The notes below the pieces were generated by a model. The model was not told the origin of the DNA. It ran no database searches and was given only the letters and a program-made list of their open reading frames with translations. From Betaproteobacteria bacterium (lineage in GTDB: Bacteria > Pseudomonadota > Gammaproteobacteria > Burkholderiales > Rhodocyclaceae): a stretch of 34,320 bases of DNA. Position numbers and translations under genes: made by a program. The DNA is taken from assembly GCA_009780885.1 (NCBI GenBank), contig WQZF01000022.1, forward strand, positions 1-34,320, in the 5' to 3' direction. Of this stretch, positions 1 to 34,320 are shown piece by piece. The first letter of the stretch is position 1. Every line of letters begins with the position of its first letter.

Positions 1-1
1 C

Positions 2-184
2 GCTGGACGATCCTCTCCTGCCGCTCTTCTCCGCCTCCGACGCCGGCCAGAAGACGGTGACGCTGGTCAACGGCCTGGACATTCGCGATATCCTCGGCAC
101 CGAGTTGTATTTCGGCAACGGCAACAGCGAAGAGGAGATGATGCTGAACGATCGCTATTGCGGTGTGTTCCGGGCAGCTCCCTG
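2..184 (+). CDS. 3' end of an unidentified gene (…GLDIRDILGTELYFGNGNSEEEMMLNDRYCGVFRAAP*)
   Basis: Open frame running in from the window edge to TGA at 182-184, with coding-like codon usage. A rho-independent terminator follows. The product is not recognised. Confidence 0.4.
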
Positions 185-237
185 ACCACCCCGGCGGCTT
201 TGCCGCTACCCCTCCACGGAGGGGGAATTGAATTGAA

Positions 238-270
238 CAGCGGCGCTCTTCGGAGCGCCGCTGTTTTTTA
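238..270 (+). terminator. Rho-independent terminator
   Basis: GC-rich hairpin cagcggcgctc-ttcg-gagcgccgctg followed by a TTTTTTT run, about 55 nt after the stop of the partial gene. Confidence 0.65.
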
Positions 271-350
271 GGGGTTTATCTCTTTAGCTTCCTGCCCCGC
301 CTGTGGATCATTCTGTAGGGGAGACCGTCATCGCGAGCGGTGCGAAGCAT

Positions 351-432
351 GTAGGATGGGTAGAGCGCAGCGAAACCCATCGGGGTTCCAGAGGAAGGAA
401 TGATGGGTTTCGCTTCGCTCTACCCATCCTAC
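351..432. repeat. REP-like palindromic element, family A copy 1 (29-bp arms gtaggatgggtagagcg[c/a]agcgaaaccca with a ~24-nt spacer)
   Basis: Inverted repeat read directly in the sequence. Closely similar copies occur at 14083-14170 and, degenerate, at 5858-5936. Intergenic. Confidence 0.75.
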
Positions 433-483
433 ATATCATCCGTCATCCTGCGCGAAGTCGCAGGATCCGGGAAATCGCAATGT

Positions 484-2082
484 TCAGGGCAGCAGGACGA
501 AGAGGACGACCAGGGCGGCCAGCAAGGCGGCGATCAGGGCCAGCAGGCGGTTCTGGCGCTTCTGCGTGGCGATCAGGCGGGTGAGGAGTTCGGGGTAGTC
601 GGGCGGCGGCGGCGCGGAAAGGGCCTGGTGCATCAGGCGCGGCAATTGCGGCAGCGTGCGCGCCCAGTGGGGGGCTTCCTGGGAGATTGCCTTGAGGATG
701 CCGCGCCAGCCGAGTTGTTCGCTCATCCAGCGTTCGAGGAAGGGCTGCGCGGTTTTCCAGAGGTCGAGGTCGGGGTCGAGCTGGCGGCCCAGTCCCTCGA
801 TGTTCAGCAGGGTTTTCTGGAGCATCACCAGTTGGGGCTGGATTTCGACATTGAAGCGGCGCGAGGTCTGGAAGAGGCGCAGGAGCACCTTGCCGAATAC
901 GATGTCCTTGAGCGGGCGGTCGAAAATCGGTTCGCAGACGGCGCGGATCGCTGCCTCGAATTCGTCCTCGCGCGTCCCCGGCGGCGCCCAGCCGGATTCG
1001 ATGTGCGTCTGCGCGACGCGCTTGTAGTCGCGCTTGAAGAAGGCGAGGAAGTTGCGCGCGAGATAGTTCCTGTCGGCATCGGTGAGGGTGGCGACGATGC
1101 CGAAATCGAGGGCGATGTAGCAGCCCTTCCTTTCGCCGGAATCGGCGACGAGGATGTTGCCGGGGTGCATGTCGGCATGGAAGAAGCCGTCGCGGAACAC
1201 CTGCGAGAAGAAGATTTCGACTCCGGCGCGGGAAAGTTCCTTCAGGTCGATCCCGGCTTCGGCAAGGCGTTCGGTCTGGCCGATCGGGATGCCGCTCATC
1301 CGCTCCATCACCATGACCGAAGAGGTGCACCAGTCCCAATAGACTTCGGGCACCGTGAGCAGCGGCGAGCCCTCGAAGTTGCGCCGCAGTTGCGCGCAGT
1401 TGGCCGCTTCGCGCATCAGGTCGAGTTCGTCGTAAAGATATTTGGAGAATTCGGTGACGACTTCGCGCGGCTTCAGGCGCTTGCCGTCTTTCCAGAGGGT
1501 TTCGACCAGCAGTGCAAAGCTCTGGAGCAGCGCCAGGTCGCGGGCGATGACCGAGCGCATATTCGGGCGCAGGATTTTTACCGCCGCAGCGCGGCCATCC
1601 GGCAGGCGCGCGAAATGCACCTGCGCAATCGAGGCGCTTGCGACGGGAACCGCGTCGAATTCGGCAAAGACTTCGGAGGCGGGCTTTCCGTAGGCGGCCT
1701 CGATTTCGGCGAGCGCCCGCGCGGAAGAAAAGGGCGGAACCTGATCCTGGAGTTTCGCCAGTTCGTCGGCAATATCCGTCGGCAGCAGGTCGCGCCGGGT
1801 CGAGAGCATCTGCCCGAACTTGACGAAGATCGGCCCCAGCCGCTCCAGCGCCAGCCGCAAGCGCACCGCCGCCGGCGCGTCGAGCCTGCGCCAGAAAAAC
1901 AGGATTCGCGAGAGGGCAAGCAGTTTTCCGGTCGGCTCGTGTTCGAGCAACATCTCGTCCAGCCCGTAACGGCCCGCGACGGAAATGATTTTGGCAAGGC
2001 GCAAAAGACGCATGGAAAATGAAGGAAGGCCGGAAGCAATGGAGAAGTGCGCCAGTTTATAGCGATTCCCGGAAAAGCTCAT
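484..2082 (-). CDS. ubiB: Ubiquinone biosynthesis regulatory protein kinase UbiB (ABC1/AarF family)
   Basis: 532-aa ORF with the ABC1 kinase-like core (…[20 protein letters not shown]…, [13 protein letters not shown]) and a C-terminal hydrophobic segment, as in UbiB. Confidence 0.9.
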
Positions 2083-2205
2083 GTTTTGCGTGCCATTCAG
2101 GCGGAAGATGGTCGCGCGTTACAACTTCCGGGGCAATTCTTTTCGGTGAGATCCGGATGGAGATTTCGTTGATGATTGATACTGCCCGTAGTATCATCTA
2201 AAAGT

Positions 2206-2433
2206 ATGAATACCGCCGCGAAGCTCCTGGCCGCAATGCAAGCCAACCCAAGGGATTGGCGGATTGAGCAATTGCAAACCGTGGCCCGGCAGTATGGAAT
2301 CCTCTGGCGGCAGGAAAGCGGCAGCCATTGCATTTTTACGTGGCCTGAGGGACGCAGCCTGCCTGTTCCCGCGCACCGCCCCGTGAAGCCCGTTTATGTC
2401 CGGCTGTTCATCAAAATGCTTTCGGAGCCTTGA
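2206..2433 (+). CDS. hicA: HicA-family type II toxin (mRNA interferase)
   Basis: Small ORF (internal Met of the 2176 ORF). It has the conserved GSH motif (…ESGSHCIFTWPEGRSLPVP…) and sits 4 bp upstream of a hicB-like gene. Confidence 0.65.
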   Translation: MNTAAKLLAAMQANPRDWRIEQLQTVARQYGILWRQESGSHCIFTWPEGRSLPVPAHRPVKPVYVRLFIKMLSEP

Positions 2434-2436
2434 ACC

Positions 2437-2799
2437 ATGCGCAATCTCGATGACTACCCCTTTGAAATCCGACCGCTGACCGAAGAAGAAGGCGGAGGTT
2501 TCCTGATCAGCTACCCGGATTTCAATGTCTGTATCTCAGACGGCGAAACCATAGAAGAGGCAATTTCCAATGGCCGTGACGCCCTCCAGGGAACGATAAA
2601 CGCGCTTGAAGAAAGCGGACATTCCATCCCCGCGCCCAACAGCGGCGGGGCAGCTTCGGGCAAGTTTGTGACGCGCCTTCCGAGAAGCCTGCACGCAGCC
2701 CTTTCGGCACGGGCCAGAATGGAGGGCGTTTCGCTCAACATGCTGGTGTTGAGCTTCATCGCGGAAGGCATCGGGCGCATGAAACGACATGCGCCGTAA
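2437..2799 (+). CDS. hicB: HicB-family antitoxin (RNase-H-like N-domain plus C-terminal ribbon-helix-helix)
   Basis: 120 aa. Typical HicB N-terminus (YPFEIRPLTEEEGGGFLISYPDF…GETIEEA) and a C-terminal RHH (KFVTRLPRSLHAAL…). Paired with the upstream hicA. Confidence 0.8.
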   Translation: MRNLDDYPFEIRPLTEEEGGGFLISYPDFNVCISDGETIEEAISNGRDALQGTINALEESGHSIPAPNSGGAASGKFVTRLPRSLHAALSARARMEGVSLNMLVLSFIAEGIGRMKRHAP

Positions 2800-2833
2800 A
2801 TCGCCGGGCGACTGTTCCAAACGAAACCCTCAG

Positions 2834-2912
2834 TTTTCTAAATTACTTAAATAATGATCGGCTACAGTAGTTATATCCAAGCAAGAATTCTTTATTCTAA
2901 TTTAGAAAATTG
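2834..2912. repeat. AT-rich palindromic intergenic element, family C copy 1 (ttctaaattac…ctacagtag…aatttagaaa)
   Basis: Low-GC imperfect palindrome between the convergent hicB and comF ends. Four more copies are listed below. Confidence 0.7.
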
Positions 2913-2924
2913 TTTCAAAAAAAC

Positions 2925-3647
2925 TCATTCCCGCAAGGCCCGCGCGACAACCGCGAGGGTGACCGTTCCTGCACCGTGGAGCTTCAAGGTCCGCGCGCAT
3001 TCGTTGAGCGTGGCGCCGCTGGTCATCACATCGTCGATCAGGAGAATATGACGACCGGAAAGATCGGCGTTGCACATGAAAGCGTTCCTGACGTTTTTCG
3101 CACGTTCCTTCCACGGCAGTTCCACTTGCGGCGTTGTGGCGCGGATGCGCTGGCAGAGACGAGGGGCCAACGCAATGCCGGTGATTCTTGCTGCCGGGCG
3201 GGCGATTTCGAGCGCCTGGTTGAAGCCGCGCCAGGAGAGGCGCTCCCGGTGCAGCGGCAGCGGGATAATCAGGTCGGGTGCGGGATTCTCCGCGTCCGCC
3301 GCCGCGAAACTTTCCTTGCACAGCATTGCCAGACGCTTTCCGAACCAGCCGGCAAGCGCTAACTGCTCGCGGTATTTGAGCGACTGGATCATTTGATCGA
3401 CCGGAAAGCGGTAGGGGAGGAGCGCCAGCGTGCGTTCGTAATGCGGCGGGTGCGAGAGGCAATGTCCGCACGCGATGCCCTGCGCCGTCGGCTGCGCGCA
3501 ACGCGGGCAGCGTTCTGCGGGGAGCCCCGGCAGATTGTCCTCGCATTCGCGGCAGAGCAGATCCGCTCCTTCCTCGTCGCCGCAGAGCAGGCAATCTCCG
3601 GCAAAGAGGGCGGCGGCAAGGCGATGCGGCAAGCTTTTCATTTTCAT
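2925..3647 (-). CDS. ComF-family protein (phosphoribosyltransferase-like, GntX/ComFC)
   Basis: 240 aa. N-terminal Cys-rich zinc-finger region (CLLCG…CxxC…CPRC…CGHC) and a C-terminal PRTase motif ([14 protein letters not shown]). Divergent from bioB, as in many proteobacteria. Confidence 0.8.
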
Positions 3648-3691
3648 GCGGCTGCTATAATTGCGGATTTTTCCGATTTCAGTGTACTCCT

Positions 3692-4702
3692 ATGAACGCT
3701 CCCGCTTCTGCCATGACTCCTGCAACAATTTCCGGCTCCACGCATTCCAGCCCCCAGCCCCACACCTCTCCTGTCCGCTGGACCACGGCGGAGGTCGCGG
3801 CATTGTATGAAATGCCGTTCATCGACCTCCTGTGGCGCGCGCAGGCCATTCATCGCCGCCATTTCGACGCCAACGAGGTGCAACGCTCGACGCTGCTTTC
3901 GGTCAAGACTGGCGGATGTTCCGAGGATTGCGGCTATTGCTCGCAGTCCTCGCGTCATTCTTCCGGCATGGAGCGCGAGAAACTGCTGCCGCTCCCCGAA
4001 GTCCTTGCCGCCGCGCAGGCCGCGCGGGACAAGGGCGCGACGCGCTTCTGCATGGGCGCGGCGTGGCGCGGGCCGAAAGACCGGGACATGGGACCGGTGC
4101 TGGACATGATCAAGGCAGTCAAGGGCCTGGGGCTGGAAACCTGCGTGACGCTTGGAATGCTCAAACCCGGCCAGGCCGAGCAACTGAAGGAGGCCGGCCT
4201 CGATTACTACAACCACAACCTCGACACCGACGCCGAATTTTATGGCCAGGTCATCACCACGCACACCCAGCAGAATCGCATCGACACGATTGGTGACGTG
4301 CGCGCAGCGGGAATCAAGGTGTGCTCCGGCGGCATTGTCGGCATGGGCGAATCGCGCCAGAACCGCGCCGCGCTGATCGCGCAACTGGCGAACCTCGACC
4401 CTGCGCCGGAATCGGTGCCGATCAATAACCTGGTGCCGATTCCGGGCACGCCGATGGCTGCGAAGGAGCGTCTCGACCATTTTGAATTCGTGCGCACCAT
4501 CGCCTGCGCCCGGATCACAATGCCAACTTCATACGTGCGCCTTTCCGCCGGGCGCGAGTCGATGAGCGAGGAGCTACAGGCTTTGTGCTTTATCGCCGGA
4601 GCGAACTCGATCTTCTACGGCGAAAAACTGCTGACCTCCGATAACGCCGACGCCGAACGCGACGACGCGCTATTCGCCAAACTGGGACTGCGGGCGGTAT
4701 AG
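3692..4702 (+). CDS. bioB: Biotin synthase BioB (radical SAM)
   Basis: CxxxCxxC radical-SAM motif ([11 protein letters not shown]) and extensive BioB-like sequence. An N-terminal extension is present and the true start may be downstream (M at ~3713). Confidence 0.93.
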
Positions 4703-4719
4703 GGCTTTCGGGATTCGTC

Positions 4720-5829
4720 TTGAAAAGACTTGCGCGCTTTCTGGCGGCGGCGCTCGTCGCCGCCGCCCTGTTCCCCGCCACGGGACATCCTGCGGAACCG
4801 GATGCCGAATCCTCCACCCCGGATGCCGCCTCCATCGCCGCTTCCGCCGCTCTGGAAATCGACGCCTTCATTGCCCGCATGCGCGATGAACACGGCTTCG
4901 ACGACGCCGAACTCACGCGCCTTTTCGTCGACTTCAGTCCGAACCCCACGGTATTGCAGGCGATCCTGCCACCGGCAGTGAGAGGGGATCACTCGTGGAA
5001 GGCATACCGGGCCCGCTTTCTCAATCCCAGGCGCATCCAGGGCGGCGTGCTCTTCTGGCGCCGCCACGAAGCGGAATTGAAGCGCGCCGAGGCGCGCTAC
5101 GGCGTACCACCGGAAATCATCGTCGCCATCATCGGCATCGAAACCCTTTACGGGCACAACACGGGCCGCTTCAACGTCCTGCGCTCCCTCGCCTCATTGG
5201 CCTTTTACTATCCGCCCCGCGCCGATTACTTCAAAAGCGAACTGGAACAATTCCTGCTCTTTTCCCGCGAAAACGGCATCGACCCGGCGACGATCACAGG
5301 CTCCTACGCCGGCGCGATCGGCATTCCGCAATTCATGCCGGGCAGCATCCGGCGTTTTGCGGTCGACTTTGAAGACAAGGGCCACATCGACCTGCGCAAC
5401 AGCACCGCCGACTCGATCGGCAGCGTCGCCAGTTTTCTCTATCAGCATGGTTGGGAAAGGGATGATCCCGTCGCGGTTCCGGCAAGTCTGCAAGGCGACC
5501 CGGAACCGCTGCTGGCGCTGGGCATCCTGCCGCAGAAAACGCTTGCAGAATTGGCTGCGGAAGGCGTCACGACGCCGGAGTTCATCGCCCCGGGCGACCC
5601 CAAACGCTACGCCGCCCTGATCGACCTGGAAACCCCCGGCGAAAAAACCGAATACTGGGCGGGCTTCAACAATTTTTACGCCCTGACGCGCTACAACCGT
5701 TCCAATTTCTACGCGATGTCCGTCTACCAACTCGCGCAGGCAATCAGCACCGCGCGGGAAAAACATCCGGACAAGGCGCCCGAAGGCGCGCGCCCCAAAA
5801 CCCGCGCCAAGGGGAAGAAGCGGTCTTGA
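4720..5829 (+). CDS. mltB: Lytic murein transglycosylase B family protein
   Basis: Signal peptide plus MltB-family motifs (…IIVAIIGIETLYG…, GAIGIPQFMP). 369 aa. Confidence 0.85.
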   Translation: MKRLARFLAAALVAAALFPATGHPAEPDAESSTPDAASIAASAALEIDAFIARMRDEHGFDDAELTRLFVDFSPNPTVLQAILPPAVRGDHSWKAYRARFLNPRRIQGGVLFWRRHEAELKRAEARYGVPPEIIVAIIGIETLYGHNTGRFNVLRSLASLAFYYPPRADYFKSELEQFLLFSRENGIDPATITGSYAGAIGIPQFMPGSIRRFAVDFEDKGHIDLRNSTADSIGSVASFLYQHGWERDDPVAVPASLQGDPEPLLALGILPQKTLAELAAEGVTTPEFIAPGDPKRYAALIDLETPGEKTEYWAGFNNFYALTRYNRSNFYAMSVYQLAQAISTAREKHPDKAPEGARPKTRAKGKKRS

Positions 5830-5857
5830 GGCACGAGGACGGAATGACGACCGCGCA

Positions 5858-5936
5858 GGACGGGCAGAGCGTAGCGGAATCCATGATTCCTCAATCTGGA
5901 AGCGCGATGGGTTTCGCTTCGCTCTACCCATCCTAC
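5858..5936. repeat. Family A REP-like element, degenerate copy 2 (right arm intact, left arm decayed)
   Basis: Right arm tgggtttcgcttcgctctacccatcctac is identical to copy 1. The left arm gggcagagcgtagcggaatcca is only partly conserved. Confidence 0.55.
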
Positions 5937-6005
5937 ATACTTCTTGTTATCGGCGTGATTATGGGCGGAACAGGTTCAGGTTTCGCCAGACGCCCCGGAA
6001 AGGGA

Positions 6006-6133
6006 TTTTTTGAGTCACCCCAAGCTAAAGCTTGGGGATTCCTCGACACAGTGTGGGGCGCCTTCGGCGCCTGTTAGGCTATGTCTCGCTGACCCCGCCA
6101 TGAATGGCGGGGATTGCGCTCGACAGGTGTTCA
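6006..6133 (+). repeat. Family B multi-hairpin repeat, copy 1 (~125 bp; hairpins ccccaagct-aa-agcttgggg, ggcgcc-ttc-ggcgcc, ccccgccat-gaa-tggcgggg)
   Basis: Near-identical copies at 12701-12826 and 23564-23680, plus a truncated copy at 34133-34205, all in the same orientation. This copy overlaps the 3' end of the rtcR ORF. Confidence 0.8.
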
Positions 6134-7745
6134 TCTCCTGTACCGTTTCCCAGTCCAGGCCGAAACGCAGCAGGTATTTTCGTAGGCGGTCCGCGTCGTT
6201 CGCCTGCTTTTTCCTTTGCCGCGAACGGGCGAATAATATCCTTCCTGCATCGGAGAGGCTTTTGCTCCGGTGGCAGGTTTGCAGCACGGTTTCAAGCTGG
6301 CTGCGGTCAAAAAGGTCGAGTTCCCCGGAAATTTCCTTGTCCAGCATGCTTTCCACGATTCCGGGCAGTTTGGGAGCCTCGCTCCAGGCCGCGTGCAGAC
6401 GTTCGATCTCCTCGGCGACATCCGCCTCGGTGATACGTCCGCCTGTCGCCAATGTCGCCATGCGGGTGACGCTGGAAGTGAGTTCGCGGAAATTGCCCGG
6501 CCAGAGGCTTTCCCGCGAACAGGCAAAATCGAGATAACGGCGGCGCGCTTCGACATTGAAACGCACCTGCACGCCGTAATCGCGGGCATGGCGGGCGAGT
6601 TCGTAGTCCAGGTTGGGAGGGATGTCTTCCGGGCGTTCCGCCAGCGCGGGCAAGCTGAATGTCCAGAGGTTGATACGGGCATACAAGTCCGCCCGAAAAC
6701 GGCCTTCACGAATGCGTTCGCGCAGCTCGCGGTTCGTCCCGGCAATGAGCTGGAAATTGCTCTCCACTTCGCTGTCGCCGCCGAAAGGCGGGAAACGTTT
6801 GTCTTCGATGGCCTTGAGCAGCATCGCCTGCTCATCCGTCCCGAGTTCGCCGATTTCATCGAGAAACAACACGCCGCCGTGCGCCGAACGCAGCAGCCCT
6901 GTCCGTTCATTCTGCGCGCCGGTAAAGGCTCCCTTTACATGTCCGAAAAGAGAGGACATCGCCGAGTCGCCCCGCAAGGTCGCGCAATTGACTTCGACAA
7001 AGGGGCCTTTCAGTTTTTGGCGCTCCTGCTTCAACTCGAAAATACGCCGCGCGAGAAAGGATTTGCCCGCGCCGGTCGGCCCGGTCAGCAACATGGGGGC
7101 GCGCGAACGTCCGGCCACGCGCCCGATCTGCTCGATCATGATGTTGAAAGCGGCATTTTTCGTGGCGATGCCGGATTTCAGGCGGCTGATCGCATCCGCC
7201 TGCTCACGGCGGAAACGTTGGGCGATCTGGTCGTAACGGGAAAGGTCGAGGTCGATGACATCGACAAATCCGGCAGGTCTGGCGCTCGTTCCTTCACCTT
7301 CTTCCCCGATGCGGCGCGGCATGGTCTGGATGAGACGCCCCGGAAAATAATGCGCCTCGCTCAACAGGAACCAGCAGATTTGCACCACATGGGTGCCGGT
7401 CGTGATGTGGACGAAATAGTCTTCGCGGTCGATATCGAACTCGTAATCCAGCGAAAAATCGCGCAGCCGGGTGTAGACCTCCTCGAAATCCCAGGGATCG
7501 GAAAGCGCCAGTTCATGACACCGCACCTCGGTGATGGGGGAACCCTCGGCGATATCCCCGGCAATACGTCCGGCCAGTTGCGCGTCGCGTGGGTGGTGCA
7601 GCAATTCCAGCCGATCCACGGGCAAATCCGGCTGGCTGCACAAACCGACGGTGGGACGCCAGCGGCCCATGCGCTTTTGCAGGTTGAAGCCGCCCATGGC
7701 GTCGAGCTTGTTGCCCAGAAAACCAAAGACCACTGTTTTTTTCAT
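6015..7745 (-). CDS. rtcR: Sigma-54-dependent transcriptional regulator RtcR (CARF-like N-domain, AAA+ sigma54-activation domain, C-terminal HTH)
   Basis: N-terminal region typical of RtcR (MKKTVVFGFLGNKLD…), GAFTGA and Walker motifs of the sigma54 activator domain. Divergent from an rtcB-containing operon. Start taken at ATG 7745 (MKKT…); the ORF track begins 8 codons upstream at TTG. The last ~38 codons and the stop are encoded by repeat B1. Confidence 0.85.
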   Translation of the reverse strand: MKKTVVFGFLGNKLDAMGGFNLQKRMGRWRPTVGLCSQPDLPVDRLELLHHPRDAQLAGRIAGDIAEGSPITEVRCHELALSDPWDFEEVYTRLRDFSLDYEFDIDREDYFVHITTGTHVVQICWFLLSEAHYFPGRLIQTMPRRIGEEGEGTSARPAGFVDVIDLDLSRYDQIAQRFRREQADAISRLKSGIATKNAAFNIMIEQIGRVAGRSRAPMLLTGPTGAGKSFLARRIFELKQERQKLKGPFVEVNCATLRGDSAMSSLFGHVKGAFTGAQNERTGLLRSAHGGVLFLDEIGELGTDEQAMLLKAIEDKRFPPFGGDSEVESNFQLIAGTNRELRERIREGRFRADLYARINLWTFSLPALAERPEDIPPNLDYELARHARDYGVQVRFNVEARRRYLDFACSRESLWPGNFRELTSSVTRMATLATGGRITEADVAEEIERLHAAWSEAPKLPGIVESMLDKEISGELDLFDRSQLETVLQTCHRSKSLSDAGRILFARSRQRKKQANDADRLRKYLLRFGLDWETVQEMNTCRAQSPPFMAGSARHSLTGAEGAPHCVEESPSFSLG

Positions 7746-7902
7746 GATGCTCTTACCCTTGGCGATCAATACCCATAAATTATATATATAAATACGATTT
7801 TATATAAAAAGATAATTTTGTTCGCGGGCAAAATATCCGAACGTCCTTGGTTGTTGGGCATTTCTTCATGTTTTTCAACAGGTTATCAAGTTATATCCCT
7901 GT

Positions 7903-7919
7903 CTGGCACGGGATCTGCT
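7903..7919 (+). promoter_or_regulatory. Sigma-54 (-24/-12) promoter TGGCACgggatCTGCta
   Basis: TGGCAC-N5-cTGC matches the RpoN consensus TGGCAC-N5-TTGC with one mismatch. It sits in the AT-rich divergent region between rtcR and the downstream RNA/SPFH/rtcB genes, where an RtcR-dependent promoter is expected. Confidence 0.6.
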
Positions 7920-8064
7920 ATAAGGATAGCGGACGATATTTGTCTTGAGCAGGGATAACAGGTCAGGGGTTCCATTGCCCCGCCGGTGCGCGAGAGCCGC
8001 TTGCAGCGTCGCCTTCGCGTATGCCGCCCGCTCAGGGCATCTGGGTTCCACATTTGCTTGGCAA

Positions 8065-8111
8065 GTGCAAGCAGGGTTGCTTCGTCGGGTTCGATTCCCG
8101 ATTGCACACCA
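8065..8111 (+). ncRNA. tRNA-like minihelix fragment (acceptor-like stem plus T-arm tcggg-ttcgatt-cccga, ending …cacCCA), no D or anticodon arms
   Basis: Read directly: gtgcaag…tcgggttcgattcccgattgcacacca. The T-loop is canonical. Only 13 nt separate the acceptor 5' strand from the T-arm, so this is not a complete tRNA. Confidence 0.35.
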
Positions 8112-8186
8112 TTTGGATGGCTCAGTTGGTAGAGCGGCCAGTGCATAACTGGTTTGTCGCGGGTTCGACTCCCGCTCCAAAAAGCC
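8111..8186 (+). ncRNA. tRNA-like cloverleaf RNA (D-arm gctc/agttggta/gagc; anticodon stem-loop gccag-tgCATaa-ctggt with anticodon CAU; T-arm gcggg-ttcgact-cccgc; 7-bp acceptor with an A1xA72 mismatch; no encoded CCA). Either a Y-RNA-like tRNA mimic or a degenerate tRNA-Met/Ile2
   Basis: Folded by hand from the sequence. All four arms are present with canonical loop sizes, U33 and A37. The acceptor stem is atttgga/tccaaaa and 1:72 is unpaired. It lies ~190 nt downstream of the sigma54 promoter and inside the spurious N-terminal extension of the 8154 ORF. Confidence 0.5.
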
Positions 8187-8441
8187 TTGAAAGGGCTTCT
8201 TCGTTGTAATACCCGCTGGCTGCGGGGGTTTCTCGAAAACTTCCGCTGCCGGCCCGGCCAGACATTCGGCCCGTGCGACGGGCACGGTCCTGGACGCGGA
8301 GCAGGGAAAGGCTTGGCTCTGGACAAGCAGCATTGTCCAGAGGAATCCGGAAGCTGTCTCCGCCCCATGAACCGCCCCCGCCGCATCGAAAGAACCGTCC
8401 GCCGGGCCGGCAAGGCCGGCACTTTATTGAAGGTGAGAAAA

Positions 8442-9581
8442 ATGTTGAAAAAATTCATTGTTCGTGTCAACGAAAAAGGCATCCTGACGCGGGACGGCGA
8501 TTTCCGCGCCATTCTGGAACCGGGGCGTTACCGCTTCCTGCCCTTTGGCGGAAAGCCATCGGTCAGCGCCTTCGCGCAGGATTCGGTGATGATTGCCGAA
8601 TCGATCGTCGATTACCTGCTGCAACGTGATCCGGCGGAAGCGGAAAGGCATTTTGTCGCGATGACGCTCGGAGGCAACGAGGCTGGCCTGCGTTTTGAAA
8701 ACGAGGTGCCGGTCGAGGTATTGCCGCCCGGGTCGCGGCGTTTCATCTGGAAAGGGATGAAAACGCACCGGCTGGAACGTTTCGATCTCGAATCGGGCGC
8801 GGAATTGCCCGGTGCGCTGGCCGCCCAAATCAACCCGGCCACCCCGAAAGGCCGCGCGATCACAGGATTGGACGGTGTTTTGTTCGTCCAGGTGCCTGCC
8901 TGGCATGTGGGTGTGTTGAGCATCGACGGGCGAATCGCGGCCTTGCTCGAACCGGGCCTGAAGGCTTTCTGGCGCTTCAACCGCGACATCCGGGTGGAGT
9001 TGGTCGATACGCGCTTGCAGGTCATGGAGGTGAGCGGCCAGGAAATCATGAGCAAGGACCGCGTGGGTCTGCGGATCAACCTCGTGGCGAGCTGGCGCTA
9101 CACCGATGTGCAAAGGGCGTTTGCCGAAGTCGGAAAACCCTTCGATTACCTGTACCGGGAATTGCAGTTCGGCCTGCGTGCCGCCGTCGGTACCCGCAGC
9201 ATCGACGCGATCCTGGAAAACAAGCAGGACATCGACGAGATGGTTGCCGCGCACGCCAGGGCGAAAATGAGCGGTTTCGGCATCGAGGTCGGAAGCCTCG
9301 GCGTGCGCGATATCATGTTGCCGGGCGACATGAAGGAGATCCTCGCCCGCGTGGTGGAAGCGGAAAAGTCGGCGGAAGCCAACGTCATCCGCCGCCGCGA
9401 GGAAACCGCTGCGACCCGTTCGCTCCTGAACACCGCCAAGGTCATGGAAGACAACCCGGTGGCCTTGCGCTTGAAGGAACTGGAAACCCTGGAACGGGTG
9501 GCTGAACGCATCGACCGCATCTCGGTCTTCGGCGGCCTGGATCAGGTGTTGAACGGCCTTGTGAGCCTGAAAGCGGGATAA
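8442..9581 (+). CDS. SPFH/band-7 domain protein (slipin/stomatin-like)
   Basis: 379-aa reading from the ATG at 8442 (RBS gaaggtgag). SPFH core (…VGLRINLVASWRYTD…IDAILENKQDIDEMVAAH…GIEVGSLGVRDIMLP…) and a coiled-coil C-terminus. The upstream part of the 8154 ORF overlaps the tRNA-like RNA and is not coding. Confidence 0.8.
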   Translation: MLKKFIVRVNEKGILTRDGDFRAILEPGRYRFLPFGGKPSVSAFAQDSVMIAESIVDYLLQRDPAEAERHFVAMTLGGNEAGLRFENEVPVEVLPPGSRRFIWKGMKTHRLERFDLESGAELPGALAAQINPATPKGRAITGLDGVLFVQVPAWHVGVLSIDGRIAALLEPGLKAFWRFNRDIRVELVDTRLQVMEVSGQEIMSKDRVGLRINLVASWRYTDVQRAFAEVGKPFDYLYRELQFGLRAAVGTRSIDAILENKQDIDEMVAAHARAKMSGFGIEVGSLGVRDIMLPGDMKEILARVVEAEKSAEANVIRRREETAATRSLLNTAKVMEDNPVALRLKELETLERVAERIDRISVFGGLDQVLNGLVSLKAG

Positions 9582-9648
9582 TTGAAGAAACGGCGGAGAC
9601 GAGATTCGTCTCCGCCGCCTGCGAAGCCATTGAACCGAAGGAGCCATC

Positions 9649-10023
9649 GTGATGACACGTCTTTTTGCCGCTGCAATCCTGGCCGCTGCCGTTTGCGGCA
9701 GCGTTCATGCGGGCGATCTTTCCTCGCAAGCCAGGGCGGAAGTCGATTATCTGTTTTCCTGGCTGAAGAATTCCGGGTGTCAATTCAACCGGAACGGGAA
9801 ATGGTACAGCGCGGAGGAAGCCGTCTCCCATCTCGACAGGAAGCTCCAATACCTGCTTGATAAAAACATGCTTTCATCCACGGAAGATTTCATCGACAAG
9901 GCCGCGACGGGCAGCAGCATGAGCGGCAAGCCCTATCTGGTCAAATGCGGCAACGAAGCGCCCGTGCAAAGCGAGAGCTGGTTCAGGACTGGACTCTCAA
10001 GATACCGCTCGGAAAAGCATTGA
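9649..10023 (+). CDS. Small secreted/periplasmic protein of unknown function
   Basis: 124 aa with an N-terminal signal peptide (MMTRLFAAAILAAAVCGSVHA↓GD). Lies in the operon between the SPFH gene and rtcB. No recognisable domain. Confidence 0.55.
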   Translation: MMTRLFAAAILAAAVCGSVHAGDLSSQARAEVDYLFSWLKNSGCQFNRNGKWYSAEEAVSHLDRKLQYLLDKNMLSSTEDFIDKAATGSSMSGKPYLVKCGNEAPVQSESWFRTGLSRYRSEKH

Positions 10024-10044
10024 ACGAACCCGGAAGCCAGACTC

Positions 10045-11244
10045 ATGATTGAAGTAAAAGGAAAACACAACACCGCCCTGTGCTATTGCGGGGAACTGGA
10101 ACCCGAGGCGTTCAGGCAGATCAAGGCCGTCTGCGACCGTCAGGAATTCGCGGGCAGCAAGATCCGGATCATGCCGGATGTGCACGCCGGGAAGGGTTGC
10201 ACCATCGGCACCACGATGAGCATCACCGACAAGATCGTGCCGGGCATGGTCGGCGTCGATATCGGCTGCGGGATGGAAACCGTGCGCATCGCCGAACGCG
10301 CGCTGGATTTCTCGAAGCTCGACCATCTGATTCGGGCGGACATTCCGTCCGGGCGCGGTATCCGCAAGAAACATCATCCGCTGAACGCAAAAGTCGATCT
10401 GGAGAAATTGCGCTGCGCCAGCCGCGTCAATGTGGGCCGCGCGCGCCTGAGCATCGGCACATTGGGCGGAGGCAATCACTTCATCGAAGTGGATCGCGCC
10501 GATGACGGAAGCCTGTATCTGGTCGTGCATTCCGGCAGCCGTCACCTTGGGCAGGAAGTCGCCACCTGGTACCAGAGCCAAGCCTGCGAGCGTCTGGCCG
10601 GGCCTTCCAGGAAGACGCTGAACCAGACCATCGCCGCGCTGAAAGCCAAGGGACGGGAACAGGAAATCGAGGGGGCGATCCAAAAATTGATGGAATCCGC
10701 CTCGGATATCCCGAGGGACCTGGCCTACGCCTCGGATGCGCTCTTCGACGATTACCTGCACGATATGCGGATCGTCCAGCGCTTTGCGGCCCTGAACCGG
10801 CAAGCGATGACGGAGGTCATCCTGGAGGGAATGGGCTTGTCCGAAACGGGCCGCTTTACCACCATCCACAATTACATCGACACGGAAGCGATGATCCTGC
10901 GCAAAGGCTCCGTTTCCGCCCGCTCGGGAGAACACCTGCTGATCCCGATCAACATGCGCGACGGCAGCCTGATCTGCGTGGGCAAGGGCAACGCGGAATG
11001 GAATTATTCCGCGCCGCACGGGGCGGGCCGCCTGATGAGCCGCACCAGGGCCTTCAATACCTTGTCGATGGACGAATACCGCTCCGGGATGAAGGATGTT
11101 TTTTCCACCTCGGTCCACCGCGCCACGCTGGATGAATCGCCGATGGCCTACAAGAGCATGGACGAGATTCTTTCGCACATCGCCCCCACGGCGGAAGTCG
11201 TCGAAAGAATCCGGACGGCCTATAACTTCAAGGCGAGCGAGTGA
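10045..11244 (+). CDS. rtcB: RNA-splicing ligase RtcB (3'-phosphate/5'-hydroxyl RNA ligase), short-form family
   Basis: Conserved RtcB metal and GTP-binding motifs: MPDVHAGKG, GGGNHFIE, HSGSRHLG, HNYI, NMRDGS, PHGAGR. 399 aa. No rtcA follows. Confidence 0.9.
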   Translation: MIEVKGKHNTALCYCGELEPEAFRQIKAVCDRQEFAGSKIRIMPDVHAGKGCTIGTTMSITDKIVPGMVGVDIGCGMETVRIAERALDFSKLDHLIRADIPSGRGIRKKHHPLNAKVDLEKLRCASRVNVGRARLSIGTLGGGNHFIEVDRADDGSLYLVVHSGSRHLGQEVATWYQSQACERLAGPSRKTLNQTIAALKAKGREQEIEGAIQKLMESASDIPRDLAYASDALFDDYLHDMRIVQRFAALNRQAMTEVILEGMGLSETGRFTTIHNYIDTEAMILRKGSVSARSGEHLLIPINMRDGSLICVGKGNAEWNYSAPHGAGRLMSRTRAFNTLSMDEYRSGMKDVFSTSVHRATLDESPMAYKSMDEILSHIAPTAEVVERIRTAYNFKASE

Positions 11245-11294
11245 GTTGCCCCGGACTTTATATTCTTGACATGCAGATTGGGATCAAGGTTTTC

Positions 11295-11376
11295 GTAGGG
11301 GACGCCGCCCTCGGCGTTCCGTGCTGCCGATATCAATCCTGCTTCCTGACGGGACGCCGAGGGCGGCGTCCCCTAC
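11295..11376. repeat. Perfect 23-bp inverted repeat (gtaggggacgccgccctcggcgt / acgccgagggcggcgtcccctac) with a ~36-nt loop
   Basis: Read directly, about 50 nt after the rtcB stop. Probably a large terminator or processing hairpin for the rtc operon. No U-run follows. Confidence 0.6.
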
Positions 11377-11405
11377 ATGCCCAGACACGCGCTGCGCGGA
11401 CGTGA

Positions 11406-11483
11406 ATTTTCTAAATTACTGTAATAATTTTTTAATAATAATCACTACAGTAGCGAAATATTCTTTAAGTAAATTTAGAAAAC
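11406..11483. repeat. Family C AT-rich palindromic element, copy 2
   Basis: ttctaaattactgtaataat…ctacagtag…ttaagtaaatttagaaaa, between convergent rtcB and the OMP gene. Confidence 0.7.
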
Positions 11484-11701
11484 GAAGGGGAAGGCTTATC
11501 AAGCCCCTTTCCCAAAGGCAGTGTTGATTTTGTATTGCCTCTCATAAAATTCAAATCGCGGACACCCCGAAAACCCTTTAAACCCGCGTCAATAACGGAT
11601 CTTCAGGAAGGTGGCATCAAATAAACCGGACACGACTGAAGTCATTCATGAAATTCCAGTCTGGGTTGCGCTTGCGAAATCCGACATTTACATCCACGGA
11701 C

Positions 11702-12439
11702 CTACGGCAAAAAGGCAGGCGACACCAATCGCAGGCCGATGACAAACCACTGTTCTTCCGTGCTGCTGCCGAAGCGCTTGCCGTAGGCGGCATCGACCTC
11801 GACGTGGCCGGGCACCAGCGCATAGCGGAAGCCGCCGTGATAGAACGGCCTGCCCCGGTTCTGTCCAAAGGTCTCTCCAATCAGCCAGAAGCGTTCGCCG
11901 AGTTTCAGCTCGGAGGCGAGGCCCCAGCTCATTCGATGCTGCCCAAGTTCCTTTTCCCGCAACCATCCCAGATTGGCATGGACGATAAGATCGTCATTCC
12001 TGAACGAGAAACTCACCGGCACGGTGGCGTAAAGATTGCTGATCGCGCCATGATGGATCTGCGGATTAAGGGAGTTTCCAACCGTCAGCCCCGCCCCCCA
12101 GCCGTTCGTCTCCAGGCTTTTGAACAGGGTCTTGCCCTGGACGACGACATCCGTGGTTCGCATTCTCCCGTCGTGATTGCTGCGGGCGCCGCCAAGCGTC
12201 AGTTCGAGATTCCCGATGAAGTTGCAGCCCGCCAGGGCCCGGTATTCCGTGCCGTCGTTCTCGCGCTGGATCCCGCTCTCGATCTGGCAAGCTTTTTCAT
12301 CGACGATGCGCGCGTCGTCGGTGAAAAACGGACGGGCAGCGTATGCGGCCGAACTGGCAAGCAATCCGGAAAGGCTGGCACACAGCGGCAGCAATGCGGC
12401 CTTGAAGCGTTCGGAGGGGCGACGGCGGATGAAGCGCAT
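11702..12439 (-). CDS. Putative outer-membrane beta-barrel protein (MetA-pathway/transporter-like family)
   Basis: Start taken at the internal Met giving a signal peptide (MRFIRRRPSERFKAALLPLCASLSGLLASSAAYA↓). Alternating amphipathic beta-strand pattern, C-terminal aromatic residue. About 245 aa. Confidence 0.55.
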   Translation of the reverse strand: MRFIRRRPSERFKAALLPLCASLSGLLASSAAYAARPFFTDDARIVDEKACQIESGIQRENDGTEYRALAGCNFIGNLELTLGGARSNHDGRMRTTDVVVQGKTLFKSLETNGWGAGLTVGNSLNPQIHHGAISNLYATVPVSFSFRNDDLIVHANLGWLREKELGQHRMSWGLASELKLGERFWLIGETFGQNRGRPFYHGGFRYALVPGHVEVDAAYGKRFGSSTEEQWFVIGLRLVSPAFLP

Positions 12440-12486
12440 GGAAGATTTCCCTTCTGGTAATCCTGTATATCCGGGTATTGGAGACA

Positions 12487-12512
12487 CGCAAATGATAATA
12501 ATTCTCATTTGC
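12487..12512. promoter_or_regulatory. Fur-box-like AT-rich palindrome (gcaaatgaGAATTATTATCatttgc on the gene strand) upstream of the OMP gene
   Basis: 14/19 match to the GATAATGATAATCATTATC consensus by eye. Located 45-75 nt upstream of the putative start. Confidence 0.3.
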
Positions 12513-12700
12513 AAAAAAGGCAAGGCCATTTTTTATCTCACACAGACAGCCGGTTGCGCGTAGCGCCGGTGAGAGAAAAAATGGCGCATCCAAAACCGCA
12601 GTCCTGGTTTCACGAGATCGCACCGCCCCTTCGGAAAACGGGGTTTATCAAGAATAGAGCATGGATTGGCGGCGCAACATATAAAATCCGAAATAGCTCC

Positions 12701-12826
12701 TTTTGAGTCACCCCAACCTGAAGGTTGGGGATTCCTCGACACAGTGTGTGGCGCCTTTGGCGCCTGTCACGCTATGTCTCGCTGACCCCGCCATGAATGG
12801 CGGGGATTGCGCTCGACAGGTGTTCA
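12701..12826 (+). repeat. Family B multi-hairpin repeat, copy 2
   Basis: About 90% identical to 6006-6133. In the divergent region between the OMP gene and the SDR gene. Confidence 0.8.
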
Positions 12827-12908
12827 ACCGCTGCGCCTCTGCCTGCATATCCCCCCACCGATAGCGGCGCTTTCTTTTCGCAGGATTTTTCAACCCGCCG
12901 GATTCATC

Positions 12909-13685
12909 ATGAACCAGAGCACCGTACCCGAAACCCTCAGGAACGAAACGCCCAATATCCTCATCGTCGGCGCGGCTTCCGCGATTGCCGAGGCGACGGC
13001 TCGTCTGTGGGCGGCGCGGGGGGCGGGCCTGTTTCTGGTCGGGCGCGACGGGGAAAGGCTCGGTGAGATTGCCGCCGATTTGCGCATCCGTGGCGCGCGC
13101 CGGGTGGAGACTTTTGTGATGGACGCGACGGCTTTCGATCAGCACGAAAGGATGCAGGAGGCCGCGCTTTCCGCGCTCGGGAGTCTGGAGATTGCGTTGA
13201 TCGCGCACGGTTCGCTTTCCGACCAGAAAGCCTGTGAAAGCTCGGTGGAGGAAACCCTGCGCGAAATCCAGGTGAACGCGCTTTCGGTGATCGCGCTGGC
13301 AACCCGGCTTGCGGGGGGTTTCGAGGCGCGGGGCGGCGGGTGTCTGGCGGTGATCGGCTCGGTGGCCGGGGATCGCGGGCGCGGGAGCAATTATGTTTAT
13401 GGTTCCGCCAAGGCCTTTGTCGCGCATTTCCTTTCCGGCCTGCGCAACCGCCTCGACCGCAAGGGAGTGCATGTGCTGACGATCAAGCCCGGCTTCGTCG
13501 ATACGCCGATGACTGCGGCGCTGAAGAAGGGAATGCTCTGGGCAAAGCCCGAAGCGATCGCGCGCGGCATCGTCCGCGCGATCGAGCGGCGGCAGGACGA
13601 GGTTTATCTGCCCTCGTTCTGGCGGCTGATCATGTTCGTCGTCCGGCATATCCCGGAACGGATTTTCAAGCGGATGTCGTTGTAG
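12909..13685 (+). CDS. SDR-family short-chain dehydrogenase/reductase
   Basis: Start at MNQSTVP (internal Met of the 12807 ORF). Gly-rich NAD(P) motif ILIVGAASAIAEA and the catalytic YGSAK motif. Confidence 0.85.
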   Translation: MNQSTVPETLRNETPNILIVGAASAIAEATARLWAARGAGLFLVGRDGERLGEIAADLRIRGARRVETFVMDATAFDQHERMQEAALSALGSLEIALIAHGSLSDQKACESSVEETLREIQVNALSVIALATRLAGGFEARGGGCLAVIGSVAGDRGRGSNYVYGSAKAFVAHFLSGLRNRLDRKGVHVLTIKPGFVDTPMTAALKKGMLWAKPEAIARGIVRAIERRQDEVYLPSFWRLIMFVVRHIPERIFKRMSL

Positions 13686-13720
13686 TCGACACAGGTTCGC
13701 CACAAGCAGAATTTGCGCTA

Positions 13721-14038
13721 TCAGGCGGCCTTGTGCGGAACCAAATGCACCTGAAGCTCACACCCTACAGCCTGGGCATATCTTTTGAGCGTGGTGATCG
13801 AAGGCGCATTTTTTCCAGCCGACTCAAGGCGTGAAATGGCGCTCTTGGTTGTGCCCATCCGCTCGGCTACGGCGCTTTGAGTCAAACCTGCCCGGGCGCG
13901 AGCCTTGAGCATTTGGTCTGCAATCTGGTACTCAAGGGCAAGGGCATCATATGCCTCGGCAAATCCCTTGCGCTTTTCTGCCCTGGCAAGAAATTCCTTG
14001 TGATTGTGCTGGATGGGTTTGAATTCGAGATCAGGCAT
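13721..14038 (-). CDS. XRE-family helix-turn-helix protein (HigA-like antitoxin), solitary
   Basis: 105 aa, HTH (…AGLTQSAVAERMGTTKSAISRLES…). No partner toxin ORF in the 177 bp upstream, which holds REP copy A3. Confidence 0.7.
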   Translation of the reverse strand: MPDLEFKPIQHNHKEFLARAEKRKGFAEAYDALALEYQIADQMLKARARAGLTQSAVAERMGTTKSAISRLESAGKNAPSITTLKRYAQAVGCELQVHLVPHKAA

Positions 14039-14082
14039 TGGACACCTCCTTCATACGTCTCGCGCGAGTTTCAGCACAAAAT

Positions 14083-14170
14083 GTAGGATGGGTAGAGCGT
14101 AAGCGAAACCCATTGCAATTTACAGGCTACCAGGAAAACGATGGGTTTCGCTACGCTCTACCCATCCTAC
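14083..14170. repeat. Family A REP-like palindromic element, copy 3
   Basis: gtaggatgggtagagcgtaagcgaaaccca…tgggtttcgctacgctctacccatcctac, between rnr and the HTH gene. Confidence 0.75.
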
Positions 14171-14214
14171 CCGCTTTGATTCCATCCGGGAATCCAAAAA
14201 AACCGGCGCCCCTG

Positions 14215-16428
14215 TCACTTCCGTTTTTTCTTCGCCGCTTTCACTGCTTCCGGCGGCGGGGCGGCGAGGACGAAATCTATTTGTCCCGTTTCCAGGTCGG
14301 CGCGGACCAGCTTCACATGCAGGCGGTCGCCCAGGCGGTAGCGTTTGCCGGTGCGTTCGCCGAGCATCTGGTGCTTGATGTTGTCGTAGCCGAAATAATC
14401 CTCGCCCAGTTCGGAAACATGCACCAGTCCTTCGACGTAGACCTCGTCGAGCGCGACGAAGATGCCGAAGGGGACGACGGCGGCAATGGTGCCGGAGAAT
14501 TCCTCGCCGATGCGCTCGCGCATGTAGTAGCACTTGAGCCAGTTATCGACATCGCGGGTGGCTTCGTCGGCGCGGCGTTCGGTGATCGAGCAGGCGCGTC
14601 CGATTTCTTCCCAGTTGCCGGGCCGGTAATGCGCTTCGCCCGACAGCACCGCCTTGATGGCGCGGTGGACGAGGAGATCGGGATAGCGGCGGATCGGCGA
14701 GGTGAAATGGGTGTAATGCTCGTAGGCCAGCCCGAAATGGCCAACGTTGCCGGGGGCGTACATCGCCTGCCGCATCGAGCGCAACATCACGATTTGCAGC
14801 AGCGCGGCGTCCGGACGCTCGCGCACTTTCTCCAATAACGTGGAGTAATCCCTGGCGTGCGGAGTGTCGCCGCCGCCCAGGCCCAGCCCGAATTCCTTGA
14901 GGAAGGCGCGCAGGGCTTCGAGCTTTTCCGGACTCGGGCCTTCATGCACGCGGTACAGGCAGGGATGTTTGCTCCGTTCGAGAAAGTCGGCGGCGCATAC
15001 GTTGGCCGCGAGCATGCATTCTTCGATCAGGCGATGGGCGTCGTTGCGTTCCACCGGAACGATGTTGTCGATCTTGCCCTGATCGTTGAAGATCATCATC
15101 GTCTCGGTGCTTTCAAAGTCGATCGCGCCGCGCTTCTGACGCGCCTTCGCCAGCGCCTGCCAGAGCGCGTAAAGCGTTTGCAGGTGCGGCTTCAGGAGTT
15201 CTTCGGCGTGGGTTTCCGGAGATTGTGCGCCGGAAAGCCAGTTCCACACCTGGGTATAGGTGAGCCGCGCGCGCGAGCGAAAAAGGGCGGGATAGAAACG
15301 ATAGTCCTTGATCGCGCCGGAAGAGGCGATATCGATGTCGCACACCATCGCCAGGCGATCCACGTCCGGGTTCAGCGAGCAGAGTCCGTTCGAGAGTTTT
15401 TCCGGCAGCATCGGAATGACGCGGCGCGGAAAATAGACCGAGTTCCCGCGTTGCAGCGCCTCGGCATCGAGCGCCATGCCGGGGCGGACGTAATGGCTGA
15501 CATCGGCGATGGCGACAACGAGCCGCCAGCCGCGTCCCTTCTTTTCGGCATAGACCGCGTCGTCGAAATCCTTCGCCGTTTCGCCGTCGATCGTTACCAG
15601 CGGCAGCGCGCGAAGATCGGCGCGTCCTTCGGCCTCGGCCTTCCTGACCCGGCTCGGCAATTCCTTGGTTTCTGCCAGCGCCGCCTTTGAAAAAACGAAG
15701 GGCAGATCGTGCTTGCGCAACGCGATTTCGATTTCCATGCCGGGGTCGGCGTAATTGCCGAGGCGTTCGACGATCCGCCCAATCGGCTGCGCGTGGCGCG
15801 AAGGCTGTTCGATGATTTCGACGATGACCACTTCCCCGGCCTTCGCCTTGTTTTTCTTCTCCGGCGCGAGCAGGATTTCCTGCGCGATTCTCTTGTTTTC
15901 CGGCACCACGAAGGCGATTCCGCGTTCGATCAGCACGCGGCCCACCACATTCCGGTTCGCGCGTTCCAGGATTTCGACGATGACGCCTTCGCGGCGTCCC
16001 TTGCGGTCGAAGCCGGAGATGCGCACCAGCGCGCGGTCGCCGTGCAGCGCCCCGCTCATCTGCCGCGCGTCGAGGAAAATATCCGTTTCGGCATCGTCGT
16101 CGGGCAGCAGAAAACCGTAACCGTCCTTGTGCCCCTCGATGCGCCCGGGAATCAGATGCGCGCGCTCGGGCACGATATAAGCGCCCTTGCGGTTCTGCAT
16201 CAGTTGCCCTTCGCGCTCCATCGCTCCAAGGCGGCGGCGGAAATGCTCGCTTTCCTGCTTGCGCACATCGAGCAGCGCGCACAAATGCTCGAAGCGGGTC
16301 GGCTTGCCTTCCCGTTCCAGAATTTGCAGCACATACTCGCGCGAAGGCAGCGGAACTTCGTATTTGCCCGCTTCGCGCTCAAAAAAAGGATCGCTGCGAC
16401 GTGCTTTCGAGAGCTTTTTTATTGACAT
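14215..16428 (-). CDS. rnr: Ribonuclease R (RNase II/RNB family 3'-5' exoribonuclease with a lysine-rich C-terminal tail)
   Basis: 737 aa with cold-shock, RNB and S1 domain signatures and a basic tail (…AVKAAKKKRK). Confidence 0.9.
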   Translation of the reverse strand: MSIKKLSKARRSDPFFEREAGKYEVPLPSREYVLQILEREGKPTRFEHLCALLDVRKQESEHFRRRLGAMEREGQLMQNRKGAYIVPERAHLIPGRIEGHKDGYGFLLPDDDAETDIFLDARQMSGALHGDRALVRISGFDRKGRREGVIVEILERANRNVVGRVLIERGIAFVVPENKRIAQEILLAPEKKNKAKAGEVVIVEIIEQPSRHAQPIGRIVERLGNYADPGMEIEIALRKHDLPFVFSKAALAETKELPSRVRKAEAEGRADLRALPLVTIDGETAKDFDDAVYAEKKGRGWRLVVAIADVSHYVRPGMALDAEALQRGNSVYFPRRVIPMLPEKLSNGLCSLNPDVDRLAMVCDIDIASSGAIKDYRFYPALFRSRARLTYTQVWNWLSGAQSPETHAEELLKPHLQTLYALWQALAKARQKRGAIDFESTETMMIFNDQGKIDNIVPVERNDAHRLIEECMLAANVCAADFLERSKHPCLYRVHEGPSPEKLEALRAFLKEFGLGLGGGDTPHARDYSTLLEKVRERPDAALLQIVMLRSMRQAMYAPGNVGHFGLAYEHYTHFTSPIRRYPDLLVHRAIKAVLSGEAHYRPGNWEEIGRACSITERRADEATRDVDNWLKCYYMRERIGEEFSGTIAAVVPFGIFVALDEVYVEGLVHVSELGEDYFGYDNIKHQMLGERTGKRYRLGDRLHVKLVRADLETGQIDFVLAAPPPEAVKAAKKKRK

Positions 16429-16470
16429 TTAGCCTGTTTCCTTTAGAATTCCGCCTTCTTTCGGCCCCTT

Positions 16471-16557
16471 GCCCAGGTGGCGGAATTGGTAGACGCACCA
16501 GGTTCAGGTCCTGGCGGTGGCAACACTGTGGAGGTTCGAGTCCTCTCCTGGGCACCA
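16471..16557 (+). tRNA. tRNA-Leu (anticodon CAG), class II with long variable arm
   Basis: gcccagg…cctgggcacca. D-arm agacgc, anticodon loop ttCAGgt, long extra arm, T-arm ggttcgagtcc, encoded CCA. 87 nt. Confidence 0.9.
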
Positions 16558-16573
16558 ATAACCGATTTCAGAC

Positions 16574-16606
16574 AAGCCCGATTCTATAAAGAATTCGGGC
16601 TTTTTT
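16574..16606 (+). terminator. Rho-independent terminator after tRNA-Leu
   Basis: aagcccgattc…gaattcgggc hairpin followed by TTTTTT. Confidence 0.6.
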
Positions 16607-16650
16607 GCGTCCGTGCTTGTCCGGTGCGATGACGCGGCGGGCAGCGCTGT

Positions 16651-17091
16651 TCATGGACGAGATTCCCGAAAGTCGAGCGCCAATTCCCCGGCGGTGCGAA
16701 TCAAATCCGGAAACGCAACGCGCAGCGCAAGAATATCAGCGTCTCCCGTCACCAGCGCATCAGCGCGGCTCACGTGGGCGAGCACCAGAAAAACCTGATC
16801 CTTTTCATCGCGGCAAGCCGGCAAGTCCGGCCAGGGATTTGGCAAGTCGATCACCTCGGCATAAGGCAGGAAATCGGCCAGCAATTCCTTTTGCTCGGCA
16901 GCGGAAAGCCTGAACCTGGGATAAGCCAGCACCCGCAGCAACTCATTGACCGATGCCTGGCATACCAGAGGCTGAAGCCGCCCTTGCTGCCAGGCGTGGC
17001 GAATCCATGCCAGGCGCCCACGGGCAAACAGCAAGGCGGACAGGGCAATGTTGGTATCGAGAACGACGCGATGTACTACTTGCGCGCCCAT
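16651..17091 (-). CDS. vapC: PIN-domain toxin (VapC-like)
   Basis: VVLDTNIALSAL… acidic PIN residues. Overlaps the upstream small antitoxin gene by 16 nt. Confidence 0.8.
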   Translation of the reverse strand: MGAQVVHRVVLDTNIALSALLFARGRLAWIRHAWQQGRLQPLVCQASVNELLRVLAYPRFRLSAAEQKELLADFLPYAEVIDLPNPWPDLPACRDEKDQVFLVLAHVSRADALVTGDADILALRVAFPDLIRTAGELALDFRESRP

Positions 17092-17294
17092 GCGACAGCG
17101 TCCTCGATATCCTGCTCGGTGATTCCAAGTTCCTCCAGTTTCTGCCTGACGGCTTGCGCCTGCTGTACCCGCACCGGGGTAAGGACGATACGCCCTCTTT
17201 CGACGGTGACATCGAAATATTCGGCAGCCTCGACCTCCGAGACGGTCGCCTTGGGCAGAGTGATCTGATTCTTGGATGTAAGCTTGGCGAGCAT
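17076..17294 (-). CDS. vapB: AbrB/MazE/SpoVT-family antitoxin (VapB-like)
   Basis: 72 aa (MLAKLTSKNQITLPKATVSEV…). Translationally coupled to the PIN gene. Confidence 0.8.
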   Translation of the reverse strand: MLAKLTSKNQITLPKATVSEVEAAEYFDVTVERGRIVLTPVRVQQAQAVRQKLEELGITEQDIEDAVAWARK

Positions 17295-17468
17295 GAGGCG
17301 TTCTCCAGTATTGGCATCATCAAATCTTACTTCCTTACTTTCTGAATTTCAAGAAAGATCCGCCGTGTTTACGAGTGAAGGCCGTAGGAGGTGAGGCGGG
17401 CCGCTCTTCCGGGCGCATCCAGAGAAAGGGTTGTGTTGGCGGGGTCGTGATAGCGCAGGCATCGCTGT

Positions 17469-17717
17469 TCAGCCCGTCACATGCTTCGCAACCCACTCCT
17501 TCATCACCTCGTTGACGCGCGTCTGCCAGCCCCGACCGGTCGATTTCAAGGCCGCGAGCACTTCCGGGTCGAAGCGGATGGCGGTTTGCACCTTGCGGTT
17601 TTCCTTGACGCTGCCCACGGGACGCCCGCGCCGCCTTGCGAGGATATCCTCCGGGGTCGTGACACGCGCGTACTCCCCGTTCATTTCCGGATCTGGATGG
17701 GGGGTGAGTTCAGACAT
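17469..17717 (-). CDS. brnA: BrnA-family antitoxin (CopG/RHH-like), orphan; no brnT present
   Basis: 82 aa with the BrnA-type C-terminus (…IRFDPEVLAALKSTGRGWQTRVNEVMKEWV…). The brnT position upstream of its start is occupied by an AT-rich sequence and a gene on the opposite strand. Confidence 0.7.
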   Translation of the reverse strand: MSELTPHPDPEMNGEYARVTTPEDILARRRGRPVGSVKENRKVQTAIRFDPEVLAALKSTGRGWQTRVNEVMKEWVAKHVTG

Positions 17718-17877
17718 CGTATTTTCCCTTCAATTTGCGCAGCCCGTTTTTATGCGGGATCGCGAGTTTAATTGTAGAACCAAATAATTATTTTACCAAC
17801 AGATCCCTTGAGCACTTCCTGGGCACGATTTATCCTGCAAGGGCCGGTCCAAGGATGTTCTATATTTTTAACATAAA

Positions 17878-19380
17878 TTGGGTGATGACATGCAGCCAAA
17901 GCTTGGGGATGTATATTGTGTTTTTTCGAGGAGGATGCAGAAATATATTGCCTATCAGATAACAAAGTTGCTTATTGACAATGATCGAGCCATATTGCTT
18001 TTGCTTGACTGGTCTGGCGATGAATTGCCGAAAGAAAATGAAATCCATTCCATGCGGCCATTATTCATGGATTTCAACCCTCTTTTTGGAAAAAGACTGT
18101 GCATATACGATGTAAAACCGAAAGTGCCGAGGAATTATATTCTTGCAGGAAACATCCCTCCGCTGAGCGATGAGTATACCCAATTCTCCAATTTAACGTG
18201 GGAATACGATGACGATATATATCACCAGCTAAAATGGATGGAAATACCCGAGGAAAAACGAAATGCGTTTGAATCTGCCATAAAATGCGATAAAAAAATA
18301 ATGTTATCCGGACAGGAAGTTCCAGCCGCTTCCTTCAGAATTGAGGACTCCGGTCTCGACTTCAAAAGCGCGATGGAACTCGGCGCGCTGCCCTGTCTTT
18401 CAATTCTGCACTGCGAACGATGGCATGACGATTTATGTGAATATGTACGGTCAAATCCTTTTTTACGGATTCTTGATTTGCGCAATCACGGACACAAAAG
18501 CCTTGATTTCCGGGGAAGTCGCCTTGAAAGATTATCCATTCAAATGGATACGGTAGAAGAGATTTATCTCAATGATGAGATGGAAAAATTGTCCTTGACC
18601 AGAAATATCGACCACGCCTTTGTTGTCCATGCAAAGGATGGCGGAAAACGGCTTTTACTTCAGAGCGACATGTTTGTTGCAGAATGCGGGTTGCCGAATT
18701 TGGGCGGCTTGCATTGCTCCGGGTTGGGCGAGTTTGACATGTCGAAGGTTGTGGCGGCCTATCCGGAGCTTTGGGAGCTTCGGCTTTGGGGCAAGCCGGG
18801 ATATATCCGGAATTTCAGGGATGTAAGTCTGCTGAAAAACCTGGAGAAATTTTCTACCGATAATCTGTTTGGATTCACAGCCGAGGATATACCGGAACCC
18901 GATGAAATGCCGAAACTCAACTGGTTCTGGATGAGCAGTCTGCCAGAAGACGCCGCGAAGGCGGCAAGACGGCTGTATAAAAAACCCTCGGAAAACGGCC
19001 TTGATTTATGGATTGGAATGGCCAGAAAGCCTGAATGGCTCAGGGAAAACCTCGACAACCCCTTCAGGGATTGGGACGGGCAGGAGCACATTTCCACCAC
19101 AAATGCCAGGAAAGCTGCCGCGCAATACAGGAAAACGCGAAGTGAAATATTGAAACTTGTCGAGAATCATCCCGATGATCTTATGATCAAGATGGAAGGG
19201 ATCGTCAGGGATTATGCAGAAGCGTTCAATAAAATGGATAAACGGAAAAACTTTATCGAAACCGTTGAGCGCGAACAGATTTTTGAGGTATTGGATGGGT
19301 TATTGAGGTTGATCCCTGAGTCGTTTGATTTTGATAAAAATACGATGCTTGAATTGTTTGAAGGTACAAGAGATTTCTGA
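17878..19380 (+). CDS. Low-GC hypothetical 500-aa protein with a leucine-rich-repeat-like central region
   Basis: GC content and codon usage are clearly atypical for the window. LxxLxLxxN-like repeats (LRILDLRNHG…LERLSIQMD…MEKLSLTRNID…LPNLGGLHCSGL…LWELRLWGKPG…LLKNLEKFSTDNL). No catalytic domain recognised. The start may instead be at M 17890 (MQPKLG). Confidence 0.6.
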   Translation: MGDDMQPKLGDVYCVFSRRMQKYIAYQITKLLIDNDRAILLLLDWSGDELPKENEIHSMRPLFMDFNPLFGKRLCIYDVKPKVPRNYILAGNIPPLSDEYTQFSNLTWEYDDDIYHQLKWMEIPEEKRNAFESAIKCDKKIMLSGQEVPAASFRIEDSGLDFKSAMELGALPCLSILHCERWHDDLCEYVRSNPFLRILDLRNHGHKSLDFRGSRLERLSIQMDTVEEIYLNDEMEKLSLTRNIDHAFVVHAKDGGKRLLLQSDMFVAECGLPNLGGLHCSGLGEFDMSKVVAAYPELWELRLWGKPGYIRNFRDVSLLKNLEKFSTDNLFGFTAEDIPEPDEMPKLNWFWMSSLPEDAAKAARRLYKKPSENGLDLWIGMARKPEWLRENLDNPFRDWDGQEHISTTNARKAAAQYRKTRSEILKLVENHPDDLMIKMEGIVRDYAEAFNKMDKRKNFIETVEREQIFEVLDGLLRLIPESFDFDKNTMLELFEGTRDF

Positions 19381-19451
19381 GGGGTTCTGAAGCAATACAA
19401 GAAAATCCGGAATCCCCCGGATTCATGGAAGAAACTGATGCACGTGATTGT

Positions 19452-21539
19452 TCACTTCTTCCGCGCGCCTCGTTGCGGTCGGGAGCTTGCGCGCCCGGGT
19501 TGTTCCGGCTGTTCCGGGCGTGTCCGATGAAAGGGTTGCGCTGCCGGGATCAGGTGTTTTTTGCTGCTGCCGATCAGGTCGGCGCGGCCCATTGCGCGTA
19601 GCGCCTCGCGCAGCAGGGGCCAGTTGGCGGGGTCGTGATAGCGCAGGAAAGCCTTGTGCAGCCTGCGCTTGCGTTCGCCGCGCGGGGTTTCGAGCTTGCT
19701 GGAGGAAAGGTCGATGCGACGCAAGGGGTTCCTGCCTGTGTGGTACATCGCGGTGGCGAGCGCCATCGGCGTCGGCAGGAAGCTTTGCACCTGGTCGGGG
19801 CGGAAGCCGTTTTTTTTGAGCCAGAGGGCGAGGTTGAGCATGTCCTCGTCGGTCGTGCCCGGATGCGCGGCGATGAAATAGGGGATCAGGTATTGTTCCT
19901 TGCCGGCGGTGCGGGAAGCCTGGTCGAACATCGTCCTGAAGCGCTCGTAGCTTTCAAGGCCGGGTTTCATCATGTGCGCGAGCGGGCCGGGTTCGGTGTG
20001 TTCGGGGGCGATCTTGAGGTAGCCGCCGACATGGTGCGTGACGAGTTCGCGCACATATTCCGGCGAGCGCGCGGCGAGGTCGTAGCGCAGGCCGGAGCCG
20101 ATCAGGATTTTCTTGATGCCCGGCAGCGCGCGGGCCTTGCGGTAGAGCTGGATCAGCGGCGCGTGTTCGGTGTCCATGCGCGGGCAGATGTCCGGGTAGA
20201 CGCAGGAAAGACGGCGGCAGACGGCTTCGATCATCGCGTCCTTGCAGCGCATCCGGTACATGTTCGCCGTCGGTCCGCCGAGGTCGGAGATGACGCCGGT
20301 AAATCCCGGCGTCTTGTCGCGGATTTCCCCGATTTCGTTGAGGATCGAGGCTTCGGAACGGCTCTGCACGATGCGCCCTTCGTGTTCGGTGATCGAGCAG
20401 AAGGTGCAGCCGCCGAAACAGCCGCGCATGATGTTGACCGAGAAGCGGATCATTTCCCAGGCCGGAATTTTCGCCGCGCCGTAGGACGGATGCGGCCGGC
20501 GCTGGTAGGGCAGGGCGTAGATGCCGTCGAGTTCCGGCGTGGAGAGCGGTTTGGGCGGCGGATTGATCCAGACTTCGCGGTTGCCGTGCGCCTGCACCAG
20601 GGCGCGGGCGTTGCCGGGATTCGATTCGAGATGCAGGATGCGCGAGGCGTGCGCGTAGAGCGCCGGGTCTTCGCGCACCGCTTCGAAGGAAGGCAGGCGC
20701 AGCGCCGTCTGGGCGCGTTGGTCCAGGTGTTTTTCGAGACGCTCCAGGCGTTTGGGGCGTTTTTCGTTCGGGCCGTGGAATTGCAGCGGTACGGCAGGAG
20801 CGGCGGGAGAGTCCGCCGTCGCGTCGAGCACAATCCATTCCGGGCCGGGCGTTTCGCCGCGCGGCAGCAGGAAGGCGGTGCCCGGAAGATCGCGGATGCT
20901 TCCAATGGCTTCGCCCGCCGCCAGGCGGTGCGCCAGCGCGACGATGGCGTGTTCGGCGTTACCGTAGATGAGCAGGTTGGCCTTGGAATCGGGCAGCACG
21001 GAACGGCGCACGGTGTCCGACCAGTAGTCGTAATGCGCGGCGCGGCGCAGGCTCGCCTCGATCGAGCCGAGCGCGATCACGGAATCCGGATACGCTTCGC
21101 GGCAGCGTTGCGCATAGACGAGCAGCGCCCGGTCGGGGCGTTTTCCGGCGATGCCGCCCGGCGTGTAGGCGTCGTCGGAACGGATCCTGCGCTCCGAGGT
21201 GTAGCGGTTGACCATCGAATCCATGTTGCCGGAAGTGACGCCATAGAAAAGATTGGGCCGCCCCAGACGCCGGAAATCTTCTGCCGAGCGCCAGTCCGGC
21301 TGGCTGATGATGCCGGTGCGAAAACCCTGCGCTTCGAGCAGCCGCCCGATCAGCGCCATGCCGAAACTCGGATGGTCGACGTAGGCGTCGCCGGTGACGA
21401 GAATGATGTCGCACGAATCCCAGCCGAGCTTTTCCATTTCCGCGCGCGACATCGGCAGGAAGGGTGCGATGCCGAAGCGCTGCGCCCAGTGTTTGCGCCA
21501 GGAGAACAGCGGCGGCTTGCCGCCGGCAGGGTTTTTCAA
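19452..21539 (-). CDS. ygiQ: YgiQ-family radical SAM protein (UPF0313)
   Basis: 695 aa. CxxxCxxC ([10 protein letters not shown]) and the conserved YgiQ N-terminus (…[23 protein letters not shown]…). Confidence 0.9.
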
Positions 21540-21555
21540 AGGGTTTTTCCAATCT

Positions 21556-21633
21556 ATTTTCTAAATTTGACTAAAGAATTCATCCAGCAGAGTCACTACA
21601 GTAGCGGAACATTATTTAAGTAATTTAGAAAAT
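21556..21633. repeat. Family C AT-rich palindromic element, copy 3
   Basis: ttctaaatttgactaaagaatt…ctacagtag…ttaagtaatttagaaaa. Confidence 0.7.
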
Positions 21634-21759
21634 TTACAGTGGCTTTCAAAAAATATCGAAGGCTTTGGAGGATCCGAAGACCGTCCGGGCATTCGCGGCG
21701 AAAGATTTCCGATCTTCAGGAAAGGGGGGATTCAGGAGGCGAGAGCCGCCTCGCGGCGA

Positions 21760-23400
21760 TCAAATACTGACAGGAGCGGCGACGCCCGGACGGATCGCAG
21801 AGCGCACCTGATTACGTCCGTTGCGCTTGGCTTCGAGCAGTGCGTTATCGGCGCCTTCGGTCAGGCCGGCGACGGTATGCGCGACATTGTAGCTGGAGAT
21901 GCCGGCACTGAAACTCGCATGCAGCATGCCTCCCTGGAAGGCGTGCGGCATGGCGGCGAAGTCGGCGCGGATGTTGTCGATGACGCGGATGGCCTGGTCC
22001 AGGTCGGCATTGGGCATCGCGCAGATGAATTCCTCTCCGCCGTAGCGCCCGATCATGTCGGTTGTCCGCAGCCGCCCCTTCAGCAGCCAGGCCAGGCCAC
22101 GGATCACCTGGTCGCCCACCGGGTGGCCATAGGTATCGTTGACCGATTTGAAATGGTCGATGTCGATCATCACGACGCAGAGTTTTCCTCCCTCCTCCGG
22201 AGGATGGGCCTCGACCAGCGCGGCGAGCCGCGACTTGGAAGCGGTGTGGTTCAGCAGCCCGGTCAGGCCGTCCATCTGCGTCCAGCGTTGCGTCTTGCGG
22301 TAGCGGTCGATGGTGGCGCGCACCGTGGCGGCCAGGACGATCGGGTTGAACGGTTTGGTGATGAACTGGTCGCCGCCCAGGCGCAAGGCTTCGACTTGCA
22401 GGCTGATGTCCGATTCCGAGGAGAGGTAGATGATCGGCAGGGACTGGAAGCGGTCCATCTGGCGCAATACCCTTGTCGCCTCGACGCCATTGAAACGAGG
22501 CATGTACATGTCCATCAGGATAAGATCCGGACAGTAGGAGGTAATCGTTTCCAGGAGCAGGCCGGGATCGGAAATCGCCATGCTGTCGACGTGATATTCG
22601 GTCAATGTACGCTCGATGAGCGTCGTCGCCAGGCGCGAATCCTCGACGATCAGCACGCGGTATTTTTCCTGCTCGCGCGTCTGCACGAGATCGAGCATGC
22701 GTCCGAGCACCATCGTCGGATGCTCGCCGGAAGGCGTCGTCATGTCGATGCCGGAGCGTATCAACTGCACGATCGGCTCGATCTCGGCCGGCACGCCGAT
22801 AAAGAAAAGCTGGCTGCTCGGGCAAAGATGGCGCATCCCGGCGATGAATTCGAGGCGATCCTTGTCGTCCGAGGGGCGGGTCGAGAAAAAGAGCACCGCC
22901 AGGGGCTGCTCGTCGGCCGCCGGAACCGATTCCCAATCCTGCCGGTAGGTGCGGAACCCGAAAAAGCGCAATTGCCGTTCCAGGCGTTCCGCCGTTTGCT
23001 TCTGCTCCTTATCGGCAATCAGCCACACCATGCGCTGTTTCACCCAGTCGGGCGTGCTGAACGCCAGGGTCTCATCCTCGGTGCGCCGCTCGTTGACCGG
23101 CGAACGCACGTTCGAGAAGGTGCCCGCCAGGGCCTCGACCTGCCGCTGCAAATCCTTGCGGTCCGCTTCCGGAATCGGGTGGGTGTTCGTATTGCCGAAC
23201 AGCAGCAAGGCGCTGTTCTCCAGCCCTTCGCACATCCGCACCAGCCCCGACAGGCGCAGATTGGAGAACTGCTCGGCCAGGCTGTTCAGTGTAACGGTGA
23301 ACTCGACGAACTGCTCGAACCGCCCGGACGCGACATAGTCATTCCAGCGCGACAACAGGACATTGACCCGCTGTTCAAGGGAGGGATGAGGCGTCGTCAT
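21760..23400 (-). CDS. Response regulator with a long N-terminal region (possible Hpt-like plus degenerate receiver), a REC domain and a GGDEF diguanylate cyclase domain
   Basis: REC (RVLIVEDSRLATTLI…DLILMDMYMP…) and an intact GGEEF motif (RYGGEEFICAM). Start taken at MTTPHPSLEQ (internal Met). Confidence 0.85.
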   Translation of the reverse strand: MTTPHPSLEQRVNVLLSRWNDYVASGRFEQFVEFTVTLNSLAEQFSNLRLSGLVRMCEGLENSALLLFGNTNTHPIPEADRKDLQRQVEALAGTFSNVRSPVNERRTEDETLAFSTPDWVKQRMVWLIADKEQKQTAERLERQLRFFGFRTYRQDWESVPAADEQPLAVLFFSTRPSDDKDRLEFIAGMRHLCPSSQLFFIGVPAEIEPIVQLIRSGIDMTTPSGEHPTMVLGRMLDLVQTREQEKYRVLIVEDSRLATTLIERTLTEYHVDSMAISDPGLLLETITSYCPDLILMDMYMPRFNGVEATRVLRQMDRFQSLPIIYLSSESDISLQVEALRLGGDQFITKPFNPIVLAATVRATIDRYRKTQRWTQMDGLTGLLNHTASKSRLAALVEAHPPEEGGKLCVVMIDIDHFKSVNDTYGHPVGDQVIRGLAWLLKGRLRTTDMIGRYGGEEFICAMPNADLDQAIRVIDNIRADFAAMPHAFQGGMLHASFSAGISSYNVAHTVAGLTEGADNALLEAKRNGRNQVRSAIRPGVAAPVSI

Positions 23401-23563
23401 CGGAGTTATCTCGGATACGAGGAACCATGCAGGAAAAACATGCAGAAAACGCGGAACCAAACAGGTTCCAGTTTAAGGATTATCGGCGAGCAATTTTGAA
23501 CCATCAACCCATTCTTGATAGTTTTCGGGATTTTTCCTCTTTCCCGCACAGAATTTTGAGTCA

Positions 23564-23680
23564 CCCCAAGCTGAAGCTTGGGGATTCCTCGACACAATGC
23601 GGGGCGCCTTCGGCGCCTGTTAGGCCATGTCTCACTGACCCCGCCATGAATGGCGGGGATTGCGCTCGACAGGTGTTCAA
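23564..23680 (+). repeat. Family B multi-hairpin repeat, copy 3
   Basis: Near-identical to copies 1 and 2. Intergenic between the GGDEF-regulator start and the apaH end. Confidence 0.8.
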
Positions 23681-23743
23681 GGTAGAACACATCCCCGGAA
23701 GAGCCTCAATAGTCGCACGAAATCGGAAAATATGCAGCCTAGT

Positions 23744-24541
23744 TCAGGATACCTGGAACAATTCCCCGTCTTCCAGCCGCACTGCCGAAAGCTCCCTTCC
23801 CCAGAAGCAGCCGGTATCCAGCGCAATGAGGCCGGGGCGCAGCAACAGGCCGAGCGCCGACCAGTGGCCGCAAACGATGGTGTGATCGGCGCTTGCGCGT
23901 CCGGCGACATCGAACCACGGCAGGAAACCCGGCGGAGCGTCTTTCGGCTCCCCCTTGGCGCGGAAATCCATTCTTCCTTCCGGGGTGCAGAAACGCAGCC
24001 GCGTCATCGCGTTGACGATGACGCGCAGGCGGTTCCAGCCGCTCAAGGCTTCGTCCCAGTCCGCCGGGTGATTCCCCGGCATATTCTCGAAAATCCTGGC
24101 GAAATCGTCGCCGGAAAGCCATGCTTCCACCTCGCGGGCCAGCGCGCGCGCCTTGAAGACATCCCATTGCGGCAGCAGGCCGGCGTGGACGAGGCAGTAT
24201 TTTCCTTCCACATGGCACAGCGGCTGACGGCGCAGCCAGTCGAGCAGTTCGTCGCGGTCGGGGGCGTTCAGTACCGCCTCCAGCGTTTCGTCCGCGCCGA
24301 TCCTGCCGACAGCGCCGGAGGCGCGCATCAGGAGATAGAGGTCGTGGTTGCCAAGCACGGTCAGCGCGGCAGCGCCAAGCGATTTGACATGGCGCAGGGT
24401 TTCCAGCGAGTGCGGCCCCCGGTTGACGAGGTCGCCGACGAGCCAGAGCCGGTCGCGCGCCGGGTCGAAGCGAACCCGGTCAAGCAGGCGGCGGAAGGGA
24501 TCGTAACAGCCCTGAATATCGCCAATGGCGTAGGTCAACAT
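23744..24541 (-). CDS. apaH: Bis(5'-nucleosyl)-tetraphosphatase, symmetrical (ApaH)
   Basis: [14 protein letters not shown]…[10 protein letters not shown]…GNHD metallophosphatase motifs typical of ApaH. 265 aa. Confidence 0.9.
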
Positions 24542-24547
24542 GGATTA

Positions 24548-24618
24548 TTCTAAATTAAAGTGAAATTAACAATGGCTGCTGTAGTGAAATTTAAGAAGAA
24601 ATTAATATTTTGAAATTG
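24548..24618. repeat. Family C AT-rich palindromic element, copy 4 (divergent centre ctgctgtag)
   Basis: ttctaaattaaagtgaaattaa…ctgctgtag…aaatttaagaa…tttgaaatt. Confidence 0.6.
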
Positions 24619-24661
24619 GAAAGTCTGTGTCCGGCGGCATTCCCGTGCGACACCTTCCCTT

Positions 24662-26905
24662 TCACAGCGGCGTCAGTTTCGCGTATTCCAGCGCCAGCCA
24701 TTTTGTCCCGGCACGGCTGCCGAAATTGACCTGGACGCGGGATTCTGTCCCGCTGCCCTCGGCGGCGACGATGACGCCCTGGCCGAATTTCGGGTGCGAT
24801 ACGTTTTGTCCGATGCGCAAGCCCTGGGGCAGGGCGCCGGTGGCGTTTCCTTCCCGTCCTTTGGCGCTGGGGCGGAATGTTTCTTCCCGGTCCGGGCGCG
24901 GTTTCAGGGAAATCGTGTTGAGCGTGGAGAGCAGCGCGGCGGGAATTTCCTCGATGAAAAGCGAAGGCAGGTTGTAGCGCGTCTGGCCGTGCAGGAGGCG
25001 CGTCTGCGCCCAGGAGAGGTAAAGCCTTCGGCGCGCGCGGGTCATCGCCACGTACATGAGGCGGCGTTCCTCTTCCAGCCCGTCGCGTTCGGTGACGCTG
25101 TTTTCATGCGGGAATAATCCCTGTTCGAGTCCGGTGACGAAAACGGCGTCGAATTCGAGGCCCTTGGCGGCATGGACGGTCATCAGTTGCAGGGCGGCCT
25201 GCCCTTCGCCGGCCTGATGATCCCCGGCTTCCAGCGCGGCATGGGTCAGGAATTGGGTGAGCGCGGAAATTCCGGATGTTTCGGCCGCCGCTTGCGCCTC
25301 GTCCTCGATCCACCCCGATTCGGAAACGAAATTGCTGGCGGCGTTTTCCAGTTCGTCCAGGTTCTCCAGCCGTTCCTGGCCTTCCTTTTCCGCCAGGTAG
25401 TGCGCGCGCAATCCGCTGGCGGCAAGGACATGGGCGACGATCTGCGGCAACGGAAGATTCTGCGTCTGTTTGCGCATTTCCTCGATCATCCGCACAAAAG
25501 CGGCAAGGCTGGCGGCGGAGCGTCCGCCTCCCCTGCCTTCGCCCGCAGCGGCGTTGTAAAGACTGGAATGGGTCTGCGCCGCGCCCGCCTGCAGGTTTTC
25601 CACCGTGCGCATTCCGATTCCGCGCGTGGGAAAGTTGACGATGCGCAGAAAGGCGGTGTCGTCGTCGGGGTTGGTCAGCAGGCGCAAATACGCCAGCGCG
25701 TGCTTGATTTCCTGCCGCTCGAAAAAACGCAGGCCGCCATAGACGCGGTAGGGAATCCCGGCGCTGAACAACTGGTGTTCGAGAATGCGCGACTGGGCAT
25801 TGGAACGGTACAGCAAGGCGATCTGATCCGGGGCGAGGGGCGCTTCCCCTTCTTCCGGGCCGCCGTTCATCAGCATCTGCGCTTCCTCGACGATCATCCG
25901 CGCCTCGTCGGCATCGGAAAAGGCTTCGATCACCCGCACTGGCTCGCCAGCGCCGGTATCGGTCCATAAATTCTTGCCCAGGCGGTCGCGGTTGTTCTTG
26001 ATGATGGCATTGGCCGCGTCGAGGATATTGCCGTGCGAACGGTAATTCTGTTCGAGCCGGATCACGTTTTCGACGCGGAATTCGCGCTCGAAATCGCGCA
26101 TGTTCCCGACTTTCGCGCCACGGAAGGCGTAGATCGACTGGTCGTCGTCGCCGACGGCGAAGAGCTTCGCGCCGCCGGCATCGGCGCCGTTTTCCGGCGC
26201 TGCGGCGAGCAGTTTCAGCCAGCGGTATTGCAGGAGGTTCGTGTCCTGGAATTCGTCGACCAGGATGTGGCGGAAACGTTCGCGGTAATGACGCCGCAAG
26301 GGCTCGTTGCGGGAGAGCAATTCATAGCTGGAGAGCAACAGCTCGGCAAAATCGGCGACGCCCTCGCGCCGGCATTGGGCTTCGTATTCGGCGTAGAGCG
26401 CCACCCGGCGGCGGGTGTGGTCGTCGAAGGCTTCCGCCTGCGCGGCGCGAATTCCCTCTTCCTTGTGCGCATTGATGAAATAGCACAACTCGCGCGGCGG
26501 GAATCGCTCGCTGTCGATATTGAGATTCTTCAGCAGGCGCTTCACCGCCGCCAGTTGGTCGGCGGCGTCGAGAATCTGGAATTGCGCCGGCAACCCGGCC
26601 TCGCGGTGATGCGCGCGCAACAGGCGGTTGCAAAGGCCGTGAAAGGTGCCGATCCACATGCTGCGCGTGTTGACCGGCACCAGCGTGGCAAGGCGTGCCT
26701 GCATTTCCTTCGCGGCCTTGTTGGTGAAGGTGACGGCGAGGACATTGTGCGGACTGCACTGGCCGGTGGCGATGAGCCAGGCGATGCGGGTAATCAGCAC
26801 GCGGGTCTTGCCGCTGCCGGCGCCAGCGAGCACCAGCGCATGAACAGCGGGCAGCGTTACCGCAGCACGTTGCGGATCGTTGAGGCGGGAAAGAAAATCG
26901 GACAT
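24662..26905 (-). CDS. uvrD: DNA helicase II UvrD (SF1 UvrD/Rep family)
   Basis: Walker A (AGAGSGKT), helicase motifs I-VI and a C-terminal UvrD-type tail. 747 aa. Confidence 0.9.
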   Translation of the reverse strand: MSDFLSRLNDPQRAAVTLPAVHALVLAGAGSGKTRVLITRIAWLIATGQCSPHNVLAVTFTNKAAKEMQARLATLVPVNTRSMWIGTFHGLCNRLLRAHHREAGLPAQFQILDAADQLAAVKRLLKNLNIDSERFPPRELCYFINAHKEEGIRAAQAEAFDDHTRRRVALYAEYEAQCRREGVADFAELLLSSYELLSRNEPLRRHYRERFRHILVDEFQDTNLLQYRWLKLLAAAPENGADAGGAKLFAVGDDDQSIYAFRGAKVGNMRDFEREFRVENVIRLEQNYRSHGNILDAANAIIKNNRDRLGKNLWTDTGAGEPVRVIEAFSDADEARMIVEEAQMLMNGGPEEGEAPLAPDQIALLYRSNAQSRILEHQLFSAGIPYRVYGGLRFFERQEIKHALAYLRLLTNPDDDTAFLRIVNFPTRGIGMRTVENLQAGAAQTHSSLYNAAAGEGRGGGRSAASLAAFVRMIEEMRKQTQNLPLPQIVAHVLAASGLRAHYLAEKEGQERLENLDELENAASNFVSESGWIEDEAQAAAETSGISALTQFLTHAALEAGDHQAGEGQAALQLMTVHAAKGLEFDAVFVTGLEQGLFPHENSVTERDGLEEERRLMYVAMTRARRRLYLSWAQTRLLHGQTRYNLPSLFIEEIPAALLSTLNTISLKPRPDREETFRPSAKGREGNATGALPQGLRIGQNVSHPKFGQGVIVAAEGSGTESRVQVNFGSRAGTKWLALEYAKLTPL

Positions 26906-27122
26906 GGGCGCGAATCGGGAACAGGAAAATCAATGGGAACAAACTGCGCCGGAAAGCGGGAAGCCGATTATACGGCCCCGGTCGGAACAGGCGGCGCCGG
27001 AAAGGAATCGCTTCGCCTAAACGGAGAGCTTGATGCAACGCACAATTACAAAAACGTGATATTTATCAAATTTCAAGGGTTCAAAAGCAAAAAAAAAAGG
27101 AATACAATGCTGCACTGCAACA

Positions 27123-27154
27123 TGTAATTGTCGTGACCCGTAATTGTCGTAACC
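27123..27154 (+). promoter_or_regulatory. Tandem 16-bp direct repeat gtaattgtcgtgaccc / gtaattgtcgtaaccc upstream of the 27215 gene
   Basis: Read directly, 60-90 nt upstream of the start codon. Possible operator or iteron-like site. Confidence 0.35.
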
Positions 27155-27214
27155 CGTATCATCCGCCGCGAGCATTTCGCGGCTGCATTGAGAAGTATTT
27201 GAAAGGAGAAGTCA

Positions 27215-27550
27215 ATGAACACACCGAAATTGCTGCCCTGGATTGCCAAGCGTGCCGGAATCGACGAGGAACTGGCCCTGAAACTGTGGCGTCGCGCCGC
27301 TGGCGAAAGCGAAGGACTGGCCGGCTGCGCGGACAGTTCCGATTACTACAATCTGGCCATGGAGCGCTTTCTCGCTCTGGTGGAAAAGGAATCCGGAGTC
27401 CCCTCGCACAACGACGAAAAACGTCTTTCCTGGATGTGGCGCCACAACGACCGCATCACCAAAATGGGGTTCATCGCCACCGAGAACAGCTACCGCCTGT
27501 GGCGGCAACATTGGGGCCAGTTCTTCAACACGAACCGGGAAGCCGCCTGA
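27215..27550 (+). CDS. Hypothetical protein (111 aa)
   Basis: Clean ORF with RBS gaaaggagaag 6 nt upstream. No recognisable domain. Confidence 0.5.
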   Translation: MNTPKLLPWIAKRAGIDEELALKLWRRAAGESEGLAGCADSSDYYNLAMERFLALVEKESGVPSHNDEKRLSWMWRHNDRITKMGFIATENSYRLWRQHWGQFFNTNREAA

Positions 27551-27679
27551 AACAGGCTGACCACCGCCTCAAGAATTGTTTTTGCGGATCCCCCCGCCTA
27601 TTTTCTGTTTCTCTCCTGCGCTTCCCGGGGCTGCGCCTTTCCAGGCGCAGCCCTGTGGGTTGCGACAGCCCGGATGTAG

Positions 27680-28039
27680 TCAAAAATCCTGCGCTGCTTC
27701 CCAGACGATATAGCTTTCCTCCTCCCGCAAGCTGCGCTCCAGCAACTGGATAAAAGGAGGAGCGCGTCGCGCCAGGCTCATCGTGTCGCTACCCGGCGAC
27801 GCATTTGCCTCTTCTTCCCTTTTCCGCTCCTCGTCGTCGGCGCCAGGGCCGCGCCGTGTCGCGGCAGCCTTTTCTTCTGCGACCGCCGCACGCAGCTTTT
27901 CCAGAACAGACGGGATTTCCGCTGCGGTGATGACGCCGCGCGCGGTACATTCCTTGCCGGCGATATGAAGCAGGCGATGCGCGGTTTCGGCAAACAGAAT
28001 CAACTGCCCCGCAGCGCTGGAAGTCATTTTCACGATCAT
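27680..28039 (-). CDS. Hypothetical protein (~115-119 aa, acidic and Lys/Glu-rich centre)
   Basis: ORF in the track. Coding assignment rests on length and codon bias only. Confidence 0.4.
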   Translation of the reverse strand: MIVKMTSSAAGQLILFAETAHRLLHIAGKECTARGVITAAEIPSVLEKLRAAVAEEKAAATRRGPGADDEERKREEEANASPGSDTMSLARRAPPFIQLLERSLREEESYIVWEAAQDF

Positions 28040-28145
28040 GGGCTACTCTCCTTTTGCCGGACGGCGCAGCCCGCCCGGAATGTCCGAGTTTTTTTGCAAC
28101 CCCCTATAGTACAATCGGAACCCACTGAATGCAGGGGGGAAGCCA

Positions 28146-28771
28146 TGAACCGTACCAGCGACACAACCCGCGATCTCGAACAGATGGCGCTCGACGAAAT
28201 CGCCAAGCGGCGTCGTAGCGGCGCGGATGTGACGGCACTGGTTTTCGGCAGCAACGCGCACGAACAGGCGCACCACATGGCTGCCGCAGGTGCGCGCGTC
28301 GTGCTTGGCGATGACGCCGAAGATCCACTGCCGGTCGGCGTCGGTTATCGTGTGCCGCTGCGCGACATCTGGAGCGCCCTCGAAGACCCGGCAGCAATCA
28401 ACAAGGAATTGCCGGCGCAACCCTACGATCTCATTATCTGCCAGCATGTGCTGCATCCCCTGCGCTACGAGGAGGCGCGGCTTGCGGTGCGCTCGCTCTT
28501 GCAGCGCCAGAAAATCGGCGGCAAGCTCTTCGTTTCGGTCTATGGCATTCATTCCGAACTCGGAGACGTCTACCCGGATAGCGAAAAACTCATTGCCGAC
28601 CGTTATGCCCCGCTGCCGAAGGCCGTCGCCAAACGCTACGGGATCGACGGCCCGATCTGCCTCTATTCGGCGCGCAACCTTTTCTCCCTGCTGTTTGAAG
28701 TCGGCGCCGCAGTGCTTTACACCTCCACCAGCACGCTCGGAACCCTCCGCGCCGTCGCCGTTCGGGTCTGA
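28146..28771 (+). CDS. Hypothetical protein (possible Rossmann/methyltransferase-like fold)
   Basis: Start taken at MNRTSDT (internal Met of the 27965 ORF, preceded by gggggaagcc). Weak Gly-rich motif LVFGSNA. The assignment is tentative. Confidence 0.4.
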
Positions 28772-28814
28772 ATCCGCCCCGACCGGCCCCCCGCCCCACG
28801 GGGCAAGGCAGAAT

Positions 28815-28890
28815 ATTCTAATTTAGAGTTAAATTGTATTTTGCTACAGCAGTGATTTTCATCAAGCAATTAATTTATTAAAACTAGAAT
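28815..28890. repeat. Family C AT-rich palindromic element, copy 5
   Basis: ttctaatttagagttaaattg…ctacagcag…aattaatttattaaaactagaa. Confidence 0.65.
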
Positions 28891-28910
28891 ACTGCGCGAG
28901 AACCCAAGAG

Positions 28911-29186
28911 GTGTTCCCGACCATCCAGCCGATCATGCCCAAATTTTTACTCCTGTTTTTCGTGCTTGCCGTAGCGGTTTTTTGGCTGTCGCGTTCGGCG
29001 CGATCATCCCGCCGCTCGCTCCACCGCCGTCCTCCTGCCGCACCCTTGCCGGAAAACACGGCAGTCTGCGCCCACTGTGGCGTTTATCAACCCGTTTCCG
29101 AATGCCTTGAAAGTTCCGGGCGTTATTTTTGCTGTGAAGACCACCGCCGCGCATTTGCATTGGGCCGCCGTGGAGAACCGTCATGA
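28911..29186 (+). CDS. Small membrane-anchored protein with a C-terminal Cys-rich (zinc-ribbon-like) motif, upstream of the sensor kinase
   Basis: N-terminal transmembrane helix (KFLLLFFVLAVAVFWL), then CAHCGV…CCEDH. Its stop overlaps the kinase start (ATGA). Confidence 0.5.
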   Translation: MFPTIQPIMPKFLLLFFVLAVAVFWLSRSARSSRRSLHRRPPAAPLPENTAVCAHCGVYQPVSECLESSGRYFCCEDHRRAFALGRRGEPS

Positions 29187-30862
29187 ATGGAAGCGCCGCC
29201 GGCGTTCAGGACTTCGGAATTTCGGAAACGCACTGGAAAGCGCTGCGCTATTTCACGATTTACCGGATCCTCATCGCCATCCTGATCGGCATTGCGGTCA
29301 TGGCATCGCCAAAGGAATTCCCCGTGTCGTACCGGGTTGGCGATCGAACGTTCCTGCCGCTGGCTGCCGCCTATTTCGTCGAAACGATCCTCGCCGCAGT
29401 GTTTTCCTCTCATCTGCGACGCCACTTCAACTGGCAGTTGAGCATTCAGGTGATCGTCGACGTACTGGTCTTCGCGTTCTTTATCTACATCAGCGGCGCC
29501 GCCGGCAGCGGTTTCGGCACGATGCTCCTGATTTCGATCGCCGGCGCGGGCCTGATCGGGCAGGGGCGGCTGGTGCTGCTGTATCCGGCGCTGGCCACGC
29601 TGGCGCTGCTCATCTGCGAGGTACTGCAACTGGTTTCCGGGGAACCCGCTTTCCCTTTCCAGATCGGGCTGCTGTGTTGCGGTTTTTTCATTTCCTCGGT
29701 CCTGGCACAACTGCTCGCGCGCTGGGCCATCGCCAATGAAAAACTGGCACGCCGTCGCGGCATCCGTTTGTACAATCAAGCCCAGGTCAGTCAGCGCGTA
29801 ATCGAGGAAATGCAGGACGGCGTGCTGTTTGTCGATCGAAACGGCTTTGTCCACCAGTACAATCCCCGCGCCCGGACCGTGCTCGGTTTCGACTTGCCCG
29901 CCGGAGGCGACGCAGGAAACGACAGGAAGGATGAGGCGGTTGCAGCCGACCCCGGGGAAGACCTGAAGCTGGCGGCCTGTTCGCCCGAACTGGCAGAGGC
30001 ATTCGCCGCGCACAGCCACAGCCCCGGATCCTGGAGCATGTCGTTTCAATCTTCCGTGACGGGAATGCGTTTGCGCGCCCGCTTCGTGCCGACGGAAAGC
30101 AGCGAGCGCGATATGGTGGTTTTCCTGGAAAGCCTCGAAGAAATCGAAGCGCACGCGCAACAAATGAAGCTGGCGGCGATGGGACGGCTGACGGCAAGCA
30201 TCGCGCATGAAATCCGCAATCCGCTCTCTTCGATCAGCTACGCGGCGGAATTGCTTGTCGACGAGCGGCGCGAGGAAACACGGATACGGCTTTTGCAGAT
30301 CGTTTCCGACAATACCCATCGCCTCGACCGGATCGTACGCGACATCCTCGAACTTGGCCGCCGGGACCGCGTCCAACCCGAGGCGCTTGCGCTGGAAAAG
30401 ACCCTGCCCTTGCTCATCGACGAGTTCACAAGCCGCGAAGGAATTCCATCGGGCGTGATTCGATACGAGGCTGCCGACGGATTGATCCTGTTCTTCGATC
30501 GCGCGCACTTTTATCAAGTACTGTGGAATCTCGTTTCCAACGGAGTGCGCTATTGCCGGAACGAGGCGGGAAGCGTGCGCATCGTCGCCAGGGCGGGAAA
30601 CCGGCGCGGAGAAATTCTTCTCTCCATCGCCGACGACGGCGAGGGGATTCCCGACGATCTCCGTCAACATGTCTTTGAACCCTTTTTTACCACCAATCCG
30701 CGCGGCACCGGGCTGGGACTGTTCATCGCGCGCGAATTGTGCGATGCCAACGGCGCTCACCTCGAATTGCTCGAAAACGACCCCGGCGCCCGGTTTTTGA
30801 TTACAGGAAGGAGCGATGCGTGGCACACGCCAAGGCAAAATCCGCAAACCCCGACAGACTGA
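29183..30862 (+). CDS. pilS: PilS-like sensor histidine kinase (multi-TM N-domain, PAS, HisKA, HATPase)
   Basis: Six predicted transmembrane helices at the N-terminus, an H-box (ASIAHEIRNPLSSI) and N/G boxes (NLVSNGVRY, GTGLGL). Followed by an NtrC-family regulator. Confidence 0.75.
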   Translation: MNGSAAGVQDFGISETHWKALRYFTIYRILIAILIGIAVMASPKEFPVSYRVGDRTFLPLAAAYFVETILAAVFSSHLRRHFNWQLSIQVIVDVLVFAFFIYISGAAGSGFGTMLLISIAGAGLIGQGRLVLLYPALATLALLICEVLQLVSGEPAFPFQIGLLCCGFFISSVLAQLLARWAIANEKLARRRGIRLYNQAQVSQRVIEEMQDGVLFVDRNGFVHQYNPRARTVLGFDLPAGGDAGNDRKDEAVAADPGEDLKLAACSPELAEAFAAHSHSPGSWSMSFQSSVTGMRLRARFVPTESSERDMVVFLESLEEIEAHAQQMKLAAMGRLTASIAHEIRNPLSSISYAAELLVDERREETRIRLLQIVSDNTHRLDRIVRDILELGRRDRVQPEALALEKTLPLLIDEFTSREGIPSGVIRYEAADGLILFFDRAHFYQVLWNLVSNGVRYCRNEAGSVRIVARAGNRRGEILLSIADDGEGIPDDLRQHVFEPFFTTNPRGTGLGLFIARELCDANGAHLELLENDPGARFLITGRSDAWHTPRQNPQTPTD

Positions 30863-32193
30863 TACGGGTACTGGTCGTCGATGACGAATCCGATATCCGG
30901 GAGTTGCTCGACCTGACACTCAACCGCATGGGACTGGTCGCCGACTGCGCCGAAACGGTTGCGCAGGCCCGCGAATTCCTGTCGCAGCACAACTATCTGC
31001 TTTGCCTGACCGACATGCGCCTGCCCGACGGCGACGGACTGGAAATCGTCCGCTTCATCGCCGAGCAGCGGCCGCAGCTTCCGGTGGCGGTCATTACCGC
31101 CTTCGGCAGCACCGAAAACGCGGTAGCGGCGCTGAAAGCGGGGGCCTTTGACTATCTCGCCAAACCCCTGGCGCTCGACCAGTTGCGCACGCTGATCAAG
31201 TCGGTGTTGAGCGTGCCGCTGGAAAAGGAGGAAGTCGGAAAACAGGGCGCAGAACTGCTTGGCGTCTCCCAGAGCATCGTGCAGGTGCGCGAAACGATCG
31301 ACAAGCTTGCGCGCAGCCAGGCGCCGGTCTATATCTCCGGCGAATCGGGCAGCGGCAAGGAATTGGCGGCACGGCTCATTCATCTGAAAAGCCTGCGGCA
31401 CGCGGCGGCCTTCGTCCCGGTCAACTGCGGCGCGATTCCGGAAAACCTGATGGAAAGCGAATTTTTCGGCTACCGCAAGGGATCCTTCACTGGCGCGGAT
31501 CGCGACCATGACGGATTTTTCCAGGTCGCGCACGGAGGCACCCTTTTCCTCGACGAAGTCGCCGATTTGCCGCTGGCGATGCAGGTAAAGCTGTTGCGCG
31601 TGATCCAGGAAAAACGGGTGCGCAAGGTCGGCAACGCGACGGAAGATCCCATCGACGTCCGCATCATCTGCGCCACCCACCGCAACCTGAAGGAATGCGT
31701 CGAAAAGGGAGCCTTCCGCCAGGATTTGTATTACCGCATCAACGTCATCGAACTGAGGATGCCGCCGCTGCGCGAACGCCCCGAGGATGTCCCGCTGCTG
31801 GCTGCTGTGGCGCTGGAACGGCTGGGCGGCCCCGACGCGCCGAAACTTTCCGCAGAGGCTGAAACTGCCTTGTGTTCCTATCCCTTCCCGGGCAACGTCC
31901 GCGAACTGGAAAATATCCTCGAACGCGCAATCGCCCTGTCGGGCGGCGGGAAAATCGGCGCCGGGGATTTGCAGATCGGATCACCCTATGAAACCGAAGC
32001 CGGAAACGATTTCGCCGGACGTGGCGAAGAAACGCTCGACGAACTTCTGAACCGCATCGAACGCCAGGCGATTGCCGATGCGCTGGCCAGGACCAAAGGC
32101 AACCGCACCACCGCAGCGCGGCTTTTGGGCGTCAGCTTCCGCTCGCTGCGCTATCGCATCGAGCGTTTGGGAATGGGAACGGATGAAGAATGA
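30820..32193 (+). CDS. pilR: PilR-like sigma-54-dependent response regulator (REC, AAA+ sigma54 activator, Fis-type HTH)
   Basis: Start taken at GTG 30820, preceded by the strong RBS aggaaggag. The ORF track begins further upstream inside pilS. Motifs GESGSGKE and GAFTGA are present, with a C-terminal HTH. Confidence 0.85.
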   Translation: MAHAKAKSANPDRLIRVLVVDDESDIRELLDLTLNRMGLVADCAETVAQAREFLSQHNYLLCLTDMRLPDGDGLEIVRFIAEQRPQLPVAVITAFGSTENAVAALKAGAFDYLAKPLALDQLRTLIKSVLSVPLEKEEVGKQGAELLGVSQSIVQVRETIDKLARSQAPVYISGESGSGKELAARLIHLKSLRHAAAFVPVNCGAIPENLMESEFFGYRKGSFTGADRDHDGFFQVAHGGTLFLDEVADLPLAMQVKLLRVIQEKRVRKVGNATEDPIDVRIICATHRNLKECVEKGAFRQDLYYRINVIELRMPPLRERPEDVPLLAAVALERLGGPDAPKLSAEAETALCSYPFPGNVRELENILERAIALSGGGKIGAGDLQIGSPYETEAGNDFAGRGEETLDELLNRIERQAIADALARTKGNRTTAARLLGVSFRSLRYRIERLGMGTDEE

Positions 32194-32824
32194 AGCCGCA
32201 CCTCCGGAAGGAATGGAAGCCTCGATCCCATCGGTCTCCTCGCTGCTGACAATCGACGGGCAGGGCTGGTGCCAGGTGCTCGATGCCGGCTCTTCCGCAG
32301 CATTGCCCCGGCGCATCGTTTCCCCGAATTACGATTCGCGCCCGCCGGGATTCGCGGTATCCCTGCTCGTCATCCATTGCATCAGCCTGCCGCCCGGAGA
32401 ATTCGCGGGCGATGCCGTCATCCGCCTGTTCAGCAACACCCTCGATCCGGAAGCGCATCCTTCCTTTGCGCCGGTTCATCATTTGAAGGTTTCGGCGCAT
32501 TTCTTCCTGCGCCGCGACGGAGCGCTGATCCAGTTCGTCTCCTGCAACGACCGCGCCTGGCACGCTGGCGAATCGAACTGGCAAGGCCGCGCGCGCTGCA
32601 ACGATTTTTCGATCGGGATCGAACTCGAAGGATGCGAGGACACCCCGTTTACTCCGGCTCAATACGAGCGCCTCACGGCGCTGGTCGGCGCATTGCGCAC
32701 GCGCTACCCGCTGACGGCAGCAGCAGGGCACAGCGACATCGCTCCCGGAAGAAAAACCGATCCCGGACCATATTTCGACTGGTCGCGCATCGCCGCCGCA
32801 GGATTGCCGCATCTGCCGGCCTGA
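32183..32824 (+). CDS. ampD: 1,6-anhydro-N-acetylmuramyl-L-alanine amidase AmpD (amidase_2/PGRP family)
   Basis: …SPNYDSRP…ISLLVIHCISLPPGEF…HFFLRRDGALIQFV…AWHAGES…HSDIAPGRKTDPGP, typical AmpD zinc-amidase motifs. Start at ATG 32183, overlapping the pilR stop. Confidence 0.85.
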   Translation: MKNEAAPPEGMEASIPSVSSLLTIDGQGWCQVLDAGSSAALPRRIVSPNYDSRPPGFAVSLLVIHCISLPPGEFAGDAVIRLFSNTLDPEAHPSFAPVHHLKVSAHFFLRRDGALIQFVSCNDRAWHAGESNWQGRARCNDFSIGIELEGCEDTPFTPAQYERLTALVGALRTRYPLTAAAGHSDIAPGRKTDPGPYFDWSRIAAAGLPHLPA

Positions 32825-33319
32825 TCTGCCGCCGCTTCCGAAGACGGCGAAAATATTTTTCCCGAATCGGAAGAAAAGCTTGTCTTTCCATCGCCGCCGG
32901 AATTTTTCCGAGCACAAAAAAATGAAGGACAGACGGTCTTTACCCCGCTATTGACAGATTCAAATCATGCGTTGTTGCATACATGCAACGAGTCACTGCC
33001 AATGGGTTGACTTTCTCATATCCATCTGCTTGCGCCCCTCGAACAGGACTACTAGAATTAGTGCCAAATCGCAAGAAAGACACAATATCTAGTGTGTGCT
33101 TCGCAAGTGCCGCCGATATTGGGTTCCAAGGCGGTTGAAGCGGAGGCGCGGAATGAGTGCAAGTGTCTTTCGCGGTGTTGCCGAGACTTTGACGGCATGA
33201 TGCGGCAGCATGATTCGATGGGTCGGCCTCCGCCGTTCCAATCGGATGGTCCGGGCGATTTGAACGGATGGTGTTTACGGTGTTCACCGGGTTTTTTTAA
33301 CTGAAACTAGGAGGTCAAC

Positions 33320-34057
33320 GTGGCAACAGCGAAACCGAAAGATAGCGAGAAGGACAAGAAATCCGTCGCTAAACCCGCAGTAAAGAAAGCGGCTGCCAAA
33401 CCCGCAGCAAAGGCGGCTGCACCCAAGGCTGCAGCAAAACCGGCGGCGAAGAAACCCGCTGCCAAGCCCGCAGTAAAGAAAGCCGCAGCACCCAAGGCAG
33501 CAGCGAAGCCGGCAGCAAAACCTGCGGCAAAGAAACCCGCTGCGACCAAGGCAGCAGCAGCCAAGCCGGCGGCGAAAACTGCGGCAAAGAAACCCGCTGC
33601 AACCAAGGCGGCAGCAAAACCGGCAGCGAAAAAACCCGCCGCGAAACCCGCAGTGAAGAAAGCGGCAGCACCCAAGGCAGCAGCAAAGCCTGCGGCAAAA
33701 AAACCCGCTGCAACCAAGGCCGCCGCAGCAAAACCGGCAGCGAAAAAACCCGCCGCGAAACCCGCAGTGAAGAAAGCGGCAGCGCCCAAGGCAGCAGCGA
33801 AGCCGGCAGCGAAGGCTGCGGCAAAGAAACCGGCTGCAACCAAGGCCGCTGCGGCAAAACCGGCAGCGAAAAAACCCGCCGCGAAGAAGGCCGCGCCCAA
33901 GCCAGCCGCCAAGGCTTCTGCCCCGGCGCCGGCAGGCTTTTCCGCCTCTTCCGGAATCCTGCCAGGATCGCCGTCCCTGGCGGCAACCCCGGGCGCGAAA
34001 ACAGCGCTCAATCCATCTGCCGCCTGGCCGTTCGCGACAGGTTCCCGTCCAAAATAA
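33320..34057 (+). CDS. Histone H1-like / AlgP-like nucleoid-associated protein (Lys/Ala/Pro-rich KPAAK repeats)
   Basis: GTG start with RBS aggagg. About 200 residues of [18 protein letters not shown] repeats encoded by tandem DNA repeats at 33370-33900. Confidence 0.8.
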
Positions 34058-34108
34058 CAGGGGCGGTCAAGAACTTGTAATCCAGTCTGTTGTAGGTAAA
34101 AGCCATTG

Positions 34109-34137
34109 GGACAGGATCGCTCCTGTCCCTTTTTTTT
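34109..34137 (+). terminator. Rho-independent terminator of the histone-like gene
   Basis: gggacagg-atcgct-cctgtccc followed by TTTTTTTT. Confidence 0.65.
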
Positions 34138-34205
34138 GAGTCACCCCAAGCTGAAGCTTGGGGATTCCTCGACACAGAGTGGGGCGCCTTCGGCGCCTGT
34201 TATTG
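34133..34205 (+). repeat. Family B repeat, truncated copy 4 (first ~70 bp only)
   Basis: ttttgagtcaccccaagctgaagcttgggg…ggcgccttcggcgcctgtta, then the sequence diverges from the other copies. Confidence 0.7.
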
Positions 34206-34230
34206 ATCCGGCCAGCAGAAGTATGAAGTC

Positions 34231-34320
34231 TTAAGCGGCATATTTGACGTGCGGGTCTTGGAAGAAGCTCTTGACCCGTTCGGGAGATTGTTCGAGTTTT
34301 ACCATGTGCTCGGTGGCGGC
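34231..34320 (-). CDS. 3' end of an unidentified gene on the minus strand (…EHMVKLEQSPERVKSFFQDPHVKYAA*)
   Basis: Open frame running in from the window edge to a stop (tta on the + strand) at 34231-34233. Confidence 0.35.
   Translation of the reverse strand, partial: AATEHMVKLEQSPERVKSFFQDPHVKYAA

What the first reader, a model, noticed from the sequence alone, without database searches (positions are those of the whole stretch)
6006..6133. Family B multi-hairpin repeat (4 copies) that donates the C-terminal 38 codons and stop codon of rtcR
A ~125-bp element appears at 6006, 12701 and 23564, and truncated at 34133, always in the same orientation. It begins with a T-run and contains three perfect hairpins. 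The copy at 6006 overlaps the rtcR 3' end: the last ~38 residues of RtcR (…NTCRAQSPPFMAGSARHSLTGAEGAPHCVEESPSFSLG*) are translated from the repeat. The same peptide is produced by a spurious antisense ORF through copy 2 (12708-13703), confirming it is repeat-derived. So a mobile or miniature element has remodelled the C-terminus of a sigma54 regulator, which normally ends just after its HTH. The element could also encode a small structured RNA.
Basis: seen in the sequence. Interest (0 to 1): 0.6.

Follow-up and report, generated by a model that had tools for sequence, protein, structure and literature searches.

The report
Miniature IS608-like transposon in rtcR tail
The repeat is a 120-base, gene-less relative of the single-strand transposon IS608, and one copy landed in frame in the last codons of the RNA-repair regulator gene rtcR, replacing its final 12 amino acids with 38 repeat-encoded ones; it is a clear but ordinary case of selfish DNA.

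Summary
The window carries three 120-nt copies (6010-6129, 12703-12822, 23556-23675) and one 67-nt half copy (34136-34202), all in one orientation. The last 38 codons and the stop of rtcR are read from copy 1.

Read on the minus strand, the repeat has the layout of an IS200/IS605-family end pair with no gene between, which the literature calls a PATE:
- the flanking target motif (T)TGAA;
- 17 nt ending in CAAT, then hairpin CCCCGCCA-TTCA-TGGCGGGG;
- a second small hairpin;
- GAAT, then hairpin CCCCAAGC-TTCA-GCTTGGGG, then TGAC-TCAA at the end.

GAAT and TCAA are the published right-end guide and cleavage site of IS608, and the right-end hairpin matches IS608 at 18 of 19 bases. The IS608 pairing rule applied to CAAT predicts the target TGAA, which sits at the boundary of all eight DNA copies that keep that end. 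There are no inverted terminal repeats and no target duplication.

Removing exactly 120 nt restores a 549-aa RtcR ending ...VQEMKKSLSGASGET*, which resembles orthologue tails (EMEKSLPDAVG*, EAKSL*).

Related copies also sit inside a DUF488 gene and at the end of a toxin-like gene. No transposase gene was found. I rate it a new member of a known kind, of modest interest.

The parts
6010..6129 (-). Copy 1, a full 120-nt element inserted in frame in the 3' end of rtcR. Top strand: CACCTGTCGAGCGCAAT...GGGGTGACTCAA.
   Evidence: Deleting exactly these 120 nt restores an orthologue-like RtcR tail.
6130..6133 (-). Target motif TGAA (ATGAA here, TTGAA at the other copies). It lies immediately 5' of the element on the top strand and is part of the original rtcR codons ATG AA.
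   Evidence: The IS608 pairing rule applied to the left guide CAAT predicts it.
6113..6116 (-). Left-end guide tetranucleotide CAAT, immediately 5' of the left-end hairpin foot.
   Evidence: rule from PMC5934647.
6093..6112 (-).
6057..6071 (-). Central hairpin GGCGCC-GAA-GGCGCC. It corresponds in position to the second left-end hairpin described for IS608, ISDra2 and IS605.
   Evidence: PMC5934647 discussion. The correspondence is an inference.
6038..6041 (-). Right-end guide tetranucleotide GAAT, identical to the IS608 right-end guide.
6018..6037 (-). Right-end subterminal hairpin CCCCAAGC-TTTA-GCTTGGGG. The IS608 right end is CCCCTAGC-TTT-AGCTATGGGG.
   Evidence: One stem pair shows a compensatory change among copies (CG in 4, GC in 3).
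6010..6013 (-). Transposon-end cleavage motif TCAA, identical to the IS608 right cleavage site, 4 nt after the hairpin foot.
6015..7745 (-). rtcR as it now stands (576 aa from the ATG at 7745). Residues 539-576 and the stop TGA at 6015-6017 are element-encoded.
5973..6009 (-). Displaced original 3' end of rtcR: the third base of the split Lys codon (6009), then the in-frame codons KSLSGASGET and the original stop TGA (5973-5975).
   Evidence: reconstruction; comparison with L005 and L006.
12703..12822 (-). Copy 2, a full 120-nt element, intergenic, upstream of and antisense to a short-chain dehydrogenase gene.
23556..23675 (-). Copy 3, a full 120-nt element, between the Metallophos gene and the GGDEF response-regulator gene, both on the minus strand.
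34136..34202 (-). Copy 4, the right-end half only (second hairpin plus right-end hairpin plus TCAA, 67 nt). On the top strand its truncation point is preceded by TCAA.

Best explanation
Family B is a non-autonomous member of the IS200/IS605 insertion-sequence family. It is the left and right ends of an IS608-like element joined with no gene between them, the kind of element called a PATE. It most likely moves, or moved, by single-strand 'peel and paste' transposition carried out in trans by a Y1 (HUH) TnpA transposase encoded elsewhere in the genome.

The proposed steps, inferred by analogy with IS608, are these. TnpA binds the two subterminal hairpins on the top strand, which is the window's minus strand. 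The tetranucleotides just 5' of each hairpin foot (CAAT on the left, GAAT on the right) base-pair with the cleavage sites (the flanking TGAA and the terminal TCAA). The 120-nt strand is excised as a circle and inserted 3' of another (T)TGAA, preferably one followed by A, with no target duplication.

One such insertion hit ...GAG ATG AA^A AAA TCC... in rtcR. Because the element is 120 nt long and open in that frame until a TGA eight bases from its end, RtcR lost its last 12 residues (KKSLSGASGET, counting the split Lys codon) and gained 38 element-encoded residues. The lost region is unconserved in length and sequence among orthologues, so the change is probably tolerated.

Shown directly: the element's anatomy, its boundaries, the target motif, the match to IS608 sequences and to the IS608 pairing rule, and the in-frame replacement. 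Inferred: mobilisation by a TnpA, current activity, and neutrality for RtcR.
For: 1. Copies and boundaries. There are nine DNA copies with identical boundaries at unrelated sites: four in the window and five in JGI contigs L001-L004. Two decayed copies lie in L011 and L008.
2. No terminal inverted repeats and no target duplication.
3. Target motif. The 5' flank on the top strand is TGAA in all eight DNA copies that keep the left end: six intact (TTGAA in five, ATGAA in one) and two decayed (L011, L008). The first 3' flanking base is A in 9 of 9 copies that keep the right end.
4. Published IS608 values: left guide AAAG with left cleavage site TTAC, and right guide GAAT with right cleavage site TCAA (PMC5934647). 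A+16 pairs with T-3 and A+17 with T-4. Here the right guide is GAAT and the end is TCAA, identical to IS608. The pairing g1:c2, g2:c1, g4:c4, which I derived from those values, applied to the left guide CAAT predicts TGAA, as observed.
5. The IS608 right-end 19-mer GAATCCCCTAGCTTTAGCT matches copies 1, 3 and 4 on the minus strand with 1-2 mismatches, against 0 expected in 100 shuffles. The IS608 oligonucleotide sequences come from the supplement.
6. Geometry. The left cleavage site lies 17 nt 5' of the hairpin foot, against 18-19 nt in IS608. The right cleavage site lies 8 nt 3' of the foot, against 10 nt. A second hairpin follows the left-end hairpin, as described for IS608, ISDra2 and IS605.
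7. Empty site. Deleting 120 nt gives a 549-aa RtcR ending EMKKSLSGASGET*. This compares with EMEKSLPDAVG* in L006/P0007 and EAKSL* in L005/P0003. Orthologues are 527-574 aa long.
8. Other genes hit. P0121 has a toxin-like N-terminus followed by ...YHCHL|NTCRAQSP...FRLG*. P0122/P0124 is a DUF488 protein with an in-frame internal insertion.
9. Gene-less IS200/IS605 derivatives of this kind are documented (PMC10055086).
Against: - No tnpA or other transposase gene is present in the window (Pfam) or in the fetched loci (the precomputed Pfam lists, and my reading of the ORF translations of L001-L004). No full-length element with these ends was found.
- The hairpins are perfect 8-bp stems, whereas the IS608 palindromes are imperfect. 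The spacings differ by 1-2 nt.
- The left-end hairpin differs from the right-end hairpin in its four inner base pairs, while the two IS608 hairpins are nearly identical.
- GC skew of the + strand is weakly positive (+0.02, ranging from -0.02 to +0.06). Taken at face value this puts the top strand on the leading-strand template, opposite to the bias I recall for this family, but 34 kb is too little to call.
- L002 carries two copies in opposite orientations.
- The invariant A after the element is not explained by the four-base rule alone.
- The empty site is reconstructed from relatives about 84% identical in DNA, not from a same-species allele.
Confidence: 0.82

Rival explanations
1. It is a REP or REPIN-type repeat maintained by a domesticated REP-associated tyrosine transposase (RAYT) rather than by an insertion-sequence TnpA.
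For: RAYTs are relatives of IS200/IS605 TnpA that also act on hairpins (general knowledge). The same genome carries a classical REP-like family starting with GTAG, in inverted pairs (344-434, 5857-5943, 14060-14176). Another REP-like pair is nested inside one Family B copy (L002).
Against: Family B is not a single short palindrome or an inverted doublet. It has distinct left and right ends, each with its own guide and cleavage motif, and a flanking target motif, which is the insertion-sequence layout. Its right end nearly matches the IS608 right end in sequence. It lacks the GTAG head.
Confidence: 0.08
2. It is a multicopy small-RNA gene or a cis-acting RNA element, for example an mRNA stabiliser, spread by recombination, and the hairpins are selected at the RNA level.
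For: The predicted structure is strong on both strands. One compensatory stem change occurs (pair 19-26: CG in 4 copies, GC in 3), and several G-U pairs fit the + strand. Copies 1, 3 and 4 lie in or just after genes in the sense orientation of the top strand.
Against: There is no Rfam match and no promoter-like or terminator-like site. Copies lie inside ORFs, are interrupted by another repeat or are decayed. Hairpin covariation is equally expected for DNA hairpins bound by a transposase. This reading does not explain the conserved flanking TGAA or the match between guides and cleavage sites.
Confidence: 0.05
3. It is a conventional MITE derived from a DDE-transposase insertion sequence, moved by cut and paste.
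For: It is short, multicopy, mostly intergenic and has no coding capacity. The ends show a weak resemblance (TTGAGTCACC versus TTGAACACC in inverted sense).
Against: No target duplication occurs at any of the nine copies, and there are no real terminal inverted repeats. The similarity between the two ends is direct, not inverted (guide plus hairpin plus CTCGACA).
Confidence: 0.03
4. The rtcR-repeat junction is an assembly chimera created where contigs were joined across a repeat.
For: Repeats do break assemblies here. L010 and L002 end inside copies.
Against: Both flanks of copy 1 belong to rtcR, because the displaced codons KSLSGASGET* continue in frame and resemble orthologue tails. The ENA record (34,356 nt) and the JGI/IMG record (34,320 nt) encode the same RtcR with this tail.
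Confidence: 0.02

Closest known systems
IS608 of Helicobacter pylori (IS200/IS605 family, IS605 group)
   Same: The right-end guide GAAT and the terminal cleavage motif TCAA are identical. The right-end hairpin is nearly identical (CCCCAAGCTTTAGCT-TGGGG here, CCCCTAGCTTTAGCTATGGGG in IS608). The left cleavage and target motif lies outside the element, 17 nt (here) versus 18-19 nt (IS608) 5' of the left hairpin, and obeys the same guide-pairing rule. A second hairpin follows the left hairpin. There are no inverted repeats and no target duplication.
   Different: The element has no tnpA or tnpB and is 120 nt long, whereas IS608 carries both genes. The target is (T)TGAA rather than TTAC, with left guide CAAT rather than AAAG. 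The stems are perfect rather than imperfect. The right cleavage site is 8 rather than 10 nt from the foot. The left and right hairpins differ in their inner stems. The host is an uncultured betaproteobacterium.
PATEs (palindrome-associated transposable elements): gene-less IS200/IS605 derivatives reported in Haloquadratum walsbyi and Geobacillus stearothermophilus
   Same: Both are minimal elements that keep only the left and right ends, occur in many copies and are presumed to be mobilised in trans by a TnpA encoded elsewhere (PMC10055086; PMC3119063 is listed but I did not read it).
   Different: According to PMC10055086, PATEs often encode guide RNAs (omega RNAs) for TnpB. Whether this 120-nt element does so is untested. 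The lineage and sequence family are different.
Rickettsia palindromic elements (RPEs)
   Same: Both are short, hairpin-rich selfish repeats that can insert in frame into protein-coding genes and be translated as part of the protein. This comparison rests on my own knowledge (Ogata et al. 2000) and was not checked here.
   Different: The mobilisation mechanism of RPEs is, as far as I know, unresolved. No sequence similarity was looked for. Most Family B copies are intergenic, and the in-frame cases look incidental (three ORFs).
REP / REPIN elements with RAYT transposases
   Same: Both are hairpin repeats acted on by HUH Y1 enzymes and are mostly intergenic.
   Different: REPs are single palindromes of 20-40 nt with a conserved 5' tetranucleotide, often in inverted pairs. 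Family B has two different ends, a flanking target motif and a terminal cleavage motif.

Membership tests
IS200/IS605-family non-autonomous element (PATE) | Subterminal hairpins at both ends, on the same strand and in direct orientation. | tested here: met
   Two 8-bp hairpins with CCCC/GGGG feet and a TTCA loop on the minus strand, 17 nt and 8 nt from the ends.
IS200/IS605-family non-autonomous element (PATE) | No terminal inverted repeats and no target-site duplication. | tested here: met
   Flanks of nine copies compared; none shows a duplication.
IS200/IS605-family non-autonomous element (PATE) | Insertion 3' of a fixed tetra- or pentanucleotide that is not part of the element. | tested here: met
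   TGAA in 8 of 8 DNA copies that keep a left end (TTGAA in 6). The P0121 junction HL|N is also compatible with TTGAA.
IS200/IS605-family non-autonomous element (PATE) | Four bases 5' of each hairpin foot pair with the cleavage sites, by the IS608 rule. | tested here: met
   Right guide GAAT with end TCAA, identical to IS608. Left guide CAAT predicts TGAA, as observed. The rule is derived and applied. It is a sequence-level test only.
IS200/IS605-family non-autonomous element (PATE) | Sequence relationship of the ends to a characterised family member. | tested here: met
   IS608 right-end 19-mer: 1-2 mismatches in three copies, 0 matches in 100 shuffles.
IS200/IS605-family non-autonomous element (PATE) | Precise empty site, with the flank carrying the target motif joined directly to the 3' flank. 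| tested here: inconclusive
   The reconstruction gives an orthologue-like RtcR tail, and the related loci lack the element. No same-species empty allele was available.
IS200/IS605-family non-autonomous element (PATE) | A cognate Y1 TnpA, or a full-length element with the same ends, in the same genome. | not testable with these tools
   None in the window or the fetched loci.
IS200/IS605-family non-autonomous element (PATE) | Orientation bias, with the top strand on the lagging-strand template. | tested here: inconclusive
   4 of 4 window copies are co-oriented, but GC skew is weak and variable, and L002 has opposite copies.
REP / REPIN (RAYT-associated) | A single short palindrome with a conserved 5' tetranucleotide (for example GTAG), typically in inverted pairs. 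| tested here: not met
   Family B has three different hairpins, asymmetric ends and no GTAG head. Family A in the same window does fit this description.
DDE-type MITE | Terminal inverted repeats and a target-site duplication of fixed length. | tested here: not met
Described structured RNA family (Rfam) | A match to a curated covariance model. | tested here: not met
   No hit at gathering score. In the permissive search only fragments of 9-16 bits appeared, against thresholds of 45-88 bits.

The most novel reading that the evidence does not exclude
The element may be more than a passenger. In copies 1, 3 and 4 its top strand is in the sense orientation of the gene it lies in or follows, so read-through transcripts such as the rtcR mRNA would carry the three hairpins followed by flanking sequence. 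That is the layout of an IS605-type omega RNA, with a scaffold ending at TCAA and a guide taken from the flank. If a TnpB nuclease encoded elsewhere used these 120-nt elements as trans-acting guide sources, it would cut the matching empty sites (TGAA plus flank) and so retain the elements. That would be an unusually small omega-RNA scaffold, and it would tie expression of the guide in copy 1 to the damage-induced RtcR regulon. A second untested possibility is that the 38-residue tail alters RtcR function.
Probability: 0.08. Interest if true: 0.55.

Novelty: new member of a known kind. Interest (0 to 1): 0.3.

Why it matters
The result turns an unexplained multi-hairpin repeat into a defined element with exact boundaries, a target motif and a testable mechanism. 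That allows clean masking and annotation in this uncultured betaproteobacterial lineage. For example, the 38-residue RtcR tail, the spurious antisense ORF at 12708-13703 and the DUF488 'insertion' are all repeat artefacts of one kind.

It is also an independent natural example of the IS608 guide rule: a different left guide (CAAT) goes with the target that the rule predicts (TGAA). The right-end guide, hairpin and cleavage motif are almost the same in hosts as distant as Helicobacter and a betaproteobacterium.

Finally, it is a small but clear case of an IS200/IS605 derivative rewriting a protein terminus in frame. None of this changes current understanding of these transposons.

Tried and rejected
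- Two exact-pattern scans of the GTDB species-representative genomes found nothing, so the host genome and any full-length element could not be reached that way.
- The single metagenome scan gave only four short contigs.
- Plasmid, phage and viral collections gave nothing.
- Rfam gave nothing at gathering score or at permissive thresholds.
- A protein search with the six-frame peptides of the element found only two further proteins. Look-ups of P0121, P0122 and P0123 found no contig on record; only P0124 gave a locus.
- I first read the element on the + strand. There the distance from the T-run to the first hairpin (6 nt) and the bases 5' of the hairpins (GTCA, CTGA) fit no known scheme. I dropped that reading once the minus strand gave IS608 geometry.
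- I considered an IS3-type TG...CA terminus and a weak inverted repeat (TTGAGTCACC versus TTGAACACC). I rejected both because there is no target duplication and the similarity between the ends is direct.
- GC skew was too weak to fix the direction of replication.
- Covariation analysis on eight near-identical copies is only weakly informative.
- An exact-protein look-up of a gene next to copy 3, done to find an allele without the insertion, returned only the same contig and an identical Logan contig that ends inside the copy.
- One oligonucleotide in the IS608 supplement (T5c, read as TGAT where the rule predicts TGAG for guide CAAC) did not fit the pairing rule. I could not tell whether that reflects a PDF extraction error, so I did not use it.

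Full report
**Observation**

The repeat finder on the whole window returns a direct-repeat family with full copies at about 6008, 12701 and 23554 (91-92% identical over 133 nt) and a fourth, shorter copy at 34132, all in the same orientation. Alignment shows sharp boundaries: similarity starts at TTTGAG and ends at GGTGTTCA(A), and copy 4 stops after ...GGCGCCTGTTA.

The element folds into three hairpins. The fold z-scores against shuffles are -4.4 (+ strand RNA), -6.4 (- strand RNA) and -5.2 (- strand DNA).

The minus-strand ORF 6015-7769 has Pfam RtcR, Sigma54_activat and AAA_lid domains. It ends ...LDWETVQEMNTCRAQSPPFMAGSARHSLTGAEGAPHCVEESPSFSLG*. The antisense ORF 12708-13703 ends in the same peptide and has no Pfam hit, while the opposite strand encodes a short-chain dehydrogenase.

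**Is the RtcR tail repeat-derived?**

A search of the protein collection gave thousands of RtcR homologues, the closest at 82-86% identity from betaproteobacterial or Rhodocyclales-like metagenome bins. In the 60 best, conservation runs to ...NDADRLRKYLLRFGLDWE(T)VQE. It is followed by 2-25 unrelated residues, such as AKSL*, TKK* and MEKSLPDAVG*. None has the repeat peptide.

Three related rtcR loci (L005, L006/L007, L008) align with the window only as far as 6130-6136 and carry no element there.

**More copies**

Two exact-pattern scans of the GTDB representative genomes found nothing. The metagenome scan found four JGI contigs with five copies (L001, L003, L004, and L002 with one at each end). 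Every end that the contigs retain sits at the same boundary. One L002 copy is interrupted by a REP-like palindrome.

A protein search with the translated frames of the element found two further proteins:
- P0121 has a toxin-like N-terminus (my reading; not scanned against Pfam) and ends ...YHCHL|NTCRAQSPSFMAG...FRLG*.
- P0122/P0124 is a DUF488 protein with the element inserted in frame in its middle.

The DUF488 locus (L011) comes from the same ENA sample as the window contig and shows a decayed copy. A partial, diverged copy lies in the relative L008. The element is therefore dispersed, hits coding and non-coding sites, and decays, which is the behaviour of selfish DNA.

**What kind of element is it?**

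There are no inverted terminal repeats and no target duplications. The two outer hairpins and the roughly 17 nt that precede them on the minus strand are similar in direct orientation. Read on the minus strand, the element is:

flank-(T)TGAA | CACCTGTCGAGCG CAAT [CCCCGCCA TTCA TGGCGGGG] TCAGCGAGACATAGCCTAACA [GGCGCC GAA GGCGCC] CCACACTGTGTCGAG GAAT [CCCCAAGC TTYA GCTTGGGG] TGAC TCAA | A-flank.

This is the layout of IS608, the reference member of the IS200/IS605 family:
- In IS608, cleavage at the left end occurs 3' of a flanking TTAC, 19 nt 5' of the left hairpin. Cleavage at the right end occurs after a terminal TCAA, 10 nt 3' of the right hairpin. Each site is recognised by four 'guide' bases just 5' of the hairpin foot (PMC3201880).
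- PMC5934647 gives the guides as AAAG (left) and GAAT (right).
- Its supplement gives the right end as ...GAAT CCCCTAGCTTTAGCTATGGGG AGTATGTCAA| and the left end as TTAC|CAAACTAACGCCTTAAAG CCCCTAGCTTTTAGCTATGGGG ATAC AAGGCGAAACGCCTT.

The Family B right end therefore shares with IS608 the guide (GAAT), the terminal motif (TCAA) and nearly the whole hairpin. The IS608 19-mer GAATCCCCTAGCTTTAGCT matches copies 1, 3 and 4 with 1-2 mismatches, and no match occurs in 100 shuffles.

**The guide rule**

The crystal-structure text states that A+16 pairs with T-3 and A+17 pairs with T-4. Together with the two known guide/site pairs, this gives the pairing guide1:site2, guide2:site1, guide4:site4, with an unpaired A at position 3. 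This derivation is my own.

Applied to the Family B left guide CAAT, the rule predicts the target T-G-A-A. TGAA is what precedes the element in all eight DNA copies that keep a left end: TTGAA in six, ATGAA at rtcR and CTGAA in L008. The first base after the element is A in 9 of 9 copies. PMC5934647 notes that the +1 position contributes to target choice in this family.

The central hairpin sits where that paper describes a second left-end hairpin in IS608, ISDra2 and IS605.

Gene-less IS200/IS605 derivatives of this kind (PATEs), mobilised in trans, are documented (PMC10055086).

**The rtcR event**

With boundaries TGAA|CACC...CTCAA|, all three full copies are exactly 120 nt long (6010-6129, 12703-12822, 23556-23675).

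Deleting 6010-6129 gives ...GTA CAG GAG ATG AAA AAA TCC CTT TCC GGG GCG TCT GGC GAA ACC TGA. That encodes a 549-aa RtcR ending ...LDWETVQEMKKSLSGASGET*. This is within the orthologue length range, and it aligns with EMEKSLPDAVG* (L006) and EAKSL* (L005) at the protein and DNA levels.

So the element inserted inside rtcR, 3' of the TGAA formed by codons ATG-AAA. Because its length is a multiple of three and this frame stays open until the TGA in GGG-TGA-CTC-AA, the last 12 residues were replaced by 38. The continuity of rtcR sequence across the element also rules out an assembly chimera. In addition, the ENA record and the JGI/IMG record encode the same RtcR with this tail. The replaced segment is the unconserved part after the C-terminal DNA-binding region, so I infer that the change is tolerated. 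That was not tested.

**What remains open**

- No transposase gene is present in the window or in the fetched loci (and the gene tables), and the collection scans were exhausted. Mobilisation by a Y1 TnpA is therefore inferred from anatomy alone.
- There are differences from IS608: perfect rather than imperfect stems, spacings of 17 and 8 nt rather than 18-19 and 10 nt, and unlike inner stems in the two hairpins.
- The four window copies are co-oriented, but the GC skew (+0.02, variable) is too weak to relate that to replication, and L002 has two copies in opposite orientation.
- Copy 4 keeps only the right-end half. On the top strand its truncation point is preceded by TCAA, the right cleavage motif. 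That may reflect an aberrant transposase event or coincidence.
- Covariation among the eight near-identical copies is limited to one clear compensatory pair in the right-end hairpin (CG in 4, GC in 3). It cannot distinguish DNA-level from RNA-level selection.

**Rivals**

- A RAYT-driven REP is unlikely because the ends are asymmetric and there is a flanking target motif.
- A small-RNA gene is unlikely because there is no Rfam hit and no promoter or terminator, copies sit inside ORFs, and some copies are decayed.
- A DDE-type MITE is excluded because there are no inverted repeats and no duplications.

**Verdict**

This is a well-defined new member of a known kind: an IS608-like, 120-nt non-autonomous element. 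One copy made a tidy in-frame replacement of the RtcR C-terminus. Interest is modest. The most novel reading still open is that these elements serve as trans-acting guide-RNA sources for a TnpB, and I consider that improbable on present evidence.

Noticed in passing
window 8111-8183 (+); L005 2558-2631, L006 9578-9650, L008 9582-9654: A tRNA-shaped sequence lies between rtcR and the divergently transcribed Band_7 (SPFH)-RtcB operon, downstream of a sigma-54-type promoter (TGGCACgggatCTGCT, 7905-7920). It is present at the same place in all three related loci, but ARAGORN assigns different anticodons (Met CAT, Asn GTT, Met CAT, Ile AAT). That suggests a tRNA-like module of the operon leader, reminiscent of the tRNA-like domain of bacterial Y RNAs, rather than an ordinary tRNA gene.
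   Followed up: partly
window 344-434, 5857-5943, 14060-14176: A second repeat family (Family A) has the core GTAGGATGGGTAGAGCG[C/A]AGCGAAACCCATC. It is a REP-like palindrome with a GTAG head, occurs partly as inverted pairs, and has one copy directly beside Family B copy 1. It fits the REP/RAYT pattern.
   Followed up: no
window 2834-2922, 11402-11482, 21544-21637; L002 5864-5941: A third, AT-rich repeat of about 80 nt has internal inverted repeats (TTTTCTAAATTA...CACTACAGTAGCG...TAATTTAGAAAA). It is intergenic, and in L002 it lies about 20 nt from a Family B copy. Its nature is unknown; it could be a protein-binding site or another small mobile element.
   Followed up: no
L002 5997-6047: A palindromic GTAC/GTAG-type REP-like pair (GTACGGGCGGCGTAGGGGCGGGTTTGAAACCCGCCCGTACCACCCGCCCCTAC) is nested inside a Family B copy. 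It replaces CGAC of the CTCGACA motif, so repeat families in this lineage insert into one another.
   Followed up: partly
window 34203-34206 (+ strand TTGA; TCAA on the minus strand): The truncated copy 4 begins, on its top strand, immediately after a TCAA, the same tetranucleotide as the element's right cleavage motif. This may be the footprint of an aberrant transposase-mediated deletion, or it may be coincidence.
   Followed up: no
L011 10001-10483 (P0124/P0122); P0121: A DUF488 gene carries a decayed Family B copy as an in-frame internal insertion just before its conserved CHR motif. A small protein with a toxin-like N-terminus has its C-terminus replaced by the same 38-residue repeat peptide as RtcR. 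Both are probably damaged genes that were annotated as intact.
   Followed up: partly
window 33320-34057 (+): This gene encodes a histone H1-like, lysine/alanine/proline-rich protein (Pfam HC2). Its tandem 27-57-nt coding repeats dominate the repeat-finder output, and a Logan contig of the same strain ends in this repetitive gene.
   Followed up: no
window 17435-17459 and 19623-19647: An exact 25-nt direct repeat (GTTGGCGGGGTCGTGATAGCGCAGG) occurs twice, 2.2 kb apart, flanking a 437-500-aa ORF with no Pfam match (17878-19380). I did not examine it.
   Followed up: no

Follow-up and report, generated by a model that had tools for sequence, protein, structure and literature searches.

The rtcR-rtcB region of the window (the whole 34,320-nucleotide stretch of betaproteobacterial DNA analyzed here) is best read as one RtcR/sigma54-dependent RNA-repair operon of the Band-7(SPFH) / b7a-tRNA / RtcB class, present in a reduced copy without RlaP, RtcA and the treble-clef protein, and we give this reading a probability of about 0.8. 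As part of the same explanation, a horizontally acquired stand-alone-type RtcB appears to have taken over from the usual RtcB-RlaP-RtcA block. The first-pass annotation had recognized an RNA-repair module under RtcR/sigma54 control, and all the elements that it listed lie within a few bases of where it placed them (Table 1). Its view that the module was so far undescribed does not stand, as this is the class of Burroughs and Aravind (2016), an association predicted in 2016 and still a prediction as of 2018 (10.1101/312249). Compared with the descriptions that we found, two things appear from the sequence to be new, namely, that the leader of about 500 nt folds as a single large RNA and that a foreign ligase was swapped into the present copy. 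The leader end domains without an Rfam family and the mimic character of the "tRNA-Met," both treated below, likewise go beyond those descriptions.

Table 1. Features of the operon and its control region in window coordinates
Feature	Position	Strand	Basis
rtcR, CARF-AAA+-HTH sigma54 activator	6015..7745	-	Pfam, NCBIfam, PADLOC
AT-rich divergent control region, rtcR / sigma54 promoter	7746..7903		G+C 0.43
sigma54 (-24/-12) promoter TGGCACGGGATCTGCT	7904..7919	+	Sole perfect TGGCAC-N5-YTGCW match in window
Leader 5' domain	7958..8026	+	RNAalifold, pair counts, nhmmer
tRNA-like element 1, partial, minihelix	8065..8111	+	T-arm helix H4, single-sequence fold
tRNA-like element 2, full cloverleaf, nominal anticodon CAU	8111..8183	+	ARAGORN, Rfam, covariation
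Short hairpin AAGCC-UUGAAAG-GGCUU directly 3' of tRNA-like element 2	8182..8198	+	Scan, stem covariation
Leader 3' domain, long irregular helix stack, variable apex	8215..8420	+	Covariation
SPFH/Band-7 ("slipin") protein, 379 aa, RtcB-associated clade	8442..9581	+	PF01145, E = 1.9e-31
DUF5329 small protein, signal-peptide-like N-terminus	9652..10023	+	PF17263, E = 1.9e-35
rtcB, RNA ligase, 399 aa	10045..11244	+	PF01139, E = 2.5e-59
Large inverted repeat I7, 28-nt arms 11295-11322/11349-11376, 26-nt spacer	11295..11376	+	96% complementary

Distribution and gene order

Judged from its sequence relatives, the class is widespread. Close relatives of the SPFH protein occur in at least 578 species genomes, and 7330 homologues are found at E ≤ 1e-10; all conservation counts below refer to the 80 closest of the at least 578 species loci. 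Divergent RtcR is present in 61 of these 80, the usual RtcB in about 67, RlaP in 36, RtcA in 28 and a treble-clef zinc-finger protein in 25. A gene order confined to this genome had been named beforehand as grounds for dropping the annotation; the order is conserved across the related loci. Profile searches assigned a family to each of the three proteins encoded downstream of the promoter. In Salmonella, Rsr and the Y RNAs occupy the positions held here by the SPFH protein and the tRNA-like noncoding RNA, a replacement that the first-pass annotation had described correctly. The rtc locus of Pseudomonas aeruginosa PA14 contains the same SPFH gene, named PaFlo8 (PMC13086221).

The SPFH stop codon and the ATG of the DUF5329 gene (9652) are 70 nt apart, and 21 nt separate that gene from rtcB. 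This gene spacing suggests a single transcript from the sigma54 promoter, and from 7904 to 11244 a promoter scan of the + strand gave no sigma70-like hit.

RtcR and the sigma54 promoter

The rtcR product matches Pfam RtcR (3.8e-74) and Sigma54_activat (2.9e-49), scores 792.7 bits against an NCBIfam equivalog cutoff of 650 over residues 1 to 537 of 576, and is labeled RtcR--CARF_AAA_HTH by PADLOC. About 39 final codons and the stop are supplied by a 133-nt repeat element, D3 (6008-6140). The gene lies divergent from the sigma54 promoter, as annotated, and has a sigma70-like promoter of its own on the - strand (7808-7779); the control region between rtcR and the sigma54 promoter, in which this one lies, presumably also holds the RtcR binding sites.

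The consensus-like sigma54 promoter, previously placed at 7903-7919, was recovered one base shorter. The TGGCAC-N5-YTGCW motif by itself is not significant (3 matches with at most one mismatch versus 2.07 expected by chance), and the weight of the call comes from conservation in related loci rather than from the match, with 67 of 80 carrying the motif 452 to 603 nt upstream of the SPFH start. It is missing in loci without RtcR that adjoin tRNA gene arrays. Transcription is expected to start near 7930.

A large structured leader RNA

Between this start and the SPFH gene lies a noncoding leader of about 510 nt (approximately 7930-8441), in which the tRNA-like structures noted earlier were found again as one complete and one partial element. 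Consensus folding with RNAalifold, combined with per-pair counts of compensatory changes, shows the whole leader as a conserved, covarying RNA of several predicted domains. The consensus has 84 pairs in 13 helices, with 93.2% of cells paired versus 36 to 45% in slid controls; 58 pairs carry compensatory changes versus 25 to 34 in the slid controls, a number that none of 500 shuffles matched, and the covariation score is 0.414 against at most 0.105 in controls.

The 5' domain consists of hairpin H1 (7958-7968/7978-7987; 5 of 8 pairs compensatory) and the extended hairpin H2/H3 (7988-8002/8004-8020; 8 of 10 and 4 of 4), followed by an invariant unpaired ATGCCGCC (8019-8026), and nhmmer places it at a constant offset in 76 of 80 loci. 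The 3' domain is built from H9 (8215-8221/8414-8420), H10 (8233-8234/8239-8240), H11 (8247-8267/8392-8412; 16 of 18 pairs compensatory), H12 (8273-8274/8385-8386) and H13 (8275-8288/8371-8384; 8 of 11). Its architecture is shared by Pseudomonas leaders, where 22 of 47 pairs are compensatory. No Rfam family covers the 5' or the 3' domain.

In every case the leader is placed between the promoter and the SPFH start codon, and its 3' domain stops some 20 nt short of that codon; no terminator intervenes between RNA and coding genes, and terminator-like hairpins were flagged at 8182-8198 and 8406-8420. It might therefore be a regulatory 5' untranslated region that acts on the SPFH-rtcB message at the level of stability, elongation or translation, its domains possibly binding protein, tRNA or damaged RNA with no release as a trans-acting RNA. 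We consider this rather unlikely as the leader's role. No covariation supports the local hairpin at 8406-8420, where alignment columns 619 and 624, the outer pair that it would need, have purines on both sides; H9 and H11, the long-range helices that compete with it, do covary. The U-tracts 3' of the flagged hairpins are not conserved, the ribosome-binding site is unpaired in the consensus structure, and in loci without RtcR or the sigma54 promoter the 5' domain is still present, as is the tRNA-like element. In addition, YrlA and YrlB, to which the leader is most closely analogous, are operon encoded and thought to act in trans (10.1101/312249, PMC7790460). The stem at 8182-8198 does covary (AAGCC/GGCUU, CUGUC/GACAG, UUGCC/GGCAA); 4 of 31 leaders lack it. 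Action in cis is compatible with our main explanation, and the leader could equally work in this way alongside it.

The tRNA-like elements

The acceptor stem of element 1 pairs GUGCAA with UUGCAC; the element also has a small hairpin, a T-arm (8085-8089/8097-8101) whose loop reads UUCGAUU and a terminal ACCA (8108-8111). It is absent from a few related loci; in Pseudomonas, by contrast with the minihelix here, it is a complete cloverleaf, and ARAGORN sees two abutting tRNA-likes there. A CCA is found near the junction of the elements in 17 of 31 leaders.

Element 2, whose helices H5 to H8 covary, agrees with the published description of the "b7a-tRNA." ARAGORN reports it as tRNA-Met (CAT), and it scores 50.5 bits with the Rfam tRNA model, whose gathering score is 29, as would be expected of an ordinary tRNA-Met gene lying by chance between rtcR and unrelated genes. 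That is extremely improbable, however, because the element carries G at position 33, where U is universal, has A1 and A72 mismatched and does not encode a CCA, and it sits inside a larger covarying RNA with a sigma54 promoter upstream. Moreover, about 73 of 80 loci keep the D-arm, the T-arm and the short acceptor stem at the same offset with unrelated or non-anticodon loops, GAAA, UUCG and GCAA tetraloops included. By these sequence features, and the relatives' tetraloops in particular, the "tRNA-Met" is a mimic and not a decoding tRNA.

The mimics could also be decoys that act as a sink for anticodon nucleases, or sensors whose cleavage to 2',3'-cyclic-phosphate fragments feeds back on RtcR. 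[quoted passage not shown] Such a role is nevertheless quite unlikely: the anticodon loop varies in length as well as sequence and many lineages have the tetraloops or 6-nt loops, which leaves no anticodon-loop target; the arms and acceptor stem are what is conserved, not the loop; and Salmonella YrlA is uncleaved under inducing conditions (PMC7790460).

The SPFH protein and a proposed scaffold

The SPFH/Band-7 gene was confirmed in place. Its product has N-terminal beta domains (residues 1 to 115), an SPFH domain (146 to 292) and a long C-terminal helix (295 to 360), and the AlphaFold2 model (mean pLDDT, 79.6) arranges soluble beta domains, SPFH domain and helix in that order. The description of this protein as a membrane scaffold was not sustained: no transmembrane segment was found, the highest 19-residue Kyte-Doolittle value being 1.43, in the first SPFH strand, so that no window reaches transmembrane hydrophobicity. 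Foldseek matches include stomatin, HflK/C, prohibitin and the major vault protein, the last aligning over 410 to 470 columns versus 230 to 260 for the other three, at a modest TM-score of about 0.4. The model thus shows a protein that is predicted to be soluble, with a partly vault-like fold. According to the accessible text of PMC13086221, deletion of PaFlo8 in P. aeruginosa gave no phenotype in growth, pyocyanin, secreted protease/elastase activity, swimming, biofilm or oxidative stress.

Going by published work on RtcR of E. coli and Salmonella, nicked tRNAs or 5' tRNA halves with a 2',3'-cyclic phosphate end would bind the CARF domain of RtcR, and the ligand-bound activator would oligomerize and fire the sigma54 promoter. 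For the steps that follow, the mechanism that we find the most likely of those considered, though somewhat short of even odds, gives leader and SPFH protein a joint function. The leader would be excised from the primary transcript to give one or more stable noncoding RNAs, whose tRNA-shaped modules may dock RtcB or tRNA-handling factors, and an SPFH oligomer in the form of a ring or cage would be bound by the flanking domains. The resulting ribonucleoprotein scaffold would concentrate or specialize RtcB on broken tRNA or rRNA as a functional counterpart of Ro60 with YrlA, a role proposed by analogy with Ro60/Y RNA and vaults.

The DUF5329 gene as a local insertion

The small protein encoded between the SPFH gene and rtcB has a hydrophobic N-terminus (Kyte-Doolittle, 1.91 at residues 1 to 19). 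Its presence was annotated correctly, but it is not a conserved component: DUF5329 was found in none of the 80 related loci, including those with 79 to 92% identical SPFH proteins, which points to a local insertion. The gene has a G+C content of 0.54 to 0.55 versus 0.61 to 0.62 in the flanking genes, and the exact protein is on one public contig only. The same slot holds the treble-clef protein in the 25 loci that have it, and MoxR-type AAA and VWA proteins or ankyrin and HEAT-repeat proteins in other relatives. By this comparison, DUF5329 is a lineage-specific insertion where the nearest relatives have the treble-clef protein.

The first-pass annotation had taken the locus for a new variant that couples RNA damage sensing to the membrane or periplasm through an SPFH scaffold and secreted DUF5329. 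SPFH proteins are classically membrane associated, the best Foldseek matches here are stomatin and HflK/C, and the DUF5329 protein, with its signal-peptide-like N-terminus, is probably cotranscribed given the short gaps. Even so, we regard this coupling as very unlikely and unsupported, since the SPFH protein is predicted to be soluble and has no transmembrane or hairpin segment, the partner gene NfeD is not in the module, and DUF5329 is a low-G+C occupant of a slot with unrelated cargo elsewhere.

An apparently foreign RtcB and the probable 3' end

The presence of rtcB was likewise borne out, and the translation shows the catalytic motifs to be intact as far as sequence can tell (VDIGCG, GGGNHF, HSGSRH, IHNY, PHGAGR). 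The protein scores under the NCBIfam equivalog cutoffs and is only about 30% identical to the usual RtcB of the operon class, versus 81 to 84% to the related loci L001/L002 and 67 to 72% to proteins of Clostridiales, Synergistaceae and Defluviitaleaceae that stand alone in their genomes. Judged by these identities, it is of a Firmicutes-like stand-alone subtype.

A tblastn search of the 34 kb turned up neither RtcA nor RlaP (E > 1), and the module is too tight for a Ro60 gene. The earlier "no RtcA, no Rsr" is correct for this copy, but the lack of RtcA is a local loss and not a feature of the class, since many relatives have RlaP and RtcA downstream of RtcB. Because RtcA helps to activate RtcR in E. 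coli and Salmonella, its absence from the 34 kb means that the inducing signal here could differ.

The inverted repeat starts 50 nt past the rtcB stop. It had been described as a 23-bp perfect hairpin; the hairpin is real, but its arms are longer (28 nt) and not perfectly complementary. It has no U-tract after it and was not flagged in the intrinsic terminator scan. The 161-nt stretch that contains it (11240-11400) has a minimum free energy of -82.4 kcal/mol (z = -5.3), and the repeat is probably the 3' end of the transcript.

Identity and conservation of the module

We find that the module is most likely an RtcR/sigma54-controlled Band-7/b7a-tRNA/RtcB RNA-repair operon, b7a-tRNA being the tRNA-like RNA of the leader, and from the sequence comparisons we put the probability of this identification at about 0.8 to 0.9. 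The four genes recognised in the first-pass annotation, encoding RtcR, an SPFH/Band-7 protein, a signal-peptide protein (DUF5329) and RtcB, are all real and profile supported, and the SPFH gene in particular passed its profile search. In these searches RtcR contained CARF, AAA+ and HTH domains, with its gene divergent from a -24/-12 promoter, and it was the single protein recognised by the anti-phage defence annotation (PADLOC). The only module ORFs in the ORF listing and the profile searches were SPFH, DUF5329 and RtcB; RlaP and RtcA were absent from the whole 34-kb window (tBLASTn, all E > 1), which agrees with the initial description of a module with neither RtcA nor Rsr. No treble-clef protein was found anywhere in the 34 kb, and the module has no NfeD partner gene. 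The hairpin noted after rtcB is also real, and the 161-nt stretch that holds it (11240-11400) folds with a z of -5.3.

Features of the RtcR-controlled module and of its leader RNA, in window coordinates
Feature	Position	Strand	Support or description
rtcR	6015-7745	-	Pfam RtcR 3.8e-74, Sigma54_activat; NCBIfam RtcR equivalog 792.7 bits (cutoff 650); PADLOC RtcR--CARF_AAA_HTH
sigma54 motif TGGCACGGGATCTGCT	7904-7919		Sole perfect TGGCAC-N5-YTGCW site within the window
H1 (5' domain)	7958-7968/7978-7987		
H2 (5' domain)	7988-7997/8011-8020		
H3 (5' domain)	7999-8002/8004-8007		
Unpaired ATGCCGCC	8019-8026		3' edge of 5' domain; invariant or nearly so across 31 leaders
tRNA-like element 1	8065-8111		Acceptor stem GUGCAA/UUGCAC, small hairpin, T-arm 8085-8089/8097-8101, then ACCA
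tRNA-like element 2	8111-8183		ARAGORN and Rfam tRNA; nominal anticodon CAT
5-bp hairpin	8182-8198		Covarying
3' domain	8215-8420		
H9 (3' domain)	8215-8221/8414-8420		
H10 (3' domain)	8233-8234/8239-8240		
H11 (3' domain)	8247-8267/8392-8412		Compensatory changes in 16/18 pairs
H12 (3' domain)	8273-8274/8385-8386		
H13 (3' domain)	8275-8288/8371-8384		
SPFH/Band-7 gene	8442-9581	+	PF01145, 1.9e-31
DUF5329 gene	9652-10023	+	PF17263, 1.9e-35; called start ATG at 9652; N-terminus hydrophobic (Kyte-Doolittle 1.91)
rtcB	10045-11244	+	PF01139, 2.5e-59
Inverted repeat after rtcB	11295-11322 and 11349-11376		28-nt arms, 96% complementary

The SPFH protein belongs to a very large family, with 7,330 matches at E ≤ 1e-10, and its C-terminal half hardly varies. 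When one genome per species was scanned, a close SPFH relative proved to be encoded in at least 578, including Pseudomonas, Burkholderia and many Betaproteobacteria, which makes the class very widespread, and the best 80 loci were taken for comparison. The hosts of these are Rhodocyclales-type Betaproteobacteria, Burkholderia, Ralstonia, Pseudomonas and others, the nearest genome relatives of the window being metagenome-assembled Betaproteobacteria and Zoogloeaceae genomes, and the RtcB-adjacent SPFH proteins of the 80 loci are 56 to 92% identical to that of the window. A divergent RtcR (56 to 86% identical) was present in 61 of the 80 loci, a tRNA-like element about 260 to 330 nt upstream of the SPFH start in about 73, the leader 5' domain at a constant offset in 76 (nhmmer) and a downstream RtcB of the usual type in about 67. 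The treble-clef zinc-finger protein (PF13451) was found in 25 loci, RlaP (PF10127) in at least 36 and RtcA in at least 28, the last two counts being minima since the loci span 9 kb each. The usual order is rtcR, divergent from the sigma54 promoter, leader RNA, SPFH gene, sometimes the treble-clef gene, rtcB, RlaP and RtcA. The arrangement is thus conserved across the 80 loci and is not a peculiarity of this genome.

The promoter assignment likewise rests on comparison. The TGGCAC-N5-YTGCW pattern alone is not beyond chance, with 3 matches at no more than one mismatch and 2.07 expected, and the sigma54 promoter was called at 7904-7919 because the motif is conserved in relatives and not from the motif count. 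A TGGCACG-N4-TCGCW motif is kept 452 to 603 nt upstream of the SPFH start in 67 of the 80 loci, which bears out the proposal of a sigma54 promoter upstream of tRNA-like RNA.

Structure of the leader RNA

Alignment of 31 betaproteobacterial leaders showed conservation over the full 480 to 550 nt, well beyond the tRNA-like element. RNAalifold predicted 88 pairs, 58 of them with compensatory changes, and after removal of the four that touch the untranscribed promoter, 84 pairs in 13 consensus helices (H1 to H13) were kept. In these, 93.2% of the cells were paired, compared to 36 to 45% when the partners were slid by 1 to 3 columns. The 58 pairs with compensatory changes compare with 25 to 34 in the slid controls, none of 500 shuffles reaching 58, and the covariation score was 0.414 versus at most 0.105 in the slid controls. 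The leader RNA is conserved from Betaproteobacteria to Pseudomonas, and 20 Pseudomonas 3' regions that were aligned independently gave the same nested architecture, with compensatory changes in 22 of 47 pairs. Of the models in Rfam 15, that for tRNA alone matches, in the window and in 15 related loci, and the 5' and 3' domains are therefore without a curated family. The analysis thus supplies a concrete RNA, with 13 covarying helices placed by coordinate and two domains without an Rfam family.

Among the pairings that RNAalifold proposed was one between TGGC (alignment columns 2-5) and GCCA (columns 133-136), which was discarded because promoter bases are not transcribed. Without it, the invariant ATGCCGCC has no covarying partner. 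GCGGCA of H13 was rejected in this role, as its bases covary inside H13, and ATGCCGCC may serve to bind a protein or to make a tertiary contact. Neither 8406-8420 nor 8182-8198 was accepted as a conserved intrinsic terminator or attenuator, the U-tracts not being conserved. The local hairpin at 8406-8420 arises from a palindromic CCGG, and the columns that would have to pair at its outer end (619 and 624 of the alignment) both hold purines; since it is not conserved while the competing H9 and H11 covary, we do not read it as an attenuator.

The tRNA-like elements as mimics

The claim of tRNA-like RNA in the leader was upheld by ARAGORN and by Rfam, element 2 being accepted as a cloverleaf and scoring 50.5 bits on the Rfam tRNA model against a gathering score of 29. 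That element 2 is a real tRNA-Met gene is nevertheless hardly credible and was rejected: its anticodon loop, UGCAUAA, carries G in place of U33, the 1-72 pair is an A-A mismatch, CCA is not encoded and the anticodon is not conserved. Across relatives, the D-arm, the T-arm and the short UGGA/UCCA acceptor stem are nearly invariant, while the "anticodon" arm shows unrelated triplets, 6-nt loops, an insertion or GAAA, UUCG or GCAA tetraloops. The nearly invariant D- and T-arms together with the variable "anticodon" arm therefore indicate that the tRNA body is under selection, but not for decoding. The elements might instead serve as a decoy or sensor for anticodon nucleases, which we consider improbable, as both the tetraloops in place of anticodon loops and the fact that YrlA is not cleaved in Salmonella argue against it.

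The selected tRNA body differs in number and completeness between lineages. Pseudomonas leaders have two complete abutting cloverleaves, and in Betaproteobacteria the first tRNA-like element has shrunk to a minihelix. In 17 of the 31 betaproteobacterial leaders a CCA lies near the junction between elements 1 and 2, a hint that the minihelix might gain a CCA end if the RNA were cut there.

The SPFH protein

The first-pass annotation had suggested that the module might link RNA damage sensing to a membrane function. The SPFH protein does not support this, since no 19-residue window reaches transmembrane hydrophobicity (maximum Kyte-Doolittle value of 1.43, in the first SPFH strand), and the N-terminus consists of beta domains, with neither a transmembrane helix nor a membrane hairpin. 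The AlphaFold2 model (mean pLDDT of 79.6) has beta domains at residues 1-115, the SPFH domain at 146-292 and a long helix at 295-360. An SPFH domain followed by a helix of the oligomerising type is also the arrangement of membrane-anchored SPFH scaffolds, and Foldseek matched the model to stomatin, HflK/C, prohibitin, erlin, flotillin and QmcA over about 230 to 260 columns, with E-values of 1e-15 to 1e-10 for stomatin, HflK/C, prohibitin and QmcA. The second element of the membrane or periplasm reading, a periplasmic protein as module cargo, is not supported either, DUF5329 being found in none of the 80 related loci, and we regard that reading as very unlikely. The model points to an SPFH protein that is probably soluble and ring- or cage-forming.

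Major vault protein was matched over 410 to 470 columns, including the N-terminal beta domains (E of about 1e-11, but with a TM-score of 0.36 to 0.41 and an rmsd of 12 to 14 Å). The likeness to the eukaryotic vault would consist of beta-repeat domains, an SPFH-like "shoulder", a long "cap" helix and an associated small structured RNA. At 379 aa, however, the window SPFH protein is much shorter than major vault protein (about 800 to 890 aa), the TM-score is only about 0.4, a cage would be hypothetical and there is no sequence-level relationship outside the SPFH domain. The predicted structure therefore makes the label "vault-like" suggestive only, and argues for a soluble scaffold that partly resembles the vault protein. 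Long forms of the RtcB-associated SPFH protein, with 511 to 525 aa (P0036, P0059, P0107 and others like them; one host is Xenorhabdus hominickii), have a duplicated N-terminal beta-domain region, reminiscent of the repeat expansion in major vault protein.

Ligase replacement and the slot after the SPFH gene

RtcB joins 2',3'-cyclic-phosphate or 3'-phosphate ends to 5'-OH ends. The window RtcB translation has VDIGCG, GGGNHF, HSGSRH, IHNY and PHGAGR, which by eye we take to be the metal-binding and nucleophile motifs of the RtcB active site, as in the Pyrococcus horikoshii enzyme. The protein is only about 30% identical to the RtcB of some 67 relatives and lies below all NCBIfam RtcB cutoffs (126.6 bits for PRK09588 versus 407), while it is 81 to 84% identical to RtcB in L001 and L002, the nearest related loci with the same RtcB subtype. 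Outside this small betaproteobacterial group, the nearest RtcB proteins (67 to 72% identical) are from Clostridiales, Gracilibacteraceae, Synergistaceae, Defluviitaleaceae, Peptococcaceae and Candidatus Adiutrix. There rtcB is a solitary gene, located behind fmt for instance, and has neither RtcR nor an SPFH gene in its vicinity. An 80% identical proteobacterial copy is located after dprA. The window RtcB is thus a xenologue of a Firmicutes-like, stand-alone subtype. From these identities and the stand-alone homologues we conclude that a ligase of this type, gained by horizontal transfer, took the place of the native RtcB-RlaP-RtcA block, a clear case of in-place replacement behind a proteobacterial RtcR, leader RNA and SPFH core. 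It suggests that this core can work with distantly related RtcB enzymes.

DUF5329 was rejected as a component of the system, as it is missing even from those related loci where the SPFH proteins are 79 to 92% identical. Its gene has a G+C content of 0.54 to 0.55 compared to 0.61 to 0.62 for the neighbours, and in L001 and L002 a treble-clef gene occupies its slot. Gene exchange has a hot spot just behind the SPFH gene; the absence of DUF5329 from the 80 loci, its low G+C content and the varied cargo in the same slot therefore make it best read as an interchangeable, lineage-specific insertion. In other related loci the cargo consists of a treble-clef protein, a MoxR-type AAA_5 ATPase and a DUF2201 VWA/metallopeptidase protein (L006, 5242-8502), a 1,085-aa HEAT-repeat protein (L004, 3048-6305) or, between the SPFH gene and RtcB, an ankyrin-repeat protein and two unknown ORFs (L007, 5665-7131).

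Relation to known RtcB systems

In the abstract of Burroughs and Aravind's 2016 article in Nucleic Acids Research, SPFH/Band-7 and a novel tRNA-like molecule are reportedly proposed to make up a scaffold together, much as Ro/TROVE and Y RNAs do. A later preprint credits the Band-7/b7a-tRNA/RtcB systems to that study and states that the RNA was not validated (10.1101/312249). The module is therefore not "so far undescribed", as first thought, but a reduced member of a computationally defined, experimentally uncharacterised class; the original observation is confirmed and its interpretation partly supported. As in that class, the window RtcB adjoins a Band-7/SPFH protein and a predicted tRNA-like RNA under RtcR/sigma54 control. 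In contrast to it, the window has the Firmicutes-like RtcB subtype and the DUF5329 insertion, it lacks RlaP, RtcA and the treble-clef protein, and its RNA is far larger than a single tRNA-like element, with a 5' domain, a second tRNA-like module and a 3' domain of about 200 nt. In the literature searched, we found no account of how far the leader RNA extends and of its covarying architecture, none of the in-place ligase replacement, no functional characterisation or experimental follow-up of the SPFH/tRNA-like/RtcB class, and b7a-tRNA only in that preprint.

The Salmonella rsr-yrlB-yrlA-rtcB-rtcA operon is similar in being RtcR/sigma54 dependent and in combining structured RNAs that have a tRNA-mimicking module with a putative RNA-binding scaffold protein and RtcB. 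Unlike that operon, the window has no Ro60/TROVE protein or RtcA, and its RNAs lie upstream and not downstream of the scaffold gene. In contrast to the permuted YrlA module, the window tRNA-like element is a normal, unpermuted cloverleaf, and membership in the YrlA/Y-RNA family was rejected (28.2 bits versus a gathering score of 69, with the match straddling the junction between elements 1 and 2). E. coli rtcBA shares the divergent rtcR, the sigma54 promoter and the RtcB ligase, but has RtcA and neither a long structured leader nor an SPFH gene.

[quoted passage not shown] Pseudomonas species, including P. nitroreducens, are among our 80 loci (SPFH proteins 59 to 63% identical), although P. 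aeruginosa itself is outside the set. Unlike the window, the Pseudomonas loci compared combine the usual RtcB with two full tRNA-like elements, and RlaP and RtcA are often present as well. A preprint on RlaP from December 2025 states that the RtcB operons of P. fluorescens and P. aeruginosa differ from that of E. coli solely by RlaP and leaves the SPFH gene unmentioned (PMC12776372).

Proposed mechanism

A possible course of events is that damage activates RtcR, that sigma54 transcription would then start near 7930 and that the leader would be processed to a stable RNA, which would join an SPFH oligomer in a scaffold that holds RtcB on broken RNAs. We give this scaffold mechanism somewhat less than an even chance. 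The leader could also act purely in cis, which seems unlikely to us and is compatible with the scaffold mechanism.

A more specific form of the scaffold mechanism, which we put forward only tentatively and as doubtful, is that the leader of about 510 nt is an undescribed class of large multi-domain RNA, with two hairpins in its 5' domain, one or two modules shaped like tRNA and a 3' domain of about 200 nt built on long-range helices, and that processing turns it into the RNA core of a soluble, vault-like SPFH particle presenting broken RNAs to RtcB. If true, this would be a bacterial counterpart of the vault and Ro ribonucleoproteins; a particle of RNA and SPFH protein with RtcB would explain how bacterial RtcB finds its substrates and would bear on the proposed prokaryotic roots of those ribonucleoproteins.

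RtcR-less loci, repeats and other observations

Ten of the related loci, mostly from Aquabacterium, Ramlibacter, Roseateles and Rubrivivax, have neither RtcR nor the sigma54 motif (L051, L056, L066, L069, L072 to L075, L078 and L079). The tRNA-like element is kept in nine of them and the 5' RNA domain in eight, and RtcB follows the SPFH gene in the five with enough downstream sequence. In eight of the ten, two to six ordinary tRNA genes in a row directly precede the module, about 1 to 2 kb upstream of the SPFH start, in various combinations of Asp, Phe, Arg, Pro, His, Glu, Leu, Met, Lys, Asn, Ile and Ala. These modules may be expressed in another way, such as by read-through from a tRNA operon. 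Downstream on the contig that holds the window, L082 encodes an RNase R/II-family exoribonuclease (RNB, S1), a PIN_3 protein and an HTH (HTH_31/HTH_3) protein (12607-13047 and 10171-12384).

The window also contains several repeat families. One of about 133 nt, with internal hairpins and resembling a MITE or REP element, has copies that are 89 to 97% identical at 6008-6140, 12701-12833, 23554-23686 and 34132-34202. The first of these overlaps the 3' end of rtcR and provides its last 39 or so codons and the stop codon, the NCBIfam RtcR model stopping at residue 537 of 576, and the ORF at 12708-13703 ends in a peptide tail similar to the repeat-derived tail of rtcR. A second, short family with the palindrome ATGTAGGATGGGTAGAGCG...CGCTCTACCCATCCTACAT occurs in both orientations at 344-435, 5857-5943 and 14060-14176, one copy being located between an SLT_2 transglycosylase gene and rtcR. 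AT-rich repeats (TTTTCTAAATTACT...), also in both orientations, are found just downstream of the rtcB hairpin (11402-11482) and at 2834-2922 and 21544-21637, and may be another small mobile or regulatory repeat. Finally, long imperfect tandem repeats with periodicities of 27, 15 and 12 nt at 33356-33912 encode a low-complexity segment rich in lysine, alanine and proline (KKPAAAKPAA type).

Follow-up and report, generated by a model that had tools for sequence, protein, structure and literature searches.

The stretch of DNA analyzed here (34,320 nucleotides, hereafter the window) contains a sigma54 promoter flanked on one side by the divergent gene rtcR and on the other by an operon encoding an SPFH/Band-7 protein, a DUF5329 protein, and the RNA ligase RtcB. 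Two tRNA-like elements (elements 1 and 2) lie downstream of this promoter in a leader of ~510 nucleotides that is structured along its whole length and comprises a P1–P2 module, the two tRNA-like modules, a hairpin, and a 36-bp rod, followed by the SPFH–RtcB genes. The features of the region are listed below.

6015–7745, minus strand: rtcR, encoding a CARF domain and a sigma54-dependent AAA+ activator (Pfam RtcR, 3.8e-74; Sigma54_activat, 2.9e-49)
7904–7919, plus strand: −24/−12 sigma54 promoter, TGGCAC-N5-CTGCT, found nowhere else in the window (chance expectation 0.08)
7961–8025, plus strand: 5′ leader module, P1 and P2 (RNAalifold and pair counts, 27 loci)
8026–8064, plus strand: variable spacer with GGTTCCA at 8044–8050, which could not be aligned and is missing in part from the related locus L001
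8065–8111, plus strand: element 1, a reduced tRNA-like element with acceptor stem, GG-loop hairpin, T arm, and 3′ ACCA
8111–8183, plus strand: element 2, a cloverleaf very probably of the b7a-tRNA type, with A1xA72, G33, a CAU “anticodon”, and A73, without CCA
8182–8198, plus strand: hairpin directly 3′ of the cloverleaf (terminator scan)
8215–8420, plus strand: 3′ leader rod, an interrupted stem of ~36 bp (window fold, covariation)
8442–9581, plus strand: SPFH/Band-7 (slipin) protein (Pfam Band_7, 1.9e-31)
9649–10023, plus strand: DUF5329 protein (Pfam DUF5329, 1.9e-35)
10045–11244, plus strand: RtcB RNA ligase of a divergent type (Pfam RtcB, 2.5e-59)

The arrangement of rtcR, sigma54 promoter, SPFH, and RtcB recurs in ~60 of 80 related loci from Beta- and Gammaproteobacteria, with rtcR in the same divergent position in ~62 and RtcB located 3′ of SPFH in ~65. 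The uniqueness of the promoter motif and the Pfam assignment of rtcR support the earlier proposal of a sigma54 promoter adjoining this gene. We infer that transcription starts near position 7929, and the sequence CTGGCACG-N4-TCGC is conserved at an equal distance in most related loci. The RtcB encoded in the window shares 81–84% identity with its counterparts in the related loci L001 and L002 but only ~30% with the RtcB proteins of other loci. The DUF5329 gene is present at none of the 80 related loci and is probably an insertion foreign to the system. In an AlphaFold2 model (mean pLDDT 80), the SPFH protein combines a β-rich N-terminal domain with an SPFH domain and long helices; Foldseek matches it to stomatin, HflK/C, prohibitin, and the major vault protein (a whole-length match).

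ARAGORN identifies positions 8111–8183 of the plus strand as a tRNA-Met (CAT) with a full cloverleaf, and the same interval reaches 50.5 bits with the Rfam tRNA model (cut-off 29), which flags the 1:72 pair as the sole non-standard one. Read directly from the sequence, element 2 has an acceptor stem of AUUUGGA/UCCAAAA with an A1xA72 mismatch, a D arm of GCUC-AGUUGGUA-GAGC, an anticodon arm of GCCAG-UGCAUAA-CUGGU, a UUGUC variable loop, and a T arm of GCGGG-UUCGACU-CCCGC. The nucleotides that mediate tertiary interactions (U8, A14, G18G19, U54U55C56, and A58) are all in place. A73 is followed by GCC rather than CCA, in contrast to the genuine tRNA-Leu of the window (16471–16557), which encodes CCA. 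A preliminary description of this DNA had claimed a full cloverleaf with a CAU anticodon, an A x A opposition at 1:72, and no CCA, and all of these features are confirmed. Position 33 is occupied by G instead of U, a feature missing from that description. In the window’s clade, the hairpin at 8182–8198 sits between an A-run and a U-rich run and thus has the look of a terminator; most related loci have a hairpin of differing sequence at the equivalent place.

The cloverleaf is kept in 70 of the 80 related loci, where our own covariance model scores it at 64–97 bits, and lies ~250–320 nucleotides 5′ of the SPFH start (258 in the window). Across these 70 loci, 92% of cells are paired, and the covariation score of 0.379 exceeds both the value of 0.135 for shuffled alignments and every one of 500 individual shuffles. 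Changes on both sides of a pair occur at all five anticodon-stem pairs, three of five T-stem pairs, and five of seven acceptor pairs. D-arm and T-arm sequences are near-invariant over two proteobacterial classes: the D-loop GG and the T-loop UUCRANU are present in 71 of 71 cloverleaf sequences and A14 in 70. The end of the acceptor is frayed, with pair 1:72 unpaired in 52 and pair 2:71 in 33 of 70 sequences; the acceptor stem of element 2 extends over only 4–6 bp, and an encoded CCA follows the cloverleaf in 0 of 71 sequences. The anticodon loop behaves differently from the rest of the molecule. It has seven nucleotides in only 35 of 71 sequences, and about half of the relatives have loops of four, five, or six nucleotides, mostly stable UUCG or GNRA tetraloops (many of them UUCG, GAAA, or GCAA). 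Among the 35 loops of seven nucleotides, 17 different “anticodons” are represented and 12 loops have a base other than U at position 33; the orthologues are called as Met, Asn, Lys, Ile, Val, Arg, Ser, Leu, or Thr. Within clades, loop divergence is approximately equal to or above that of third codon positions, while the remainder of the molecule is constrained. What selection preserves is the tRNA elbow (D-loop GG and T-loop UUCRANU) together with the stems and a short helix in the acceptor; the anticodon loop is not preserved. The cloverleaf is thus conserved in orthologous rtcR–SPFH–rtcB leaders, with compensatory changes of the kind that the preliminary description had proposed to seek in related genomes, but the anticodon is not.

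These properties bear on whether element 2 could be a genuine decoding tRNA, either an elongator or initiator tRNA-Met or a tRNA-Ile2. The ARAGORN and Rfam calls, the cloverleaf with its complete set of elbow nucleotides, the CAU, and A73 are shared with canonical tRNA-Met, bacterial initiator tRNAs are likewise marked by a mismatch at 1:72, and the Pseudomonas aeruginosa homolog PA4581.1 carries a tRNA-Arg4 annotation. The orthologues of the closest relatives, however, read CAT, GTT, TTT, or GAT or carry 4–6-nucleotide loops, and a 7-bp acceptor stem with CCA, a 7-nucleotide loop with U33, and a conserved anticodon are all wanting, even though the tRNA-Leu of the same genome encodes its CCA. 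The defining initiator features are absent as well: bacterial tRNA-fMet has C1xA72, three G:C pairs at 29–31:39–41, and A11:U24, whereas element 2 has A1xA72, a GCCAG/CUGGU anticodon stem, and C11:G24. The element is also part of an mRNA leader whose transcription is driven by a stress promoter. Because the anticodon changes freely or gives way to tetraloops, 1:72 is mostly unpaired, and CCA is never encoded, we conclude that element 2 is not a decoding tRNA; that reading is highly improbable. The same family-wide evidence supports the earlier view that the element mimics tRNA and belongs with the Rtc operon, as opposed to being a housekeeping tRNA-Met.

Element 2 instead very probably belongs to the b7a-tRNA (band-7-associated tRNA) class, predicted in 2016 by Burroughs and Aravind in NAR and described in a later account (bioRxiv 10.1101/312249) as a predicted non-coding RNA with strong likeness to genuine tRNA, found beside Band-7 and RtcB genes and often under RtcR control. 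The likeness to tRNA, the adjoining Band-7/SPFH gene, and an RtcB gene in the neighborhood are all found here, and nothing in the description as relayed there contradicts membership. The assignment is made by this published description; Rfam contains no such family. PA4581.1 similarly lacks CCA and departs from the identity rules of its nominal tRNA, and qRT-PCR places its level at about half that of canonical tRNAs, with no rise when Rtc proteins are induced in P. aeruginosa (PMC13637947). The same RNA is strongly upregulated in a late cystic-fibrosis isolate (PMC8743555).

The preliminary description had suggested that a tRNA mimic encoded in the operon could serve as a substrate, a decoy, or a feedback ligand, and a sentinel or decoy scheme is one alternative reading. 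In such a scheme, ribotoxins (anticodon nucleases) would cut the modules, the 5′ fragments ending in 2′,3′-cyclic phosphates would bind the CARF domain of RtcR and boost transcription, and RtcB would reseal the RNA and switch the signal off. RtcR binds tRNA 5′ halves with a cyclic-phosphate end (PMC7790460), the element lies in cis with repair genes, and the loops recall those of particular tRNAs: CCACGAA in Pseudomonas resembles the tRNA-Arg(ACG) loop, and UGCAUAA in the window resembles the Met loop. In the P. nitroreducens group, loop divergence outpaces that of third codon positions (0.52 vs 0.23), as in an arms race. The 4–6-nucleotide loops, however, offer anticodon nucleases a poor target, in other clades the loop diverges at about the neutral rate, Salmonella YrlA is not cleaved by a damage-induced nuclease (PMC7790460), and the leader of three loci lacks a tRNA-like module altogether. 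Tetraloops in about half of the family together with near-neutral drift elsewhere argue against a conserved anticodon-specific decoy role, and we consider the sentinel scheme unlikely.

Immediately upstream of element 2, element 1 forms an acceptor stem between GUGCAA (8065–8070) and UUGCAC (8102–8107), a T arm of UCGGG-UUCGAUU-CCCGA (8085–8101), and a terminal ACCA (8108–8111). The minimum-free-energy fold of the window reproduces both elements. The 14 nucleotides between the 5′ acceptor strand and the T arm (8071–8084) fold into a small hairpin whose loop contains GG; in relatives this hairpin reads CUC-..GG..-GAG, a D-arm remnant. The acceptor-like stem, T arm, and terminal CCA that had been described for this element thus stand, whereas the claim that it has no D arm gives way to a remnant hairpin. 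The middle of element 1 varies in length and MAFFT with RNAalifold did not align its 5′ acceptor strand, so we used an anchored search with a permutation control. By this approach, at least six contiguous acceptor pairs form in 37 of 66 loci (permutation mean 6.1, maximum 12), and each acceptor position is occupied by four to six pair types, indicating a covarying stem. RCCA comes directly after this stem in many Betaproteobacteria, and the counterpart in Pseudomonas is a full cloverleaf.

Elements 1 and 2 account for both genuine T arms in this part of the leader. GGTTCSA occurs four times inside 200 nucleotides, against 14 matches over the whole 34-kb window, and only the two GGTTCGA matches among the four belong to T arms. 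The two additional GGTTCCA strings noted in the preliminary description exist, at 7968 and 8044, but neither is a T arm. The first forms the loop of the conserved P1 hairpin; the second was rejected as a T loop and is missing even from the closest relative, L001. The argument built on four clustered T-loops is therefore not supported, as only two of the four are T arms.

A YrlA-type Y RNA, which would bind an Rsr (Ro60) protein, had been the other identity suggested for this region. Like YrlA (RF02553), the leader encodes an operon-borne tRNA mimic with canonical D-loop and T-loop nucleotides and a long helical stem in the same transcript, and YrlA genes are also known in RtcR-controlled rtcB operons, often under RtcR/sigma54 control (PMC7790460), and are reported to occur occasionally beside Band-7 genes (bioRxiv 10.1101/312249). 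Searching a 751-nucleotide stretch with Rfam returned a sub-threshold YrlA match at 8058–8163 (28.2 bits, E = 7.5e-4). This score falls 41 bits short of the cut-off of 69, and the aligned region runs from the T arm of element 1 into the D arm of element 2, between which the “acceptor-like” hairpin cannot form. In YrlA, a permuted series of T arm, closed acceptor-like hairpin, and D arm is nested in the Rsr-binding stem. YrlA also carries GNCGAAN0-1G, a putative Rsr contact, near its 5′ end, and its gene lies within about 4 kb of rsr on the same strand. Here, both modules follow the normal tRNA order with open acceptor stems, and the long stem stands apart from them as a 3′ rod. Inspection by eye near the inferred 5′ end (7929–7960) revealed no conserved GNCGAAN0-1G match, and GCCGAANG-like strings appear in some loci only, inside the 3′ rod. 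Pfam likewise detected no Rsr/TROVE gene among SPFH, DUF5329, RtcB, and the upstream rtcR. Both the score and the operon content thus speak against YrlA membership, to which we assign a very low likelihood.

The tRNA-like modules are embedded in further conserved structure. The 5′ module consists of a P1 hairpin (7961–7984) and a P2 helix (7985–7997 paired with 8011–8025) that contains near-invariant CCGGUGCG / CGYA[UG]CCG; across 27 loci, both partners have changed in five of six pairs of P1 and eight of 13 pairs of P2. The rod is assembled from helices 8215–8221/8414–8420, 8247–8267/8392–8412, and 8273–8286/8373–8386 with a side hairpin at 8222–8246, and stops 21 nucleotides 5′ of the start codon, beside the ribosome-binding site. 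The window’s own fold of the rod has an energy of −116.8 kcal/mol (z = −4.75), both-side changes affect 15 of 18 and nine of 11 pairs in Betaproteobacteria, and the same architecture was recovered independently in 15 Pseudomonas loci. In the window and 11 related loci, Rfam searched at gathering and E-value thresholds returned only tRNA and the one sub-threshold YrlA match; neither the 5′ module nor the rod matched any family. Because the SPFH frame is open upstream, we also considered coding potential for 8154–8441; this was rejected in view of the compensatory changes and the many plus-strand-specific G-U pairs.

The number of tRNA-like copies varies among loci (0, 1, or 2), while the 5′ module and rod are constant and more universally conserved, and three Pseudomonas loci keep the leader with no tRNA-like module at all. 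These observations indicate that some lineages can do without the tRNA-like modules, and the true core of the function may lie in the flanking structures. It is possible, though we do not favor it, that the tRNA look-alikes are optional inserts and that it is the composite ~510-nucleotide RNA, with P1–P2 and the rod as its constant parts, that partners or regulates in cis a vault-like SPFH–RtcB repair system. Upon RNA damage or ligation, such an RNA might exchange the rod for local hairpins formed from four GCCGGC palindromes, or the reverse. Among the alternative hairpins of the 3′ leader, the 1–2 hairpin has 89% of cells paired, with little covariation beyond the side hairpin, and the 3–4 hairpin has 51% of cells paired, with poor column registration.

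The varying copy number, the wider conservation of the 5′ module and of the rod beside the ribosome-binding site, and the terminator-like hairpin that follows element 2 in the window’s clade are also in keeping with a purely cis-acting device. The modules would then serve as “punctuation” for RNase P or RNase Z, setting the 5′ end and half-life of the SPFH–RtcB mRNA or splitting off a 5′ small RNA, and the released pieces would have no function. A cleavage signal, however, would require far less than the near-invariant D-arm and T-arm sequences, and the anticodon stem, which is dispensable for RNase P, is nonetheless maintained by compensatory changes. The substantial steady-state level of the P. 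aeruginosa RNA (PMC13637947) points in the same direction, and we judge a cis-acting device to be rather improbable.

The explanation that we favor, by a modest degree of confidence, is that the leader releases a b7a-tRNA-type RNA and its truncated sister as shape-based partners of the SPFH protein and RtcB. Both modules would be transcribed from the RtcR/sigma54 promoter within the leader and would fold into the L-shapes that tRNA-maturation enzymes see. RNase P would cleave on the 5′ side of each, and their 3′ ends would be defined or protected by the ACCA in element 1 and by the hairpin 3′ of element 2, so that stable tRNA-like RNAs would come free from the leader. Once freed, these RNAs would act as a cofactor or scaffold for the soluble, vault-like SPFH protein and RtcB, recognized by shape, much as YrlA serves Rsr, and would have no part in translation. 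The processing step has a precedent in Mycobacterium smegmatis, where RNase P cleaves YrlA and CCA is added to the RNA (PMC4201824). According to Chen et al., however, RNase P leaves YrlA RNAs uncut if they lack a 7-bp stem (PMC4201824), and the shorter stem of element 2 counts against the proposed processing. The flat level of PA4581.1 under Rtc induction is a poor fit with strict co-transcription, and the three Pseudomonas loci without modules count against a module-based cofactor. Of the roles considered for these RNAs, partnership with RtcB and the vault-like SPFH protein seems the likeliest; the cofactor mechanism itself we put forward tentatively.

The substrates and cofactors of bacterial RtcB and Rtc systems are poorly known, and an operon-encoded tRNA-like RNA selected for its shape offers a direct lead to SPFH–RtcB recognition. 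The features to be represented in constructs are the two tandem elbows, the frayed acceptor, the ACCA on the truncated copy, the free-running anticodon loop, and the two covarying modules. For annotation, calls such as “tRNA-Met” or “tRNA-Arg4” in rtcR–SPFH intergenic regions should be read as a warning, as these are not decoding tRNAs.

tRNA-like processing signals occur in longer transcripts elsewhere, as in the mascRNA of MALAT1 and in bacterial tRNA–mRNA co-transcripts. The leader has in common with these the presence of tRNA-shaped modules that RNase P or RNase Z could cut, and differs in its conservation beyond the needs of a cleavage signal and in its association with one protein family. 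A second comparison, made by analogy only, is with the vault particle (MVP plus vault RNA). The SPFH protein resembles MVP in its β-repeat domains, SPFH “shoulder”, long helices, and Foldseek match, and its gene lies beside a small structured non-coding RNA, one with no sequence or structural relation to vault RNAs. The closest relationship is to b7a-tRNA, with which the locus shares a tRNA-like gene in the intergenic region beside a Band-7/SPFH gene and rtcB. To the features given in the citing descriptions of that class, the present family adds a truncated tandem copy with ACCA, a family-wide frayed acceptor end, tetraloops that replace the anticodon loop, and a covarying 5′ module and 3′ rod.

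The tRNA-like element lies in a non-coding leader of ~510 nt between an RtcR/sigma54 promoter and an SPFH/Band-7 gene. A motif scan finds a single -24/-12 motif within the window, TGGCAC-N5-CTGCT, 3′ of which 520 nt without a credible gene precede the SPFH gene. Together with the Pfam domains of rtcR, this unique motif bears out the preliminary description, which had placed the site downstream of a sigma54 promoter and beside rtcR.

Features of the locus (coordinates in the window, strand, feature and basis)
6015-7745, minus: rtcR, with RtcR CARF and sigma54 AAA+ domains (Pfam)
7904-7919, plus: sigma54 -24/-12 motif (motif scan)
7961-7984, plus: hairpin P1 of the 5′ module (leader alignment, covariation)
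7985-7997/8011-8025, plus: helix P2 of the 5′ module, near-invariant CCGGUGCG / CGYA[UG]CCG with a 2-nt bulge (leader alignment)
8065-8070/8102-8107, plus: acceptor stem of the upstream element, GUGCAA/UUGCAC (sequence, minimum-free-energy fold)
8085-8101, plus: T arm of the upstream element (sequence, fold)
8108-8111, plus: ACCA of the upstream element (sequence)
8111-8183, plus: tRNA-like cloverleaf (ARAGORN, as tRNA-Met (CAT))
8215-8420, plus: 3′ rod, a long interrupted stem of ~36 bp between the tRNA-like element and the SPFH ribosome-binding site (covariation)
8442-9581, plus: SPFH/Band-7 gene (Pfam)
9649-10023, plus: DUF5329 gene (Pfam)
10045-11244, plus: rtcB (Pfam)

Every arm of the cloverleaf first proposed is recovered by reading the sequence, together with the ARAGORN and Rfam tRNA calls. 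The Rfam tRNA model scores 8111-8183 at 50.5 bits and flags one non-standard pair, 1:72, already noted as unpaired. A73 is followed by GCC in place of the CCA reported missing, unlike the window's genuine tRNA-Leu, which encodes CCA. The anticodon loop, UGCAUAA, has G at the nearly universal U33, an anomaly absent from the preliminary description. The minimum-free-energy fold of the window's own sequence contains both tRNA-like elements and a hairpin directly 3′ of the cloverleaf.

Using alignment of SPFH homologues, we fetched 80 related loci from Beta- and Gammaproteobacteria, the closest being a termite-gut betaproteobacterial metagenome-assembled genome (92% SPFH identity). RtcR is divergent upstream in ~62 and RtcB downstream in ~65, and in most loci ARAGORN places a tRNA-like gene ~260-340 nt 5′ of SPFH. 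The called "identity" varies (Met, Asn, Lys, Ile, Val, Arg, Ser, Leu, Thr and undefined 2-nt or 4-nt "anticodons"), and many Pseudomonas loci yield two tandem, overlapping calls. A covariance model trained on 48 copies finds the cloverleaf, with scores of 64-97 bits, in 70 loci as well as in the window. In the 70-sequence alignment 92% of cells are paired, and the covariation score is 0.379 versus 0.135 in shuffles (0/500 reach the observed value) and at most 0.11 with slid partners. Compensatory changes in related loci, proposed earlier as a check, are present: all five anticodon-stem pairs change on both sides. No variation is seen in the D stem, and the elbow nucleotides are essentially invariant too (A14 in 70/71, GG in 71/71, T loop UUCRANU in 71/71). 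A model of purely cis-acting processing of the tRNA-like modules is live, but the extreme sequence conservation of the arms speaks against it.

The acceptor end is frayed: of the 70 sequences, 52 leave 1:72 unpaired, 33 leave 2:71 unpaired and 19 leave 3:70 unpaired; the mismatch is therefore a family trait, and the acceptor helix comprises only 4-6 bp. CCA occurs in none of the 71 sequences. The anticodon loop is 7 nt long in only 35 of 71; UUCG, GAAA or GCAA tetraloops, some of them closed by one additional pair, account for many of the rest. Seventeen different triplets appear among the 7-nt loops, 12 of which lack U33. Within clades, the molecule is constrained everywhere except in the loop, whose divergence is about equal to that of third codon positions in SPFH and, in one Pseudomonas group, twice as large. 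The changing loop lengths and triplets, missing U33 and loop divergence exclude a decoding tRNA, and an unconstrained loop in an otherwise constrained molecule shows selection on shape and not on the anticodon. The core of the preliminary description, a tRNA mimic instead of a tRNA-Met, stands.

Nearly all loci contain two GTTCRA T loops ~72-76 nt apart. The first is part of a full cloverleaf in Pseudomonas and of a reduced version, consisting of an acceptor stem, a middle piece and a T arm, in most Betaproteobacteria, the window among them. The middle piece (13-28 nt) forms a small hairpin with GG in its loop, CUC-..GG..-GAG in many loci, and is a D-arm remnant. The acceptor stem has at least 6 contiguous pairs in 37/66 loci (permutation control mean 6.1, maximum 12), with 4-6 pair types at each position. 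In many Betaproteobacteria, RCCA lies 3′ of this stem, directly against the second module's 5′ strand. The acceptor/T-arm element reported upstream is borne out by the sequence, with its pairs, T arm and ACCA, and by the window's fold. Of the four T-loop motifs originally listed, the two in genuine T arms hold up; GGTTCCA at 7968 instead forms the loop of a conserved hairpin, and GGTTCCA at 8044 has no counterpart even in the closest relative.

Covarying structures flank the tRNA-like elements. Aligning whole leaders from 27 Betaproteobacteria, with coordinates transferred to the window, gave 12 consensus helices totalling 83 pairs, with 95.4% of cells paired. Changes on both sides affect 52 pairs versus 29.6 in shuffles (0/500 reach the observed value), and the covariation score is 0.411 versus 0.19 in shuffles and at most 0.12 with slid partners. 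For the window's rod the folding energy is -116.8 kcal/mol (z = -4.75), and 15 Pseudomonas loci independently yield the same rod (46 pairs, 26 with compensatory changes). Pair counts are compatible with, but not decisive for, local hairpins: four GCCGGC-type palindromes (8215-8257 and 8404-8420, plus strand) could form these instead of the rod, and the 3′ palindrome followed by ACUUUAUU is terminator-like in a terminator scan. Immediately 5′ of the rod, at 8207-8214, is a conserved GCAGUA(CCC) motif that is single-stranded and, in some leaders (loci L002, L007 and L077), duplicated. An Rfam search returned no family for the 5′ module or 3′ rod. Both are retained while tRNA-like modules number 0 to 2: three of the 15 Pseudomonas loci with the rod have none (L038, L039, L067), and five other loci have one (L006, L024, L064, L073, L076). 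A sentinel or feed-forward role for the modules is likewise a live model, against which stand the leaders without any module and the family members bearing tetraloops.

Comamonadaceae-type loci (L051, 4145-5483; L066, L069, L072, L074, L078, L079) have the same leader without rtcR or the sigma54 promoter; upstream are an HNH-like ORF and 4-7 arrayed tRNA genes of ordinary appearance (Asp, Phe, Arg, Pro, His, Glu). The SPFH reading frame is open for 96 codons 5′ of its ATG, through the rod (8154-8441, plus strand), and the start sites of database proteins of 475-525 aa (P0001, P0090) are probably wrongly extended. RtcB of the window and of loci L001 and L002 shares only ~30% identity with RtcB of other loci, versus 60-65% for SPFH and RtcR, which points to ligase displacement. 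The DUF5329 gene, whose N-terminus is signal-peptide-like, is probably an insertion, present in the window and absent from all 80 related loci, and no rtcA follows the window's operon.

The SPFH protein begins with a β-rich domain of ~145 aa unrecognised by Pfam. Its AlphaFold2 model (pLDDT 80) comprises N-terminal β-rich repeats, an SPFH domain and long helices, and Foldseek matches it to stomatin, HflK/C and prohibitin, and along its whole length to major vault protein. This predicted architecture fits a soluble cage or vault-like scaffold, which the protein may form. In the mechanism we propose, the tRNA-like modules would fold as L-shapes, be excised from the leader by tRNA-processing enzymes, for which M. 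smegmatis YrlA offers a processing precedent (PMC4201824), and serve as RNA partner of the SPFH protein and RtcB.

The Y-RNA-like reading in the preliminary description does not survive comparison with YrlA: the window's element differs in Rfam score, module order and 5′ motif, and no rsr gene neighbours its operon, so every testable feature fails. The P. aeruginosa counterpart, annotated tRNA-Arg4 (PA4581.1), lies between rtcR and PA4582-PA4585; CCA is missing from it and its D loop is odd, and by qRT-PCR it reaches about half the canonical tRNA level and is unchanged on Rtc protein induction (2026 paper, PMC13637947). It is among the most up-regulated genes of a late cystic-fibrosis isolate (PMC8743555). 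In their discussion, Wang et al. [quoted passage not shown] It belongs to this known, experimentally unexplored class, on which prior work precedes the preliminary description; what may be new is the composite structured leader in which it lies.
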